Origin: Mobula hypostoma
Lineage: Eukaryota
Assembly (NCBI RefSeq): GCF_963921235.1
Contig: NC_086101.1
Location: forward strand, 13,454,001-13,518,000
Length of the DNA: 64,000 nucleotides
Direction: 5' to 3'
In this document: piece after piece, positions 1-64,000 of the stretch
How positions within the stretch are numbered: the stretch's first letter is position 1
Layout: each line of letters opens with the position of its first letter
Translations under genes and position numbers: made by a program
Notes under the pieces: model-generated
What the model saw: only the letters and a program-made list of their open reading frames with translations
The model's database searches: none
Told to the model about the DNA's origin: nothing

Positions 1-1290
1 TCTCCCTCGTCCTAGAATGAAAAGCCTCATCCTGAGAGCAGATGCGGCGGAGACGGAGGAATTGCGAGAAGGGGATGGCGTTTTTGCAAGAGACAGGGTG
101 AGAAGAGGAATAGTCCAGATAGCTGTGAGAGTCAGTGGGCTTATAGTAGACATCAGTGGATAAGCTGTCTCCAGAGACAGAGACAGAAAGATCTAGAAAG
201 GGGAGGGAGGTGTCGGAAATGGACCAGGTAAACTTGAGGGCAGGGTGAAAGTTGGAGGCAAAGTTAATAAAGTCAACGAGTTCTGCATGCGTGCAGGAAG
301 CAGCGCCAATGCAATCGTCGATGTAGCGAAGGAAAAGTGGGGGACAGATACCAGAATAGGCACGGAACATAGATTGTTCCACAAACCCAACAAAAAGGCA
401 GGCATAGCTAGGACCCATATGGGTGCCCATAGCTACACCTTTAGTTTGGAGGAAATGGGAGGAGCAAAAGGAGAAATTATTAAGAGTAAGGACTAATTCC
501 GCTAGACGGAGCAGAGTGGTGGTAGAGGGGAACTGATTAGGTCTGGAATCCAAAAAGAAGCGTAGAGCTTTGAGACCTTCCTGATGGGGGATGGAAGTAT
601 ATAGGGACTGGACATCCATGGTGAAAATAAAGCGGTGGGGGCCAGGGAACTTAAAATCATCGAAAAGTTTAAGAGCGTGAGAAGTGTCACGAACATAGGT
701 CGGAAGGGATTGATCAAGGGGTGATAAAACAGTGTCGAGGTATGCAGAAACGAATTCGGTGGGGCAGGAGTAAGCTGAGACAATAGGTCGGCCAGGACAG
801 GCAGGTTTGTGGATCTTGGGTAGGAGGTAGAAACGGGAAGTGCGGGGTGTGGGAACTATAAGGTTGGTAGCAGTGTATGGGAGATCCCCTGAGCGGATAA
901 AGTCGTTGATAGTGTGGGAGACAATGGCCTGGTGCTCCTTAGTGGGGTCACGATCGAGGGGTAAATAAGAGGAGGTATCCGCGAGTTGTCGCTCTGCCTC
1001 GGCAAGGTAGAGGTCAGTACGCCAGACTACAACAGCACCCCCTTTATCAGCGGGTTTAATAATAAGGTTAGGATTAGTGCGGAGGGAGTGGAGAGCAGAG
1101 CGTTCCGAAGGAGTGAGGTTGGAATGGGGACAAGGTGCGGTGAAGTCGAGACGGTTGATGTCCCGTCGGCAGTTGGCAATAAAGAGATCCAGAGCAGGCA
1201 GAAGACCAGAGCGGGGTGTCCATGAAGAAGAGGAGGGTTGAAGACGGGAGAAGGGATCATCGGTGGGGGTGGAAGAGTCCTTGCCGAAGA
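1..1290 (-). mobile_element. Penelope-like element, reverse transcriptase fragment (frameshifted)
   Basis: Minus strand reads GVAMGTHMGPSYA and LRYIDDC...FINFASNFHPALKFTW...LPFLDLSV...YYKPTDSHSYLDYSSSHP...IPFSQFLRLRRICS, typical PLE RT/thumb motifs. Confidence 0.85.
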
Positions 1291-1296
1291 AGTAGG

Positions 1297-3044
1297 TTAA
1301 TTGGAGTAAGGGGAAATATGAGGCTAGCAGGCAGGAACTTGGAAGCATAAATTGGGAACAGATGTTCTCAGGAAAATGTACGGCAGAAATGTGGCAGATA
1401 TTCAGGGGATATTTGCGTGGGGTTCTGACTAGGTACGTTCCAATGAGACAGGGAAAGAATGGTCGGGTGCAAGATCTGTGGTGTACAAAAGCAGTTGTAA
1501 ATCTAGTCAAGAAGAAAAGAAGAGCTTACAAAAGGTTCAAAAAACCAGGTAATGATAGAGATCTGGAAGATTATAAAGCTAGCAGAAAGGAGTTTAAGAA
1601 TGAAATTAGCAGAGTCAGAAGAGGCCATGAGAAGGCTGTGGCAGACAGGATTTTAAAAAAACCCCAAGGCATTCTACAAGTATGTGAAGAACAAGAGGAT
1701 AAGACATGAGAGAATAGGACGAATCAAGTGTGACAGTGGAAATGTGTGTATGGAACCGGAGGAGATTGCAGAGGTACTTAATGAATACTTCCCATCAGTA
1801 TTCACTATGGAAAAGGATCTTGGTGATTGTAGGGATGACCTACAGCAGACTGAAAAGCTTGAGCATATAGATATTGAGAAAGAGGATGTACTGGAGCTTT
1901 TGGAAAGCATCAAGTTGGATAATTCGCCAGGACCGGATGAGATGTACCCTAGACTTCTGTGGGAGGTGAGGGAGGAGATTGCTGAGCCTCTGGCAATTAC
2001 CTTTGTATCATCAATGGGGACGGCAGAGGTTCCGAAGGATTGGAGGGTTGCGAATGTTGTTCCCTTATTCAAGAAAGGGAGTAGAGATAACTCAGGAAAT
2101 TATAGACTGTGAGCCTTACTTCAGTGATTGGTAAGTTGATGGAGAAGATCCTGAGAGGCAGGATTTATGAACATTTGGAGAGGCATAATATGATTAGGAA
2201 TAGTCAGAATGCTTTGTCAAAGGCAGGTCGTGCCTTACGAGCCTGACTGAATTTTTTGAGGATGTGACTAAACACATTGATGAAGGTAGAGTAGTAGATG
2301 TAGTGTATATGGATTTCATCAAGGCATTTGACAAGATACCCCATGCAAGGCTTATTGAGAAAGAAAGGAAGCATGGGATCCAAGGGGACATTGCTTTGTG
2401 GATACAGAATTGACTTGCTCAGAGAAGCCAAAGAGTCGTTGTAGATGGGTTGTATTCTGCATGGAGGTCGGTGACCAGTGGTGTGCCTCAGGAATCTGTT
2501 CTGGGACCCCTTCTCTTCGTGATTTTTATAAATGACCTGGATCAGGAACTGGAGGAATGGGTTACTAAATTTGTGGATGACACAGAGGTTTGGGGTGTTG
2601 TGGATAGTGTGGAAGGCTGTCAGAGTTTACAGCAGGACTTCCATAGGATGCAAAACTGGGCTGAGAAGTGGCAGATGGAGTTCAACCCAGATAACTGTGA
2701 AGTGCAAACAACAGGAATTCTGCAGATGCTGGAAATTCAAGCAACACACATCAAAGTTGCTGGTGAACGCAGCAGGCCAGGCAGCATCTGTAGGAAGAGG
2801 TGCAGTCAATGCTTCAGGCCGAGACCCTTCGTCAGGACCTGTGAAGTGGTTCATTTTGGTAGGTCAAATACGATAGCAGAATATAGTATTAATGGTAAGA
2901 CTCTTGGTAGTGTGGAGGATCAGAGGGATCTTGGGGTACAAGTCCATAGGACACTCAAAGCTGCTGTGTAGGTTGATCCTGTACTTAAGAAGACATATGG
3001 TATATTGGCCTTCATCAATCAAGGGATTGAGTTTAGGAGCCAAG
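1297..3044 (+). mobile_element. CR1 LINE ORF2 fragment (degenerate)
   Basis: ORFs 1362, 1684 and 2450 give SPGPDEMYPRLL, VPKDWRVANVVPLFKKG, VTSGVPQESVLGPLLF, KFVDDT, WAEKWQMEFN; multiple frameshifts and stops. Confidence 0.9.
2705..2838 (-). mobile_element. Short Penelope terminal-repeat insertion with degenerate hammerhead
   Basis: Matches the Penelope 3' terminus at 61258-61360; flanked by a 10-bp TSD ctgtgaagtg (2695-2704 / 2839-2848). Confidence 0.85.
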
Positions 3045-3214
3045 TGTCATGGCCCCTTCTGGCAATCCCTCACCTTGCTAGTTACCTCAGGAATTGGGCC
3101 TCAATCTTCTCGTTGAATTTCCAATCATTCCCAGGTTCCACTAACTACACACACCTGCTTTCCATCAGAAAATGCAGGATAAAAAAACCCTGTGATCACA
3201 ACAAGGAGCTGCCA
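3045..3214 (+). mobile_element. LTR-like fragment
   Basis: Begins TGTCA and interrupts the CR1; no coding signal. Confidence 0.35.
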
Positions 3215-6200
3215 TGTTGTCAGGCTGTAAAAAACAGAAATAGAGCATTCAGCCTAGTTAAAGAACCCATAATATGCAGCATTTGATTCAATATAAGAAT
3301 GCACAGGCAGTGGTGAGAAGAACTATACGTCAAGCTAAAAGGGCAAGTTGGAGGAGTTTTTGCGACAAGGTAGGAAGAACAACACCTGTGGGAGAGATAT
3401 GGGTAATGATTAAGAGGATGGGAGGAGATAGAAGGGAATGGGAATATCCAGTAATGATATCTGAGGAGGAAACTGCAGTCTCCAGTAGGGATAAGGCTGA
3501 GATCATGGCCAAGTCATTTGTACTGATACACAGTTCAGAAAATTTGTCTGAAGAAGGGAGAAGGAGGGAAAGAATAATGAGCCAACACCCAGGTGTGTTA
3601 AGCAGGAGGGAAGGAACAGATGATATAATTGATGATCCATTTACATTAGCAGAAATGGTGAGAGCAATAAAGAGATCGAGACCAACCTCCCCAGGGAAAG
3701 ATCTGATATGCTCTGTGATGCTAAAAAATCTAGGAGAAGGAGCGCTCTTGAAGTTGCTGCATTTTTATAACAGAGTGTGGGAGGAGGGAAGATTACCAAG
3801 TGCATGGAAAGAAGCAGTAGTAATTCCAATAAGGAAGCCTGGCAAGGATCTGTCAAAACCCACTAGCTACAGACCAATTGCATTAACATCAAGTATATGT
3901 AAGATAATGGAAAGGATGATAACAGAAAGGTTATCATATGAGCTTGAGAAAAGGGGAATGCTGGCAAGTTATCAGAGTGGTTTTAGAAAGGGAAGGAATT
4001 CCATGGACTCGGTGATTATGTTAGAGACTGAAATAAGGAAGGTCCAGGCAAATAGAGAGTCAGTAGTGGCAGTGTTCTTTGACATTGAAAAAGCCTATGA
4101 TATGATGTGGAAGGAAGGATTATTAACTAAACTGCACAAGACGGGGGTTGGTGGGAGAGTTTTTAATTGGATTAAAGATTTTTTTGTTTGGTAGAAAAAT
4201 TCAAGTTCGGATTGGATCAGAATTATCAAAACAGTACATAGTGGAAAATGGCACACCTCAAGGTAGTGTGATTAGCCCATTACTTTTCATGATTATGATC
4301 AATGATGTCTTCACAAAGGTACCAGTGGATATAGGTAGGTCACTGTTTGCGGATGATGGGGCCTTGTGGAAAAGAGGCAGGAACATGGACCATATAATCA
4401 GGAAACTACAAGAAGCAATTGATGAAGTGATGGAGTGGGGTTATGATTGGGGATGTAGATTTTCAGTAGATAAAACTCAAACTGTATTTTTTACCAGGAA
4501 AAGGGTTGAGGTAGGGAAGAAGTTAAGGATGTATGGGGTTGAATTAGAAAGGGTTGCATCATTTAAATTTCTGGGAGTTATATTTGATTCACGATTAACA
4601 TGGGCAGACCATATCAGGAAAGTTGAGGAGAAATGTAAAAAAGTAATAAATGTGATGAGATGTTTGACTGGTGGGGAATGGGGAGCAAGTTGTTCAGCTT
4701 TGAAGAGAATGTATGTGGCTTTAGTAAGATCTGTATTGGATTATGGAAAATAAGTATATGGATCAGCAGCTGGTCTCTTATAAGGAAACTGGATGTGATT
4801 CAGGCTCAGGCCTTGAGAGTGTGCAGTGGGGCTTTTAAAACGTCACCAGTGTCAGCCCTACAGGTAGAAATGGGAATAATGCCTTTGGAACTAAGAAGGA
4901 TGCAACTGATGGCAAACTGCTGGGCTAACTTGCAGGGGCACAATGATTCTCACCCTACTAAAGGAGTGTTGCAGGAGTGCTGGGAAAATGGGAGGTTTCA
5001 GAGGGATACCTTTAGTCGGGTAGGGAATGATATCGCGAAAGAATGTGGAGTGTTTGATCGGAGGATAAGTCCTTCAGTAGTTTATCTGGTTGTAGCTCCA
5101 TGGAAGCTTGTATGGCCTGACATAGACTGGCATTTGTTAGAGGTAAAAAGGAAAGAAAGATATAAAACAGATTTGGTAAATGCATTTAACTGTCATGTGA
5201 TGGAAAAGTATAGTGATTATACTCACATTTATACAGATGGTGCGAAGGAACCTGAAACAGGAGTGACAGGGTTTGGGGTGGTAATACCAGCAAAAGAAAT
5301 TGGAATCAGCAGAAGAACATCTAATAAGTTAGGGGTGTTTACAGTGGAGATGCTGGCAGTGTTGGTTGCATTGCAATGGGTGCAGAAAGCCAGACCATCC
5401 AAAGCATTGATATGTTCAGATTCATCCTCAGTTCTAGCAAGTTTAAGGTCTTTTCACACAAACAGTCGGCAAGATGTACTTTATGAAGCCCTTCAGTTAG
5501 TTACAAGAATTGCAAATCAGGGAGGTCAGGTAAAATTTCTATGGGTTCCAGCACATGTAGGGGTGAAGGGGAATGAGAGGGTGGATGAGTTGGCAAAGAG
5601 GGCGTTAAAGAAAGAAAATGTGGAAATGCACATTAGTATCAGTAAAGCAGAGGTTAAGTGTGTAATCTGGGAAAAAGTCAACCGAATGTGGCAAGAAAGA
5701 TGGGACAGGGAGGGGAAAGGGAGGCATTTATATCAAATACAAAAGAGTATTGCAGTTACTAGGGTAGGTAATGGAAACAGAAGAGAGGAAATTGTGTGGA
5801 CTAGGTTAAGGCTGGGGCACTGTGCATTAAACAAAACATTGAAAATGATAGGGAAACACCAGACAGGATTGTGTGAGGAATGTCAGGAAGAGGAGTCAGT
5901 AGAACATGTAGTTCTGAGTTGCAGGAAGTATGGGATACAGAGAGAAATGATGAGAAATAAATTAAGGGAGTTGGGGATGCAGGAATTCACATTAAAAGGG
6001 TTGCTCGGCATGGGTGAGAGAGCACAAGTCCGGGTATTTTTAGTGTTTTTAAGGGGTACAGGGGTTTTTTATAGAATATGACAAATAAACAGGAATAGGA
6101 TACTAGGATGGTCAAAGATGGGAGGGTGAAGTGTGTGTGTGTGTGTGTGAAGGGATTTAGAATGTATGTCTAGTGCACATTCTGGAGCAGAGGGTGGCGG

Positions 6201-6255
6201 TAATGCACCATTAAGCTGGATGCCAACCGCCATAAAACAAGATACAGACAGACAG
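3215..6255 (+). mobile_element. 5'-truncated I/Nimb-type LINE (RT + RNase H + CCHC finger)
   Basis: RT motifs YRPIALTS, QSGFR, FFDIEKAYD, GTPQGSVISP, LFADD; RNase H IYTDG...WVPAHVGVKGNERVDELAK; C-terminal CEEC...EHVVLSC; (CAGA)n tail; 15-bp TSD aacaaggagctgcca (3200-3214 / 6256-6270); frameshifts near 4190 and 4750-4775. Confidence 0.9.
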
Positions 6256-6274
6256 AACAAGGAGCTGCCAGCTT

Positions 6275-6630
6275 GTCCTGACATAGTTACTGAGATTCTC
6301 TTAGTGTTGTTTAGAGTAGGGAAGATGGGTTGTGCAGTTGGATTTTCATGGATACCTGGGAATGCTGGGGTGGAGGGAAATGAAATTGTGGATGGCATTG
6401 CAAAGTCTTCCTTACAGAGCAGGCAAGTAGAAATTAGAGTTCCCCTAGGCAGAGCAGAATTGAGAAGTAGGATTAAAAAGGTATAGAGAAGAAGTGGCAG
6501 GAGGATTGGAAAAATGAATTAAGGGGCAGGCATTATTTTTCTAGTTACCCACTAGCTAAAAAGGTCTCAGACTGTTAACTTTTAAATTGTAGAGATTATG
6601 GTGAAATTTACAAGACTTAAGTTGTGGCAT
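6275..6630 (+). mobile_element. Second I/Nimb-family RNase H fragment
   Basis: WIPGNAGVEGNEIVDGIAK and VKFTRLKLWH are homologous to, but diverged from, the upstream element. Confidence 0.7.
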
Positions 6631-6632
6631 TG

Positions 6633-7270
6633 GCAGCTGTGCAGGTTGACTCTGGTTAAGAAGGCATATGGTGTATTGGCCTTCATCAATCGTGGAATTG
6701 AATTTGGGAGCCGAGAGGTAATATTGCAGCTATATAGGACCCTCATCAGACCCCACTGGGAGTACTGTGCTCAGTTCTGGTCGCCTCACTACAGGAAGGA
6801 TGTGTAAGCTATAGAAAGGGTGCAGAGGAGATTTACAAGGATGTTGCCTGGATTGGGGAGCACGGTTTATGAGAATAGGTTGAGTGAACTCTGCCTTTTC
6901 TCCTTGGAGCGATGGAGGATGAGAGGTGACCTGATAGAGGTGTATAAGATAGTAAGAGGCATTGATCGTGTGGGGATAGTCGGAGGCTTTTTCCCAGGGC
7001 TGGAATGGCTAGCACGAGAGGGCACAGGTTTAAGGTGCTGGGAAGTAGGTGCAGAGGAGATATCAGGGGTAAGTTTTTTACGCAGAGAGTGGTGAGTGCG
7101 TGGAATGGGCTGCCGGCGACGGTGGTGGCGGTGGCTACGATTGGGTCGTTTGAGACTCCTGGACAGGTACATGGAGTTCAGTAAAATAGATGGCTAAGGT
7201 AAGGACATGTTCGGCACAGCTTTGTGGACCGAGGGGCCTGTATTGTGCTGTAGGTTTTCTGTTTCTATTG
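6633..7270 (+). mobile_element. CR1 LINE 3' end
   Basis: LQLYRTLIRPHWEYCAQFWSP, QRRFTRMLPGL, RMRGDLIEVYK, followed by a CR1 3' UTR. Confidence 0.9.
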
Positions 7271-7473
7271 CAGCTGGACTTTCACTGCACGTTTGCACAT
7301 GACAATAAAATCGAGTTGGCTTGGACTACAGTTGGATACGTTGGAACACCGAGGTAACTTAAACCGGCTGTTCTATGTTCTACTGGAAGTCCGGCCACCC
7401 ATTAACATGATTAGTGGGGATACAAATATTCCCGAGAAACTACCGAAATAGCCCCGCCAGCATGTGAGCGAGT

Positions 7474-7489
7474 GGCTCTGAACAGAGCC
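7474..7489 (-). promoter_or_regulatory. Histone 3' stem-loop (loop variant) of H2B pseudogene
   Basis: Minus strand GGCTCT-GTTC-AGAGCC followed by ACTC, about 40 nt after the H2B-like stop. Confidence 0.75.
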
Positions 7490-7529
7490 CCGGTTGTATT
7501 TTTAATGGCGTCCGTTGACGGTGTGGATC

Positions 7530-8150
7530 TCACTCGCCCCTGTTCTTGGTGAATGTTTCCATTCCTTCCAGTTCCCAAAGCTGGGAGAATCGGACGGCAT
7601 TCTGAATCCCCCGAGGTGAAATGGCGTGAGTTTTTATGTAACAGCGCACACGGGAAACCTCTGAAGCAATGCTCTCGAAGATGTGGCAATAGACAGACTG
7701 CTGGAGGATGCAGGTTATCGAACCGCTGACGTTCCTCGACCCGCTGAGTTTCTCCAGCATGTTGTTGCTCCAGCTTCCATCAGCTGCAGTCTCCTATCTC
7801 GAGGACCCAGTTGTCGAGTTTCGTTTAAATAAAATAAACTTTATATCTATGATTTACAAGAATAAGACGTGCAACCCCTTTTAATTTCTTACATTCACAA
7901 GCATTAATTTCTGTAAACCAACAGGCTTGTGGTCTGAGGTGGGTCGGTGGGGGTGAGGTAAACTACTGTAACAAGGGACAGGAGTTGATAATATTTGGGG
8001 GATAAATAAGAGGTTGTTGAATATGATGGACTTGTTTCAGCCCTTTATAAAGAAAGTTTCTTCGCTTTCCTGCTCCTCTCGCCTTTTGCAGGTGTCCAGA
8101 CGGCCACTTTCTTTGACCCACTTTTTAGTTGCCGGTTTTGGGATGGTGAA
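7530..8150 (-). pseudogene. Split, degenerate histone H2B pseudogene
   Basis: C-half 7530-7690 HIFESIASEVSR...YIKTHAISPRGIQNAVRF...WEL..EG aligns to H2B [33 protein letters not shown]. N-half about 8020-8150 includes YKGLKQVH. About 330 bp of inserted sequence between. Octamer, TATA and stem-loop are in the expected places. Confidence 0.75.
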
Positions 8151-8176
8151 GCTGAGTCCCCGAGCCGACGGTGATA

Positions 8177-8230
8177 CTTATAGTGAGTTGTATGCAAATT
8201 GAGGATAGGAACCGGTCAGTTTCTATTGGT
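8177..8230 (-). promoter_or_regulatory. H2B-type promoter (TATA, octamer, CCAAT)
   Basis: Minus strand TATAAG near 8177-8182, ATTTGCAT at 8192-8199, CCAAT at 8225-8229. Confidence 0.7.
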
Positions 8231-8609
8231 CAGCTAGCGACAAGCCCACTTTGTTTTCGATATATTAGACGGGAACTGGATGTTTTCTTCTCTTCAGGCA
8301 AAAAATGACAGTAACAATATTCGCCTAAGGCAAGGTTACTCAGAGGACGCAAGAGTATACATTATAACCAGAAGTGCCCATCACGTTCTGTATCTGCACC
8401 GAATCATCTAACCTGAGATCCTAAATTGCTGTGTGTGTTTGTGTGTGTTGCAGTATGTGGTGATGCTACTTCACACTTTCTGAGGCTGAGTTTGATCCTG
8501 GCCACCGGTGCTGTCTGTGAAATTTGCCAGTTTTCCCCCGTGTTTCTTCACGCACCTTGACTGGTTGGAAAGTTAAACGCTTGCTGACTGACTCCAGCGT
8601 GCGTCGATA

Positions 8610-8750
8610 GAAACATGGGAACATAGAAAATAGGTGCAGGAGTAGGCCATTCGGCCCTTCGAGCCTGCACCGCCATTTATTATGATCATGGCTTATCATC
8701 CAACTCAGAAACCCGCCCCAGCCTTCCCTCCATACCCCCTGACCCCCGTA
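8610..8750 (-). mobile_element. CR1-type 3' tail fragment
   Basis: aggccattcggccc stem and aacatag-type tail shared with other CR1 ends in the window. Confidence 0.6.
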
Positions 8751-8753
8751 AAT

Positions 8754-8883
8754 CAAAGTTGCTGGTGAACACAGCAGGCTAGGCAGCATCTCTAGGAAGA
8801 GGTACAGTCGACGTTTCAGGCCGAGACCCTTCGTCAGGACTGACGAAGAGTCTCGGCCTGAAACGTCGACTGTACCTCTTCCT
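8754..8883. mobile_element. Palindromic Penelope terminal-repeat insertion
   Basis: 44-bp inverted arms 8794-8837 / 8840-8883 (1 mismatch); possible 6-bp TSD gtaaat (8748-8753 / 8884-8889). Confidence 0.8.
8805..8842 (-). ncRNA. Minimal type I hammerhead ribozyme motif
   Basis: CAGTC-CTGACGA-AGGgtctcggCCT-GAAA-CGTC-GACTG: helix I CAGUC/GACUG, CUGANGA core, helix II, GAAA, palindromic ACGU helix III, GUC cleavage triplet. Confidence 0.8.
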
Positions 8884-9529
8884 GTAAATTAGTGAGGAAC
8901 TGGATTAATCTGGAAATCGGCACGGACTCGATGTAGCCTTAAATCTTTTATATAAAGTTTTTTTTCTCTTCTTGGATTCAGCTTCGTCTGCTGATTGAGG
9001 AATTTTGTATCTTGATTTCTGTCGACTTCAGACACTGATAATGTCGCAGATTCACCCTAGACCTCGGTGATGGTGAGTTTCAGGGACCCTTGTGGTCAGA
9101 CCTGAGTTGCTCAAACACAGGACATCAGCTTGCTTCTGATAGCAGTGTGACAAGAATTATAGGACGAGTAATATTTACAAATGAATGCCTTAGAAAGTTT
9201 CACATAAATGTCCGGTGTTCCAACACACCTAAACAAATATACGCCTCTAAAATTTGTATCTAGATAATCTTAATGTTTCATTTCCAAAACGTTTTTATTA
9301 CAAAAAGATGATTACTGGCATATTCTCAGTGTCACTGTACGTTCAAATAAAATTGTTGGTCTCGCAGCGCCAGAAACAGAGTTTAATCCTGGCGTTGGAT
9401 GCTGCCTACGTTCTCCCCAAGCACCCTGGCTTCCTTCTGTGGGTTGGTCGCTGTAAATTATCCCTGGTATGTCGGTGAGTGCGAAAATAAGATCATAAGA
9501 CACAGGACATTCTGCATACAGTCTGCCCC

Positions 9530-9842
9530 GCCATTCCACCGGGGCGGGATCCCAATCAACCCCATACTCCTGCCTTCTGGTCATGTCCTTTGATGGCCTG
9601 ACTGATCAGGGCACTATCAACTTCCGTCTTAAATATACCACGGACTTGGCTTGCACCGCAGTCTGTGGCAGAGCGTTCTACAGATTTACTAGCCCCGGCT
9701 AAAAAAAAAACTCCTCCTTACTTCTGTCCTAAAGGGTCGCCCCTCAATTTTGAGGCTGTGCCCTCTAGTTCTGGATATCCTCACCATAGGAAACATCCTC
9801 TCCACATCCACCCTATCTAGTCCTTTCAACATTCGGTAGGTT
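9530..9842 (-). mobile_element. CR1 3' end fragment
   Basis: Similar to the CR1 ends at 34580-34950 and 43200-43560. Confidence 0.65.
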
Positions 9843-9844
9843 TC

Positions 9845-12800
9845 TTTTCAATATTTTTTAGTTTAGATTCTACATAGAAGAATAGAGTACAAGAAAGTAT
9901 ACATAAAAGGTCAAAAAACTACCAATTACATTATATCTATTTATAACAATCTCATTACCCCGTATTCGTGTAAGTTAATCAATAGTTATATTGAAATATG
10001 CTAATTTATTACAAAAAAATTAGTCTAACCCCTACCAAGACCGAAGCTGTTTATTAATGAGAAAGAAAAGGTAAAATACCTTCTCAGATAATAAAAATTA
10101 ATATTAGCCAACATCTAAATTTAAACAACGAATTTAAGGTTTTGAAAGTTTTGAAAATAATTCAGAAAAGGTCCCCACAATGTTTGAAAGTCATGATGGG
10201 ATTCAGAAATTGAACAACGAATTTTCTCTAAATCTAAGCATGACATAACATCGCATGACCATTGAGCATGAGTAGGAGGTAAAACATTTTTCCATTTAAA
10301 CAAAAGCATCCTCCTAGCTATAAGAGAGCTAAAGGCCAAAATATGTAAATCAGATGTCCTCAGCTTGATATCTTGTCCTGCAACAATACCGAACAGGGCC
10401 ATCAGGGGGTTAGGCTTAAAATTGAGTTTGAAAAGTAAAGAAAAAGTTTGAAAAACTTCCTTCTAATATTTTTCAAGATTCGGACAAGTCCAAAACATAT
10501 GAATTAATGAAGCTTCTCTATTTTTGTATCTGTCACAGTAGGGAGATGTATCTGAATAAAAACGAGACGAGACAGCTTACCCTTAGTCATATGAGCTCTA
10601 TGTACCACATTAAATTGTTTGAAGGAATGGCAAGCACATAGCAATGAAGTATTAACCTGTTTAAAAATTTCATTCCAAATTTCCTCAGATATTGATGTCT
10701 GTAAATCTTGTTCCCAGAGATTCTTAATTTTGTCTGAAGGAACATTTCTCGTCTCCAGAAACATGCCATAAATATTAGATATTGAACCATTATGAAAAGG
10801 TGTCAAATTAAAAATTACGTCTAGTAAGTTCTTATCTGAGCTTATTGGAAATGTGCATAATTGAGATCTCTAATTTGTAGATATCTGAAAAAGTGAGTTT
10901 TGGGTAAGCTATTTTTAGCTGACAATTGCTTAAATGACAAAAGGTTTCCTCCAACAAACAGATCCCAAAAACATTTAATACCGAACCTGTCCCATTCTTT
11001 AAAAACTAAATCAGTCATGGAGGGTTTAAAGAAAATTAGAATAAATGGGACTAGAATGGGAAAATCTCAATAAACCAAAATATTTTCTAAATTGTATCCA
11101 GATCCTCAGAGTATGTTTAACTATTAAATTATCAGTTAGTTTACTTGCAAATAAAGGAAGTGAGGATCCAAGAAGAGAAATAATAGAAAATTTATTAACA
11201 GAGTTAGCTTCTAAAGGACCCATACCAGACAGTCTACACGATTAATATAATATAGCCAAAATGTAAGATATCGTATATTAACTACCCAGTAATAAAAGCT
11301 AAAATTAGTTAAGGCTAAACCTCCAGCCTTTTTAGATTCAAGATTCAAAAAACTTTATTGTCATTCTAACCATACGTCAGCTCTGCAGGACAGAATGAGA
11401 CAGCGTTTGTCAGGAGCAGTGCAAACATAACATAACAAACGCAAGACTAAATAAGAAACATAACAATAAATAGTAAAACACAATAGCCACATCTCAGTTA
11501 AAATCAGTTATAAGTGTCCAGTGCATGTTAAAAGTGACCAAAGCAGAGTCAGGTGGAGCAGCTATTTAGCAGTCTGACCGCCTGTGGGAGGAAGCTGTTT
11601 AGTAGCCTTGTGGTTTTAGTTTTGATGCTCCTGTAATGTTTGCCTGATGGCAGAAGAACAAACAGTTCATGGAGAGGATGTGAGGGGTCTTTAATGATGT
11701 ACCATGTCTTCTGGAGGCATCGACTCTGAAAGAGGTCTTGGACGGAAGGTAGGGAGACCCCAATGACCTTCTCTGCTCCCCTAACCACCCTCTGCAAGGC
11801 TTTTTTGTCGACAGCATTGCAGCTGGAGTACCAGGTTGTGATGCAAAAGGTCAGCACACTGTCAACTACGCCTCTGTAGAATGTAGTTAAGATGTTAGTG
11901 GGGAGTGATGCTTGTTTAAGCTTCCTCAGAAAGTGCAATCTCTGCTGGGCCTGTTTCACAATCCCAGTGGTGTTCCTGGACCAGGTGAGATTGTCCGAGA
12001 TCTGCACCCCAAGGAACTTGATGTTTTCCACTCTCTCCACTGTGGAGCCACTGATGCTGAGGGGTGTGTGCTCAGGCTGAGACCATCTGAAATCGATGAT
12101 CATCTCCTTGATTTTGGTGACATTAAGCATCAAATTGTTATCCCTGCACCAGCTCGCTAGGTGTTTGACCTCCTCCCTGTACATAGTTTCATCACTTTTG
12201 CTGATGAGCCCCACCACTGTGGTATCATCTGCAAATTTAATGATCAGGTTCTCCTTGAATCTGGCTGCACAGTCATGTGTTAGCAGTGTAAACAGCAATG
12301 GGCTAAGCACACAGCCTTGTGGGGATCCAGTGCTCAGTGTGATGGAGTCAGATATTCCTGCCAACACGGACTGACTGTGGTCTCTCTATCAAGAAATCCG
12401 GAATCCAGCGACACATGGCAGTGTTAAGGCCAAGCAGCAACAGTTTCTCCACTAGTCTCTGTGGGATGATGGTATTTTTGAAGATGAACTTTAATTAAAT
12501 GAGGATATTTATTTTTCCATATATAGGAGGATAAAATAGAATGAAGAGAGTCAAAGGATATGGGAATAAAAACGGGTAAAGCCTGAAAAAGATATATAAA
12601 TTTAGGTAGAATATTCTTTTTAATAGAATTAATTCGTCCAATCAACGATATTGAAAGAGGTGACCAATTAATGATATCCTTTTTTACATGGTTCAATAAA
12701 GTAAAAAAGTTTTCTTTAAACAGGTGTTTGTAATTCTTAGTGACTGTTACACCCAAATAAGTAAATTGATTCCTTACAAATTTAAAAGGGAGATTAGTAT

Positions 12801-12960
12801 TAACTGATACCAAATTATTTGAAGGAAGTAATCCATTCTTATGTAGGTTCAATTTGTATCCTGAAAACTGAGAGTAAGGAAAGTATGCAAGGTAGGGAGG
12901 TCTCAACATTAGAGATAAAAAGCAATATATCATCAGCGTAAAGCAAGATATTGGTAGGCT
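9845..12960 (-). mobile_element. L1-clade LINE ORF2 fragment (degenerate, split by a Rex insertion)
   Basis: FSGYKLNLHK, YLGVTVT, GRINSIKKNILPKFIYLFQALP, HLQK|SKKAGG across the insertion, C-terminal LEKIR...WGPFL. Confidence 0.8.
11338..12475 (-). mobile_element. Rex1/Babar LINE 3' fragment nested in L1
   Basis: ORF 11549-12367 TGSPQGCVLSPLLFTLLTHDC, IKFADDTTVVGLI, AQQRLHFLRKL, NSFLPQAVRLLN; (TTGAATC)n tail. Confidence 0.85.
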
Positions 12961-12961
12961 A

Positions 12962-14040
12962 AATTCCAGTGAGTACAGGTCCAAAGCTGCCAAACACTCC
13001 TCATGTTAACCCCTTCATTCCCAGAATCATCCTCATGAACCTCTTCTGGACTCTCTCCAATGACAACACGTCCTTTCTGAGATATGGGAGCCAAAACTGT
13101 TGACAATACTGCAAGTGCAGCCTGACTAGTGTCTTATAAAGCCTCAGCATTATCTCCTTGCTTTTACATTCTATCCTTCTTGAAATAAATGCCAACACTG
13201 CATGTGCCTTCTTTACCACAGACTCGACCATCCACGAGTCTTGCACAAGGACCCTGCACCTCATTTAGATAATAGTCTCCACTATTGGTCCTTTTACCCA
13301 AGTGCATTATTGTACATTCCCCAACACTCTGTTCCATCTGCCACTTTTTACCCTTTCTTCCAATTGGTCTCAGTCCTGCTGTCAATCACATTGTTTCCTC
13401 AGTACTTCCTACCCCTCCACCTATCTTCATATCATCCTCAAACTTTGTCACAAAGCCAGCGATTCCATTATCTAAATCATTGACAAACAATGTGAAAAGT
13501 TGTCCCAGTACGGACCTGGATGAACACCACTAGTCACTGGCAGCCAACCAGAAATGTCTGTTTTTTTCCCCTCTCGCTGCCTCCTGCCTGTCAGCCATTT
13601 CGCTATCCATGCTAGTGTCTTTCCTGTAACACCATATGATTTTATCTTCTTAAGCAGCCTCATGTGTGGCACCTCATCAAATGCCTTTTGAAAATCCAAG
13701 TAAATGACATCCACTGCCTCTCCTTTGTCCACCCTGCTTGTTACTTCCTCAAAGAACTCGAACAAGTTTGTCAGGCAAGATCTCCCTTCACTGAAGCCAT
13801 CCTGACTTTGACTTAATTCATCCATCATCAATCTCCAAGTGCCTCAAAACCTCATCCTTAATGATGGACTCCAACACTTTCCCAACCACTGAGGTTATGG
13901 CTAACCGGCCTATAGTTTCCTTTCTTTTCCCTCCTTCCCCTCTTAAGGAGTGGAGTGACATTTGCAATTTTCCATTCCTCCGGAACCATGCCAGAATTAA
14001 GCGATTCTTGAAAGATTATGACCAACGAATCTGTTATCTC
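12962..14040 (-). mobile_element. CR1 LINE ORF2 fragment
   Basis: VPEEWKIANVTPL, GRSCLTNLFEFFEEVT, IYLDFQKAFD, LYKTLVRLHLQYC. Confidence 0.85.
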
Positions 14041-14706
14041 TTCATGTCGGGCGTGTTGATGGGAATGGCGATATAATATATATAAGTGGATATTTGATTG
14101 TCTATACGGATTTGGCGGGCTGTAGGCCCTGTTCAACAACGCATGACAATGACAAATCGACAGACACGTGGATTATACTGTAATTTAATTAACCAAAATA
14201 TGGACCATGCGCTAAAGCAGAGTGGGTTCTGTCCCTGTGGCATTTAAGGGCTTGGCTATGAGTCTGGAGACCCTCCCGAAACAATGCTGGGTGAGATTTT
14301 ACATCAGTCTGGCCCTGCTACAGTCTTAAACAGAGAGCATCCAGATTGTTTAATAAAATGCATGTAGATTTCCAGAGCTGAAGCCAAGATCTTTGCCTTT
14401 CAGTCATTGACAGGCCTGACAATTCGACAATACTGCTACAGTATTGATCAGAATCAGTTTATGATCACTGGCATAAGTCGTGAAATTTGCTGTTTACAGC
14501 AGCAATGCAATGTGTTCCATAAAAATGACCTTGAATCACAATAAATCTAAAAAATAAACAAGCAGTTCAAAAAGAAAACCTAAAATGAGGTAGTGTTCAT
14601 GGTTTTTTCGAAAATACGATGGATAAGGGGAAGCATCGTTGAGTGTGGGTCTTCAGGCTCCTATGACAGCATGTCCTGGATCAGGGTCCTAAAGTGTCCT
14701 AAATTA

Positions 14707-15731
14707 TTCTTGATTACCTGACTGGCAGACCACAGTACGTGTGCTTGCAACACTGTGTGTCCGACAGAGTGATCAGCAGCACTGGGGCTCCACAGGGGAC
14801 TGTCTTGTCTCCCTTTCTCTTCACCATTTACACCTCAGACTTCAACTACTGCACAGAGTCTTGTCATCTTCAGAAGTTTTCTGATGACTCTGCCATAGTT
14901 GGATGTATCAGCAAGGGAGATGAGGCTGAGTACAGGGCTACGGTAGGAAACTTTGTCACATGGTGTGAGCAGAATTATCTGCAGCTTAATGTGAAAAAGA
15001 CTAAGGAGCTGGTGGTAGACCTGAGGAGAGCTAAGGTACCAGTGACCCCTGTTTCCATCCAGGGGGTCAGTGTGGACATGGTGGAGGATTACAAGTACCT
15101 GGGGATACGAATTGACAATAAACTGGACGGTTCTAAGGACACTGAGGCTGTCTACAAGAAGGGTCAGAGCCGTCTCTATTTCCTGAGGAGACTGAGGTCC
15201 TTTAACATCTGTCAGACGATGCTGAGGATGTTCTATGAGTCTGTGGTGGCCAATGCTATCATGTTTGCTGTTGTGTGCTGGGGCAGCAGGCTGAGGGTAG
15301 CAGACACCAACAGAATCAACAAACTCATTCATAAGGCCAGTGATGTTGTGGGGATGGGACTGGACTCTCTGACGGTGGTGTCTGAAAAGAGGATGCTGTC
15401 TAAGTTGCATGCCATCTTGGACAATGTCTCCCATCCACTACAAAATGTACTGGGTGGGTACAGGAGTACATTCAGCCAGAGACTCATTCTACCGAGATGC
15501 AACACAGAGCGTCACAGGAAGTCACTCCTGCCTGTGGCCATCAAACTTTACAACTCCTCCCTTGGAGGGTCAGACACCCTGAGCCAATAGGCTGGTCCTG
15601 GACTTATTTCCTGGCATAATTTACATATTACTATTTAATTATTTATGGTTCTATTACTATTTATTATTTATGGTGCAACTGTAACGAAAACCAATTTCCC
15701 CCAGGATCAATAAAGTATGACTATGACTATG
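14707..15731 (+). mobile_element. Rex1/Babar LINE 3' fragment
   Basis: ORF 14739-15590 TGAPQGTVLSPFLFTIYTSD, QKFSDDSAIVG, KGQSRLYFLRRL; (CTATGA)n tail. Confidence 0.85.
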
Positions 15732-15979
15732 AATATATCTGATATTCTTAGTTTATATCGTAACTGCCGTTCTTGGCTCAGTCTTTTAGCGACGCAGCTA
15801 CATGCTAAAGATCCGACACACATTTGCCTTACCTGCAACCGATCTTGCCGTGCCCAGCTCACCTTCAAACTCATTATCTAAACAATTGCAATTTCTTCTG
15901 AAATTGTTCGTCTTTTCGATCTTAAACCTTGCTTTGTTGTTTTGCTTTCGTGGTTTGCCCTTTTGTTAATTAGGTATAT

Positions 15980-15995
15980 GGCTCTAAAAAGAGCC
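15980..15995 (-). promoter_or_regulatory. Histone 3' stem-loop (H4)
   Basis: Minus strand GGCTCT-TTTT-AGAGCC, 30 nt after the stop; purine-rich AAAAGGG downstream. Confidence 0.9.
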
Positions 15996-16025
15996 TTTTA
16001 ATGGTGGGAATACCTGCTTTGAGAT

Positions 16026-16358
<333 letters not shown>

Positions 16359-16387
16359 CTACCCAGCTGCAGGACGAGAAATGACCG

Positions 16388-16440
16388 ATTAATAGCGCTG
16401 CCGGGGATTGACTTTCGTAGTCTGGAGGCGGACCTGGTGG
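16388..16440 (-). promoter_or_regulatory. H4 promoter (GGTCCG HiNF-P-type element, TATA-like)
   Basis: Minus strand ccaGGTCCGc (core 16429-16434), identical to the motif upstream of the second H4; TATTAAT near 16388-16394. Confidence 0.7.
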
Positions 16441-16994
16441 GGAACCGATCCAGCGGGCGGAGTCACGATATTGCGCGTAACCGCGGCCGTGAAACATGTC
16501 CCCGTTTCAGGAGTTGATGGGTTAAAAAAAAGTGGAGGGTACCCCTCCCTTCAACTTTTTATTCTGACTTCTGCCCCATGCCTTTCCAATCCCGATGAAG
16601 GGTCCCAGCCCGAAACGTCGACTGTTTATTCCCCTCTACAGATGCTGCCTCGCAAAGTTCCCTTTTTTTAACAGCTAGCAAGAAATCTTTACGCGGCCTG
16701 AAAACTGAGCGGCTGTAAAAAAAAGAGGAAACCTTGTGAAGAATCACTTTAAATCTTTTTTGAAATAAAATACGTACTATAAATATTTAGAACGAAAATC
16801 GAAAAGTCAAATACTTCTGTTTTTATTTATTAATTGAAGGGTACAGTATAATGAAACACGGTACAACAAAGAAAATCTTCCACGTTTCCTTAACTTTTTC
16901 TTGTCTGATTATTACAAATCCATTGTCTATAAACACCGTCCAGATGAATTTCACATCCCAATGAAATATATGTCTTAATCCTCATTGGATCACT

Positions 16995-17549
16995 TAAATA
17001 GATGCACCGTAGAAAGCATTCTTCTAGGGTGCATCACAACCTGGTATGGAAGTTGTCCTGTCCAAGACCGAAAGAAGCTGCAGAAGATCGTGAATACAGC
17101 CCAGCACATCACAGAAACCAATCTTCCGTCCTTGGACTCACTTTACACCACACGCTGTCAGAGCAGTGCTGCCAGGATAATCAAGGACACGACCCACCCA
17201 GCCAACACACTTTTTGTCCCTCTTCCCTCCGGGAGAAGGTTCAGGAGCTTGAAGACTGGTACACCCAGATTTGGGAACAGCTTCTTTCCAACTGTGATAA
17301 GACTGCTGAATGGATCCTGACCCAGATCTGGGCCGTATCCTCCAAATATCCGGACCTGCCTCTCGGATTTTCTTTTGCACTACATTATTTCTTATTTTTC
17401 TATTTTCTATTTATGATTTATAATTTAAATTTTTAATATTTACTATCGATTTGTAATCCAGGGAGCGGGAAGCGCAGAATCAAATATCGCTGTGATGATT
17501 GTATGTTCTAGTATCAATTGTTGGGCGACAATAAATTATAAAGTATAAA
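16995..17549 (+). mobile_element. Rex1/Babar 3' fragment
   Basis: RCTVESILLGCITTWYG...LPSGRR...NSFFPTVIRLLN followed by a 3' UTR. Confidence 0.8.
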
Positions 17550-18741
17550 TGTCCCACTTCCAGTCTGCTTTTGCATTTACATTTGATTGAATTCATAAAA
17601 CTGAATTTACTACACTGTCAGCACTAGAAATTTGAAATTTTCCAACCTTATCAACAAGAATTGACAGTTCTTCAAATTCTTTATTTCTAAGCATGTAGTT
17701 CAACATATCAGTGAACGTCTATTTGACCAGCCTTAACTTTTTCAGGAATGACAAGTTTGAAATCACAATATTGCTGTGATACTTTTTGAGGCAATGCTTT
17801 TGTTGTATATAACGGAAATTTCCTGCTGCATAGCAACAAAGTCTTGTGAAAGGGAGCATTTCAGTTACGGCGTGGCCAGGCCCCGCGCAGCTTAGGAGGA
17901 ACAGCAGGTGCCTGGCCTGCTGAGTTCCTTCAACATTTAATGCACCCTTAGTGATATATCTGATGAAATTTAAATGGTGCAGGAAAATGATAAATAACTT
18001 ATCCTGCTTCAAATTTCTTACTTTCCAAAGGGGCTATTTTGCCCCTCTTCTCAGACAACTGGCATTAAGCATCTTTCGGACATCTTACTAAATATTGAAA
18101 CCTTCTCAAGCATTCTTCATTAATTTATAGAGCCACAGAGAGCCAAGCAGTTAGAGAGCACAGGGACAGGGCTCTCGGTCCAAGTCACTCACACTGACCA
18201 AGATGACTAGCTATGCTAATCTTATTCACCTGCATTTGGGCCATATCCCTCTAAGTCATTCCAAATGTATTTTAAACATTATACCTGCATCTACAGATTC
18301 CCATGGCTGTTCATTTCCTGTACCTGCCAGCCTTGTGTGAAAAAGGTGCCCCTCGGGAACTTTTAAATGTTTCTCCTCTCACCTTATATCTATGCACTCT
18401 AGTTTTTGAACGCCTACCCTGAGATAAAGACTGTAACCATCTAGCTTTCCCTCTTAGTCATTAACTGATTTGATAATTCAGTATTATAATTATTATGCTA
18501 CAGCATTGGTCTGAATCTGAATCAGGTTTATCTCCGCTGCCCCCATGATTTTATGTACCTCCATAAGATCGCCTCTTCCTTGTAAATACCAGAGGTTTTG
18601 TTCAACAAGTACATTATGGATGTCAGCAAAGGCTGAAGATTGAAGAATCAAGTTTGTGGCAGTGCCAGAGCATAGATGGGCACTCAAGTGGGGAGACTGA
18701 GTAAAAAAACCTAATGGTGGTAGGGGATAAGTAGAGCAGCT

Positions 18742-19063
18742 GGACAGATACCACTCTCTATAACTGCAAACACAACTCCCAAACCCCGGACAGATACCAT
18801 TGTCTATAACTGCAAATATAACTCTCAAACACTGGACAGATACCACTCTCTATAACCACAAACACAACTCCCAAACCCCGGACAGATACCACTGTCTATA
18901 ACCACAAACACAACTCTCAAACACTGGACAGATACCACTCTCTATAACCACAAACACAACTCCCAAACCCCGGACAGATACCACTGTCTATAACCACAAA
19001 CACAACTCTCAAACACTGGACAGATACCACTCTCTATAACTGCAAACACAACTCCCAAACACT
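18742..19063 (+). repeat. 46-bp minisatellite, 7 units, alternating A/B variants
   Basis: Units start at 18742, 18788, 18834, 18880, 18926, 18972, 19018 (ggacagataccactctctataac...). Confidence 0.9.
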
Positions 19064-19629
19064 GTGCTACCAGTTTAGGATTAAAGAGAGTTCCTCAGGA
19101 CTGGAATGGGAGGAGAAGGATCTAGTTGTCACTGGCCATGTGTGAACCTATTAACCAAAGAAAAGGCAGCTCTGCTGAACAAACATGTATCTAGGGTGAA
19201 AGTTTGAAACAAAGGCAATAACCTATTGATTGGTACCTGAGCCACAGACATATTACCATTAAATCAATAAAGAATTGAGCACATGGTTATATGGAGAGCT
19301 GCCACAGGAAAGAAGAATCCATCATCAAAGACTCTAACATCTCGCTACTGCCATCAGGCAGCAGGTACGGAAGCCTTAGGTCCCACACCACCGGGTTCAG
19401 GAACAATTATCATGCTACAGCCATCAGACCCCTGAACCGACTCCAACACAGCATGCCCAGAACTTATTAACCCTACCCGGCATGTATTTTTGGAATCTGG
19501 GTGGACACTGGGGCACACAGAGGATCCCAGGCGCAAACAGGGACAGTGAACAAGCTCCTTACAGACAGTAGCAGGAGTTGAACCCTGACCACAGGCACCA
19601 GAAAGCACTATGCTTTCTACTATGTTATT

Positions 19630-20410
19630 CCAGTTTAAGATGGTGAACATCAGAGACTAGTTATCGGTGTCAAGCAAAACAAAGAAAACAAGTCAGTACT
19701 TTTGTAATAACGCTTTTCCTGGCAAACATTGATTGCAAACAACGGCCTATAACTTCCTTTTCAAAGTTGAGTTGAGTTTTGGAACTGCCTGTACGACCTG
19801 GCATTTTTGCAGTGAAGTCTCGAAGGCTGTAGCACAGGAGCGGGGCCAGAAAGAGAGGAAAGAGCCGATGTTTGGGGGCGATCCAGTGTGGGAAAGCCAA
19901 GGTGAGGAGACCAGAGGTGAGACAGAGCCCAGGCCTGAGAGCAAGGAAAGAACTGAGGTTTGATCGGTTTAAGTGCTGGGCCACCAGCCGGAGACCATAC
20001 TGAAGCAGTAGGGTCCCAGAGTGAGGAACGAACCGAGGTGTGGCTGACTCACAGACCGGACCAGACCAGACTGAAAAAGGTCAGGGTGTTGGGACTGGAG
20101 GCAGGGGAAGGGCTGGTTCTGCTCGCTGCCCCACGACATTTACTTGGCTCTACGCTGAACCAAGGCTGCAGTGACGCACGGCTTCATGTGTGTGGGCTCA
20201 CTTTTGTAAAACTTCAGTTCTGAGTGTTGTTTGCTTACTTTTATTCTTTCCCACGTTCTGTGTTTTCCCCCTTCTCTCTGCATGTTGGGTGATCAACAGT
20301 CTTTTTAAAAATGGGTTCTATTGGGGTTCTTTGTTCTGTGGCTGCCCATAAGGAGATGAATTTCGAGGTTGTATAATGTATACATTCTCTGATAATAAAT
20401 GTACTTGAAC
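19630..20410 (+). mobile_element. Non-coding interspersed repeat with Rex-like 3' tail
   Basis: Similar to 47500-48000; ends tgataataaatgtacttgaac. Confidence 0.5.
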
Positions 20411-20489
20411 TGTGGGAAGGGGTACAGGAGAGGAAGCCATTTCTGCATTGTATAACTCTGTTTAAGAAAAAAGGGAGAAGAAAGTGGGT

Positions 20490-21100
20490 TCTATGGACCC
20501 ATTAGTGGGCAGCCGTCCATCCCAGGGGATTACGGGTTTGTGCCTTTGGTGGACCGTGTCCTCTCCAGGGTGCAAGCCTGGGTGGGAAGATCTGAAGAAC
20601 CGGCTGTTGCCCATGCAGCAGGTTCCCCCTCTGCATGTCACTGACATAGTCCAAGGGAAGGGCAAGCGATGATACAGCTTGGCACCAGTGTCGTCGCAAA
20701 GGTTGTCAGAATGAAGTTGTAAACAACATCAAACTGCCTTAGGGACCCGGTTCTGGATTTCTTCCTCGGGGTTTACTCCCGAAGCCTCTCCCATGGGTGG
20801 GTATGGCCGCAACGCAGCGGAGGTTTGAAATAACAATTTTTCTTTTCCCAGGTGGCTGCCATCCACAGCTGACGAGCCCCACCTGCTTGCAGCAACTGGT
20901 TTTGAGGCACCAGTGGTCTGCCTTTGCCCCTTCCTTCATCAGTAGAAACAGTTCCGCTGGGCCTAGTAGCTAAGCCACACGTGAAGGCCAAGAGTTGGAC
21001 TTGGTTGAAAGAGGCTGTTAGAGTCACACACCATTTGGAGCATGTTTTAGGTAGTGGGAGCTTCTCTCCACTACCATCCCGGCTATGACAACCTGAGGAA
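20490..21100 (-). mobile_element. RTE-related non-autonomous element
   Basis: Minus strand ggggctcgtcagc...ggcagcc...ttcaaacc resembles RTE-clade 5' UTRs as I recall them; 5' hairpin ggtagtgg/ccactacc; no ORF. Confidence 0.45.
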
Positions 21101-21893
21101 CCATGGACCAGTTACCCTGTGACCGATGGTAGGGAAATGCTGCCCTCTGGTACTAAGGAAGTGGTAAGAGGCATACAGGAAATAATGACAAGTTTGGGCA
21201 GAGTGAATGGAAAAGGAAAGCTAATTTTTCAGGGTGTGTCTAGCAGAAGTGTGTACCAGATGATGTGGTGCTTTGGGCTCTCCAAAAGTCTCAGCCAAGT
21301 TAAAGTCAAACTCAAGTTTATTATCATATGCACAGGTGCAGTGAAAAACTTACGTGCAGCATCGTCACTGCCGCCTCTGAACAATTCAGTAAAAATGTTC
21401 AGAATGGATTACCTCTAACAGGCATTTCTGCAGATGATGGAAATCTCCACTAACATACTCAAAATGCTGGACAGCATCTATGGAGGAGGATAAACAGTCA
21501 GCCTTCAAGATGATCCCTTATCAGGACTGGAAAGGAAGGGGACAGAAGCCACAAAAAGAAGGGGCTAGGGGCAGAGGAGTACAAACTGGTCGGTAATAAA
21601 CGGGGTTAGATTGGGTCTTGCACTAACACCTTAGGAGTCGCCATAGACTCAAAATGTCACTGTAAATGCGGAGCCTGGGTGAAACAAATCACCAATAAGT
21701 ATGGACAAATTTCACATTTGCTGCGATGCTGTATTATATGCACACCTCGTAGAACATTCCCATATTAAATGTATTTTGCTGTTCTTGCAGAAGGCCTCAG
21801 GCTTCGCTTTTCTTCTTAGCCTTTGAGATGAGTCAAATTTCTTTATGTTTTGCAACACAAATTAATTTATTTGAACAAGATTGTTTCTAGAGG

Positions 21894-22114
21894 AACACAC
21901 ATCAAAGTTGCTGGTGAACGCAGCAGGCCAGGCAGCATCTATAGGAAGAGGCGCAGTCGACGTTTCAGGCCGAGATCCTTCGTCCTGACGAAGGGTCTCG
22001 GCCTGAAACGTCGACTGCGCCTCTTGCTATAGATGCTGCCTGGCCTGCTGCGTTCACCAGCAACTTTGATGTGTGTTGCTTGAATTTCCAGCATCTGCAG
22101 AATTCCTGTTGTTT
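21894..22114 (+). mobile_element. Fold-back Penelope terminal-repeat insertion with hammerhead
   Basis: 91-bp inverted arms 21894-21984 / 21987-22077; 13-bp TSD ttgtttctagagg (21881-21893 / 22115-22127). Confidence 0.9.
21982..22017 (+). ncRNA. Minimal hammerhead ribozyme motif
   Basis: GTC-CTGACGA-AGGgtctcggCCT-GAAA-CGTC-GAC; helix I shortened to 3 bp. Confidence 0.65.
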
Positions 22115-22262
22115 TTGTTTCTAGAGGCGAGGTTTTAAAATCGAATTTGGTTATTAAATAACGGTATTTTTCCTCGCCATTTTAAAGTTCTCCGTGTTCT
22201 CTTTACGGTTACGAATGGAAACACGATACCGGCTGCTATTTGTGCATCCGAGCACGGATTAG

Positions 22263-22300
22263 CCAATTGGAATTGTGAACATAACACCCTTCATTTGCAT
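22263..22300 (+). promoter_or_regulatory. H2B promoter (CCAAT + octamer)
   Basis: CCAAT at 22263-22267 and ATTTGCAT at 22293-22300 upstream of the H2B ATG. Confidence 0.75.
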
Positions 22301-22463
22301 AAAACGGCGCATATCAGACAGATGATTAGTATTTAATATTGGAATAACTGTGCTTAAATACTTTGGCCAGATCGAAGAGGTTAATTCCTTTCGGGTGCCA
22401 AACTAGTCGAACTGATCGGGTTTTTGAGTCAGGCAAGCCTGAGGAGGAATTACAGTATTTGCA

Positions 22464-22827
22464 ATGTCGACCGCTGATGCTGTTCCCGCAAATGGCACGG
22501 CTGTGGGTTCCAAGAGCATCTTGTCAAAGAAGGGCTCCGAGAAACAGAAGAAGAGCAGGAAGGAGAGCTACAGCACCTACATCTATAAAGTGCTGAAGCA
22601 GGTCCACCCGGACACGAGCCTTTCGTCCAAGGCCATGAGTATCCTCAACTCGTCCGTCGCCGATATCTTCGAGCGAGGCTTCCTTCCTGGTGCAATACAC
22701 CCGCCGCCAGACCATCTCCTCCCGGGACATCCAGAGTGCCGTCCGCTTCCTGCTGCCCGGGGGACTGGCCAAACACGCCGTCTCGGAAGGAACAAAAACG
22801 GTCACCAAATACACGAGCTCCAAGTAG
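22464..22827 (+). pseudogene. H2B: Divergent histone H2B variant with frameshifting deletion
   Basis: Frame 1 ...[39 protein letters not shown]; after about 22674 another frame gives [50 protein letters not shown]. 11 nt (RIAx) are missing. Confidence 0.9.
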
Positions 22828-22858
22828 ATTCTCCCCGAAAAAGATTAAACCACCAAAC

Positions 22859-22874
22859 GGCTCTTCCGCGAGCC
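22859..22874 (+). promoter_or_regulatory. Degenerate histone stem-loop
   Basis: GGCTCT-TCCG-CGAGCC; top pair mismatched and loop non-canonical. Confidence 0.75.
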
Positions 22875-23869
22875 ATCCAATCAAAGTTAAAATGAGATCA
22901 TAACTGATCAGCAAAATACTTGTAGGCGTCGAATTAGAAGCGCATTAGATATAATGAAAACGAAAAAACCAAGGCTGCAATTCTTAAAATAAATACTGGA
23001 AGCACTAATGTCTGACAGCGTTTTGAAAGAAAGTAAACCTTTCAGTTCGAAGACCCTCGTCTCAGTTTGGTATCAAAATAACCTATAGAAAGTAAATTTT
23101 GTCCTATTATTTCAAGTATTCAAATGTAAGGTGCAGCCATGCCTTGGCGTTCACTTGTGAACAATCTGTACTTAGAATCTATATTTAAATTCCACGAGTT
23201 TTGAATATAAAAGAAACCATCCAAATTAATTTTATTATTGGACATTCAAAAGAAAATAGTAAAATCTCATCATCTCCAAGTCTCAATTTATTTCGAATAA
23301 CCAATATCAAATTATGTTTGACCTCAATATCAATTCACATTTTTAACAGACGTCAATAATAATCACGGGATGTGTTTCGGACACATCAACAAAATTCATA
23401 CAAACTTCTGTGTTCCTAATTGCAATAAAATTTGTCCAACAATGTTGGGATACTATTTACACATAAAATTCCTACGGAATTCCATCCCCCAAACCAAGGC
23501 TGACCAAATATTAATGTACAATTTTAAGGAAATTTGTCCAAATCTATGTAACTAGTTTCTGAGAATATTCCTTTGTTTTGTCTATGAAAACGCTTATAAA
23601 CTAAATACAAGGCTAGGCACCCTGACCCTTCGATAATGAGAAAGAGTAATGGAACATCTTCTGTTTGAGATGCTTTGACTTCTCCTGTTGTGCTTCCTGT
23701 TGCCCTGGTCCTCCCAGTGTATGCCAAAAACCTAGTGCGGGTCTTTCTGGCAGCAAATATCAAATACTGTACATCATTTACACATCTTGCTGTAGGCATG
23801 ATATTATCTTGCCAACGTTACCTTGAACCTCTCTTAAAAACTTAGGTTAAAAAACCATCCTTTATTTTC

Positions 23870-23998
23870 CTGACGAAGGGTCTCGGCCTGAAACGTCGAC
23901 TGTACCTCTTCCTAGAGATGCTGCCTGGCCTGCTGCGTTCACCAGCAACTTTGATGTGTGTTGCTTGAACTTCCAGCATCTGCAGAATTCCTGTTGTT
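23870..23998 (+). mobile_element. Short Penelope terminal-repeat insertion starting at the hammerhead core
   Basis: Begins CTGACGAAGGGTCTCGGCCTGAAACGTC; 13-bp TSD atcctttattttc (23857-23869 / 23999-24011). Confidence 0.88.
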
Positions 23999-25523
23999 AT
24001 CCTTTATTTTCTTTCAGTTCTTTGGCAGATTTAAAGCATCTGCTCTGTAACCATCGCATAAGTGTCATCGTAAAGACGACACATCAGTGCCTCTATTTTC
24101 TTAGAAGTTTGCGTAGACTTGGCACATAACCGAAAACCTTGACAAACTTCTGTTAAAGAAGTTAGCTAACGGGTTGTATCAATGCCCAGGAATGGAACGT
24201 AGTGAATCACAGGCACAGACCTTCTCACCATTGAGTACATTTACACAGAGCGCCGCTACAAGAAAGTAGCATCTTTCAACAAAAGACACCCCCCCCCCCC
24301 CACCACCACCACCATCCAGTTCATGCTCTCTTCTCGCTACTGCCTCGCAGGAGGTACAGAAGTCCGAGGTCCCACACCACCAGGTCCAGCAACAGTTACT
24401 ACTCTACAACCATTAGGCTCCTGATCAGCGTGGATAACATCACTCACCACAGCTCTGAACTGATTCTACAACCTACAGATTCTCATTCAAGAACCCTTTA
24501 CGAATCATGTTCTCGGTGTTGTTTTTATTTGCACAGTGGTTGTCAGTCTTTATGGATAGAGTTTCATAAATGTCTACAGTATTTCTCATTTACCGTAAAT
24601 GTCTTCAAGAAAATGAATCTCAAGGTATGGTAACATAGACATACTTTGATAATAAATTTACTTAGAACCTTGATAAAGCTTGCATGCTCCAGACTATGCG
24701 CAAAATGTTTTGGTTTGAAAAACTAACACGTCATTTGAAACAAAGGAAAATGCTGTTTCTTTCATTGGAATTCCAGAGGGCAATTTTAAAAAACTTCCAT
24801 AATGTTAAATTTTAAGTCTGCTTTGGTTACCGTGCTTATTAAGGAAAAGGATTAGAGTTTGGTCTCAACCTAGTTCACTGAAGAAACAGAATTATCGAAG
24901 CAAAACACGCGAAATGCTGGAGAAAGTCATCAAGTCTGACAGCATCTATGGACGGTTGATTTTCTGGGCCGTTTATCCCTTTCAAAAGATGCTGCCTGAC
25001 CTGCTGAGTTCCTCCAGCATTTTGAGAGTGTTAAAATGACGGCACGGAACAGAATATGCACGAATACTAAAATACAATGTGAAAAGCATTATAAAGTGGC
25101 TGGGTCTATAGTCAAGCAGGTGGGGGGGGGTCTAATTAGACAATAAGACATAGGAGCGGAATTGGGCCATTCAGCCCATCGAGTCCGCTCCGCCATTTCA
25201 TGGCTGATCCCGCATCCCATTCAACCCCATAAGACATAGCAGTGGTTCATCAGATTGATTAGATCTCATGTTTAGGATAGTTGGATCTCTCCCTAAGGCG
25301 AAAATTCCGCAGATAAAACACGAGGCAAAATTAATCTTTATAAGGATATTGCAAATGAAATAGTGAATTAGATGAAATATTTCTATTGTATCTAATCTAA
25401 ATGTTAGAGCATCATAGTTGAGTAACAAGTATATGCACTGGGAAGTTTACTGGGGATTTGAAGCCAAACTGGTTGTTCGAGCAGACACGTGGCGCGGTTT
25501 TGCTGCTTTTGCTAATGTTTGGT

Positions 25524-25539
25524 GGCTCTTAAAAGAGCC
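25524..25539 (-). promoter_or_regulatory. Histone 3' stem-loop (H1)
   Basis: Minus strand GGCTCTTTTAAGAGCC followed by ACCA; canonical. Confidence 0.95.
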
Positions 25540-25593
25540 GTTTAATGTAAAGAGCCATTTCTTGCCCTTCGAGGTGACAGTCTGCGGCTGCCT

Positions 25594-26337
25594 CTAGTAG
25601 CGCCGGGATCCGAGTTGGCGTTGGCGCCCCACCGGCCGCCGGGTCCGCCCGCGATTCACTTTGCCTTTGGCAGATTTGTACCGGCGATAGACCTGTGCCG
25701 TCCCAGCCCTGCCTGCTTTAGGCTTGAGTCGGGCACGGGCCTTGGCTTTGGCGCGGGGCCGGGCGCCCGTTTTGGGCCGGCGCTTGAGGGGACGAGCGGT
25801 GGTCTTCCGTGGCTTAGTCTGGCGCCTTGGGCTCCTCTTCTTGTTCCGCGTCCTCTTGGAAGGGGCAGGAGTGCGCCAAGCCGCCTTCCTGCGGCTCGTC
25901 TCTTTCTTCTCCTGCTTGGGAGCCGCCACCCGGTTCAGCTTGAAGGAACCGGCGGCGCCGAGGCCGCTAGTCTTCACCAGCGAGCCCTTCTGCACCAGCT
26001 GGCGTACCGTCAGGTTGACGCGAGCGTTGTTGCGGTTCACATCGTAACCCTTGGCCGACAGCGCTTTCTTCAGGGCTGCCAGCGAGATGCCACGCCTCTC
26101 CTTGGTAGCTGCCGCCAAATTGAGGACGTGGTCGGTGATGGTGGGGCCATTCTGCGGCTTCTTGGGCCGCGGCGGCGCCTTTGGCTGAACCTGTTGCCGC
26201 GACGGTTGTTGCTGCTTCTTTTTCTTCACCGCCCCATCCTTGTCCGGTGCCATCCGACCTTGCGGCGGGGTGGAGCCGCCACCGCCTCCCTTTTCACCGG
26301 AATCGCTGCCGTCTACCGTCTTCTGGTTTTCCGCCAT
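25594..26337 (-). CDS. H1: Histone H1 variant with Arg-rich (protamine-like) C-terminal tail, 247 aa
   Basis: Globular domain GPTITDHVLNLAAATKERRGISLAALKKALSAKGYDVNRNNARVNLTVRQLVQKGSLVKTSGLGAAGSFKLN; start MAENQ set by the TATA box about 80 nt upstream; stem-loop present. Confidence 0.92.
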   Translation of the reverse strand: MAENQKTVDGSDSGEKGGGGGSTPPQGRMAPDKDGAVKKKKQQQPSRQQVQPKAPPRPKKPQNGPTITDHVLNLAAATKERRGISLAALKKALSAKGYDVNRNNARVNLTVRQLVQKGSLVKTSGLGAAGSFKLNRVAAPKQEKKETSRRKAAWRTPAPSKRTRNKKRSPRRQTKPRKTTARPLKRRPKTGARPRAKAKARARLKPKAGRAGTAQVYRRYKSAKGKVNRGRTRRPVGRQRQLGSRRY

Positions 26338-26413
26338 ACCGGAGCCCACCAGAAGCCGCTCTGCTGCCACCTCCTTCTCTCTCTCTCGGCGAGACCCGGC
26401 GCCGACAGCCGTA

Positions 26414-26419
26414 TTTATA
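26414..26419 (-). promoter_or_regulatory. TATA box of H1 variant
   Basis: Minus strand TATAAA with GC-rich upstream sequence. Confidence 0.75.
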
Positions 26420-28289
26420 AGGCGGAGGCGGACGGGGAAGAGCAAACCCGGGTCCTCCCTCTTCCCTCCCAAACTGATCCCGTCGATAATCCTGTGCTTT
26501 TCTGTCATGCTAACCTCCCCTATCCCCGTCAAATCCGCACGCCCCGGCTCCCCAAAGCCATCCATTCCTGATCCGCCAGCTGCAGTTTCTCCGATGCCAG
26601 TCACTTTTTGCACCGGCTGTCCCCCAGTCGAAGAGCATTTCAGGCGGACGATGAAAAACCTGCGTTCTGCTCCTTCTCCTGCTGAAAACGGCCGAAACTT
26701 CATCGGCTTCTCGGGATGAAAGTATTCCTCCTACGCCGGCCAGTTGAAGGTAAAATTTCCAGAAAAAAAGACTCATTTTACAGTTTGTATTTCGCTTGAA
26801 TTCTTTCGTGATTGTGACTACGATAGCACAAATTGTACACCAATTGGAATGCTTAAATTCGATGAGATTAAGCCAATGAGATCTCTTAGCTTGATAAATG
26901 TCCGCGGTATTTTTAAAAAGCGGTATTTTTTAAATTACTAGTTCCTGCTTTTCTGAAAAAGAGTAATAAAAATATTCTAAATTATTATGTTGTTTAGAAC
27001 AGTCTTTCTAAATACGACGGAGCATGGCTTAGCTGAATGATTTGAATCTTTTACCATTATCATTTTAACATTCAGCTATTCTTTACGCAAATCTTCTAAT
27101 AAATAGATAATTTACAGTTATTTTAATACAGATTTCTGACTTGCTTATTTTCGGTACTGTAGTGGAAACGTTTGTCTACACAGATGAACAGATGCATTCT
27201 CCCTTCGTCTGCAGCTAAAATCGTGTCGTCAAGATTCGTCAAGCATGTTCAACGGCCGTGATTATTTCATTTGGCCAGGTAAGTTTTTTTTTGTTATTAT
27301 TTTAGTTCAATCTGCATAACTATAATCGAGAAACCGTGATAACATGGATTATAAACGGGTTTCCGTCTGTTTTCCCGGTTTCCGCACATCAAGCTTCGAA
27401 GTATTTAATCTAGCGTCCTTCATTCGCCCGGGTACTGTGGAGAACAATTTTAACGTATTCTTACAGAGGGAACCCTGAGAAGTGATGCACAGTTAATCGT
27501 TCCCGGCTGGTTTTATTCTTATTTAAAGTCAACAAAAAGTTCCGCTTTAATTATGGCATTGCTTATTTGAATTTAGCAGCAACGAGATTAAACTGAGGGG
27601 TTGGGGAGGAGGTTAGATTATTCCTACATAGCAAAATGTGCAGTAAACGAGGTGTTGTGCAATATTTCTTCAGCTTTTTCAGCAACAATACGAGTATAAA
27701 CGTATATCCACTGACAAGTGTTGGCCAAGAACTTAAAATGATGTCCAAGTGGCTCGAATATTTTGGGTGTCTGTTTAATTATAGCACGTTAATCCTGAAC
27801 TGGATTGATTGAAATCTATACTTCTAGAACAGGATTCAAAAACTTTTATGTATTTACCTGGCCATGTTAACGTTCTTCTATTCTGTTTTGCCAAGCTTTG
27901 TTAATTTCATGGAACGTTAAAGTATACAAAATGTTAATGGTCTGGTTTATATTTCTAACGTGCAAAATCTAAAATGTAGTTACTTTCTTTGTCAATAAAA
28001 GCTTTTGTGAATGCAATTAAGAGTGGAAGATGCAAGTGTTATTAAAGTCAAAACAATCTATATCTTAAAATGACTGTTCTTTTTGATACACTTGTCCCAT
28101 AAGAGAATGCATGTTTCTCGAAAACAATTAAAAACAAACAAACTTCTGCAGTTTCTTTTAGGACACAGAACATAGATCCTGTATGGTACAGGATCAGGCC
28201 CTTTGCCCCACAATGTTGTGGCAGACAAATTTAATTAATAATCAAATGGCTAACTAAACCAATCTCTTCTGCCTACGCAATATCCTGAC

Positions 28290-28650
28290 TATACCTCTTC
28301 CCACACTGTCTCCTGTAAAAGTTCCATTCCAGTTTCTCAGTTCCATCACCTCTGCTGCGTCTGTTCCTAGGATGAGGCTTTCCTTTCCAGGACCTCAGAA
28401 GTGTCTTCTTCAAAGGATGGGGTTTCCATTCCTCCACCATTGATGCTGCCCTCACCTATGTTGCATCAATGTTCACCCCACCTTTCCGCCACCTTAACAT
28501 TGACAGAGTTCCTCCTATCCTTAACTACCACTCCGTGAGCCTCTGGTTAAAAAATCCTTCCCCTCCCTTCTTCTTCTTCTTCTTCTATTCCTCATTTTGG
28601 CCTCTTAGCTCTTCATGCCTGCTTATCACTCCCCCGGATCCCCTGTGCTG
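28290..28650 (+). mobile_element. Old Penelope-like fragment
   Basis: cacactgtctcctgtaaaa...ttcccaggatgaggctttc-like sequence homologous to the reverse complement of 1-110. Confidence 0.55.
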
Positions 28651-30714
28651 CAGTGTTCTATAACTCCATAACTCTCAAATGCTATTATTAGAGTGAAATC
28701 ATAGGTAGGTGTCAGATGCCGGAAGATGTGCGCAGAGTATCATAAAACAGCAAGAGCTCATCTTTCCAATAACTCTAAAGTTCATTTCACAGAATGGATA
28801 ACTGACTATCAGAACTCTGGATAACAGTCACAGTTCATGGCAACGGTATGAAGTAAAGACTTTGGTCAGTTTGCTCAGAATAAAACTTGCAATTATGTAT
28901 TTTATTTATTTATTACCGGCCCTTCCAACCCATCAAGCTGTACCACTCAGCAAACCACCAGTTTAACCCTAGCCTAAACACAAGACAATTTACAATCACC
29001 AATTAACCTACTAACCAGTATGTCTTTAGACTGTGGGAGGAAACCAGAGCATCTGGAGGAAAATCACGCACACATGGGGAAAACATACAAGCTTTCTTAC
29101 AGAAGTCATTGGAATTGAACTCTGAACTCTGATTCCGAGCTGTCACAGCGCTGCGTTAACCTCTACGCTACCCTGGTGCCCAAATCACAACAGCTAGAAA
29201 CAAAAATTCAGAACAAAATAAGGGTCATAGAGTACTACAGCACAGAAACAGGACCTTTGGCCCATTTAGTCAGTTCCAAACCATTAATTTCTTGTCCTGT
29301 CAACCTGCACCCAGACCACAGTATTCCATCCCCTTCCCATCCACGTACCTATCCAAATTTCTCTTAAATGTAGAAACTTCACCCTCCCCTTCTGCTGGCA
29401 GCTTATTCCACACTCAAACCACCCTCTGAGTGAAGAAGATCCCCGCAGATTCCCCTTAAAGCATTTCACGCTTTACTAATTGTGACTTGGAGAAGAGTAA
29501 ATTCATGAAAGCAAACTATAGTTATTGGGGAAATATTGTTTTCAACTAATGGAATTGAATTCCTTTGAATAAGGGAAATGGTCAGTATTTTATGATGGAC
29601 TTCCATAGGTCATTCAGAAAACACATCAGGAAAACTGAAGAGGACTGAATTTTTTAGAATTCTGGTGGTGATATGAATTGGGTAATTGGCTCAGGGACAA
29701 GATGCTGCCCACACTGGAATGGAGATAGTGTTAGAGTTCCTCAGGAATGGGTAAGAGTATCTCTGCTTCTCCTGGTATACATTAATGACTTTGACTTGTG
29801 CATGTGGATGGCAATTTTGAATAGTGTGGATGACCGTGAGGAGAAGAGAGATTAGATTACAATAGATCCAAGCGGACTAGTGGGCAATTGACAAGTGAAA
29901 TTTAACACGCAGATTTTCAAAAGAGTACCCAGTTGTAATGAGTTCTTCGGACTTGAGCGGGGAGCCAGAGAATGTTGGGCTCCAAAGTTTTTAGAGCACC
30001 TGAAGTGGTTCATTGTTGTTTAACAAGAGTTGATAGTTGCTTAGAGTTCCTTATGTTTTTTCCTCTCGAGTGAATCAACCTTTGTAATTTGGTCTGCTGG
30101 TGATTTCTGTTTGAGCTTGCTTTGAATTTATTTTGATATGTTTGGGGTTTCCATGGTAGTTGTATTATTTAAGCAGAAGCCTGATTAGTGCTGATCGCGG
30201 GGGTCCTAGTTTTGAGAATGGTACATATTGCGACGTCACTCCGACAAAACCACCAATGTTCTGTTGGAATTTTTATAAACAAAACCTTGGTCACCATCTT
30301 TCCCCTGCACTTGGGTTCTGACATTGCTAGTGCACATTGTGATACCTAGTAATAAGGATAAAGATATCAAGGACACAATCAGAAGCAGTTTTGTTGTCAC
30401 TGGCATGTATTGTGAAATTTGTTGTAAAGATAATGAAGTGGTGTTACTTGGTTCATGGACTATTCAGACATCTGGTGGTGGTGGAGGAGAAGCTGTTCCT
30501 AAAATGTTTACATTCCTGAGACACATCAGCGTTAAAAGTGCACACATTTCTGAAAGTGGTAGTTCAAGCTGCAGTTGAATACAGGACTTTGTATCTGAAA
30601 GCAAAGTTACTAAGGCAGGAGAGCAATATCAACCATCTATAATTTACTGAGTCATTGTGTGGACCCCAACACGTCAAATTCTGCCAATCACTACACAGGA
30701 AGAATTTAAAGGTC

Positions 30715-31415
30715 TTAGAAAAGATAGGACTTAGAAATCTGCAGCACATTAAAGGCCCTTCAGCCCACAATGTGGTGTCGACCATGTAACCTTCTCTAGA
30801 AACTGCCTGGAATTTCCCTAATGCATAGCCCCTCTATTTTTCTAAGCTCCATGTACCTATCTAAGGGTCTTTTAAAAGATCCTATTGTATCCGCCTCCAC
30901 CACCATTGCTGGCAGTGCATTCCACGCACCCGCCACTCTCTGTGTGAAAAACATACCTCTGACATTCCCATTGTATCTACTTCCAAGCATCTTAAAACTA
31001 TGCCCCCTCGCGTTGGCCCCATTTCAACCCTGGGAAAAAGCTGGACATAGGGAGTAAGTTAATTGTTCATTGTGAATTGTCCTGTGATTAGGTTAGGGTT
31101 AATCGGGACTGCTGAGTGCAGAATGGCCGAAGGGCTGGGAGGACCAACTCCACTGTGTATGAAAACCTTACCCCGACATCTCCCCCGTACCTACTTCCAA
31201 GCGCCTTAAAACTGTGCCCCCTCATGTTAGCCATTTCAGCCCTGGGAAAAAGCCTCTATCTATCCACACCATCAATGCCTCTCATCATCTTATACATCTC
31301 TCTCAGGTCACCTCTCATCCTCCATCACTCCAAGGAGAAAAGGCCAAGTTCACTCAACCTATTCTCACAAGGTACGCTTTCCAATCCAGGTAAAGTCCTT
31401 GTAAATCTCCTTTGC
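30715..31415 (-). mobile_element. Two CR1 3' fragments
   Basis: FFTQRVAGAWNALPAMVVEA on minus; similar to 6900-7270 and 38000-38310. Confidence 0.75.
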
Positions 31416-31459
31416 AAAGATTCACTGGAATCATTTGGAATTAGAATGGGTTTATATTA

Positions 31460-32247
31460 TTCAAGGTTCAAAGTACATTTATTATCAAAGTATGTATACC
31501 TTGAGATTCGTCTGCTTACAGGCAGCCTGAAAACAAAGAAACCAAGTAGAACCCATTAAAACAAAGACCGTCGAACACCCAATGTGCAGGTAGAAATGAA
31601 ACCATGCAAACCATGGAAGTAAGCCAATTATATTCAGAACTGTAGTTCACGAAAGTGAGTCCAGAGTCGCAAAGCCGGTCATCAGTGCAGAGACAAGCAA
31701 ACCTCAGGGAGCAGTGAACTGATCACCACCCATCCTTCTCCTCCAGCCCTAACACCCTGATCTTTACAACCTGGCCCAGCGCCTACGTTGGCCAAACAGC
31801 AGGTCGCTCCTCACTGTCAGGACCAGGACCCTGCTGCTTCATTACATTCTCGGGCCTGGGCCCCACTGCCTTGATCTGACCCTTCAGTGTGGCTCAGGAC
31901 TTCAATCATCCAAACAATGGTTCGTGGCCTGCTTCTCGGGCCTGAGTCCCGCCTCGCCTCACCCCCAAATCGGCTGCTGCGACGGCCAAACTTTGGTTCA
32001 TTCACCGCTCTCTCTTGGCCTGCACCTGCCACACCGCACCCATCCTGCGCCTTAGAGATCTCCTTTCACATCACAGAAACGCCAGGTTGTACCAGCCGTT
32101 CAACAGCTCAGCTCCAGAAGGGAAGTCGCAGGCTAGTGACGGCAGTGATTGGTTCAGAGAAAAATTGTGATTAGTACAGTAATTTAGTTTTGTTTGCCAC
32201 CAGGAACTCGTCGCTCTGCTTCACCGGCGCCATGTTAAACCGGAAGT
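31460..32247 (-). mobile_element. Non-coding interspersed repeat (LINE-like 5' end plus Rex-like tail)
   Basis: 5' end gacttccggtttaacatggcgccggtgaagcagagcgac matches 46576-46620; tail tgataataaatgtactttgaac. Confidence 0.55.
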
Positions 32248-34579
32248 CACGGGAACTGAGGCATATGTGAGAATCCTTCAGATGTCCCTGATGTAACTAC
32301 CACCATCCCTGGCAGCACGTTCCATGTAGACGTGCTCAGTGGTGTGAAGGGCTTCACCCATGATGGACAGACCACATCCATTACTTTTTGTAAGACCGGG
32401 AAAGAGATAAACTGGATTATTCTTACAAGCCGCATGATGTGTGGGGGATTAAAAGACATCTTTCTGTACCATGAAACTTGTATGAACATGTGAAAACTCC
32501 CTTTGAATTAACTGTTCCAAAATATATATTTATGAAAATATCTGAAGAAAGTGGATAGAATTGGCAATGAGGCCACTTTTAATACATTTTGGAAGCAGAA
32601 ATATTCAATGGCGTCACAGATTCAGGTTGATGTGTTTATCAGATTGACATCAAAGCATGCAGTGAAATGAGTCATTTGCGTCAATGACCAACACAACCTG
32701 CTGATGTGCTGTGGGTCACCCACAAGTATTTCAGCACCAACACAGCATGTCCATCATGGTCAACAGCTGAATAGTTCCATTTAATATCAGGGAATGTATA
32801 CGGTATACAACCTGAAATTCTTACCCTCAACATACATCCTCGAAACAGAAGAAAAAAAGCCCAAAGAGTAGGAAAAAAACCCAAAGCCTCTTGCCCCTCT
32901 CTCACGCACAAGCAGCAGCAAGTACCATCAACCCTCTCCCCCTTCCCCTTAGCGTAAAGCATCGGCAGACCCGTCACCCACCACGCCAGCAACAGCGAAG
33001 CCCCCAAAGAGAGACCATGGTCTACAGTCCATCAGAAGCTAGCTGCTCACTCTAACATTTTCGACACCCCATCGGCTCTCTCTCTCTCTCTCTAACAAGG
33101 GAGGGATAGATAATCGCTCCTTCCACGGCAACAGGGGAGACAACAGTCATTATTTCAATGTTACCGTCAGTCAGAGGTGTTGCTTTTTATTTCGAGTTCT
33201 CCAGCTCGAGAATCAGCAAATCAGCAGAGCAACACAAGCCCCATTGTTTTTCCCTCTCGCTCACACAGACAAGTCCTCCACTCTGGGCCTCCAAACTACC
33301 TGGAGGTGAATGTAGAAACAAGATAGTAAGAGTCATTAATGTCAGTGTAATACACTTGTATTCTGTCCGGGAAAATTGATAGTATTTTTGGTATCAGAAT
33401 GCATAAAGCAGTTTTGAAAATGCAATGATTCTATGAAGACTCAAGATTATTTAATGTAATTTCCAGTACACAAATGTAAAGCAGAATGAAATAATTGCCA
33501 CTCCAGATCCAGTTTGTTATGAAAAGAAACACATTAACACACAAAACACAATAAGTATACATACATAGGTAGCTTATATACATAGATTGATTGTATGTCC
33601 ATAAAGTGACACTGGGCACAGGTATATCTGCACATAAGAAAATGATGAAGTAGTGGTGGTTGGGGGTGTGGAGTGGTGGTTGGGGGTGTGGACCTGTTGA
33701 TCAGCCTAACTGCTTTGAGAAAAGTAACGGTTTTTGAGTCTGGTGGTCCTGGCGTGGGTGCTGTGTAGACTCCTCCCTGACAGGAGTGGGACAAGCAGTC
33801 CGTGACCAGGCTGGCTGGGATCTTTCATGATATTGCTAGCCCTATTCTGGCACCTCCTTGCATACTTACCCTATAGGGGTGGCGGGGGGGCGCAGTTGGA
33901 TAGTGCAGGTGATGCATTGAACAGTTTTGACTGCCCGTTGCTGAGATTTCCCATCTGCCAGAGTGTAGTGATGTAGTGTAGTCAGGTGCTCTCGACTGCA
34001 CATCGGTAGACAGTTACAGCCTTTATTTAGTTACTTAGCCAGCCAGCCCTTCCAGCCTTTCGGCCATACTGCCCCCAGCAACCCCGATTAACTGTAACAG
34101 AACAATCCACAATCAACTACTAACCTACGTCTGGACTGTGGGAGGAAGCCTGAGGAAAACCTGCATTCCACAGGGAGAACACACAGACTCCTTACGGGGA
34201 CCAGCGCCAGAATTCAGCTCCGAAATTAATACTGTAATAGCATTGTGCTAACTACTACCACACTACCATGGCACCTCTTTACTTGAGTGTTTGGTCTATA
34301 ACAAACTATTATTGAAAAATATGGATAGCAACACCTATAAGGGTGCTCAAGAACGGAAAGAATCTCATCCTTTTACCCAACTGCCGGCTTTCAATGTAGT
34401 ACCGATATGTATAACACGAGTAGAAAGTGTTGGAGTGTTCAGTTCTTGGTTCTAACAATGGACAAGATTTTAACATAATATGGTAACCGAAAAGGTTTCC
34501 AAACCACATCAGTTCTTTATAGGGGTCTCATACAAAGCACTGTGAGTTAGTTAATGTTCGGGTGATACTGTTTTAGCCA

Positions 34580-35220
34580 TAAGACCATAAGATATAGGAG
34601 CAGAAGTAGGCCATTCAGCCCATCAACTCTGCTCCGCCATCCAATCATGGGCTGATCCAATTCTTCCAGTCATCCCCATTCCCCTGCCTTCACCCCACAC
34701 CCTTTGATGCCCTGGATGATCAAGAACCTATCAATTGCTGCTTTAAATACACCCAATGACCTGGCCTCCACAGCCGCTCGTGGCAACAAATTGTACAGAT
34801 TTACTACCCTCTGACTAAAGTAATTTCTCCGCTTCCCTGTTCTAAAGGACATCCTTCAATCCCGAAGTCATGCCCTCTTGTCTTAGACTCCCCTACCATG
34901 GGAAATAACTTTGCCATACCTAATCTATTCAGGCCTTTTAACATTCGGGATGTTTCTATAAGATCCCCCCTCATTCTCCTAATCTCCAAGGAGTACAGTC
35001 CAAGAGCTGCCAGATGTCCCTCATATGATAAATCTTTCATTCCTGGAGTCATTCTTGGGAATCTTCTCTGAACCCTCTCCAATGTCAGTGTATCCTTTCT
35101 AAAATAAAGAGCCCAAAACTGCACACAATACTACAAGTATGGTCTCACGAGTGCCTTATAGAGCCTCAACATCACATCCCTGCTCTTATATTCACATCCC
35201 TGCTCTTATATTCTATACCT
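34580..35220 (-). mobile_element. CR1 3' fragment
   Basis: LERVQRRFPRM, RRMRGDLIET, RRNYFSQRVVNL. Confidence 0.85.
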
Positions 35221-35709
35221 CTAGATTGAATCAAAATGAATGAATCAATGACTCAAAATTTTCAAGACTGAAATCAGCAATTCACACATAAAATCCTTAG
35301 CTTTGTTTCAATGCTTGAAAATCCACCAATTCTTTGGATTTCCAAGATTACTTCTCCAGTGTTTGAGGTAAGATTATATCGATCGAGGGTGTATTCATTA
35401 GCATTTAGAAGAATGAGAATTACCTAATTTAAAAGAATAGAAAGCTAGGCGGAGTTGTGGATACTGTAGGTTACAATAGGAAATCGATTGGACGTGGAAT
35501 TGAGCTAAGAAACTGCTCAACTCAGTGAAGTTTGAAGTGATACACATTGGAAGGTCGAACTTGAGGGTAGAGTTTAGCGTTGTTGGCAGGATGCTCAGCA
35601 GTGTGGAGGGATAGAAGGATCTTGGGAACTACATCCATACATTGCTCAAGTTTGCCATGCAGTTTGATAGGGTGGTTAAGAAGGTGTATAGTGTGTTGGG
35701 CTTCATCAG

Positions 35710-36865
35710 AAACATAGAAAACCTACAGCACAATACAGGCCCTTCAGCCCACAATGCTGTGCCGAACATGTCCTTACCTTCGAAATTACCTAGGGCTACC
35801 CATAGCCCTCTATTATCCTAAGCTCCATGTACCTGTCCAGGAGTCTCTTAAAAGACTTTAACATATCTGCCTCCACCACCGCCGCTGGCAGCCCATTCCA
35901 CGCACTCACCACTCTCGGCATAAAAAAACTTACCCCTGACATCTCTTCTGTACCTACTTCCAAGCACCTTAAAACTGTGTCCTCTCGTGCTAGCCATTTC
36001 AGCCCTGGGGAAAAAGCCTCTGACTATCCAAACAATCAATGCCTCTCATCATCTTGTACACCTCTATCAGGTCACCTCTCATCTTCCGTCACTCCTCAAA
36101 CCAGGCAACATCCTTGTAAATCTCCTCTGCACCCTTTCTATGGTTTCCACATCCTTCCTGTAGTGAGGCAACCAGAACTGAGTACAGTACTCCAAGTGGG
36201 GTCTGACCAGGGTCCTATATAGCTGCAACATTACCTCTTGGCTCTTAAATTCAATCCCACGATTGATGAAGGCCAATGCACCATATGACTTCTTAACCAC
36301 AGAGTCAATCTGCACAGCAACTTTGAGTGTCCTATAGACTTGGACCCCAAGATCCCTCTGATCCTCCACACTGCAAAGAGTCTGACCATTAATACATCAT
36401 ATGTGACCTACCGAAATGAACTACCTCACACTTATCTGGGTTGAAATCCATCTGCCACTTCTCAGCCCAGTTTTGAATCCCATCAATGTCCCGCTGTAAC
36501 CTTTGACAGCCCTCCACACTATCCACAACACCCCCAACCTTTGTGTCATCAGCAAACTTACTAACCCATCCCTCCACTTCCTCATCCAGGTCATTTATAA
36601 AAATCACAAACAGTAGGGGTCCCAGAACAGATCCCCGAGGCACCCCACTGGTCACCGACCTCAGTGCAGAATATGACCCGTCTACAACCACTCTTTGCCT
36701 TCTGTGGGCAAGCCAGTTCTGGGTCCACAAAGCAATGTCCCCTTGGATCCCATATCTCCTTACTTTCTCAATAAGCCTTGCATTGGGTATCTTATCAAAT
36801 GCCTTGCTGAAATCCATATACACCACACCTACTGCTCTTCCTTCATCAATGTGTTTAGTCACATC
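35710..36865 (-). mobile_element. CR1 ORF2 3' fragment
   Basis: VVYMDFSKAFDKIP, SGVPRGSVLGPLLF, SKFADDTK, LYRTLVRPHLEYC. Confidence 0.9.
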
Positions 36866-38310
36866 CCCAGTTAGACGAGGATTGAGTTCAAGAATTGTGA
36901 GGTAATGTTGCAACTCCATAAAACTCTGGTTAGACCACACTTGGAATATTGTGTTCAGTTCTAGTTGCTTTATTATAGGAAGGTTGTAGAAACTTTAGAG
37001 AGGGTTCAGAGGAGATTCCCCAGGATGGTCCCTGGATTAGGGAGCAAGTCTTATGAGGATAGGTTTTGCAAGTTAGAGCTTTTCTCTTTGCAGTGAAGGA
37101 GACTAAGAGGTGACTTGATAGAGTTGTACAAGATGATAAGAGGCATAGATTGAGTGGACAGCCAGGACTATTTTCCCCCAACATGGAAATAGCTAATACA
37201 AGGGGTGATTGGAGAAACATATAGGAAGGATGTCAGACATAGGTGTTTTTTTAATCACAGAGAGTGATGGATGCTTGGAATGTGCTGTCAGGGATGGTGG
37301 CAGAGGCACATACATTAGGGACATTGAATGGACTCTCAGATAGGTGCATAGATAAAAGACAAATGGAAGGCAATCTCGGAGGGAAGAGTTAGATTGATCA
37401 GGAATACGGTTTTAAGACAGATTGTTTCTGATGACACAAAAGTTGGGGAGGTGACACAAAAGTAGGAGGTGTTGTGGAAAGTCTGGAGGGTTGTCAGAGG
37501 TTATAGCACAACATTGATAGGATGCAGAACTGGGGTGAGAAGTGGCAGATGCAGATCAGCTCAGGTAAGTGTGAAGTGGTTCATTTCGTTAGGTCAAAAA
37601 CTTGAAGACAGAATATAATGTTAATGGTAAGTGTGGAAGATCAGCAAGATTTGGGGACACTCAAAGCTGCTGTGCATGTCGACAGTGTTGTTAAGAAGGC
37701 GTATGGTGTGTTGACCTTCATCAACTGTGGGATTGAGTTCAGGAGACAAGAGGTAATGTTACAGCTATAGAAGACCTTGGTCAGATCCAAGTAATGTGCT
37801 CAGTTCTGGTCACCTCACTACAGGAAGGATGTAAATGCTATAGAGAGAGTGCAGAGGAGATTTACAAGGATGTTGCCTGGATTGGGGAGTATGCCTTATG
37901 AGAACAGGTTGAGTGAACTTGGCCTTTTCTCCTTGGAGCGACTGAGGATGAGAGGTGACCTGATAGAGGTGTATAAGAGAAGGATTGATCATGTGGATAG
38001 TCAGAGGCTTTCTCCCAGGGCTGAAATGGCTGCCACAAGAGGACACAGGTTTAAGCTGCTGGGGAGTAGGTACAGAGATGTCAGGGGTAAGTTTTTTTTA
38101 CTCAGAGCGTGGTGAGTGCGTGGAATGGGCTGCCAGCAACGGTGGTGGAGGCGGATACAATAGGGTCTTTTAAGAGACTCTTAGATAGGTACAGGGAGCT
38201 TAGAAAAATAGAGGGCTATGCATTAGTAAAATTCTAGGCAGTCTCTAGAGAAGGTTACATGGTCTACACGACATTGTGGGCTGAAAGACCTGTAGATTTC
38301 TATGTTCTAT
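36866..38310 (+). mobile_element. Two tandem CR1 3' fragments
   Basis: QRRFTRMLPGLGSMPYENRLSELGLFSLE; CR1 tail tttctatgttctat at about 38300. Confidence 0.85.
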
Positions 38311-38889
38311 GGCAGATCAGGCCTTGAACTACTAAATGGCCACGCAGTTGCCCTGAAATGAGTCACAGATCTTTCAAAGAAAGTAAGGGCAGCTGCCAAG
38401 AGTAAAACAAAACTCTTTCTACGCGTATTTCTTCATCCATTTCAGCAGATGTCTTCCAAAGGGGGAGAGAATAGAGACGATTCGCCGTTTCCCAAAATCC
38501 GCGGGGTTAAAGCAGCAAGTTCAAAGTCAGGTTTGTTGCAGAGGTATGCGTACGCAGGAAATAAATTCAATGGAAAATAACTTGGTACACAGCATATTAT
38601 AAGCATTAACAGAAACTTAAATTGACATAATTTAACCAAAAAAAAACAATAGAGGAAATTGAAAAGGAAACAAAAAAGTAATACAGCCCGAGGTTAGGTT
38701 CCGGAAGTGTTGAACCCGGCCAAAGGAAAAGTACAGTACTGTATACAACTTGAAGAGCTGCGGGGTGGGCGACGTGCCGGGGCGAACCCAACTCCGTGAG
38801 CAGGAGCAGGTTGGTTCCACCTCGTCCGCTTCCCGCCTTTAAAAGGAGAGCAGCCGCCGCCGCGCCGCGTCTTGAGGCGAGTGCGTGGG

Positions 38890-39582
38890 ATGGCTGACAT
38901 GGTTCCTGCTAACGACGAGGGCGCGGCTCCCAACTGCCCCTTTCCTGCCACCAGTGGCCTGCTCTCGGCTGCCAAGAAGAAGGCAGGTTATAGGGCACAG
39001 AAGAAGAAAGGCACGGTGGCCGCCACCAAGGAGCGCCAGGCGACCAAGCTGGGCGCCGTGAAGACCACCTCGGCCGCCGGCTCCCGCCCTCGTCAGCCGC
39101 CCGACACCTTGCGTTGCAAAGGTTCCGCCGGCAGCTCTGCTTCCGCTCTCCGCTCGAATCAGGAGGGGGAAGGCGAGCAGAGAGAGGTCGAGAAGCAGAG
39201 CAAAAAGGTGGTTCGGAAGAGAGCTGCAGCCGCAAAGCCCACTGCCCGGAAAAGAGCCGCAGCAGCCGAGCCCAGTGCCCGGAAAAGAGCCGCAGCAGCC
39301 GAGCCCAGTGCCCGGAAAAGAGCCGCAGTAGCCGAGCCCGCTGCCCGGAAAAGAGCCGCAGCAACCAAGCCCGCTGCCCGGAAAAGAGCCGCAGCAACCA
39401 AGCCAGCTGCCCGGAAAAGAGCCGCAGCAACCAAGCCAGCTGCCCGGAAAAGAGCCGTAGCAACCAAGCCCACTGCCCGGAAGCCGGCGGCCAAAAGCCC
39501 TCGCAAGTGCACGACCGCCATGGCCAAAAAAGCGCCCAAGCGGCCCGCTGTTTACAGGGCAGCCAGGCCGTCAAACAGATAG
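38890..39582 (+). CDS. H1-derived basic protein with deleted globular domain and 8 x 11-aa repeat, 230 aa
   Basis: Residual H1 blocks VAATKERQ, SAAG, KGS; clear paralogy to 56825-57421; open frame; TTTAAAA about 50 nt upstream; perfect stem-loop 27 nt after the stop. Confidence 0.85.
   Translation: MADMVPANDEGAAPNCPFPATSGLLSAAKKKAGYRAQKKKGTVAATKERQATKLGAVKTTSAAGSRPRQPPDTLRCKGSAGSSASALRSNQEGEGEQREVEKQSKKVVRKRAAAAKPTARKRAAAAEPSARKRAAAAEPSARKRAAVAEPAARKRAAATKPAARKRAAATKPAARKRAAATKPAARKRAVATKPTARKPAAKSPRKCTTAMAKKAPKRPAVYRAARPSNR
39214..39477 (+). repeat. 33-bp coding tandem repeat x8 (RKRAAA[A/T][K/E]P[A/S/T]A)
   Basis: Unit cggaaaagagccgcagcaaccaagcccgctgcc. Confidence 0.95.
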
Positions 39583-39609
39583 ATGGAAGCCAACTATCCG
39601 AACACAAAA

Positions 39610-39625
39610 GGCTCTTTTCAGAGCC
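39610..39625 (+). promoter_or_regulatory. Histone 3' stem-loop
   Basis: AAAA-GGCTCTTTTCAGAGCC-AC; canonical. Confidence 0.95.
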
Positions 39626-40398
39626 ACGCACACATTTCTATCGAAGGGCTATAGATATTAAAGGCACATTACGGCACAATCAAGCTTTAACATCTTTTTC
39701 AATCCTTTCAATAATCCATATAAATTTGGAAAAGTTCAACAAATGCCGGATATGTATTTTACTGTATCACACGCATGCTGACAAGCAAATTCTTCATCCT
39801 TTTTATGCGTTTGCTGTCCAAACTAATAGTATAAAACAGGTCTATATCGAAAATAAAACTATGTTTACTTCTGCCTTCATATTTTTCTCATTTTTCTCTC
39901 TTGCTGCTCAATATTTAATTTGATTTTGCTATGGTTGTGGTTTTTGTGGATATGCTGGTTTTTTTTGCTCGTTTGTAATAAAAAATATTTTTTAAAAATA
40001 AGCTTGATGGGAAATTTTGCAGCAATTCATGACATTTGACAACTTTTACTGAAATTAAATTATTCAATATAAATCATGTTAACCTTTTAGACCTGACGTC
40101 AATGGTTCATATCAAATATATTGTATACTCAATACACAATTACTTTATCCCAGTCTCTGGAATATTTATAAGATTAAAGGATATTAAATAAAATGAATAA
40201 TAATTATGTTTTTGTAGAAAAACCTTGCTGGGTTAATCTAGACTTGCAAACAAGCGATCTAGAAAACGGAGCTGATTTGTCTTCTTACACAAAATGCTGT
40301 AGAATTTAGCAGACCAGATAGCATCTATGGAAAAAAGTACCTAACCCTAAAAGTATTTTTTTCCGTCGATATTGCCTGGCCTGCTGAGTTCCTCCAGC

Positions 40399-40401
<3 letters not shown>

Positions 40402-40439
<38 letters not shown>
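40402..40439 (+). repeat. (TG)n microsatellite within a Penelope-end relic
   Basis: About 19 TG units. Confidence 0.9.
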
Positions 40440-40440
<1 letters not shown>

Positions 40441-40497
40441 GCTCGGATTTCCAGCATTGCAGATTTTCTGCTGTTTCTGATTTGTCTTCTCATTGGT

Positions 40498-40560
40498 CCA
40501 ATTTTGAATACCTGGCTATCCAATCAGAAAGCGGATTTAGAGCCCAAATTGCTATAAAAG
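40498..40560 (+). promoter_or_regulatory. H2A promoter (two CCAAT boxes, TATAAAA)
   Basis: CCAAT at about 40498 and 40520; TATAAAA at about 40553. Confidence 0.8.
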
Positions 40561-40603
40561 GAGACGCCGCGGGGTTGCTTCATCATTCTCGTTTCGGGCG
40601 TGA

Positions 40604-41008
<405 letters not shown>

Positions 41009-41039
41009 ATACAACAGGCAAAATTTAAAAAAAAACAAA

Positions 41040-41055
41040 GGCTCTTTTAAGAGCC
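41040..41055 (+). promoter_or_regulatory. Histone 3' stem-loop (H2A)
   Basis: GGCTCTTTTAAGAGCC. Confidence 0.95.
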
Positions 41056-41789
41056 AGCCAATCAATTTTTAAAGTGCTTGATCACAATTTCGTTTTGGTT
41101 CCATACCTCGAATAAGATAATTTTGGAGGTGTAACGTGGTAGTTACCAGAGGTTTCTAAACAGTTTAGGACTGGAGGAACATGTTAAGATGGTGAGTGAA
41201 TTGTTTACCCCAGAGGACTGTGATGGTGGATTGGGTCTTGGAGTTTTAGGAGACTAGGAAATGGGAGAACCGATAAGGGGACCGGCGACGAGACAGATCA
41301 CCCTTGATCATACTGGATATCCTAAACCACTACAAATGAAAGGCAGGACAGGCTTGAGGGGCAAGTGGTCTACACCTGCAAGGTAAAATATTTGCACCAC
41401 AATATCCAGATGACTTCAGCTTTAACACAGTTTCGGAAGAGAATTCTAGGCCATCTTGTCAGGAACTTCACTTAGAGAGTATTCAGTATAACTACTACCT
41501 TACCAGCTTGGGTAGTTTGTACCCTTCATAAATTCACCTTAATTCTTGGATCTCTTTTATCCAAGAACTACATCACCACTTCATGATAGATATCGTTAAC
41601 TTGTTCCATGGTTGATATGCATGTGCTTTGTTCCCCTGCCTCGCCTTTAATATGTGACATTTCCAACCTCTGAAACCTGAAATTACTTGTCAAGTTTATT
41701 GTCATTTAACTATATATAAATAACCTATATATCCATATATTGAAACTGAAGCATTTCTCCAAACTAGGGTGTAAAGCACAGTAATACAC

Positions 41790-42230
41790 ATGGTTAAGAT
41801 TTGTACTGCTAAGCTGCAGGTATTTCATGTTAGCAGCTCTGTAAGACGGTCTGTTGTATTTAGGTTTCGGCTGAGATAAGAGGCTTCTTGTCTAAGGTAG
41901 GATTGTGCTGTCAGCCAATCAGAACGGTGGAATTGAGAGAAGGTTCTGGAGAAAGCTGGGCTGAGGTGTGTTTTTTGGCGGGAGCTGGGAGAAGACAGGA
42001 GGGAAGATGGCCGAGGATGCCGCCCCTGTTGCGCAAGGTGCTTTGTGCAGATGAATGGCTTCTAGGAGCAAAGACCGATACTCCCGCGGGAGACCTGTTT
42101 GTTCGAGATGGATTTCGAGCGACGCTTTGGAAGGCGGCGTGTGCGTTCACGCAGACTGAGAGTCCAGCGCCCAGTTGGACGACTGCAAGATGAGCTCCGA
42201 CTTAAGTGCGCATTTGACTGCTTAAGAATA
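41790..42230 (+). mobile_element. LTR-like repeat fragment
   Basis: Shares gttcgagatggatttcgagcg and aggtgctttg.gcagatgaatggctt with the reverse complement of 58090-58190. Confidence 0.55.
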
Positions 42231-42849
42231 GTGGGCCATGTGTCTGGCCCCAGTGCAGCCCCAGAACACACTACCCCTGATCTGTACGACTTTTAGTGTG
42301 GGTGGAAGCCGGGGCACCAAGAGGAAACCCGCGTTCTCATGGGGAGAATGTACAGATACGTTACGGACAGCAGTGGGAACTGAGCCTCGACAGCCGGCAC
42401 TGTAAACGCTACACTCCTGTGCCACTCGCCCCTTTCATTGCATGAAGACCTCAACCAGGTGAAACACTCTGTCAAGGTCTATATGAATTTATCTTTTTCA
42501 ATGAGATCACTAAACTCTCGAGAATAAAGAATCAGTCTGCTCAATCTCTGTTAAAGCAAACCTGCCACCCAAGGAACTGATCTGGCGAAGCTTTGTAGAA
42601 CTCTCTTTATGTTGTCGAGTCATAGGGCTACGGTCACAGCGTGTCTGCCTGAGCTCGTCCCTCCTGTGAGCTTGGCCCATACTTCTCTGAACCTTTCCTA
42701 TCCATGTACCTGTCTAGATGTCTTTTAAGCATTGAAATTTTACCTGTTTTTACAACTTCGTCTGGTAGCTCATTCCTAATACGTACCCATTGCCCTGTGT
42801 GAATAAAATAAACCAGACATGAGTACAAAACCGCTGAGAGATTCCGGTT

Positions 42850-43190
42850 TGACGCTGGCACAGCTGCTGACACAAAGCACCAAAGCCCCGGGTTTGATCC
42901 TGACCTCTGGTGCTATCGGTACAGGGTTTGTACGTGCTGTCTGTAACCGTATGGGCTTCCACTGGGTGATCAGGTTACCTCAACATCCCTAAGACATGCA
43001 GATGAGTATATTAAATGGCAGCTGCTAAAGCCCCTAGTTTGTGGGTGAGTTGTAGAGTCTGAGGAGTTGAGAGGAATGTAGGGAGAATAAAATAGATTAA
43101 GAGAGGATTAGTGTCATTGTGTGGTTGATGACTGCCATGGATCTGGTGTGGATGAGGGGTTAGTTTCCTCACTGTATCTTTCTCTAAGTC
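42850..43190 (+). mobile_element. tRNA-derived SINE relic
   Basis: B-box-like gggtttgatcc, then a central domain and CR1-like tail; related copies near 9340, 28920, 42250, 48650 and 53130. Confidence 0.55.
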
Positions 43191-43199
43191 TCTTCCTGT

Positions 43200-44135
43200 T
43201 CTACATAAGAAATAGGAGTAGGCCATCCGGCCCATCGAGCCTGCCCCACCACTCAATAAGGTCATGGCTGATCTGTCCATAAACTACCTGCCTTTTCCCC
43301 ATAACCCTTAATTACCCTATGTAAAAATCTATCTGACTGTATCTTAAATATATTTAGTGAAGAAGCCTCAACTGCTTCCCTGGGCAGAGAATTCCACAGG
43401 TTCTCCACTCTCTGGGAAAAACAGTTTTCCTCATCCCCATCCTAACTCTTCTCCCCTGAATCTTGAGGCAATGTCCCAGAGTTCTAGTCTCACCTACCAA
43501 TGGAAACAACTTTCCTACTTCTATCTTATCTATCCCTTTCAAAATTCTGTATGTTTCTATAAGATCCCCTCTCATTCTTCTGAATTCCAAAGAGTACAGT
43601 CCCAGGTGACTCAATCTGTCCTCATAGATTAACCCCTTCATCCCTGGATCCAACCTGGTGAACCTCCTCTGCACTGCCTCCAAACCAGTATATCCTTCCT
43701 CAAGTATGGAGACCAGAACTGCACACAATACTCCAGGTGCGGCCTCACCAGTACCCTGTATAGTTGCAGCATTACTTCCCTGCTCTTGAATTCAATCCCT
43801 CCAGCAATGAAGGCCAACATTCTGTTTCCCTTCTTAATAACCTGTTGTACCTACAAGCCAACTTTTTGCAATTCATGCACAAGCATTCCCAAGTCCCTCT
43901 GCACAACAGCATGCTGCAATCTTTCACCATTTAAATAATAATCTGCTCCTCTGATATTCCTTCCAAAGTGGATGATCTCACATTTACCAACGTTGTATTC
44001 CATCTGCCCACTCACTTAACCTATCTATATCCCTCTGCAGACTCTCCACATCCTCTGTACAATTTTCTTTTCCACTCAGTCTAGTGTCATCAGCAAATTT
44101 TGCTACATTACACTCAGTCCCCTCTTCCAAATCAT
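43200..44135 (-). mobile_element. CR1 3' fragment
   Basis: LQLYRVLVRPHLEYCVQFWSPYL, LEAVQRRFTRL, RRMRGDLIETY. Confidence 0.88.
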
Positions 44136-45080
44136 CCTTAAGAATATTCTTCCTTTAACTAGTTATTACAAAGTCTCCTCCCCACTACATTTCGTACCTT
44201 TTTTAAAATCCTGAATAAACTTCTATTTGAGTTTTCAGTGTTTTATCTGCTCCCTTATCCTGACTGGCTGTGTCATCGTCTGGAACGAGAACTGTACTAT
44301 CCTCAATCGCAGGACACTGCAGAGAGTGGTGCGGACAGCCCAGCACGCCTGTGGAAGATTTTTACTCCCTTGGATGTAAGAAATAAAATAAATACAATGC
44401 AATACAAAGCATCGGTTTGTTGGCAAACAGTTTCCATCACTGGGTTTAAACTCAGGCCACAGCATGGATTGTTATCGTTTAAAAGCTCTTCCACGGTAGA
44501 CTTATGATCCAAGGCCAGTCTTATTTCACCGATCATCCATCCATTCCACTTGAAGAACGCTTATACAGAGGGCAGTTTCAGAGGCTGCAAAACATTTTGA
44601 ACGACCAAGATCAGGATAGTGCAATACAACCACTGCCACTTCCTTTTAAAAAAAAAGTCAGTTAAATATTTCAAACACAAGCAATTCTGCAGATGCTGGA
44701 AATTCAAGCAACACACATCAAAGCTGCTGGTGAACGCAGCAGTTAAATATTTCGGCACTTTTGTTGAAACCAAAGAACCACAATAACAAGATGTGAGAAA
44801 GATTAAAGAAATTTGCTTTATTTTTGTCACATGTACATCGAAACGTCGAAACACTGAAATGCGGCGTGTTCTCAAAGGAGAAGGATTCCAATTCGCTAAA
44901 ACGGATAATCCATTTTTTATACCATTGGCTGAATGGAGAATTTTATTCCCGCCTATCATTCAGGCCAAGCAGAGACAAATGAAGTAATGACCAATGAAAA
45001 TTGCAATATTGCAATCAGATTAATAGATATATAAGGAGAGGCTATGCTTCCTGGTGCTTGTTAAGAAGTGGGATGTTGGG

Positions 45081-45457
45081 ATGATGTGAAATTGTTAGGA
45101 GTAGTGGTACTAAAGCCAAGACTCGATCATGTCGCGCTGGATTGTAGTTCCCTGTAGGTCGTATCCATCGCCTTTTTCCCGGAGGGAATTATGCTGAATG
45201 AGTAGGGGCTGGAGCTCCGGTCTATCTGGCGCATTTCTCGAGTATCTAACGGCCCAGATCTTGGGACTGGCGGGTAACGCGGCCCGGGACGACAAGAAGA
45301 TGAGGATCATTTCCCGCTACCTACAGCTCGCCGTCTGCAACGATGAAGAGCCCAACTGTTGTGTGGTGTCACCATCGCCCAGCGTGGAGTACAGCCCAAC
45401 CTTCAGGCTGGGCTGCTGCACAAGAAAATGGGTCAACCCAGCAAAATATACATCTGG
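45081..45457 (+). pseudogene. Histone H2A pseudogene
   Basis: [20 protein letters not shown]...[15 protein letters not shown] / [39 protein letters not shown] / [30 protein letters not shown]; stops and frameshifts; CCAAT 44991 and TATA about 45027; no stem-loop found. Confidence 0.9.
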
Positions 45458-46620
45458 GCGATCAAGCAAACATTCAGACTGGTATATTACAAGCTCACCA
45501 GTCTTATTTCTAAAGGGCCTCAATTTAATTACACGGATTCATGAGAGGCGAAAGCTGGAAATGTGTCCGAATATTCTGCGCCTAGTTCATTTTGGATTTG
45601 TGCTTGACTATCTTTAATTTATTAAATTAATGCAATAAATTTGTTGCAATTAAAAACTTACTTCAATCACCTAAATGTGTGTGTCGGGTTGGGGGATGGT
45701 GAAGGAGAGCATTTAAAACCTGTCTCAGTTTTCACGGAAACTTCCCTTTGAGTTGATCTGTGCGGCAAACTTTTAAACATTCATTAGCGGATAATACAAT
45801 AAGGGAAACCTCAGGAAAGCGAGGAGGGTTGTTCCAAAAGGTTTCGAAAAAAATAACTCCATGACGAACCCTCTGCATGCAGAAGGCGCAGTTTCCTGCC
45901 CAAAGTTCATCAATCCACTCGACAAATATTGCAGTTAAACTTGCCCTCATGCTAATTATAAAATTAATTTCATTCACAAGTCTTAAAATAACATGAACTT
46001 GGAAGGGGCTTTTCACCTTGTAAGTTATTTAATTAGCGGGATGTATCTTCTAAATAAACTCAAAACGGCAAGGACTATCCCATATTGAATACTGGTTAAC
46101 AGCTACCTTAGAAGTTCACAGCAAAAAAGAGTTTTTTGGTGGCAAATGCTTTAATTGGGGAGAAACACATTTTGATAGCATTTTTAAAAACTGCCACCGT
46201 TTAAATATCGTATTTCTGTGGTACAAATACAAATATTCTGGTTACCAAGTAGCAATTGTGTACTAAGAAACGTAGTTTGCATACAGTTCCTCTACATGAA
46301 TTCAAAAGTGACCAATCAATGGGTTTCATTTTAACCAATGATATTATTTCACGAACCACCAATCAGAATTTGTAATTGCGTCCCACGGAATTTGCCCAGT
46401 ACCCAGAAAGCAGAAGCTGACGTAAAGGCGGGTGAACCAATGAGAACGTAGTCTTTCACCCAATGACGGCGACGTTGTTAGATTTTGCATTTTGACAAAG
46501 ATGTTTGGCAAAAGATACGTATTCACTCACATATCTAATAAAAAAAAGATATTTAAATGCAATCGTTTCAACCGTCCCGGTTTATATGGCGCTGGTGAAG
46601 CACAGCGACAACTTGCTGGT

Positions 46621-47425
46621 CATGGTCATAGTCATAGTCGTGCTTTATTGATCCCGGGGTAGCAAACAAAACAACCAAAACGCTATGGTCATAGTCATAC
46701 TTTAATGATGCCGGGGGAAATTGGTTTTCGTTACAATTGCACCATAAATAATAAATAGTAATAAAACCATAAATAGTTAAATAATAATATGTAAATTATG
46801 CCAGTAAATTATGAAATAAGTCCAGGACCAGCCTATCGGCTCAGGGTGTCTGACCCTCCAAGGGAGGAGTTGTAAAGTTTGATGGCCACAGGCAGGAATG
46901 ACTTCCTATGACGCTCTGTGTTGCATCTCGGTGGAATGAGTCTCTGGCTGAGTCTCCTGTGCCCAACCAGTACATTATGTAGTGGATGGGAGACATTGTC
47001 CAAGATGGCATGCAACTTGGACAGCATCCTTTTTTCAGACACCACCGTGAGAGAGTCCAGTTCCATCCCCACAACATCACTGGCCTTACAAATGAGTTTG
47101 TTGATTCTGTTGGTGACTGCTACCCTCAGCCTGCTGCCCCAGCACACAACAGCAAACATGACAGCACTGGCCACCACAGACTCGTAGAACATCCTCAGCA
47201 TTGTCCGGCAGATACTAAAGGACCTCAGTCTCCTCAGGAAATAGAGACGGCTCTGATCCTTCTCGTAGACAGCCTCAGTGTTCTTTGACTAGTCCAGTTT
47301 ATTGTCAATTCGTATCCCCAGGTATTTGTAATCTTCCACCATGTCCACACTGACCCCCTGGATGGAAACAGGGGTCACCGGTGCCTCCGCTCTCCTCAGG
47401 TCTACCACCAGCTCCTTAGTCTTTT
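46621..47425 (-). mobile_element. Rex1/Babar 3' fragment (same family as 14707 and 60110)
   Basis: MLRMFYESVVASAVMFAVVCWG...SFLPVAIKLYNSS; (CTATGA)n tail present twice. Confidence 0.85.
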
Positions 47426-50248
47426 TTTATTATTAGTGTAGTAATCATACTTTTTCTCAGATACGATAATCGTAATCATTAACCTGTAACTTTCCTTGAG
47501 CTTATCAACTGAGTGTGTGACCTGGCATTTTTGCGGTGTGAACTGAAGTCTCGAAGGTGCAGGACAGTTTCAGCGTGGTGGGTATGGGCCGAAGCGAGGC
47601 GGCGGGGCCAGGGCCCAAGACTGCAGAATGAGCTAATGTTTGCCCGTTGCAGGAGCGAGACAGCTGGGCTCGGTCCGCGTCTGAGAGCGAGGAATGGCCC
47701 AAGGTTTGCTGATTTAAGTGCAGGGTCAGATTGAAAAGGTTAGGTTGTCAGGTCCGGAGGCGAGGTACGGGCCAATGTTCAGCATGTTTCTGCGCACAAG
47801 CCAGACTATGGCCTGCAACTAACGGGCTCCTGGATCGGCTGCAATGATATCTAGCTTTGTGACTTTCACGTTCCTGAACATCAGTTCCGAATGTTATTTG
47901 TTTGCTTCTATTTGCACGATTTTTTTTTCTGCACACTGAGTTTTTGACGGGTTTTTAAATAGGTTCTATTGGGTTTCTTTGTTTTGTGGCTGTGTGTAAG
48001 GTCTAACATCTGTGAACCTTAACGGATGAAGTTCCAGTTCTCCAAGCAGACTCTCTCTGGTTATTGATTACTCTGTCACCTCTATTGTGCCACAATGTCC
48101 GCAAAAATGTTAGTCATTCCCTGACAAACAACTTTGATATTACAGCACAAGTTTTCACTCGGAGACGAAGCCAGGACGACGGGCGATGCTGTAGATGAGG
48201 AGCGCATCGGGATGGGCAGCGGTACTTGTAGTATTTGCCTTTAAGATACTGGAACAACAATAAAGACTTCTTCAACATTATTTAGGTGCCAAGTATTTTC
48301 ACTGTGTAAACACTAATGGGATTCTTAATGTTCCTTTGTTACTGACAGCAATCAAGGAGGCTATTCTACCAGTTTATATTGGCTCTTTGAAATATCTGTC
48401 CAATTTATCCCGTCCATTCCACATGAAACTGCAAATATTCCAGTTCTAAAAGTTAATATTTGAATACCACCATGTTCCTTGTGCTGTAGCGACCATAAAC
48501 ATACAGGAGCTTTCTCCAAATTCTGCTCTCGGTGGCTTGAGTAACTTGTCGATTACATGTGTGATTTGTCGGAATTTTCGTCTCAACATGAACGATAGGC
48601 TCAATAGTGGAGTCAGAGCCCTACAGGCCTTTCGGCCCACCATGTCGATGCAGATCATTGAGTAGCGCAACACTATTATAGCGCCAGGGAACAGGGTTCA
48701 ATTCTCACCGCACCGGAGATGGTGCGTTCTCCCCGTGACCGCGTGGGGTTCCTCCAGGTGCTCTGGTTTCCTCCCACCTTCCAAGGATATGCAGGTTAGG
48801 ATGAGTAAGGTTAGACATGCTATGGTGGCACTTGCAGGCTGCCCCCCAGCACATTTCAGACTGTTGGTCATTGACACAAACGACGTATTTCACTGTATGT
48901 TTGAATGTTTCAATATACATGGGACACACTAAGCTAATCTTTAAACCATCCCCATTTAGCAGCGTTTGGTCTGTAGCCTTCTACACCTTGGTGATTAAAT
49001 CCACCGCCCCCTCGGGCAGTGTGTTCCAGAGTCTAACCAACCTCGAAGGGAAAATAATCCTACTTCTCTTCCCTTCTAAACCTCTTGCCCTTATCCTAAT
49101 CATGCTCTCCAGTTTTAATACTGTTAATCTCACTCTGCAGAAACCTCTCCCTACCTTCCCTCCTCTGCCCAGCTGCATGTCTCTCTTTTCCTTCCTCCTT
49201 CATGCTTTGCACTGTTGTAACTATATGTTATAATTATGTGGATTTTGTCAGTTTTAGTCTTGGTTTGTCCTGTGTTTCTGTGATATCATTCTGGAGGAAC
49301 ATTGTATCATCTTTTAATGCATGCATTTCTAAATGACAATAAATGAGGACTGAGTGTCCTCATAATCTAATGTATTTATCCAGCTTCCTTTTCCATCTAT
49401 TCTCCTCAACCACTCCCTATGACAGCAAGATACACCTTGTCACTCTGACCTTCAATATCGCATGTTAGTTTGATTTCTCTCTTAGAAGGAAGTTTCTTTT
49501 AATCTTAATTTAATTATCAAGGATCAACTTTATTGGCCATGCACATTTAAATGCATTAGGAATTTGCTGTGGTGAGTTGATCGTGCAACAGAAAACAAAA
49601 TTCAGCAATTATAAAGAATAAAGGATTATACTGCCTCATGTAAACTTCAAGGTTAAAGTATGGATATGGATAAAATGTACATCAATACATAAATAACAGC
49701 AAGTATTTACAATGTAAACATGCTGTTCTCTATCTGCACTGTATTCTGCGTTTATTATAGAAACTAGTCATATGAGTAGTGGCTTGGTGAAAGTGAAGGG
49801 AATAAGTCACATATTCGTGCTTTGCTCTTTACAGTTTGTAGCTTGGGACCGCTGAATGTCGTGTCTTTTGCAGATCACTCAATAATGTTCAATTGTGCTT
49901 AGCTTACGCTTGCTAATTGCTAATAAAGAACCTAACGAAGAATTAGGCTTTTTGGAGCAGTCATGCAAGTACAACAAATCTGTAGGGTCACCAGCAGCAG
50001 CAATTGTTTTGGTTTGGTTTGGTTTTGCCACTACAAAGAGTGTTAAAATGTTTACAGTGGAGTGCAGTGGTGGGGTTAATAGACAGAGGAGAGAAGGGAG
50101 GAACTAACTAGAATGGTTGATCGGATTAACTGAAGGGAGAAACTTTTAAGATGGTGTGGAGTTTTTGTTTTAATAGCCCTATAGCTCCTTCCAGAAGGGA
50201 GCTTTTGGAAAAGGCAGCTTGCAAAGTGGTAATGTCCACAATGAGTTG

Positions 50249-50649
50249 TGTTACCAGGTTCGGATATGGCCCAAGTGCGGAGTGAGAGACACTGAAACAG
50301 GTCGATAGTTCACAGACTTTAATACGAACAGTGTCAAAGAGAAAAGAAAACAATAAACGCTCGGCCAAACAGGGCCGTTGAGTAAAACACTCAAATGGAA
50401 AATGAAGCCTACACTGCAGCTGAAAAGGACAACTAAGAATAAAACAAATACCGCTAGTCTTCAGAGCCAGTTGACTCGACAGTCCAATTTCTCAGGCAAG
50501 CAGGAATGCAGATAACGAAGCGTTGTTATATCCAAGTCTCAACAAATACTGCGATGGAATGAATGGAGTTAAATACTATCATGATGAAATAATAATTAGC
50601 TGATGTGTGTATTCACGAGCACAATTGCCGAATCTGATGTGCTGTGACA
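50249..50649. mobile_element. Possible solo LTR
   Basis: About 400 bp bounded by TGTT...GACA; no TSD found. Confidence 0.35.
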
Positions 50650-51837
50650 GGATGATGACTGCGTAGAATTACACTAGAATGTTCTGAGGAAAATGGAATT
50701 TTACCAACTGCCTAGAGTATCCTAAATTGATAGTCCACCTCCTGACTTTGGGCTTACTCAGTGTTGGGACCAATCTTCCTAATCCAGTCCATTAATATTT
50801 AGCCTATTAATGGATAAATTGGATTAGGAAGGTCACACTGAGATACCAGAGATGTTATCTAACCGGGTTGTTTCATTAAACAAAGCAGCAGAAATGCAAT
50901 GAACATAAGTGAAAATGAAAAACAGTGCATACAGGAAATTTGGAATTTTAGAAAAAACTGGAAACACTCAGCAGTCCAGACAGCATCTGGAGAGAAAGAA
51001 AATGTTAACACTTTGTGCCTGGCATCCCTCATCAGAAATGGGAAAGAGCAAACAAGTTAGTTTTAGGTAGAAAAGTAGGGGGCGGGTGGGGTGCGTAGAA
51101 CAAAGGGAATATCACTGATAGGGTGAGGTAAAAGATAACTTAATGCGACAAATAAATAGAAGTTAAGATGAAGGATTAATCATTGATAGAACAATAAAAT
51201 GCTGAAATACGGGAAGAAAAACGGGGAACACTAAAAACATTTTCAGCATTTTATATTCTTAGTTCAGATTTCAAAGTTTAAGTTCAAACTTCAAAGTAAA
51301 TTTATTATCAAAGTACATATACAATATACAACCCCAAGATTCATCTTCTTGCAGTCATTCGCAGTAGATAAAAGAAAGACAACAGGATTAGTGAAAATCT
51401 ACACGCAAATCAATGTGCAAAATGACAAACTGTGCAAATACATAAAAAGGAACAAATAGTTAAGTAACTAAATAAATAGGTTAGTGGTTTATCATCGAGA
51501 TCTGTTTTTCCTGCAGTAAATTTGGTCCTAGTGGAACTAAAAACAAAATTTACAGTAAGGGATTAGGATTCGTCGAGAAATGCGTCTAGTTCCCAAGCAT
51601 TACTCATTTTCCTCCCATTTTCTCTGATTGTCTAACAAAAATGTCGTTTGCTGTTTTACTGAGAATGTTGATTTGCAAGAAAATACAGAAACATGCACTT
51701 ATTTATTTCCGACGAGTGGAAGTACCTTTTTGATTTTACTTTATGTCGGGAAAGAGAAAGAACTGTCGAGCGGCGGAGGAGCGTCACGTGACGAAGACTG
51801 GACCCCTCCCCCCCACACATCCAGTCCCTGTCCTCAC

Positions 51838-51862
51838 CCAGGTCCGCGCAGACGGTATAAAA
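51838..51862 (+). promoter_or_regulatory. H4 promoter (GGTCCG element + TATAAAA)
   Basis: ccaGGTCCGc at 51838-51847 and TATAAAA at 51856-51862; palindrome cgtcacgtgacg at about 51782. Confidence 0.8.
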
Positions 51863-51909
51863 GTGCGTCGAGGCGCGTCTGTCGGTCATTTCTCAGCCGG
51901 CGGTGTTGA

Positions 51910-52224
<315 letters not shown>

Positions 52225-52257
52225 AAGATAAATCGAGCAACTGTTTAGGAAACCAAA

Positions 52258-52273
52258 GGTTCTTTTAAGAACC
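52258..52273 (+). promoter_or_regulatory. Histone 3' stem-loop (compensatory variant)
   Basis: GGTTCT-TTTA-AGAACC; the third pair is T-A rather than C-G. Confidence 0.92.
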
Positions 52274-53224
52274 GCCAAAGCATTCCAAAAGAATATTAAC
52301 TGCCGCTCTGAACAGCAAATATTTTCGTATGTCCTGTAAACATCACTCTTACAAAACATTACTGATCTCTATGTCCTTTCCTTTCATGTACTGTACTAGG
52401 TTAAGTTAGCTTCATTTTTGGGTGAACATGAGTATAGCGTTTTGGAAAGTGAATATCGGTTGTGTTCAGTGGTCGTTTGTGTTGCAGTGAGAAGTTATCC
52501 ACACAAATGACTGACAGCCAGCAACATATTGCCAACTCAGGATGGTGTAAGGAAACTGCCAAGGTAAAAGTTACGCTAGCTTTTTGGAAGGGATCTTGGA
52601 TATAAAAAGGGGCAATTAATTTGTGTAAGTGGGGAATCTTCTCTTAGGCTGCATCCTGACTAGTGCTAAGAGTGAGAGAGAGACTGGAAAAGCTGTTGGG
52701 CATCAGTGGGTAAGTGATTGGAATTATTTTGTCTTTTACTCCCTTCATAATCATTTTCTCTCAGCACTCTTTATTTAACCAATAAATTAATACCCTTAAC
52801 ATATGTACAGTGCCTCCTTTGTTTGCGGATACCTCTTGCTGCTGAATCAGAAAAGAACGAGAAACATTTTAAAAATATTTTCATTACAAATACCACACAA
52901 TTTGGAAAGGAAACTGTATTTGATGGTACCTCTATGTCACGTCATTCTTGGTTGAAGTCATAGATTTGGGAGGTGCGGTCAGAGCAGCTAAGTAAATAAT
53001 TGCTTTGCATTTTGCAAATTTTCCACTCTTGGACTACGTAAATGTTACTTACACTTTTCAGAGCACACTAGGAGTCCAAGTCTTGTTGCGAGCAGGCGAA
53101 GGACGTTGCTCTGCAGTTGCAAAGAGACTCGCGGTGGTGCAGTCATTACCGCGGTGACCTCACCGTTCCAAAGACCCACGCTCATTCGCGACCCTGCATG
53201 TGGACTGTGTGGAATTTGCACACT

Positions 53225-54590
53225 CCCCATTCATTACCTTGGCACTGGCTTATTATTGTCACATGTACCAAGATACAGTGAAAAGCTTATCTTACATACT
53301 GTTTACACAGATCAAATCATTACACAATACATTGAGCATTAAGGTAAAACAATATCAATGCAAACTAAAGTGTAAAATCTCATCTCGTTGCTGTACTTTT
53401 TTTGACTAAAGAGATGGTGCTGAGAGACCAGAGGAGATCATCCATTATGTGCACTCCCAGAAACCTGGTGCTCCGACCTCTCTGCACGGAGTGGCCAGCC
53501 TGCTCCTTCCTAAAGTCCACAATCATCTCTTTAAACTTGTCCACGTTGAGACTCAGGTGGTTGCGTTGGCACCATTCTTCCAGCCGCTGTTGATGAGGCC
53601 AACCTCTGTAATGTCATCAGAGAACATGATGATTTGGGTTTGGTCTGAATCTAGCAGTGCAGTTATGCGTCGGCAGTGTGAACAGCAGCGGGTGAGCACA
53701 GCCCTGGGGGAGCGCCGGAGCTCAGTGTGGTGGAGCGAGAGATGTTTCTGCCAACGTGGACTAACTGTGGCCTTTTTGTCAAGAAGTCCAAGGTTCGGTT
53801 TCAGAGAGAAGTGCTGAGACCCAACAAGGAGAGGTTACCCACCAGTTTCGGGGGGATGATTATATTAAACACCGAACTGAAGTTGACAAACAGCATCCTG
53901 GCATATGAGGCACCATTTTCCAGGTGGGACAGGATGCTATGGCAACGTCAGTGGACCATTTTGAGCGATCGGTGAACTGGAAAGGCCCCTATGTAGCAGT
54001 AAGATGGAATTTAATGTGATCCATACCAACCGCTCAAAAAGCACTTCATTATTGTTGAGGTCAGAGCCACTGGACAGTAGTCGATGAAGCGGGTTACTGT
54101 CACTGCCTTGGACACTGGGATGCTGGTGGCTGCCTTCAATACTGAGGGACAGGTGGGCTGTTCCAGAGAGATGTTGACGATGTCTGTCAGAACCTCTGTT
54201 AACTGGGCTGCACAGTTCCTCACCACCCGGTCAGAGCTGATATCAGGCCCCACAGCTTTACAATGGTTGATCTTGCCTAGGGTCTCCCTCATATCAGCTG
54301 CCGGACAGAGGGCCTGCACTTTGTGGGGGCGGGGGGGGGGCTTCCTCACGGACACATCACTCCTGCATCAAATTGTGTGCAAAAGACATTCAGCCTGTCA
54401 GAAAGAGAGACAGCATTGTCATTGATGGGAAGAGCGGACATGAAAGCCATAATGGTTTGAGTGCCCTGCCAAATGCTCCTCGTGTCTCTGGCATCACCGA
54501 AAATGCTGTATATTCTCTGTTAATATTCCCGTTTAGTCTTCCTGATGGCGCAGGAAAGCACAAAGAGCCATCTGATTTCCCGAACTGAAG
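53225..54590 (-). mobile_element. Old Rex1/Babar RT fragment
   Basis: KAVGPD, CAAQLTEVLTDIVNISL, DYCPVALTSTIMKCF. Confidence 0.75.
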
Positions 54591-55674
54591 GTGCCCTGAA
54601 TCCTTATGTTGTGTTGGTCATTAACGCAAACAACACATTTCATTCTATGTTTCAATATACACGTGATAAATAAATGAATCTGAAATTTAAAAAGGTCAAT
54701 GATTTCTTGTTACACAAGTCGCTGAAGCCAATATTGGCCCATGTTAATTATCAGAGGATTTATCTGAAGGAGCACGTCACAATGAAGAGATATCCAGATT
54801 ATTGTAGATAGTTTAGCTTGCATCACTTTTAAAAAGAGGCGTACTTCACCAAAAGAGAAGGTGTGCAACAGTTGCGCCATTGGTTGACGTGAAAGACTGA
54901 ATAGAAACCGTAGAAACTACAGCACAGAAACAGGCCTTTTGGCCCTTCTTGAAGCGAGAAACAATCCGCTGGGAGAAATCATCTGGTAGAAGAGAATCTC
55001 CAGGGGGGCGTGGGGGTGGTGTTTGGGGAAGGAATTATCCACGTTTCCATAAAAGGATTCAAAGGTTCATTTATTCTCAAAGTATGCAGTAAACATCTCT
55101 GAGTCTGTTCTTCTCCAGATGGCCATGAAGCAAAGAAAAACCATGCAGGTCATTCAAAGAAATACTTCATCTCTACCCGCCCCGCCCCCCTACTCCTCGC
55201 ACAAAAAAAAATAACAAATTGCGGCAAATAGCAACCAGAAGGAATGGTCGAAAACACAGACCATTAAAAAAAATGTCAAACTGAGTGTCCAGTCCAATTC
55301 ACAAATCGCAGAACTTCCGTAACATCTAGTTTAAAACCTTGAATCACGGCTTAATATGTGCGTTTCAATGCAATCCTAAACATAAACGTCACCAATCCTC
55401 TTCCCAGAAAGGTTTCTCAGTTCCTCCAGTGGACTGTTTGCTGCCCCGGGATGGTTAGTTTGCTTCACTGGAGGAGAGGATGAGAAAAACAAGTCTCTAT
55501 TCTCTATAGCTTAGAATAGGAAAAAAAAATACGAAAATGGGGGTGTTCTCGGATGCTTCCCATGAGAAGTCTGGATGTAAATATCAGAGACTCAGAATAA
55601 TAAATTGCTATTGCTAATTTATAACCTAAAGTGACTTTACAGGGAGGGTGGTATTTTTTATGTCCACTCAGGAG

Positions 55675-56250
55675 AACTCCCCACTAACATCTTAACTACA
55701 TTCTACAGAGGCGTGGTTGACAATGTGCTGACCTTTTGCATCACAACCTGGTACTCCAGCTGCAGTGCTGTCGACAAAAAAGCCTTGCAGAGGGTGGTTA
55801 GGGGAGCAGAGAAGGTTATTGGGGTCTCCCTACCTTCTGTCCAAGACCTCTTTCAGAGTCGATGCCTCCAGAAGACACGGTACATCATTAAAGACCCCTC
55901 ACACCCTCTCCATGAACTGTTTGTTCTTCTGCCATCAGGCAAACGTTACAGGAGCATCAAAACTAAAACCACAAGGCTACTAAACAGCTTCCTCCCACAG
56001 GCGGTCAGACTGCTAAATAGCTGCTCCACCTGACTCTGCTTTGGACACTTTTAACTTGCACTGGACACTTATAACTGATTTTAACTGACTTGTGGCTGTT
56101 GTGTTTTACTATTTATTGTTATGTTTATTATTTAGTGTTGCGTTTGTTATGTTATGATTGCACTGCCCCTGAGAAACGCTGTCTCATTCTGCCCTGCAGA
56201 GCTGATGTACGGTTAGAATGACAATAAAGTTTTTTGAATCTTTGAATCTA
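55675..56250 (+). mobile_element. Rex1/Babar 3' fragment (same family as 11338)
   Basis: Near-identical to the reverse complement of 11340-11905; (TTGAATC) tail. Confidence 0.88.
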
Positions 56251-56786
56251 TAGTCCTCGAATAATTAATTCTGAAAGTGATAGATATACATCAAATAATC
56301 AGGAACTGACAGATACGGCTGAAAGCTGGATTCCTGATCTTAATGATTCTTGAGTACGATTCATAGGACATGAATGCCACAAAAAGCAGAATCCATCACC
56401 ACCATGCAGCCCATGCCCTCTACTCGCTCCGACCATTGGGCAGCAGGTACACGGAGCTTAGGTCCCACACCAACAGCTTCAAGAAGCTGGACCAGGAAGG
56501 ATATCTTTACTCACTTCCACTCTGAACTGATTTCACAACCTATGGACTCACTAACTCATGTTCTCAGTATTATTTGTTTTTCTTTTGTATTTTGTTTGTC
56601 ACTGCAGTTTTCACTTACTGTATTTCTTGGTTGTACTGATAATGGTTGTAAGAAAATGTATCTCGGGTCAGTATGTGGTGTCGTATGCATATTTGCTAAT
56701 AAATTTACTTTATATGTGATTAACTGTGGACTTAGTACTGTTCCTGGATGTTACTGCGCAGCCCTCCCCTCTGAAGATGTGTGCGC

Positions 56787-56802
56787 GGCTCTGAAAAGAG
56801 CC
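56787..56802 (-). promoter_or_regulatory. Histone 3' stem-loop
   Basis: Minus strand AAA-GGCTCTTTTCAGAGCC. Confidence 0.93.
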
Positions 56803-56824
56803 TTTGTTTTCAGATGCTTGACCT

Positions 56825-57421
56825 CTATTTCCGTTTGACAGCCCGGTGGCCACGCCCGGCAGTCCGGGAAGCAGCGGGACGCTTGGGCGCTTTTTTGGCC
56901 TTGGTCGTCGTGCGCTTGGTGGGACTCTTGGCACGATTCCGGGCAGCGGGCTTGGCTGCCGCCGATCTCTTCGGAGCCGTTTTTCTGGTCGCTGCTTTCT
57001 TCTTCGTCCCTCCTTTCCTCCGGTCCTCGGACTCTCCCTGCTCGCCCTGCGCTTCCCGATCCGGGTGGGGAGCGGAAGCGGAGCTGCCGGCGACAGTGCC
57101 TTCCACAGTGGAACCCTTGTTAGGCAAGGTGTCGGCCGGCAGGTTGGAGCGGGCGACGGCCTTGTCCGCCTCGTAGCCAGCGGCCGAGATGGGTTTCTTC
57201 ACACCGCCCAGCTTAGGAGCCTGTCGCTCTTTGGTGGCGGCCACCACCTCCGCGATCTGCTCAACCACCATGGCCGCCGTCGCCTTTTGTGACCGATGGA
57301 CCGCCTTCTTCTTAGCCGCAGTACCGACCGCGGCCGAAGGGGCGGCGAAGTCGGAACCGGCAGGAAGATCGGGAGGAAGAGCGGCGGGAGTATCAGCCTT
57401 GGCGGGAACGACCTCAGCCAT
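56825..57421 (-). CDS. H1-derived protein with degenerate globular domain, 198 aa
   Basis: MAE start; VVEQIAEVVAATKERQAPKLGGVKKPISAAGYEADKAVARSNLPADTLPNKGSTVEGTVAGSSASA is colinear with the H1 winged helix; K/A/P/R tail; stem-loop; CCAAT and GC boxes at 57529-57588. Confidence 0.88.
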   Translation of the reverse strand: MAEVVPAKADTPAALPPDLPAGSDFAAPSAAVGTAAKKKAVHRSQKATAAMVVEQIAEVVAATKERQAPKLGGVKKPISAAGYEADKAVARSNLPADTLPNKGSTVEGTVAGSSASAPHPDREAQGEQGESEDRRKGGTKKKAATRKTAPKRSAAAKPAARNRAKSPTKRTTTKAKKAPKRPAASRTAGRGHRAVKRK

Positions 57422-57839
57422 GAGAACCTTCCTGATCCGCGACGCCCCGCCTGGGTGGGGCGAGCAGCGGGACCCTCGCACATAATAGGGAAAGGTGGAC
57501 GTCGTAGAGCAAACCTGCTCGGAGCCTATCCAATCCCCTGCTACGGCGCTCCACTAGGTCCCGCCCTTCCCTGTAACTCTGACCAATCCACTGCTCGTAC
57601 CTGTGAGCCAGTGCCGGAGGGAGGTCGCCGATCCTGCTGGTCATTGTTAACGTGGAATGCCGCAGGTCTGGCGGGCGGAGAGGAAACCCGGTTGTAGAAG
57701 CCTCAACCCTGCTTACAGCTACCCAGCAAACACGCGTCGTCGCTCGGCAGGAGATTGACTGCAGATTGCTGCAACATTCATGGATTCGTGGTCTTGGACT
57801 ATTTTTGTGTTCTCTGTATTTTACTGATGAACTCCGGTT

Positions 57840-58485
57840 TGTGTGAATACTGTGTGCTTTACTGCCCCAGGCAATCGCCTGTCGGCAAGAAATAACATCA
57901 TACACTGCATACAATTATAAAGGAAGTATATTTAACAAAGAGTTGTTAAATAAAAGAAAGAGAAAGGCAACAGGGCCCATCATAATTAAACAGTCAAATG
58001 TGCAGATAAGTTGAAACTCATCTCGAAGTTGTCTTTAACTCACGCGCTGGACCCACTGTCTGCGCGAAAGCACACACCACTTTCCGAATACAGTAGCGCT
58101 CGAAATCCATCTCGAACAGACGGGCTCCCCCACAAGAATATTAACCCTTCCTCCTTGAAGCCATTCATCTGCGCAAAGCACCTTGTGCAACAGGGACGGC
58201 ATCCTCAGCCATATTCCCTCCTGTCTTCCCCCAGCTCCCTCCTAAAATACCTCGACCCTCACTGGTATCCGTAACAAAATCCTCTCTGCCCGCTTTCTCT
58301 AGAACCTTCTCCCAATTTCACCATCCAGCTTGGCTGACACAACATTCATTCCTAAATTGGACAACGTGGCCCTTATCTTTAGCTCAAACCGCAAACATGC
58401 TAAAAGCAATACAGACTGCTCTTACAGAACTACTAAAATGAAATACCTACAGCTTCGCGGTAAGAATATTGACCAGGGCGTTACA
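57840..58485 (-). mobile_element. Solo LTR-like element
   Basis: Minus strand begins TGTAAC; same family as 41790-42230. Confidence 0.55.
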
Positions 58486-58861
58486 CTGATATCCTATATC
58501 TGATCGCCTTTGAAAATCTGCCGGGTGTGACTGTCAGAAACAGAAACATAGAAAACCTACAGCATAGTACAGGCCCTTTAGCCCACAATGCTGTGCCGAA
58601 AATGTACTTACTTTAGAAATTACCGAGGGCACATCCCACGTCCTGGATACTGTTCAGAGGCCTGTATATAACTCTCATCAGGGTCTTTTTACCCTTGAAG
58701 TTTCTTATCCACAAGGATTCTACATCTTCCAATCCTATGTCACCTCTTTCTAAGAATTTGATTTCTTTTTTTTAAAACCCAACAGAGCCGCCCAATCCCC
58801 TCTGCCTACCTACCCATCCTTTCGATACAATGTGTATATACCCTGAGATGTTAAGCTCCCA

Positions 58862-59390
58862 ATTGCCACCCACTTCAACTCTGCTTCCCATTCCCATTTG
58901 GATATGTCCATGCATGGCCTCCTCTACTGCCATGATGAGGCTAAACTCAGGTTGGAGGAGCAACACCTCATATACCGTCTAGGTAGTCTCCAGCCCCTTG
59001 GTATGAACATAGAATTCTCCAACTTCTGGTAATTCCCTCCCCCTCCCTTCCCCTATCCCTATGTCACTCTGCCCCCTCCCCAGCTGCCTATTACCTCCCT
59101 CATGGTTCCGTCTCCTTCTACTACCCATTGTGTTTTCCCCTATTCCTTCTTCACCTTTCCGGCCTATCACCTCCCTGCTTCCCCTCCCTCACCCCTTTGT
59201 CTTTCCCCTGACTGGTTTTTCACCTGGAACCTACCAGCCTTCTCCTTCCCACCCTCCCCCCACCTTCTTTATAGGACCTCTGCCCCTTCCCTCTTCAGTC
59301 CTGACGAAGGGTTCTGGCCCAAAACGTTGACTGATCTTTTCCACGGATGTTGCCCGACCTGCTGAGTTCCTCCAGCGTGTTGTGAGTGTT
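58862..59390 (+). mobile_element. Penelope 3' end (GIY-YIG tail + terminal repeat, degenerate hammerhead 59296-59333)
   Basis: Homologous to the reverse complement of 61258-61820. Confidence 0.8.
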
Positions 59391-60103
59391 GTTAAACTTA
59401 TTCGTACTATGTTTTCCACCTTGGCCCTAGGGTAACGCTGTTTCATTTGACTGTATTAATGTATGGTTGAACGACAATTAAACTTGAACTTAAACATAAA
59501 TTATATTAACAGCAGCATTACAGATATGCATCCAGGATTAGTGTTGTGCTTGGAGAATCCCAGCCTCCGCAAGGATTACATCTGCACCAGGTGCATTGAG
59601 ATGAGGTTTGGTAAGGACCGTGTTAGGGATCTGGAGCAGGAACTTGATGACCTTCAGCTGATTAGGGAAAGTGAGGAAGTGATAGGTACTACCTATAGAG
59701 AGGTAGTGGACAGCACCCCTGTGACAGTCCCCCTCAGAAATCGATAGTTCATCCATACATTAATACAGTCAAATCAAACAGCGTTACTCCAGGGCCAAGG
59801 TGGAAAACATAGTACCAATAAGTTTAACAACACTTACAACACGCTGGAGGAACTTAGCAGGTCAGGCAGCATCCATGGAAATAATCAGTCAACATTTCAG
59901 GCCAGAACCCTTCGTCAGGACTGTAGAGGGAAGGGGCAGAGGCCCTATAAAGAAGGTGGGGGAGGGTGGGAAGGAGAAGGCTGGTAGGTTCCAGGTGAAA
60001 AACCAGTAAGGGGAAAGATAAAGGGGTGAGGGAGGGGATAGGCAGGGAAGGTGAAGAAGGAATAGGGAAAAACACAATGGGTAGGAGAAGGAGGCGGAAC
60101 CAT
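59103..60103. repeat. Long inverted repeat (arms about 59103-59472 and 59747-60103)
   Basis: Arms are imperfect reverse complements and include both the Penelope end and its flanking sequence. Confidence 0.85.
59520..59746 (+). mobile_element. CR1 ORF1 N-terminal fragment
   Basis: DYICTRC...RVRDLEQELDDLQLIRESE (zinc finger/leucine zipper); continues at 62356. Confidence 0.7.
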
Positions 60104-60109
60104 TAGTTT

Positions 60110-61257
60110 TTGATAGCTTTGACTTCTCCAGTGCGTTCAACACCATCCGCCCTGCTCTGCTGGGGGAGAAGCTGACAGCGATGCAGGTGGATGCTTCCCT
60201 GGTATCATGGATTCTTGATTACCTGACTGGCAGACCACAATACCTGTGCTTACAACACTGTGTGTCCGACAGAGTGATCAGCAGCACTGGGGCTCCACAG
60301 GGGACTGTCTTGTCTCCCTTTCTCTTCACCATTTACACCTCGGACTTCAACTACTGCACAGAGTCTTGTCATCCTCAGAAGTTTTCTGTGACTCTGCCAT
60401 AGTTGGATGCGTCAGCAAGGGAGATGAGGCTGAGTACAGGGCTACGGTAGGAAACTTTGTCACATGGTGTGAGCAGAATTATCTGCAGCTTAATGTGAAA
60501 AAGACTAAGGAGCTGGTGGTAGACCTGAGGAGAGCTAAGGTACCGGTGACCCCTGTTTCCATCCAGGGGGTCAGTGTGGACATGGTGGAGGATTACAAAT
60601 ACCTGGGGGATACGAATTGACAATAAACTGGACTGGTCAAAGAACACTGAGGCTGTCTACAAGAAGGGTCAGAGTCGTCTCTATTTCCTGAGGAGACTGA
60701 GGTCCTTTAACATCTGCCGGATGATGCTGAGGATGTTCCTCGAGTCTGTTGTGGCCAGTGCAATCATGTTTGCTGTTGTGTGCTGGGACAGCAGGCTGAG
60801 GGTAGCAGACACCAACAGAATCAACAAACTCATTCGTAAGGCCAGTGATGTTGTGGGGATGGAACTGGACTCTCTGACGGTGGTGTCTGAAAAGAGGATG
60901 CTGTCTAAGTTGCATGCCATCTTGGTCAATGTCTCCCATCCACTACATAATGTACTGGGTGGGCACAGGAGTACATTCAGCCAGAGACTCATTCCACCGA
61001 GATGCAGCACAGAGCATCATAGGAAGTCATTCCTGCCTGTGGCCATCAAACTTTACAACTCCTCCCTTGGAGGGTCAGACACCCTGAGCCAATAGGCTGG
61101 TCCTGGACTTATTTCATAATTTACTGGCATAATTTACATATTACTGTTTAACTATTTATGGTTCTATTACTATTTATTATTTATTGTGCAACTGTAACGA
61201 AAACCAATTTCCCCCGGGATCAATAAAGTATACTGTGACTATGACTATGACTATGAT
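60110..61257 (+). mobile_element. Rex1/Babar 3' fragment
   Basis: DFSSAFNTI, TGAPQGTVLSPFLF; frameshifts; (CTATGA)n tail. Confidence 0.88.
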
Positions 61258-62355
61258 AGCAACACACATAAAAGTTGCTGGTGAACACAGCAGGTCAGGC
61301 AGCATCTCTAGGAAGAGGTACAGTCGACGTTTCAGGCCGAGACCCTTCGTCAGGACTAACTGAAAGAAGAGCTAGTAAGAGATTTGAGAGGGGGAGGGGG
61401 AGATCCAAAATGATTGGAGAAGACAGGGGGGGAGCGATGGAGCCAAGAGCTGGACAGTTGATAGGCAAAAGGGATTTGAGAGGATCATGGGACAGAAGGC
61501 CTAGGGAGAAGGAAAGGGCGGGGGGGAACCCAGAGGATGGGCAAGGGGTATAGTGAGAGGTACAGAGGGAGAAAAAGGAGAGAGAGAAAAAGAACGTGTG
61601 TATATAAATAAATAACGGATGGGGTACAAGGGGGAGGTGGGGCATTAGCGGAAGTTAGAGAAGTCGATGTTCATGCCATCAGGTTGGAGGCTACCCAGAC
61701 GGAATATAAGGTGTTGTTCCTCCAACCTGAGTGTGGCTTCATCTTTACAGTAGAGGAGGCTGTGGATAGACATATCAGAATGGGAATGGGATGTGGAATT
61801 AAAATGTGTGGCCACTGGGAGATCCTGCTTTCTCTGGCAGACAGAGCATAGGTGTTCAGCAAAACGATCTCCCAGTCTGCGTCGGGTCTCGCCAATATAT
61901 AGAAGGCCACATCGGGAGCACCGGACGCAGTATATCACCCCAGCCGACTCACAGGTAAAGTGTCGCCTCACCTGGAAGGACTGTCTGGGGCCCTGAATGG
62001 TGGTAAGGGAGGAAGTGTAAGGGCATGTGTAGCACTTGTTCCGCTTACAAGGATAAGTGCCAGGAGGGAGATCAGTGGGGAGGGATGGGGGGGACGAATG
62101 GACAAGGGAGCCGCGTAGGGAGCGATCCCTGCGGCATCCCTCCCCTCCTGTCTTCTATCATTTCAGATCTCCCCCTCCTCCCCCACTCTCAAATCTCTTA
62201 CTATCCCTTCTTTCAGTTAGTCCTGATGAAGGGTCTCGGCTTGAAACATCGACTGTACCTCTTCCAATAGATGTTGCCTGGCCTGCTGCATTCACCAGCA
62301 ACTTTTATGTGTGTTGCTAGAAATTCCAGCATCTGCAGATTTCCTCGTGTTTGTG
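61258..62355 (-). mobile_element. Penelope-like element 3' part: GIY-YIG endonuclease plus inverted terminal repeats
   Basis: ORF 61645-61971 VIYCVRCSRCGLLYIGET...EH...HF...EQHLIFRLGSLQPDGMN; terminal repeat at 61258-61420 (-) and an inverted copy at about 62135-62355 (+). Confidence 0.92.
61321..61358 (-). ncRNA. Minimal type I hammerhead ribozyme in Penelope terminal repeat
   Basis: TAGTC-CTGACGA-AGGgtctcggCCT-GAAA-CGTC-GACTG; a second, mutated copy at 62218-62255 (+). Confidence 0.8.
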
Positions 62356-64000
62356 CTCAGAAATCGATATATCGTTTTAGATACTGTTGGAGAGGTTGAC
62401 CTGACAGAGGAAGACCACAGTGAACGGGACTCTGGCACTCTGCCCAGTGTCGTGATCAAGAGACAAGGAGAAATGCAGTAGTTATAGGGGATTCCATAGT
62501 GAGGGGAACAGACAAAGGATTCTGCGAGCCGGACAAGGATACCTGGATGGTGTGTTGCTTCCCTGGTGCCAGGTTATGGGATGTCTCAGATCAGGTCCAG
62601 AGTATTCTGAAGAGAGAGGGCAAGCAGCCAGAAGTCTTGGTACGTGTTGGCACCAATGGCATAGACAGAAAAAAGAGAGGAGGGTCCTGAAGGAAGATTA
62701 CTGGGAGCTAGGAAGAACATTGAAAAGCCAGACCTCCAGAGTAATAATCTCAGGATTACTGCCTGAGCTGCGTGCTAATGATGGTAAGAATAGCAGAATT
62801 AAGCAGATGAATGCGTGTCTAAGTAACTGGTGCAGGGGGCAGGGCTTCAAATTCTTGGATCATTGGGATCTATTTTGGGGGAGGTATGACTTATACAAAA
62901 AAGATGGATTACACCTGAACCCAAAAGGTACTAATATCCTGGCGGGATTGTTTAATATAGCTGTTAGGGAGGGTTTAAACTAAGTTGGCAGGGGGAAGGA
63001 AGCCAGGGTGTTCGGGTCGAGGAAGAGGAAAATAGAAATAAGTCAAAGATACTGTGCAGCAAAGGTGGCAAGAAGGACAGGCAGGTGAATATACAGGATA
63101 ATTTGCTGTGAGATAGAAATATAGCAAATTCGGCAACAGGTACTGATCTAAATGTACTGTACGTAAATGCACGCAGCATTAGAAATAAAGTGGATGACCT
63201 TGCTGCACAGCTGCAGGTTAAAAGATATGACCTTGTGGCCATCACTGAGTCATGGCTAAATGATGGATGTGATTGGGAGCTGAATATCCCAGGATACACA
63301 GTGTACAGGAAGGATAGGAAGGTAGGTAAAGGGGGTGGCGTGACCCTGATGGTAAGTAACGATATCAAATCAATAGAAAGAAGGGACATAGGATCAGAAG
63401 AGGTAGAATCCTTATGGGTCGAGTTAAGAAATGGGAAGGGTGAAAAGACACTAATAGCAGTTATATACAGGCCTCCAAACAGCAGCCGGGATGTGGACTA
63501 CAAGTTACAGCTGGAAATAGAAATAGAAAAAGCGTGTCAGAAGGACAATGTCAAGATAATTATGGGGGATTTTAATATGAAAGTGGATTGGGAAAGTCAG
63601 GAAGGTAATGGATCTCAGGAGAGGGAGTTTGTAGAATGTCTACAGGATGGCTTTTTGGAGCAGCTTGTCCAGAAGCCCACCAGGGGACCGGCTGTTTTGG
63701 ATTGGGTGCCGTGTAACGAACCTGAGGCGATTAGGGAGCTGGGGGTAATGGAACCCCTTGGAAGAAGTGATCATAATATGATTGAGTTCAGTTTCAAATT
63801 TGAAAAGGAGAAGCTGGTATCAGGTGTATCGATATTTCAGTGGAACAAAGGAAATTACAGTGATGAGAGAGGAACTGGCCCAAGTCGATTGGAAAAGTAA
63901 ACTAGATGGAGGGACGTTAGAGCAGAATTGGATGAAATTTCTACAAGAAATAAGGAAAGTGCAGGAAAAATATATTCCAAGAAAGAAGAAAATTATGAAT
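62356..64000 (+). mobile_element. CR1 LINE: ORF1 SGNH esterase and ORF2 AP-endonuclease (degenerate)
   Basis: VIGDS, VGTN, DGLHLN esterase motifs; YVNARS, AITESWL, GGGV, IYRPP, MGDFN, SDHN endonuclease motifs. Confidence 0.92.

What the first reader, a model, noticed from the sequence alone, without database searches (positions are those of the whole stretch)
25524..26420. Arginine-rich H1: candidate protamine-like sperm nuclear basic protein with a histone stem-loop
Seen: an intact winged helix, a long Q/P/G-rich N-terminus, and a roughly 112-aa tail with about 28 Arg versus 18 Lys (hand count), RR doublets, SPRR, Trp and Tyr. Known: somatic H1 tails are Lys/Ala/Pro with almost no Arg, and a Lys-to-Arg shift marks H1-derived protamine-like (PL) proteins. 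Inference: a PL/H1t-like protein still under replication-type 3' processing.
Basis: partly seen in the sequence, partly recalled or inferred. Interest (0 to 1): 0.8.

Follow-up and report, generated by a model that had tools for sequence, protein, structure and literature searches.

The report
Arginine-rich linker histone of rays and sharks

Summary
On the minus strand lies an intronless 247-codon H1 gene (CDS 25594-26337). It has a TATA box (26412-26419), a canonical winged helix (Pfam 6.6e-15; AF2 pLDDT 76-91) and a 112-aa tail with 28 Arg and 18 Lys. An Rfam-validated histone stem-loop sits at 25499-44.

More than 20 multi-copy somatic H1 genes of the same genome have 0-1 Arg in their tails. 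The gene is single-copy, CpG-rich and lies in a cluster of divergent stem-loop histone genes.

Full-length orthologues exist in stingrays, skates and a bullhead shark. Tail R/(K+R) is 0.52-0.67 in all of them. The stem-loop, the downstream element and the core promoter are conserved in two skates.

A globular-domain tree places it in a cartilaginous-fish-only clade. It is not orthologous to H1t, H5/H1.0 or H1x.

Expression evidence is thin. RNA-type contigs of two related species cover it, one reading past the stem-loop. Two RNA-type runs of the window's own species do not. Tissue labels were hidden.

The sperm-protein reading is therefore untested. By my recollection of the literature, cartilaginous fishes package sperm with true protamines. 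My best reading is a lineage-specific, strongly condensing H1 variant with restricted expression, possibly in the germ line.

The parts
26421..26449 (-). Conserved proximal promoter element (GC-rich, contains CGTCCGCC) directly upstream of the TATA box
   Evidence: Nearly invariant between the window and two skate orthologues. The CGTCCGC core also lies upstream of the TATA-like box of this genome's somatic H1 genes and of paralogues L016 and L006.
26412..26419 (-). TATA box (TATAAATA on the minus strand), 75-82 nt upstream of the ATG
   Evidence: Read directly. Aligned to ATATAAA/ATAAAAG in the skates.
26493..26499 (-). Degenerate H1 box (AAGCACA instead of AAACACA)
   Evidence: Somatic H1 genes of this genome carry AAACACA at a comparable distance from the CGTCCGC element. 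It is not conserved in the skates, so this part is weak.
26146..26337 (-). N-terminal domain, aa 1-64: acidic start, Gly run, TPPQGR motif, Lys and Gln/Pro-rich stretch
   Evidence: Composition. The MAENQK start, the Gly run, TPPQxR..PDK and the KKKK-Q run are conserved in skate, stingray and Heterodontus orthologues.
25933..26145 (-). Globular winged-helix domain, aa 65-135
   Evidence: PF00538 E 6.6e-15. Best solved relative is chicken GH1 (1ghc), E 3.9e-21, against about 1e-6 for H5/H1.0. The AF2 model shows three helices and a beta hairpin at pLDDT 76-91. dN/dS against skates is 0.35-0.41.
25597..25932 (-). Arginine-rich C-terminal tail, aa 136-247: R28, K18; one SPRR; conserved blocks RQTKPRKTTARPLKRRPK, VYRRYKS and RPVGRQRQ
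   Evidence: 30 of the gene's 36 Arg codons are CGN. No alternative frame reads as a Lys-rich tail. dN/dS against skates is 0.52-0.66. Predicted disordered.
25594..25596 (-). Stop codon (TAG)
25565..25574 (-). Conserved 3'-UTR block CCTCGAAGGG
   Evidence: Identical apart from one base in the window and both skate orthologues. Function unknown.
25524..25539 (-). Histone 3' stem-loop (6-bp stem, UUUA loop)
   Evidence: Rfam RF00032, 38.0 bits, E 1.5e-7, over 25499-25544. The skate orthologues score 36.1 and 38.7 bits.
25497..25510 (-). Purine-rich histone downstream element candidate (AAAAGCAGCAAAAC), 14 nt after the stem-loop
   Evidence: Conserved as AAAACAGCAAA(A/T)C in both skates. Reading it as a U7-binding element is an inference from its position and composition.

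Best explanation
SHOWN. The stretch is a functional, single-copy, intronless gene for a linker histone H1 variant.
- It has a canonical H1.1-5-type winged helix.
- Its C-terminal tail has about 60% of its basic residues as arginine.
- The variant lineage is restricted to cartilaginous fishes. It is at least as old as the shark-ray split, and a related form exists in a chimaera.
- Every orthologue examined keeps the high arginine share.
- The gene carries replication-dependent histone signals: an H1-type core promoter, a 3' stem-loop and a downstream element.
- It sits in a cluster of other divergent stem-loop histone genes.

INFERRED.
- The globular domain seats the protein on the nucleosome dyad like any H1.
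- The Arg-rich, almost acid-free tail (41% basic, 2 Glu, 0 Asp) binds linker DNA more tightly than the Lys/Ala tails of somatic H1. It would therefore condense chromatin more strongly, as in avian H5 and H1-derived sperm proteins.
- The single SPRR site and the TP motifs allow phosphorylation to control binding.
- Expression is restricted to particular cells. Spermatogenic cells, in an H1t-like or early PL-like role before the protamines arrive, are the single most likely setting. The protein is not expected to be the final sperm-packaging protein.
- Transcripts end at the stem-loop in cycling cells. At least in one relative, transcripts also exist as longer read-through RNA.
For: Gene integrity and domains.

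Contrast within the genome: the sampled somatic H1 tails have K42-45 and R0-1; this tail has K18 and R28. The gene is single-copy.

Conservation:
- Orthologues exist in Hypanus, Hemitrygon (252 aa, 83% identical over the full length), three skates and Heterodontus.
- Tail R/(K+R) is 0.52-0.67 in all of them. The paralogue group has 0.34-0.57 and a chimaera homologue 0.5.
- The chondrichthyan-only clade has 99/75 support and is separate from bony-vertebrate H1 and from H1.0 and H1x.
- dN/dS is below 1 in every domain.
- 30 of 36 Arg codons are CGN, so the Arg-rich state is old, and CpG o/e is 0.93 against 0.6 in the flanks.

Signals: stem-loop, downstream element, 3'-UTR block and core promoter are conserved between stingray and skates. 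All neighbouring histone genes carry stem-loops.

Transcription:
- One relative has a 2282-nt contig at depth 91 that is colinear with 24997-26715 and continues upstream.
- A second relative has a 588-nt contig inside the CDS.
- Two RNA-type runs of the window's own species show no contig on the gene, apart from faint cover of the conserved globular part.
Against: - No tissue label was available, so germ-line expression is a guess from analogy (H1t, PL-I, H5).
- The empty runs of the window's species may only reflect poly(A) selection, which loses stem-loop mRNAs. No control gene could be laid.
- dN/dS (0.35-0.66) is only modestly above that of somatic H1 paralogues (0.2-0.5). The fast evolution typical of reproductive proteins is not clearly seen.
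- The relative's contig runs about 500 nt past the stem-loop and more than 380 nt upstream of the TATA box. It could be an unrelated or antisense transcript rather than the mRNA. Contigs carry no strand.
- The Hypanus gene model spans 8 kb and has a different N-terminus.
- Tighter DNA binding by the tail is inferred from composition and was not measured.
Confidence: 0.45

Rival explanations
1. One reading: a true protamine-like (PL-I type) sperm nuclear basic protein that replaces histones and persists in mature ray sperm chromatin, whole or after cleavage of its tail.
For: It has an H1 winged helix, a 41% basic tail, R/(K+R) of 0.61 and an SPRR motif. That composition lies within the PL range as I recall it (Ausio 1999, listed). 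The arginine enrichment is conserved. No RNA contig was seen in two runs of the window's own species.
Against: From my own knowledge, chondrichthyan sperm contain true protamines preceded by small spermatid-specific proteins (Gusse & Chevaillier 1978/1981 and Saperas et al. 1997, reference list). The tail-only search found no small relatives. The tail contains no cysteine. No sperm or testis data were available.
Confidence: 0.12
2. A differentiation-linked somatic H1 for terminally condensed nuclei, such as nucleated erythrocytes or other quiescent cells. This would be a functional analogue of avian H5.
For: H5 is the classic Arg-enriched H1 of condensed somatic nuclei (own knowledge). The relative's long transcript reading past the stem-loop is what replication-type histone genes do in non-dividing cells. 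The gene is not seen in some RNA samples.
Against: The globular domain is of the H1.1-5 type, not the H5/H1.0 type (3.9e-21 against about 1e-6). Two H1.0-like genes without stem-loops already exist in the genome. The conserved stem-loop and downstream element point to S-phase-type processing.
Confidence: 0.22
3. A maternal or cleavage-stage H1, stored in oocytes and used in early embryos, encoded in a cluster of embryonic-type histone genes.
For: It sits among divergent H4, H2A and H1-like genes that all carry stem-loops. This recalls stage-specific histone sets. It is absent from the adult-type RNA runs examined.
Against: Known oocyte H1s (B4/H1oo/BigH1, own knowledge) are long, less basic and rich in acidic residues. 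This tail has 2 acidic residues in 112. The globular domain is unlike the H1oo type as I recall it. That comparison was not made here.
Confidence: 0.1
4. A decaying or functionless duplicate whose arginine content is a by-product of GC-biased composition.
For: The gene's GC is 0.65 and GC3 0.76, against flanks of 0.38-0.39. Pseudogenes lie next to it (frameshifted H2B-like and H2A fragments). The tail's dN/dS reaches 0.66.
Against: Open frames are intact in at least seven species across the shark-ray split. Motifs, promoter and 3' signals are conserved. dN/dS is below 1. H1.0 and H1x, with an even higher GC3 (0.85), have only 2-3 Arg in their tails. RNA contigs exist in relatives.
Confidence: 0.03

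Closest known systems
Replication-dependent somatic H1 of vertebrates (H1.1-H1.5; chicken GH1, PDB 1ghc)
   Same: The globular domain matches chicken GH1 best of all solved chains, over aa 64-135 (3.9e-21). The gene is intronless, has a stem-loop and downstream element, an H1-type core promoter, and lies in a histone cluster.
   Different: Somatic tails are Lys/Ala/Pro with 0-1 Arg. This tail has 28 Arg, plus Trp and Tyr, and conserved non-repetitive motifs. The gene is single-copy. It has a long Gly/Gln-rich N-terminus. Its H1 box is degenerate.
Mammalian testis H1t (H1-6)
   Same: H1t is a variant H1 with an H1.1-5-type globular domain. It is encoded in a replication-type cluster, has a stem-loop and has somewhat more Arg than somatic H1 (own knowledge).
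   Different: H1t is confined to mammals (own knowledge). The present gene belongs to a cartilaginous-fish-only clade, so any similarity in role would be convergent. Its arginine share is far higher. No H1t sequence was in the tree.
PL-I protamine-like sperm proteins (bivalves, tunicates, some fishes)
   Same: Both have an H1 winged helix and a Lys+Arg-rich tail with raised Arg, with SPKK/SPRR-type motifs. PL-I is the proposed intermediate in the H1-to-protamine route (Ausio 1999 and Saperas & Ausio 2013, listed).
   Different: Presence in sperm defines PL proteins and is unknown here. No specific sequence kinship was found. The teleost hit that NCBI names 'protamine-like' (P0083) falls among bony-fish H1. 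The tail shows no sign of a frameshift origin.
Avian H5 / vertebrate H1.0
   Same: Both show a Lys-to-Arg shift in a linker histone linked to strong chromatin condensation.
   Different: The globular class differs (E about 1e-6). H5/H1.0 genes are polyadenylated and lack a stem-loop. The genome's own H1.0-like genes have R2 in their tails and no stem-loop.
Paralogue group B of the same chondrichthyan clade (own genome L016; Hypanus P0016; shark P0008-P0014)
   Same: Both have the same N-terminal start, a near-identical globular domain, a stem-loop and an Arg-enriched tail (R/(K+R) 0.34-0.57). They share the C-terminal RPVGRPRK-type motif.
   Different: Group B has a long Ala/Pro/Ser linker after the globular domain and lacks the Gly/Gln-rich N-terminus. 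It keeps an AT-hook-like GRP core. In the stingray copy of the present gene that core has changed to GRQ.

Membership tests
Linker histone H1/H5 (PF00538) | Winged-helix globular domain matching the family profile over its full length | tested here: met
   55.5 bits against a cut-off of 22.4, profile positions 2-74 of 74. The AF2 model shows three helices and a beta hairpin, pLDDT 76-91.
Linker histone H1/H5 (PF00538) | Tripartite layout: short N-terminus, globular domain, long basic disordered C-terminal tail | tested here: met
   64 + 71 + 112 aa. The tail is 41% K+R and predicted disordered.
Replication-dependent histone gene | Intronless CDS followed by the conserved 3' stem-loop instead of a poly(A) signal | tested here: met
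   RF00032, 38 bits (gathering score 34), starting 54 nt after the stop. The next AATAAA lies 1065 nt downstream. The stem-loop is conserved in skates.
Replication-dependent histone gene | Purine-rich downstream element for U7 snRNP | tested here: inconclusive
   A conserved AAA(A/G)CAGCAAAAC block lies 14 nt after the stem-loop in three species. Pairing to the species' U7 was not tested.
Replication-dependent histone gene | mRNA actually ends at the stem-loop and is coupled to S phase | tested here: inconclusive
   A relative's contig runs about 500 nt past the stem-loop. Contigs cannot show RNA ends. No raw reads were available.
Protamine-like (PL-I) sperm nuclear basic proteins | H1-related globular core with a Lys+Arg-rich, Arg-enriched tail | tested here: met
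Protamine-like (PL-I) sperm nuclear basic proteins | Major basic protein of spermatid or sperm chromatin; testis-specific expression | not testable with these tools
   Tissue labels of the runs were hidden. Only tissue-blind contigs were available. No proteomic data were available.
Mammalian H1t / HILS1 / H1fnt | Orthology (shared descent) with the mammalian testis variants | tested here: inconclusive
   The gene lies in a chondrichthyan-only clade (99/75), apart from tetrapod and teleost H1. No H1t, HILS1 or H1fnt sequence was in the tree, so non-orthology rests on this clade and on their mammalian restriction (own knowledge).
H5 / H1.0 replacement H1 | H5/H1.0-type globular domain and a polyadenylated gene without a stem-loop | tested here: not met
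   E about 1e-6 to H5/H1.0 against 3.9e-21 to GH1. The own-genome H1.0 pair branches apart. A stem-loop is present.
AT-hook proteins | GRP core flanked by Arg/Lys | tested here: not met
   Relatives carry KRPVGRPRK, but this protein has RRPVGRQRQ. No Pfam AT-hook hit was found even in the relatives.

The most novel reading that the evidence does not exclude
The protein is a spermatid or sperm chromatin component of rays and sharks: an H1-derived, Arg-rich intermediate that acts between histones and protamines, perhaps after cleavage into smaller basic peptides. That would place a living H1-to-PL step at the base of jawed vertebrates. It would be encoded in a small cluster of germ-line histone variants (two variant H4, an H2A, an H2B-like gene and two H1 derivatives without a recognisable globular domain), all still under stem-loop control.
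Probability: 0.1. Interest if true: 0.8.

Novelty: new variant of a known kind. Interest (0 to 1): 0.48.

Why it matters
Linker-histone variants with arginine-rich tails are the proposed starting point of sperm protamine-like proteins and protamines. In vertebrates, no such H1 with replication-type control has been described outside mammals' mildly Arg-enriched H1t, as far as the searchable literature shows.

A conserved, single-copy, 60%-Arg H1 lineage in cartilaginous fishes gives a concrete gene to test. Does strong Lys-to-Arg replacement in an otherwise canonical H1 accompany germ-cell or other extreme chromatin condensation at the base of jawed vertebrates?

It also shows that in these fishes the canonical bony-vertebrate-type globular domain is kept by the variant clade, while the multi-copy somatic H1s have diverged. 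If expression turns out to be ordinary, the gene is simply an unusual H1 subtype.

Tried and rejected
- RNA evidence. Both run searches and the one read-laying run were used. No run is on record as RNA, tissue names are coded and only contigs were available. Neither strand, ends, level nor tissue could be read. No control histone gene could be laid.
- Tail-only protein search. It was meant to reach small sperm proteins excluded by the length filter of the full-length search. Nothing scored E <= 0.01.
- ESM Atlas look-up with the tail. It returned only weak H1-tail look-alikes (score 0.80), which is uninformative.
- Frameshift origin of the Arg-rich tail from a Lys-rich one (the tunicate mechanism). 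Rejected: no other frame reads Lys-rich, and 30 of 36 Arg codons are CGN.
- GC bias as the cause of the arginine content. Rejected: H1.0 and H1x have higher GC3 but only 2-3 Arg in their tails.
- Fast evolution as a germ-line signature. Inconclusive: dN/dS is 0.35-0.66 against 0.2-0.5 for somatic paralogues.
- Hypanus DNA, wanted for a close-species dN/dS.
- The exact protein is not in the collection.
- Literature. Searches on chondrichthyan H1 variants found nothing on this protein, and a catshark testis proteomics paper does not mention linker histones.
- AT-hook. Seen by eye in relatives, without Pfam support, and lost in this protein.
- The long upstream in-frame ORF extension (to 26703). 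Rejected as coding: it runs through the TATA box, and orthologues start at MAENQK.
Full report
**What is there.** Between them lies one uninterrupted ORF. The conserved start is the ATG at 26337 and the stop is at 25594-25596, giving 247 residues.

The mechanical ORF extends further upstream, to 26703. That extension runs through the TATA box. Orthologues in skates and in the red stingray begin at the same MAENQK/MSENQK, so I take 26337 as the start.

- N-terminus of 64 aa, rich in Gly, Lys, Gln and Pro.
- Globular domain of 71 aa.
- Tail of 112 aa with 28 Arg, 18 Lys, one Trp, three Tyr, six RR doublets and one SPRR.

Pfam finds a full-length Linker_histone domain (E 6.6e-15). An AlphaFold2 model built on a 12-sequence alignment gives three helices and a beta hairpin at pLDDT 76-91, with both tails disordered. 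Among solved structures the best match is chicken GH1 (3.9e-21), then human H1.1-H1.4. H5/H1.0 score about 1e-6 and H1x 1.6e-4. The globular domain is therefore of the ordinary H1.1-5 class.

**3' end and promoter.** Rfam places the histone 3' stem-loop at 25499-25544 on the minus strand (38.0 bits, gathering score 34). The stem-loop starts 54 nt after the stop.

I obtained DNA of two skate orthologues, L031 (Leucoraja) and L032 (Rhinoraja). Both have a stem-loop above Rfam's gathering score. The three species also share:
- a purine-rich block, AAA(A/G)CAGCAAAAC, 14 nt after the loop, where a U7-binding downstream element is expected;
- a CCTCGAAGGG block in the short 3' UTR.

Upstream, a GC-rich element containing CGTCCGCC abuts the TATA box and is nearly invariant between stingray and skates. 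Its core also lies in front of the TATA-like box of this genome's somatic H1 genes. Those genes carry a perfect H1 box (AAACACA); the present gene has AAGCACA at a comparable distance. The control regions are therefore of the H1 replication type, with a weakened H1 box.

**How unusual the tail is.** A scan of the whole 3.48-Gb assembly found 45 H15-domain matches. I extracted the open frames of 29 of them.
- The multi-copy genes on four contigs have tails with 42-45 Lys and 0-1 Arg. Nearly all have stem-loops.
- Two H1.0-like genes have 2 Arg and no stem-loop.
- An H1x-like gene has 3 Arg.
- Three genes are Arg-enriched, and all lie on the window's contig: L006 (K27/R14), L016 (K25/R12) and the present gene (K18/R28).

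The present gene is single-copy. Its nearest paralogue, L016, is 45% identical.

The arginine content is not a side-effect of base composition. H1.0 and H1x have a higher GC3 (0.85 against 0.76) and almost no Arg. 30 of the gene's 36 Arg codons are CGN, and no other reading frame of the tail is Lys-rich. Neither recent AAG-to-AGG changes nor a frameshift explains the tail.

The gene is a CpG-rich island (GC 0.65, CpG o/e 0.93) in AT-rich flanks (GC 0.38-0.39, CpG o/e about 0.6).

**Relatives.** The database search returned cartilaginous-fish proteins first: Hypanus sabinus (88% over the aligned part), skates (53-57%) and Heterodontus (48%). These were followed by a second group from sharks and rays, and only then by H1 of bony vertebrates.

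A look-up of the Hypanus cluster added a full-length Hemitrygon akajei protein (252 aa, 83% identical end to end). All carry only automatic names ('histone H1-like' or 'uncharacterized protein').

The alignment shows two paralogue groups.
- Group A (the window, stingrays, skates, Heterodontus) shares the Gly run, TPPQxR..PDK, a Lys/Gln stretch, and tail blocks such as SP(R/K)RQTKPR(K/R)T.ARP(L/F)KRRP and VYR(R/K)(Y/H).
- Group B has a long Ala/Pro/Ser linker after the globular domain.
- Group B, the skate and Heterodontus members of group A (and the stingrays in degenerate form) end with an RPVGRPRK-like motif. By eye it looks like an AT-hook. In the stingrays the GRP core has become GRQ. Pfam does not call an AT-hook in any of them.

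Tail R/(K+R) is 0.52-0.67 in all group A proteins, 0.34-0.57 in group B and 0.5 in a chimaera homologue. It is 0-0.05 in somatic H1 and H1.0-type tails of this genome and 0-0.10 in the ordinary bony-vertebrate H1s sampled; a teleost H1 that NCBI names 'protamine-like' has 0.26.

A maximum-likelihood tree of the globular domain (80 columns, so poorly resolved inside clades) gives the following:
- All these proteins, with the chimaera sequence, form one clade (99/75).
- L006 is a possible sister (84/88).
- The clade is separate from teleost and tetrapod H1, from the own-genome somatic H1s (a long branch) and from H1.0/H1x.
- Groups A and B are not separated by the globular domain. The two Heterodontus copies are almost identical there, which suggests gene conversion or repeated duplication.

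The lineage is therefore specific to cartilaginous fishes, and I do not regard it as an orthologue of H1t. No H1t sequence was in the tree; this rests on H1t being confined to mammals (own knowledge).

**Constraint.** Nei-Gojobori dN/dS between the window and the skates is 0.28-0.32 for the N-terminus, 0.35-0.41 for the globular domain and 0.52-0.66 for the tail. Somatic H1 paralogues within this genome mostly give 0.2-0.5. The gene is under purifying selection. It evolves somewhat faster than somatic H1, but not so much faster that a reproductive role can be read from the rate.

**Expression.** This is the weak point.
- The run index found the DNA runs of the window's species, three RNA-type runs of that species with none of the gene's words, and RNA-type runs of two relatives with a share equal to that of the relative's own DNA.
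- Laid on 24500-27500, relative B gives one 2282-nt contig at depth 91. It is colinear with 24997-26715 and picks up again beyond 27217.
- That contig covers the whole gene, about 500 nt past the stem-loop and more than 380 nt upstream of the TATA box.
- Relative A gives a 588-nt contig at depth 6.8 inside the CDS.
- The two runs of the window's own species have no contig on the gene. There is only faint cover of about 100 nt of the conserved globular part, probably from a paralogue.
- Depth 91 in an assembly of about 110 Mb cannot be single-copy genomic DNA, so an RNA covering the gene exists in relative B.

Contigs carry no strand, ends or tissue. Absence in the other runs may simply reflect poly(A) selection.

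The Hypanus gene model spans 8 kb and has a different N-terminus. This also hints at longer transcripts. In the window the first AATAAA after the stem-loop is 1065 nt downstream.

**Interpretation.** What is shown is a conserved, functional, Arg-rich H1 variant gene with replication-type signals.

That it binds the nucleosome like H1 follows from the canonical globular domain. That its tail binds DNA more tightly and condenses chromatin more strongly follows from established behaviour of Arg-rich versus Lys-rich basic proteins (H5, PL proteins, protamines). It was not measured.

The sperm reading rests only on analogy. From my own knowledge, dogfish and other chondrichthyans replace histones first by small spermatid-specific proteins and then by true, partly cysteine-containing protamines (Gusse & Chevaillier 1978/1981 and Saperas et al. 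1997, cited in the paper read). This protein is therefore unlikely to be the final sperm-packaging protein. A search with the tail alone found no small relatives.

My estimates for where the variant acts:
- Male germ line (H1t-like or early PL-like role): about 0.45.
- Somatic H5-like role: 0.22.
- True PL protein of sperm: 0.12.
- Maternal or embryonic role: 0.1.
- Functionless relic: 0.03.

**Context.** The window is a loose cluster of divergent histone genes, each with a stem-loop:
- two variant H4 genes that differ from each other at five positions, one with a compensatory change in its stem;
- an H2A with an unusual C-terminus;
- a frameshifted H2B-like ORF, whose counterpart beside the Hypanus orthologue is an intact 135-aa histone;
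- an H2A fragment;
- two H1-derived genes that no longer match PF00538.

Earlier first-stage notes on this window had flagged three of these. Whether the cluster is a coordinated set of stage-specific variants or a mix of innovation and decay is open.

**Novelty.** I found no paper on this lineage. The proteins exist only as automatic predictions. It is a new variant within a well-known family, not a new kind of system.

Noticed in passing
window 15980-16343 (-) and 51913-52273 (+): Two H4 genes differ from each other at five residues (S/T after the Met, EEM/EEV, KRR/KRK, TIT/TVT, ALD/AMD). Both have stem-loops. The second stem-loop is GGTTCTTTTAAGAACC, with a compensatory stem change. Variation in H4 is rare.
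   Followed up: partly
window 38872-39625 (+) and 56787-57481 (-): Two paralogous H1-derived ORFs each have a perfect stem-loop (GGCTCTTTTCAGAGCC) but no Pfam Linker_histone match. One has a run of ARKRAAA(A/T)(K/E)P repeats. Both tails are Arg-enriched.
   Followed up: partly
window 22464-22895 (+): An H2B-like ORF goes out of frame after ...DIFER, so it is an apparent frameshifted pseudogene. It lies tail-to-tail with the H1 gene. In Hypanus an intact 135-aa histone gene occupies the same relative position.
   Followed up: no
window 40619-41055 (+) and 45198-45617 (+): An H2A gene with an unusual C-terminal end (…[11 protein letters not shown]) and a stem-loop at 41040-41055. A degraded H2A fragment lies 4 kb further on.
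   Followed up: no
G000 contigs C82, C80, C45 and C22 (loci L008-L030): The multi-copy, Lys-rich somatic H1 genes of this genome have a globular domain that is strongly diverged from the bony-vertebrate H1 consensus (a long branch). The Arg-enriched variant clade keeps the consensus-like domain.
   Followed up: partly
G000:C12:12.68-12.75 Mb (L006, L016 and two further matches): A second group of variant H1 genes lies about 0.7 Mb from the window on the same contig. L016 is group B (K25/R12, ends with an RPVGRPRK AT-hook-like motif). L006 is a third type (K27/R14, acidic C-terminus). Both have stem-loops.
   Followed up: partly
window 24601-24701 and 24904-25206: Short interspersed repeats reach summed contig depths of thousands to hundreds of thousands in all four RNA-type runs, with many joints and loose ends. 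The relative's long contig over the H1 gene stops at the edge of this repeat.
   Followed up: no
window 7474-7489 (-): An orphan stem-loop-like palindrome, GGCTCTGTTCAGAGCC, with no histone ORF beside it, inside retroelement-rich sequence.
   Followed up: no
G000:C18:334898-335017 (-): A 40-codon fragment is 85% identical to aa 89-128 of this protein. It is probably a dispersed pseudogene piece.
   Followed up: no
Rhinoraja longicauda and Leucoraja erinacea orthologues (P0003, P0004, P0007; L031): The skates have several group A copies. Some tails are expanded by KREKKAG(A/T)ARRKV-type repeats, and some annotated N-termini are probably mis-modelled.
   Followed up: no

Follow-up and report, generated by a model that had tools for sequence, protein, structure and literature searches.

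A transcribed, repeat-built descendant of linker histone H1 without a recognisable globular domain in a devil-ray histone cluster

The gene and its signals

The window, that is the whole stretch of 64,000 nucleotides of Mobula hypostoma DNA that was analysed, contains on its forward strand a transcribed, intronless devil-ray gene that is a descendant of linker histone H1 (Table 1). This gene, hereafter the focal gene, lies upstream of an H2A gene at 40619, and further eroded histone genes are found in the same cluster at 22464 and 45198. The encoded protein is identical to P0001, recorded for the M. hypostoma genome in NCBI/UniRef, and is composed of 27.8% alanine, 13.9% lysine, 12.6% arginine and 8.7% proline. 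Its 32 lysines and 29 arginines, 26.5% of all residues, stand against 10 glutamates and 3 aspartates (61 versus 13 charged residues). The parent-type paralogue near 57 kb (56825-57421, minus strand), against which all deletions and the single-copy form of the repeated motif were defined, has 16 arginines.

The focal promoter keeps the block that it has in common with the paralogue and with the Pristis orthologue, and is without both inverted CCAAT boxes (GGATTGG), which the parent promoter has just upstream of that block; the upstream alignment showed that one of them was removed by a 10-nt deletion. At the other end of the gene, parent and Pristis have exactly the same stem-loop, and the purine box recurs in the Pristis orthologue of the parent. 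Against the Rfam Histone3 family the focal stem-loop scored 32.7 bits (E 9e-7), 1.3 bits short of the gathering score of 34, so that only the stem-loop at 25.6 kb is listed at the gathering threshold and the focal one appears with an E-value threshold. No difference at all was found between M. hypostoma and its sister species from 39583 to 39679, which includes the stem-loop region. The gene therefore has the architecture of a replication-dependent histone gene, being intronless and having a 3' stem-loop and a downstream purine element. The two AATAAA copies further downstream could, judging from the sequence, act as poly(A) signals for a polyadenylated form.

Table 1. Features of the focal gene, its transcript and its paralogue (positions in the window)
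Feature	Position	Strand	Remarks
Focal coding sequence	38890..39582	+	ATG at 38890, stop at 39580-39582; 230 aa + stop; Mobula hypostoma
Promoter block	38804..38829	+	GAGCAGGTT...ACGTCC; common to the 57-kb paralogue and the Pristis orthologue (three-way upstream and pairwise alignments)
TATA-like box	38838..38846	+	TTTAAAAGG, from sequence; the sister-species contig starts at 38868, 30 nt downstream
Winged-helix remnant	39016..39129	+	residues 43-80, VAATKERQATKLGAVK to KGSA; three in-frame deletions; protein alignments
Acidic patch	39157..39192	+	NQEGEGEQREVE; inherited from the parent family; between the remnant and the basic repeats (alignments)
Repeat array	39214..39477	+	eight tandem 33-nt (11-aa) units, RKRAAAxxPxA
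C-terminal tail	39478..39579	+	homologous to the parent tail KSPRK...KKAPKRP (three-way and family alignments)
Histone 3' stem-loop region	39605..39650	+	stem-loop proper 39610-39625, followed by purine box GAAGGGCT at 39643-39650
AATAAA	39852..39857	+	within the read-through 3' region; second copy at 39977-39982; from sequence
Longest transcript contig	38868..39930	+ (coordinates)	run X1, sister species; whole coding sequence and about 300 nt beyond the stem-loop
Parent-type paralogue with stem-loop	56763..57421	-	198 aa from a conserved MAE start; NCBI model 'histone H1.4-like'

A repeat array built from one tail motif

Tandem Repeats Finder identified a period of 33 nt with 8.2 copies at 39214-39482 (93% matches, no indels, score 391), and the repeat unit begins in codon phase 0. 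A search with the 33-nt consensus gave five matches within three mismatches, all of them in the array, and none in 100 shuffles. The motif KRSAAAKPAA, found in a single copy in the paralogue, aligns with the focal repeat unit. The original prediction of eight RKRAAA-type repeats, amplified from a motif of which the paralogue has one copy, is therefore upheld by the repeat finder, the table of units and the alignment together, and the product consists largely of a periodic basic unit, as had also been proposed.

The units fall into subtypes. Unit 1 (RKRAAAAKPTA) has the parent-like AKP, units 2 and 3 (RKRAAAAEPSA) are identical in DNA, and unit 4 reads RKRAAVAEPAA; three of the TKP-type units 5-8 read RKRAAATKPAA and the remaining one RKRAVATKPTA, units 6 and 7 being identical in DNA. 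Basic residues make up 4/11 of a TKP unit and 3/11 of an AEP unit, and glutamate is present in three of the eight units. A gradient from E to K had been suggested for this series. Units 2-4 do carry AEP and units 5-8 TKP, as described, but this order reflects two locally amplified subtypes and not a gradient, and we rejected the idea of a functional design because the pattern mirrors how blocks of the array were duplicated.

In a transcript contig of the sister species, position 39260 is joined straight to 39309, which shortens the array by 48 nt and preserves the frame. An intron behind this 48-nt skip was rejected, given its AG..AG ends and its location within the array. Variation of the array had been anticipated, and the two Mobula species differ in its length. 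The sister species has one E-type unit versus three in the focal gene, and its units 6 and 7 carry the same T>C change at the same offset. Three cysteines had also been singled out, and they are indeed present at residues 16, 76 and 207, but Cys76 is replaced by Asn in the sister species; we do not consider them a meaningful feature, since one of them is not conserved across a divergence of 2.6% and cysteine is sporadic in the family.

Loss of the winged helix

What defines a linker histone is a folded domain with which it docks on the nucleosome. In the DNA alignment with the 57-kb paralogue, the focal gene showed internal gaps of 24, 27, 3, 21 and 18 nt, every one a multiple of three. Mapped onto the true H1 at 25.6 kb and onto a shark H1 carrying PF00538, the deletions remove the homologues of the first nine residues of helix 1, the eight-residue GYExxK turn between helices 2 and 3, and six residues of the first wing strand. 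In total, 23 residues of the eroded winged helix are gone by comparison with the paralogue, about a third of the fold remaining in the parent, which agrees with the earlier description of losses in helix 1, the GY loop and the wing. Because the outgroups (Pristis, Heptranchias and others) retain these segments, the deletions are assigned to the focal gene.

No match to the focal protein was obtained in a Pfam search, and PF00538 was not matched even at E <= 1, versus 6.5e-15 for the H1 at 25.6 kb. AlphaFold2, run with a 10-sequence alignment, returned a pLDDT of 51 and zero secondary structure, and the ESM Atlas's own model of the protein has a pLDDT of 0.34; the look-alikes in that atlas gave no usable feature match, with all structure rows at TM <= 0.30. 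The winged helix of about 75 residues that characterises the H1/H5 linker histones is therefore not found in this protein, and the description of it as an H1 derivative without a globular domain stands. The 57-kb paralogue had no Pfam match either and is not a recognisable winged helix itself; AlphaFold2 gave its N-terminal part a pLDDT of 51 and one helix, from only four sequences, which is too shallow an alignment to disprove folding.

Descent from a shark-and-ray family

The parent represents an apparently undescribed H1-derived family across sharks and rays, and a literature search found no paper describing an elasmobranch family of eroded H1 proteins. Members (P0003-P0005 and P0007-P0012, named 'histone H1-like', 'H1.4-like' or 'H1.10-like' at NCBI) occur in Pristis, Heptranchias, Heterodontus, Pristiophorus, Leucoraja, Rhinoraja, Scyliorhinus and Mobula. 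A profile of the N-terminal region of the family gave 6.8e-31 for the focal protein and weaker matches to canonical H1s (for example P0013, 3e-14), and the 57-kb paralogue matched P0006, which carries PF00538. Descent of the focal protein from H1 is evident from this sequence homology.

This family is the direct parent of the focal gene, which has in common with it the MAD/E-xVPA start, the segments AAKKKAxYRxQK, VAATKERQAxKLGAVK and KGS, the acidic patch, the KSPRK...KKAPKRP tail, the intronless structure, the stem-loop with purine box and the promoter block. It differs from the family in the 23 missing domain residues, in having the motif eight times rather than once, and in the loss of both CCAAT boxes. 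From the core set of family motifs (AAKKKAxYRxQK, ILEAVAATKERQAxKLGAVKK, GYExxK and KGSxVE), the focal protein retains KKKAGYRAQK, VAATKERQATKLGAVK and KGS, and ILEA, GYExxK and VEG are deleted. The SRTxGRxRRxxKRR end, present in P0003-P0005, P0008, P0009, P0011 and P0012, is absent. On the evidence of sequence, the gene belongs to the family by descent and departs from it in architecture.

In the family tree, the focal gene, the 57-kb copy and Pristis were grouped together with support of 83/96, and their end branches measured 0.83, 0.36 and 0.075 respectively. The focal branch is by far the longest in the tree, excepting that of a third Mobula copy (P0012), which was compared as protein only. 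Synteny of the parent gene with a variant H4 is seen in Mobula and also in Pristis. When the whole protein was used as query, 8000 low-complexity candidates were scored, and the matches listed comprised only the protein itself and P0002; the latter, a metagenome protein carrying (ARKRRRAAKPV)n repeats, was rejected as unrelated. With residues 1-110 only the focal protein itself was recovered, and no closer orthologue is recorded in that collection, which seemingly does not include proteins of the sister species, as the P0001 and P0003 clusters have one member each.

Transcription in two Mobula species

Transcript contigs containing the focal gene were found in eight runs from two species and two studies. 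In the four runs that were aligned, the contigs are confined to 38868-39948 with neither flank covered, and there was no coverage at 38300-38867 or 39950-40300 in any of these runs. The contigs pass the stem-loop by 120-300 nt (that of run X3 reaches 39750 and that of X1 39930) and are colinear with the DNA except for the array difference; they carry no strand, and the orientation of the transcript is therefore not given by them. Contig depth is low (3-13 by k-mer), and a rough estimate, assuming the run sizes of the preprint, puts expression at about 1 FPKM. In the small runs, the share of focal words was 0.36 (X3) and 0.27 (X6) and that of paralogue words 0.00, whereas the paralogue share in multi-gigabase DNA runs was 0.64-1.00. 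The small runs are thus unlike low-coverage genomic DNA, since focal words are present and paralogue words are not; the RNA status of the paralogue is based on these word shares alone.

Replication-dependent histone genes are able to give polyadenylated transcripts in differentiated tissues. The libraries were described as poly(A)-selected (preprint 10.64898/2026.10.27.761883), a kind of library that cannot show stem-loop-ended mRNA. Those containing the focal gene would accordingly be poly(A)+ libraries, and they appear to derive from female organs (heart, liver, spleen, kidney, ovary and others). The transcript was found in at least four samples per species, and neither project included testis. 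Because the RNA seems to come from female organs, the focal gene would not be testis-restricted.

Reading frame and selection

The five internal deletions would all be in frame by chance with a probability of (1/3)^5 = 0.004, and the indels in the flanks (10, 1 and 14 nt) are not multiples of three. The view that every change in the coding sequence was in frame nevertheless has to be corrected. Six codons (39561-39578) are read in a shifted frame because 13 nt were deleted after 39560; the loss of 2 nt after 39578 then brings the frame back, so that the ancestral stop is used (15 nt deleted in total). These two deletions removed or scrambled the C-terminal end of the family, SRTxGRxRRxxKRR. 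The in-frame deletions and this compensated pair indicate that selection protected the reading frame over much of the gene's history.

An open frame on its own is weak evidence, as the other frames of the same stretch have just 1-4 stops. In a neutral simulation the N-terminal part stayed stop-free with a probability of 0.23, and long ORFs are present in three of the six frames, including an antisense ORF of 240 codons at 38909-39631. Between the focal gene and that of the sister species we counted 13 nonsynonymous and 4 synonymous substitutions, giving an omega of 1.16 that is indistinguishable from 1 (1.50 outside the repeats); in two species there are too few substitutions to separate an omega of 1 from, for example, 0.5. 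Divergence was 2.6% in the coding sequence and 1.7% in the 3' flank. A three-way codon comparison, restricted to 105 N-terminal codons, assigned 43 nonsynonymous versus 21 synonymous changes to the focal branch (omega about 0.70, p = 0.12, again indistinguishable from 1), whereas the parent lineage is constrained (30 versus 29, p = 2e-4). The same comparison on all 156 shared columns was discarded because misaligned repetitive tails inflated dS. The dS from the focal gene to the paralogue and to Pristis is about 0.7-0.8.

The original prediction had taken the open frame as a sign of selection on the protein. What can be retained is past selection, from the pattern of in-frame deletions; the open frame itself weighs little and the omega values (1.16 and about 0.70) are not those of purifying selection. 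The prediction had also been made to depend on the existence of a transcript or protein and on the absence of frameshifts in close relatives; transcript contigs were found in eight runs of two species, and the ORF is intact in the sister species.

Proposed nature of the product and alternative readings

We favour, with moderate confidence, a fast-evolving, disordered "tail-only" H1-like polycation. The gene is a duplicate within the shark-and-ray family, whose genes are intronless, have a 3' stem-loop and encode an already eroded winged helix, and unequal exchange has multiplied one motif of the tail into eight 11-residue units. Its mRNA is seen as a read-through form, presumably polyadenylated, at a low level and apparently in several female organs of two Mobula species. 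The product would be an intrinsically disordered polycation with the behaviour of an H1 C-terminal domain on its own; each unit would supply an RKR cluster and a lysine, an alanine-rich spacer and a proline at its close. Its composition suggests DNA binding; contact with DNA (or RNA) would be electrostatic and independent of sequence, neutralising charge and promoting condensation. Because the folded domain is missing, the protein would be unable to dock at the dyad of the nucleosome in the manner of H1. Array length and composition would shift fast through gain, loss and conversion of units, selection having kept the frame and barely constraining single residues. We consider it doubtful that this is in addition a functional "tail-only" vertebrate linker histone in transition, which has dispensed with the fold, has had its unit number and charge retuned between Mobula species, and would be a living intermediate between H1 and protamine-like proteins whose expression is not limited to the male germ line.

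A serious rival, with a substantial though minority chance of being correct, is that of a transcribed gene in decay, once selected and now unconstrained, in which the array is a GC-rich minisatellite and the RNA leaky read-through. The 33-nt period could be a multiple of three by chance and base composition could keep the frame open, given the 1-4 stops of the other frames and the neutral probability of 0.23. This reading is also favoured by the omega of 1.16 (1.50 outside the repeats), the greater divergence of the coding sequence than of its 3' flank, the long end branch, the low contig depth, the loss of the CCAAT boxes and of a conserved C-terminal motif, and the eroded histone genes nearby (22464 and 45198). 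Moreover, paralogue word shares of 0.64-0.70 in DNA runs of the sister species correspond to an estimated divergence of about 1.2%, so that the parent seems slower. On the other hand, at a dS of about 0.7-0.8 a dead gene should carry out-of-frame indels, whereas in the coding sequence every indel is in frame or compensated, unlike those of the flanks; the two species also differ by an in-frame 48 nt. The TATA box, the start codon context, the stem-loop and the purine box are intact, 39583-39679 is unchanged in the sister species, and the omega values come from too few substitutions in two species to tell 1 from 0.5. The same in-frame or compensated indels, together with the conservation of the start codon, of the position of the stop and of the histone mRNA signals, make it very improbable that the transcript acts as RNA, or that the array is a mere minisatellite in a dead histone gene, with no protein made, even though long ORFs in three of the six frames, including the antisense one, would fit such a reading.

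We also regard as improbable a protamine-like sperm nuclear basic protein, a repeat-built H1 descendant compacting sperm DNA and expressed mainly in spermatids. A transition from H1 to protamine has been proposed for the protamine-like (PL) sperm nuclear basic proteins, and the focal protein resembles these as a fast-evolving, fold-less and more arginine-rich H1 descendant (29 arginines versus 16 in the paralogue). Its omega near or above 1 and the difference in array length would fit sperm nuclear basic proteins, whose copy number and sequence are reported to be dynamic (PMC13148410). Against this, the transcript is present in at least four samples per species, apparently from female organs; Cys76 is not conserved; and three of the eight units contain glutamate, in addition to the acidic patch. 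Lysine and arginine at 26.5% are H1-like and lower than in PL proteins, which have a very high content of these residues. Protamines proper are small and dominated by arginine, unlike this protein of 230 residues with 12.6% arginine. Nothing that we found ties the gene to sperm, where it may nonetheless have a role.

Returning to the "tail-only" polycation, domain erosion in working genes and an H1 origin of simple basic proteins are known mostly from invertebrate examples. Here a single 64-kb histone cluster holds three stages, namely a true H1, an eroded but conserved descendant and a domain-deleted, repeat-expanded copy, and shark and ray outgroups allow each step to be polarised. If the protein is made, it offers a natural experiment on an unanchored H1 tail and on the tuning of a polycation by repeat number. 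If it is not, the gene illustrates for how long frame, signals and transcription can persist in a drifting histone-type gene, and it calls for caution in annotation, since the protein is already recorded as a gene product.

Comparison with known histone systems

With canonical H1/H5 proteins (PF00538), such as the arginine-rich H1 at 25594-26334, the focal gene shares descent, a histone-type gene within a histone cluster and a basic tail rich in alanine, lysine and proline, as is typical of H1/H5, with arginine unusually high for an H1. It differs from them in lacking a foldable winged helix, in having about as much arginine as lysine, in a tail that is a strict tandem array, and in read-through transcripts that are probably polyadenylated. 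As in the replication-dependent histone genes that give polyadenylated transcripts, an intact stem-loop is read past in what appear to be poly(A)-selected libraries of adult organs; the focal gene differs from those in being derived and non-canonical and in having a poly(A) site represented by candidates only. HILS1, a divergent mammalian spermatid linker histone (PMC6069787), is likewise related to H1 and unlike the canonical linker histones. The devil-ray protein differs from it in that its fold is wholly lost, it is built of repeats, and its origin is independent and specific to elasmobranchs.

Structure of the gene and its tandem array

The window is a vertebrate histone cluster with LINE fragments throughout, and it contains an intronless H1-derived gene (the focal gene) followed by a histone stem-loop. 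The sequence facts of the original prediction were all correct on re-reading, including the reading frame, the eight repeat units with their AEP and TKP subtypes, and the three cysteines (residues 16, 76 and 207). The array begins in codon phase 0 and every unit reads RKRAAAxxPxA; the AKP type occurs once, in unit 1, the AEP type in units 2-4 and the TKP type in units 5-8, and the DNA is the same in units 2 and 3 and again in units 6 and 7. Alanine makes up 27.8% of the protein, which contains 32 Lys, 29 Arg, 10 Glu and 3 Asp. The protein is already listed among the annotated products of the M. hypostoma genome, and what is new is its nature, not its existence.

Features of the window, with nucleotide positions
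Feature	Position	Strand	Description
Second H4	16026-16343	-	more substitutions, frame open
H2B-like ORF	22464-22895	+	H2B up to ...DIFER, then unrelated Pro/Gly/Arg-rich sequence
Conserved promoter block	38804-38829		kept in focal gene
TATA-like box	38838-38846	+	TTTAAAAGG, 5' of focal ORF
Focal ORF	38890-39582	+	ATG 38890, stop 39580-39582; 230 aa
Overlapping ORF	38909-39631	-	240 codons, opposite strand
Overlapping ORF	39114-39923	+	269 codons, other frame
Tandem array	39214-39482		Tandem Repeats Finder: 33-nt unit, 8.2 copies, 93% matches, 0 indels
Histone stem-loop	39610-39625	+	canonical; Rfam Histone3 32.7 bits, E 9e-7; 1.3 bits under gathering score
H2A	40619-41008	+	1 kb downstream of focal gene; intact, unusual residues, C-terminus ends GHPSKVYT
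Stem-loop of this H2A	41035-41080		33.2 bits, just under gathering score
Degenerate H2A fragment	45198-45617	+	N-terminal third missing
Variant H4	51913-52224	+	beside 57-kb paralogue

The two ORFs overlapping the focal gene arise from base composition and the repeat, and they warn that ORF length has little meaning in this stretch. An 11-residue period is shared with P0002, an unrelated protein of 215 aa from an ENA metagenome contig, in which about eight N-terminal ARKRRRAAKPV units precede a non-repetitive domain, apparently a case of convergence on one kind of basic unit.

Upstream of both the parent-type paralogue at 57 kb and its Pristis orthologue lie a pair of inverted CCAAT boxes (GGATTGG), a conserved block and a TATA-like box. 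Of these, the block has been kept in the focal gene, which has a TATA-like box of its own; both CCAAT boxes are absent upstream of it, one through a 10-nt deletion. The stem-loop and the purine box after it are retained, and stretch 39583-39679 shows no difference from a sister Mobula species (organism A).

Deletions relative to the paralogue

The DNA alignment of the focal gene with the paralogue (56690-57720, minus strand) was 71% identical and, besides the array expansion, showed focal gaps of 24, 27, 3, 21 and 18 nt. Contrary to the original account, the paralogue has no recognisable winged helix itself: a Pfam search found no domain in it, and AlphaFold2, with an alignment of four sequences only, gave one helix and a pLDDT of 51. 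The gaps were mapped at the protein level against the true H1 at 25.6 kb and a shark H1, both carrying PF00538 (6.5e-15 in the former). The focal protein lacks nine helix-1 residues, the GYExxK turn linking helices 2 and 3, and six residues of the first wing strand, and because the outgroups retain all of them these are losses in the focal gene. Near the 3' end the focal gene has lost 13 nt after 39560, relative to paralogue and Pristis alike, and 18 nt further on another 2 nt after 39578, so that the ancestral stop position is re-used; this pair of deletions has removed the conserved family ending SRTxGRxRRxxKRR. The predicted losses from helix 1, GY turn and wing were thus borne out, although the frame is shifted over the six codons between the paired deletions.

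An H1-derived family in sharks and rays

A search with paralogue residues 1-150 identified orthologues in Pristis pectinata (63% identity) and Heptranchias perlo (51%), neither with a Pfam domain. An exhaustive profile search added members in Heterodontus, Pristiophorus, Leucoraja, Rhinoraja and Scyliorhinus and a third M. hypostoma copy. Canonical H1s rank lower in the same list, and together with the shark and ray members they identify the parent as part of an H1-derived family across these fishes. A literature search found no paper describing such a family. By descent the focal gene belongs, as a deviant, to this H1-derived elasmobranch family, which is apparently undescribed; judged by the domain that defines the H1 family, it falls outside that family. 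Paralogue and Pristis gene differ by 30 nonsynonymous and 29 synonymous changes (omega 0.31, p = 2e-4), and the parent family is clearly under purifying selection.

The variant H4 adjoining the paralogue reads EEVRGVLK and RDSVTY, both departures from canonical H4, and the H4 convergent to the Pristis family gene (L001:14196-14513, minus strand) has the same two substitutions. Because the adjoining H4s share them, the 57-kb copy is the syntenic orthologue of the Pristis gene, and this looks like a conserved variant H4 in synteny with an eroded-H1 family across batoids. Pristis has another H1 some 9 kb upstream of its family gene (L001:454-1008, plus strand). Its helix 1-3 sequence can be recognised, it contains poly-Gln runs, and its tail is rich in Arg; it may correspond to the arginine-rich H1 at 25.6 kb.

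A tree built from the N-terminal region placed the focal gene, the 57-kb copy and the Pristis gene in one group (83/96), without resolution of the branching inside it; the focal end branch was 0.83 versus 0.36 and 0.075. Synonymous distances were 0.70 (focal-paralogue), 0.78 (focal-Pristis) and 0.46 (paralogue-Pristis). This points to a non-recent duplication or to a focal copy that has changed faster, two readings that three sequences do not separate.

Selection and variation between species

All five internal deletions are multiples of 3 in length (chance (1/3)^5 = 0.004), and the frameshifting pair sums to 15 nt; indels between these two genes in the flanks are of 10, 1 and 14 nt. The organism A orthologue has an intact ORF, with an in-frame array difference of 48 nt. 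These points speak for selection on the frame, but openness itself is cheap, since the other frames contain only 1-4 stops and the N-terminal part stays open in 23% of neutral simulations.

At the residue level, the focal branch carries 43 nonsynonymous and 21 synonymous changes (omega about 0.70, p = 0.12). Between the focal gene and organism A there are 13 and 4, respectively (omega 1.16, and 1.50 outside the array), and divergence is no lower in the CDS (2.6%) than in the 3' flank (1.7%). Pooling the two focal data sets gives a substitution ratio that departs from that of the parent (Fisher p = 0.035). We read these results as a frame defended over much of the gene's history, with residues barely constrained.

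In both organism A contigs, which come from two runs, position 39260 is followed directly by 39309; the two sides have no letters in common at the joint, which must be present in the RNA reads. In these contigs a short RKRAAA unit replaces most of units 2 and 3, leaving one Glu-type unit versus three in the window. Units 6 and 7 of organism A share a T>C change at one and the same offset, a pattern that points to conversion or unit turnover, and Cys76 is Asn there, the parent state.

Expression

Eight small runs (two organisms, two studies) contain 12-42% of the gene's words. Contigs from four of these were aligned to 38300-40300; those of organism B were identical to the window and those of organism A about 2.6% different. 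All lie inside 38868-39948, leaving 568 nt upstream and 350 nt downstream without coverage. The longest (1007 nt, depth 12.8) starts at 38868, 30 nt past the first T of the TATA-like box, spans the CDS and continues 300 nt beyond the stem-loop. Multi-gigabase DNA runs of both organisms hold 0.64-1.00 of the paralogue's words, versus 0.00 in X3 and X6, small runs holding the focal gene, and likewise in two more small runs of organism B; the small runs therefore behave unlike genomic DNA.

Poly(A)-selected RNA-seq is described in a preprint on the genomes of M. hypostoma and M. yarae (10.64898/2026.10.27.761883): nine organs were taken from an adult female M. hypostoma and six, ovary among them, from M. 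yarae, whose DNA and RNA came from one animal. Organisms B and A fit this M. hypostoma and this M. yarae, respectively, a match that we infer. If the match holds, the focal transcripts are polyadenylated read-through forms present, in females, in four or more organs of each species, with no testis among the samples, and stem-loop-ended mRNA would be lost in library preparation; on the same assumptions, expression is roughly 1 FPKM. Small runs of both species (X3, X6, X29, X30) hold no words of paralogue region 56740-57480. Either the parent is silent in these female organs, or it makes only stem-loop-ended mRNA, discarded by poly(A) selection.

Nature of the product

No secondary structure was predicted for the focal protein (AlphaFold2 pLDDT 51, ten-sequence family alignment), and the ESM Atlas model of its own has a pLDDT of 0.34; on these models a disordered polycation is the best reading of it. 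A remnant of the H1 N-terminal part and an acidic patch come first in the chain, then eight RKR...K...P units and an H1-type tail. H1 C-terminal domains bind nucleic acid electrostatically and non-specifically and neutralise its charge, and docking at the dyad needs a folded domain. By analogy, the focal protein may bind DNA or RNA in the same manner, neutralising charge, and would not dock at the dyad.

We put at about even the chance that the gene encodes a working, fast-evolving tail-only H1-like protein, as the in-frame deletions and transcripts would suggest. A transcribed gene in decay is less likely but a serious rival; the missing CCAAT boxes and relaxed residues are consistent with it, and the compensated 3' frameshift and intact organism A frame argue against it. 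The original interpretation is partly supported: it held for H1 descent, the lack of a predicted fold and an array varying between species, but not for present constraint on residues. As to its likening of the repeats to sperm basic proteins, the transcripts would come from females, and we consider a sperm protein improbable. That no protein is made at all is very improbable, cheap openness speaking for it and the in-frame deletions against.

Other histone genes of the window

The cluster is a mix of intact, variant and eroded histone genes. By eye, the H2B-like ORF is a frameshifted pseudogene or an assembly error, and the degenerate H2A fragment is probably a pseudogene.

Follow-up and report, generated by a model that had tools for sequence, protein, structure and literature searches.

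The stretch of DNA analysed here (the window) comprises 64,000 nucleotides of Mobula hypostoma and harbours H4, H2A and H1 genes together with the decayed H1 gene described below. An intact arginine-rich variant H1 lies 31 kb from the decayed gene, and other damaged histone genes as well as a further-decayed paralogue at 38.9 kb are also found within the window. The decayed gene is encoded on the minus strand by an intact open reading frame, which extends from an ATG at 57421 to a TAG stop codon at 56825-56827 (Table 1). The predicted protein has the tripartite layout of an H1 (residues 1-44, 45-118 and 134-198) with an acidic patch inserted in addition between domain and tail, and its net charge of +25 is moderate. 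All motifs listed in the preliminary description were found in the translation (VKKPIS at residues 74-79, NLPADTLPNKG at 93-103, SSASAP at 113-118 and DREAQGEQGESED at 121-133). The tail carries an S-P-x-K site (KSPTK) and a conserved end, KAPKRPAASRTAGR...KRK. Peptides spanning the stretch AEQILEAVAATKER would be specific to the family. The 198 residues are 100% identical to the C-terminal 198 residues of P0001, annotated by NCBI as 'histone H1.4-like [Mobula hypostoma]'. The corresponding NCBI model of 230 residues includes an extra upstream exon at 58045-58110, which was rejected as a supporting junction was not found, and the 198-residue frame was used instead. The exon stretch piles up partial, high-depth contigs in all runs and is, therefore, probably repeat-derived.

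Table 1. Features of the decayed H1 gene and its flanks, in the direction of the gene (window coordinates).
Feature	Position	Strand	Remark
Distal inverted CCAAT box (ATTGG)	57583..57587	-	ATTGG about equally far upstream in Pristis, Leucoraja and Rhinoraja
GC box GGGCGG	57561..57566	-	GGGCGG or GGGCGTGG in orthologues
Proximal inverted CCAAT box (ATTGG)	57530..57534	-	Same GGATTGGATAGGC context in Pristis
GTCCAC box	57495..57500	-	Precedes the TATA-like element by 7 nt
TATA-like element TATTATG	57481..57487	-	Weakened; TTATATA/TTATAAA in orthologues
Coding sequence	56828..57421	-	198 codons, intron-less
N-terminal region, residues 1-44	57290..57421	-	MAExxPAKAD... and AKKKA.(Y/H)R motif; from the family alignment
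Helix 1 remnant, residues 45-67	57221..57289	-	VVEQIAEVVAATKERQ; best-conserved block; only helix in the AlphaFold2 model
Decayed helix 2, helix 3 and β-wing, residues 68-118	57068..57220	-	From colinearity with GH1
Acidic patch, residues 119-133	57023..57067	-	Net charge -5
Basic K/R/A-rich tail, residues 134-198	56828..57022	-	Net charge +27
Histone 3' stem-loop hairpin GGCTCTTTTCAGAGCC	56787..56802	-	16 nt, 22 nt past the stop codon
Purine-rich element GGAGGGCTG	56759..56767	-	Located where a histone downstream element (U7 site) would lie

The promoter boxes and the 3' stem-loop had both been described as intact. For the promoter, this holds true for the two inverted CCAAT boxes, the GC box and the GTCCAC box, whereas the TATA element is weakened and an H1 box (AAACACA) is absent from positions 56600-57900. 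The GTCCAC box belongs to a larger block, CTCTAC..CGTCC(A/G)CCTTTC, which is kept in Pristis, Heptranchias, Leucoraja and Rhinoraja. The same block is common to the arginine-rich H1 (26412-26433), the paralogue (38824-38844) and the H4 gene (51842-51861), and it also occurs in three other variant H1 genes of Heptranchias; for the block pattern, 7 matches were obtained against 1.04 expected. Judging from the H4 gene in the window, we take the GTCCGC form of the box to resemble the H4 element (HiNF-P / GGTCC). The stem-loop is an exact match to the hairpin pattern, and the window holds 6 sites of this pattern at ≤2 mismatches, with 0.09 expected. Its 3' flank reads GCGCA instead of ACCCA, and because of this deviation the Rfam Histone3 score amounts to 23 bits, which is below the gathering score of 34; a search at the gathering threshold missed the stem-loop, which was recovered with an E-value threshold only. 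A hairpin is similarly kept 21-35 nt past the stop codon in Pristis, Heptranchias, Leucoraja and Rhinoraja. By its position and by the consensus, the purine-rich element is a candidate histone downstream element, and counterparts at the same distance in the orthologues read GGAAGGGCTAC, GGAGGAGCTAC or AAAGAAGCTAA. Hairpin, downstream purine-rich element and promoter block are all kept in the four of four orthologues with readable DNA.

The gene is indeed colinear with the globular domain of H1, to a degree far above chance. A profile of the family matched chicken GH1 (1ghc) at E=3.9e-10 in a gap-free alignment of 66 positions and H1.3/H1.4 at E of about 1e-10, and hhalign against a profile of intact cartilaginous-fish variant H1s yielded a probability of 99% (E=2.8e-18, 87 columns, one single-column gap). 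The homology was established by profiles, single-sequence Pfam scans having given no usable match: the target protein alone did not match Linker_histone (PF00538) even at E≤10, one of nine family members scanned singly at this threshold touched that domain (E=0.033), and a precomputed Pfam domain is present in none of P0001-P0009, the family members from the first homologue search. Features retained from H1 are helix 1, KK in helix 2, the GY motif, the Arg starting helix 3 and the KG preceding the wing. In place of the basic residues which GH1 carries in helix 3 and the wing, N, S, D or G are found, and P, A, S or N stand at the hydrophobic core positions within residues 68-118. The suggestion that prolines disrupt the domain has to be divided: within helix 3 and the wing, replacement by proline or polar residues occurs family-wide, but Pro77 of VKKPIS is restricted to M. 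hypostoma. A congener has Leu at this position, and Thr is found there in another ray and most orthologues. It is not the Mobula-specific prolines that are decisive, but the loss of the hydrophobic core of helix 3 and the wing throughout the family.

Structure prediction, which had been put forward as a check, strongly suggested that the fold is lost. AlphaFold2 supplied with the family alignment returned a mean pLDDT of 50.5, a single helix (residues 45-62) and a pLDDT below 55 on residues 68-118, values that are no proof of disorder and would allow folding on DNA or the nucleosome. As a control, the neighbouring intact H1 was modeled by the same method on a shallower alignment and was predicted to adopt a helix-helix-helix-hairpin arrangement at pLDDT 75-89. 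Within the domain-aligned stretch, family members have on average 12.4 large hydrophobic residues and 4.8 prolines, compared to 20-21 and 0.9-1.7, respectively, in intact H1s. Three helices of a winged helix followed by a β-hairpin were, by prediction only, not obtained, and from the models and the residue composition together a winged helix appears, in silico, very unlikely to form.

The gene had initially been regarded as a single odd copy, a view which can no longer be held, as it is one member of an old gene family. Orthologues or paralogues of the same architecture were identified in no fewer than 10 further species of sharks, rays and skates. They include homologues of 48-60% identity in Pristis, Heterodontus, Pristiophorus (three copies), Leucoraja and Heptranchias, more members in Rhinoraja, Scyliorhinus, Chiloscyllium and Carcharodon, and two further Mobula paralogues. 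Frames of 178-210 codons are open in at least 11 species across the shark-ray split, and the orthologues, too, reside in histone clusters adjoining histone genes. The motif VAATKERQ is invariant across the family alignment A1 (9 rows), and most members possess the acidic patch, which reaches EEEEDGGEEEAEGGEDG in Pristiophorus. Among 1.84 billion representatives, none outside the elasmobranchs was recognized as a member above the score level of ordinary H1s. Maximum-likelihood analysis of the domain region, based on 72 columns, united the family in one clade (99/97), which is nested in a group (89/99) with cartilaginous-fish variant H1s and is separate from the canonical H1s; the named members of this variant H1 clade are all from cartilaginous fishes. 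Current annotation labels members of the family as 'H1.4-like', 'H1.10-like' and similar only, and a description of this H1-derived family was not found in the literature.

The regional analysis of dN/dS that had been proposed revealed an uneven pattern of constraint. A GY codon model was applied to the six coding sequences available. Neutrality was rejected for the whole gene (omega 0.47, likelihood-ratio test p=1e-12) and separately for helix 1 (omega 0.17, p=2e-6), the N-terminal region (omega 0.34, p=7e-6) and the acidic patch together with the tail (omega 0.49, p=3e-5), all of which are under purifying selection. The segment of helix 2, helix 3 and the wing is near neutral, its omega of 0.68 being indistinguishable from neutrality (p=0.08). 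Pairwise Nei-Gojobori omega ranged from 0.36 to 0.47 in all pairs, and synonymous sites show no unusual conservation (dS 0.39-1.0). For a histone, an omega of 0.47 is high. A contig of a congener is 97% identical to the M. hypostoma gene, with the reading frame open; the changes between the two are nonsynonymous in 4 of 12 cases outside residues 68-118 (p=0.004) and in 5 of 5 cases inside. Conservation in sharks and rays and an omega below 1 support, as far as can be judged from sequences, some retained function. As selection has been maintained since the shark-ray split, the product is, therefore, probably a working H1-derived protein.

These data bear on whether the protein might still be an ordinary linker histone, i.e. 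a fast-evolving, tissue-specific H1 which binds the dyad and whose domain perhaps folds on nucleosomal DNA only. Such a protein could be expected to keep what is seen here, namely strict colinearity of the globular domain without large indels, the H1 residues retained in and around helices 1 to 3, and the tripartite layout with its basic tail, and folding upon binding would be compatible with the AlphaFold2 result. However, the fold prediction failed where the matched control succeeded, the stretch falls short of intact domains by about 8 large hydrophobic residues and exceeds them by about 4 prolines, and the basic residues of helix 3 and the wing have given way to N, S, D or G. In addition, it is exactly residues 68-118 which evolve near neutrality, and Pfam does not recognize the domain. 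We therefore regard an ordinary linker histone as unlikely.

Expression data are relevant to another explanation, according to which slow pseudogene decay is under way, be it in the Mobula copy or in the family at large, and the frame and signals persist by chance or by gene conversion within the cluster. The words of the gene were absent from the contig data of RNA-type runs of M. hypostoma, and run X5 had zero depth across the gene, although an mRNA ending in a stem-loop would escape poly(A)-selected libraries and contig-only data. In run X3 of the congener, a 743-nt contig was identified which matches 56678-57432 over its full length, with the unique flanks uncovered; it extends 109 nt beyond the hairpin and ends 26-31 nt past AGTAAA/TATAAA hexamers. 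As the type of this run is unrecorded and a contig of transcript-like shape could also be DNA, it is only suggestive of transcription. The lack of the gene among the RNA-type contigs would fit a pseudogene, as would the near-neutral evolution (omega 0.68, p=0.08) of the segment from helix 2 to the wing, the weakened TATA box and hairpin flank in Mobula, and the presence of damaged histone genes and of the further-decayed paralogue in the same window. Against this stand the frames kept open in at least 11 species across the shark-ray split, the rejection of neutrality both gene-wide and individually in helix 1, in the N-terminus and in the tail, the non-neutral pattern outside residues 68-118 in the recent Mobula lineage, and the conserved promoter block and 3' signals, so that decay of this kind is distinctly improbable. 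It is more improbable still that what has been conserved is a transcript or peptide with a use other than chromatin binding (e.g. as a regulator of histone mRNA processing), or that solely the N-terminus and helix 1 are functional: constraint is indeed strongest in these two regions, but the tail is likewise under purifying selection and keeps its terminal motif and its charge, and synonymous sites lack unusual conservation.

We consider it likely that the gene is functional and belongs to a family, specific to elasmobranchs, which descends from linker histone H1, and its product is most likely a conserved, largely disordered H1 derivative which binds chromatin through its basic tail. The family arose by duplication within the cartilaginous-fish clade of arginine-rich variant H1s before sharks and rays separated. 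Since then it has remained intron-less within histone clusters and has kept a histone-type promoter as well as the histone 3' stem-loop. With the hydrophobic core of helix 3 and the β-wing lost and prolines gained, the winged helix would, therefore, no longer form. Selection still preserves the N-terminal motif, helix 1 (AEQILEAVAATKERQ) and part of helix 2 (KLG.VKKTISA.GYE), and also the acidic patch and the K/R/A-rich tail with its conserved C-terminal motif. The largely disordered protein could bind DNA or chromatin electrostatically by its +27 tail, in a way similar to the C-terminal domain of H1, and the structure-specific docking of the winged helix on the nucleosome dyad would be absent. 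That the protein cannot bind the dyad and that its function is new, as had been proposed for this gene, are inferences. The acidic patch and helix 1 may tune the binding of the tail or engage a partner, and the GTCCRC box shared beside the TATA box makes co-regulation with the neighbouring variant H1 genes probable. A role in the germ line is plausible. More tentatively, it might be speculated that sharks and rays have maintained, ever since they diverged, a class of histone-cluster genes whose former winged helix is now a disordered polyampholyte, with a conserved helix 1, an acidic patch and a basic tail left over. The product would modulate the exchange of linker histones or other basic proteins instead of binding the dyad, driven by the same GTCCGC-module promoter as the arginine-rich H1s; such a protein might compete with H1 or act as its chaperone, e.g. 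during chromatin remodelling in germ cells.

As a probably functional, H1-derived family, these genes are of wider interest, since a linker histone is defined, and placed on the nucleosome, by its globular domain, and here this very fold appears to have been given up. Despite the presumed loss of the fold, the gene remains in the replication-dependent histone system, with helix 1 and the tail still under selection. The family may thus be viewed as a natural experiment on what the tails and helix 1 of H1 do without docking at the dyad. Furthermore, the set of H1 variants in cartilaginous fishes is larger and older than genome annotation suggests, and the conserved promoter box and 3' signals provide a handle on the co-regulation of the variant histone cluster.

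Compared to known systems, the gene shares with replication-dependent somatic H1 (chicken GH1, 1ghc; human H1.3/H1.4 in chromatosome structures, e.g. 7xx5 and 7pet) a homologous and colinear globular domain, an Ala/Pro-rich N-terminal start, a basic C-terminal tail, and an intron-less organization within a histone cluster with a 3' stem-loop. It differs from somatic H1 in that helix 3 and the wing lack the hydrophobic core and most DNA-contacting basic residues, that an acidic patch separates domain and tail, that the tail is shorter (65 residues) and mixes K and R, that the promoter is devoid of an H1 box and that a winged helix is not predicted. The nearest relatives in the tree are the arginine-rich variant H1s of cartilaginous fishes (25597-26154 on the minus strand; P0014, P0016 and P0018), with which the family has in common the AEQI..AVAATKER signature of helix 1, the R.NQ signature of helix 3, the GTCCGC-TATA promoter box, the stem-loop and the cluster itself. 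In contrast to the decayed family, these variants have an intact domain, which is recognized by Pfam and folded by AlphaFold2, and no acidic patch; they also occur in a chimaera, whereas the decayed family was found in sharks and rays only.

With respect to function, the closest analogy is that to the mammalian spermatid variants HILS1 (H1.9) and H1T2 (H1.7), which are likewise derived from H1, restricted to one lineage and divergent in the globular domain. HILS1 is reported to condense DNA and chromatin poorly (PMC6069787). Orthology to these variants does not exist, as the decayed family arose inside the cartilaginous-fish variant clade, and the decayed gene keeps the histone stem-loop and its position in the cluster. 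The genes of the mammalian spermatid variants, by comparison, are solitary and polyadenylated. Finally, the protein resembles the protamine-like (PL-I type) sperm nuclear basic proteins in being basic and derived from H1, and in a feature search of the ESM Atlas the nearest clusters (0.92) were 'protamine-like protein' and 'histone H1.10-like', both Linker_histone, which we regard as a lead only. In PL-I proteins the winged helix is still folded and the charge far more basic; unlike these, the decayed H1 derivative carries an acidic patch and has a net charge of only +25.

By its sequence relationships, the target is a true H1 homologue, though unrecognisable to Pfam from a single sequence (no match even at E<=10). 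All sequence strings quoted in the preliminary description were found in the encoded protein, and BLASTP aligned it with the arginine-rich H1, an intact-domain variant H1 of the window, at 33% identity (E=2e-13). A profile of the family, i.e. the decayed-domain homologues of sharks and rays (alignment A1), matched the chicken globular domain GH1 (1ghc) over 66 gapless positions (E=3.9e-10) and human H1.3/H1.4 (E about 1e-10), and hhalign paired it with the intact variant H1 profile over 87 columns at 99% probability. The hhalign result and the match to 1ghc thus confirm the colinearity with the H1 globular domain proposed earlier. The NCBI annotation already names the target 'histone H1.4-like'. 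Its 230-aa model includes an extra upstream exon, the proposed splice of which occurred in 0 contigs, so that the longer N-terminus it predicts is probably an artefact of annotation. Partial contigs from every run mapped there pile up at very high depth on 57740-58250, which therefore is probably a repeat.

A disrupted winged helix had been predicted, and structure modeling agrees. With the nine-sequence family alignment, AlphaFold2 returned a mean pLDDT of 50.5, with no residue exceeding 70 and only one helix (residues 45-62), while the control, the arginine-rich H1 with only 6 sequences, yielded the full helix-helix-helix-strand-strand topology at a domain pLDDT of 75-89. Variant H1 RVNQTV.KSLVSKGSLVQT...GASGSFKL aligns with family RPNQSA.STLANKGSPAES...TSSASVHP, and in helix 3 and the wing each V, L or F of the variant H1 has turned into P, A or S, which accounts for the failed fold prediction. 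The family averages 12.4 large hydrophobic residues and 4.8 prolines, compared to 20.1 and 0.9 in intact variant H1s and 21.4 and 1.7 in canonical H1s. The proline in helix 2, Pro77, had been put forward as a key disruption, but this does not hold for the relatives: a congener has Leu at this position, and another ray and most orthologues have Thr. Thus, the family-wide lesion is the helix-3/wing core and not that proline.

Pairwise Nei-Gojobori omega was 0.36-0.47 in every pair, with a dS of 0.39 between Mobula and Pristis and about 1.0 in ray-shark pairs. The regional comparison of dN/dS, suggested previously as a check, was carried out with a Goldman-Yang codon model (six sequences, species tree, p against omega = 1) and left helix 2, helix 3 and the wing as the stretch without significant constraint, the other regions being constrained (see table). 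The same regional pattern recurs over recent time: the congener contig has an intact frame and 17 coding differences from the target, and 4/12 changes are nonsynonymous outside residues 68-118 (p=0.004), compared to 5/5 inside. The target gene is maintained, yet its former fold is no longer visible to selection.

Protein comparisons indicate that the target is a member of a gene family and not a one-off. A Pristis pectinata protein shares its layout at 60% identity, as do proteins of Heterodontus francisci, Leucoraja erinacea, Heptranchias perlo, Pristiophorus japonicus (three copies), Rhinoraja longicauda, Scyliorhinus canicula, Chiloscyllium punctatum and Carcharodon carcharias in layout, and the source species itself, Mobula hypostoma, has two more paralogues, P0009 (38.9 kb of the window, 46% identity) and P0013. 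P0009 has lost all of helix 1 and some of helix 3 through deletions, and its tail contains about eight ARKRAAA(A/T)(K/E)P repeats. When 1.84 billion representatives were searched exhaustively with a profile, the matches above about 90 bits were all target-type and, where named, elasmobranch without exception; for the chimaera Callorhinchus the search returned solely an intact-domain relative and no decayed-domain member. In a maximum likelihood tree built from the domain region of 39 sequences (LG+C20), the family forms a single clade (99/97) within a group (89/99) containing the cartilaginous-fish variant H1 genes and separate from canonical H1s, the 72 columns being too few to settle deeper branching order; the target clusters with Pristis and P0009 (97/90). 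The family shares helix-1 AEQI..AVAATKER and helix-3-start R.NQ with the variant clade and not with canonical H1s, which supports an origin among the variant H1s. Named representatives of that clade are cartilaginous fishes only. A literature search found no paper describing the family.

The stem-loop and promoter boxes of the target had both been described as intact. The hairpin is exact, and six such sites occur in the window at <=2 mismatches compared to 0.09 expected; however, it scores 23 bits with Rfam Histone3 (gathering score 34), because its 3' flank is GCGCA instead of ACCCA. Upstream, two inverted CCAAT boxes, a GC box and a GTCCAC box are present, but the TATA box is weakened (TATTATG) and the AAACACA H1 box is absent. 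In the four orthologues compared (Pristis, Heptranchias, Leucoraja, Rhinoraja), which adjoin other histone genes, the frame is uninterrupted, a hairpin with an ACCCA- or ACTCA-type flank lies 21-35 nt past the stop, the purine-rich element keeps its distance, and the block CTCT(A/C)C..(C/T)GTCC(A/G)C(C/A)TTTC is followed by TTATA(T/A)A. A GTCCRC box stands 5-14 nt upstream of TATA before variant H1 genes and one H4 gene; the exact pattern occurs seven times in the window (1.04 expected) and misses TATTATG, the target site having been placed by eye and orthologue alignment. In Heptranchias, GTCCGC-TATA is likewise found ahead of three intact variant H1 genes that are in tandem with a family member. 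At this locus, the decayed-domain gene and the three distinct variants with intact domains (258, 220 and 161 aa) each possess a separate stem-loop and, ahead of TATA, a GTCCG-type box, and the compact array could serve as a reference locus for the family. The GTCCRC box resembles the H4-type GGTCC element, an H4 subtype-specific site beside the TATA box that is bound by HiNF-P. The existence of an H4 subtype-specific element of this kind is confirmed in a review (PMC5706932).

Expression data consisted of assembled contigs only. Run X3, which is of unrecorded library type and comes from another organism, provided the congener contig, 743 nt that align over their entire length to 56678-57432 at 97% identity. 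The contig starts 11 nt ahead of the ATG and extends 109 nt beyond the hairpin, with no cover on the target's unique promoter region or downstream flank. It ends 26-31 nt past AGTAAA/TATAAA hexamers, as would fit a polyadenylated read-through transcript. The arginine-rich H1 was absent from the X3 contigs, and therefore co-expression with the target is unsupported in this run. An RNA-type run of a second organism contained a 264-nt contig covering residues 46-117. The target was absent from contigs of M. hypostoma RNA-type runs, which is weak evidence since poly(A) selection misses stem-loop mRNAs and rare transcripts are lost from contigs.

Features of the target, other histone-related features of the window and the Heptranchias locus (nucleotide positions within the window unless stated)
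Feature	Position	Strand	Remarks
Target ORF	57421 (ATG) to 56828, then TAG	-	198 codons
Whole gene	residues 1-198		omega 0.47, p 1e-12
Ala/Pro-rich N-terminus	residues 1-44		omega 0.34, p 7e-6
Globular-domain-colinear stretch	residues 45-118		
Helix 1	residues 45-67		omega 0.17, p 2e-6
Helix 2 / helix 3 / wing	residues 68-118		omega 0.68, p 0.08
Acidic patch	residues 119-133		net charge -5
K/R/A-rich tail	residues 134-198		net charge +27
Acidic patch plus tail	residues 119-198		omega 0.49, p 3e-5
Target hairpin GGCTCTTTTCAGAGCC	56787-56802	-	exact; 22 nt past stop
Purine-rich element GGAGGGCTG	56759-56767	-	downstream of target hairpin
GTCCRC box, weakened TATA	57481-57500	-	before target
Extra exon of NCBI model	58045-58110	-	probable annotation artefact
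Arginine-rich H1	25597-26154	-	
GTCCGC-TATA	26412-26433	-	before arginine-rich H1
GTCCRC-TATA	26900-26919	+	without assigned gene
Paralogue P0009	38872-39625	+	
P0009 hairpin	39610-39625	+	exact
GTCCGC-TTTAAAA	38824-38844	+	before P0009
H4	16026-16343	-	
H4	51913-52224	+	
GTCCGC-TATA, as GGTCCGC	51842-51861	+	before H4
H2A	40619-41008	+	intact; hairpin at 41040-41055
H2B-like ORF	22464-22895	+	
H2A-like ORF	45198-45617	+	
Hairpin-like GGCTCTGTTCAGAGCC	7474-7489	-	one mismatch
Heptranchias perlo tandem (L002)	4182-10597 of L002		four H1-type genes, one strand

H4 hardly varies among vertebrates (EETRG, RDAVTY). Between the two H4 genes of the window, five residues differ, including EEMRG versus EEVRG, and both read RDSVTY; because of this departure, the cluster may carry H4 variants. 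The H2B-like ORF follows H2B for only about 70 residues, the H2A-like ORF is badly damaged, and both are probably pseudogenes amid LINE and Penelope-type insertions. No ORF of >=100 aa adjoins the hairpin-like sequence, which may be what remains of a lost histone gene.

The simplest account is that the target is a conserved H1 derivative turned largely disordered. Nuclear, DNA-directed electrostatic binding would be provided by the tail, its S-P-x-K site and its conserved terminal motif; a conserved helix 1 and the acidic patch are kept too, and production would still proceed through the histone gene machinery. The mode of action would thus resemble that of the H1 C-terminal domain and not of whole H1, and the family is therefore classed here as H1-derived and not as a structural H1 member. 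In an ESM Atlas feature search, the target fell among clusters from chordates that bear the names 'protamine-like protein' and 'H1.10-like', a lead only. The nearest functional analogy is provided by the mammalian spermatid H1 variants, which are not orthologous to the family but have divergent domains too; one of them, HILS1, is reported to condense chromatin poorly (PMC6069787).
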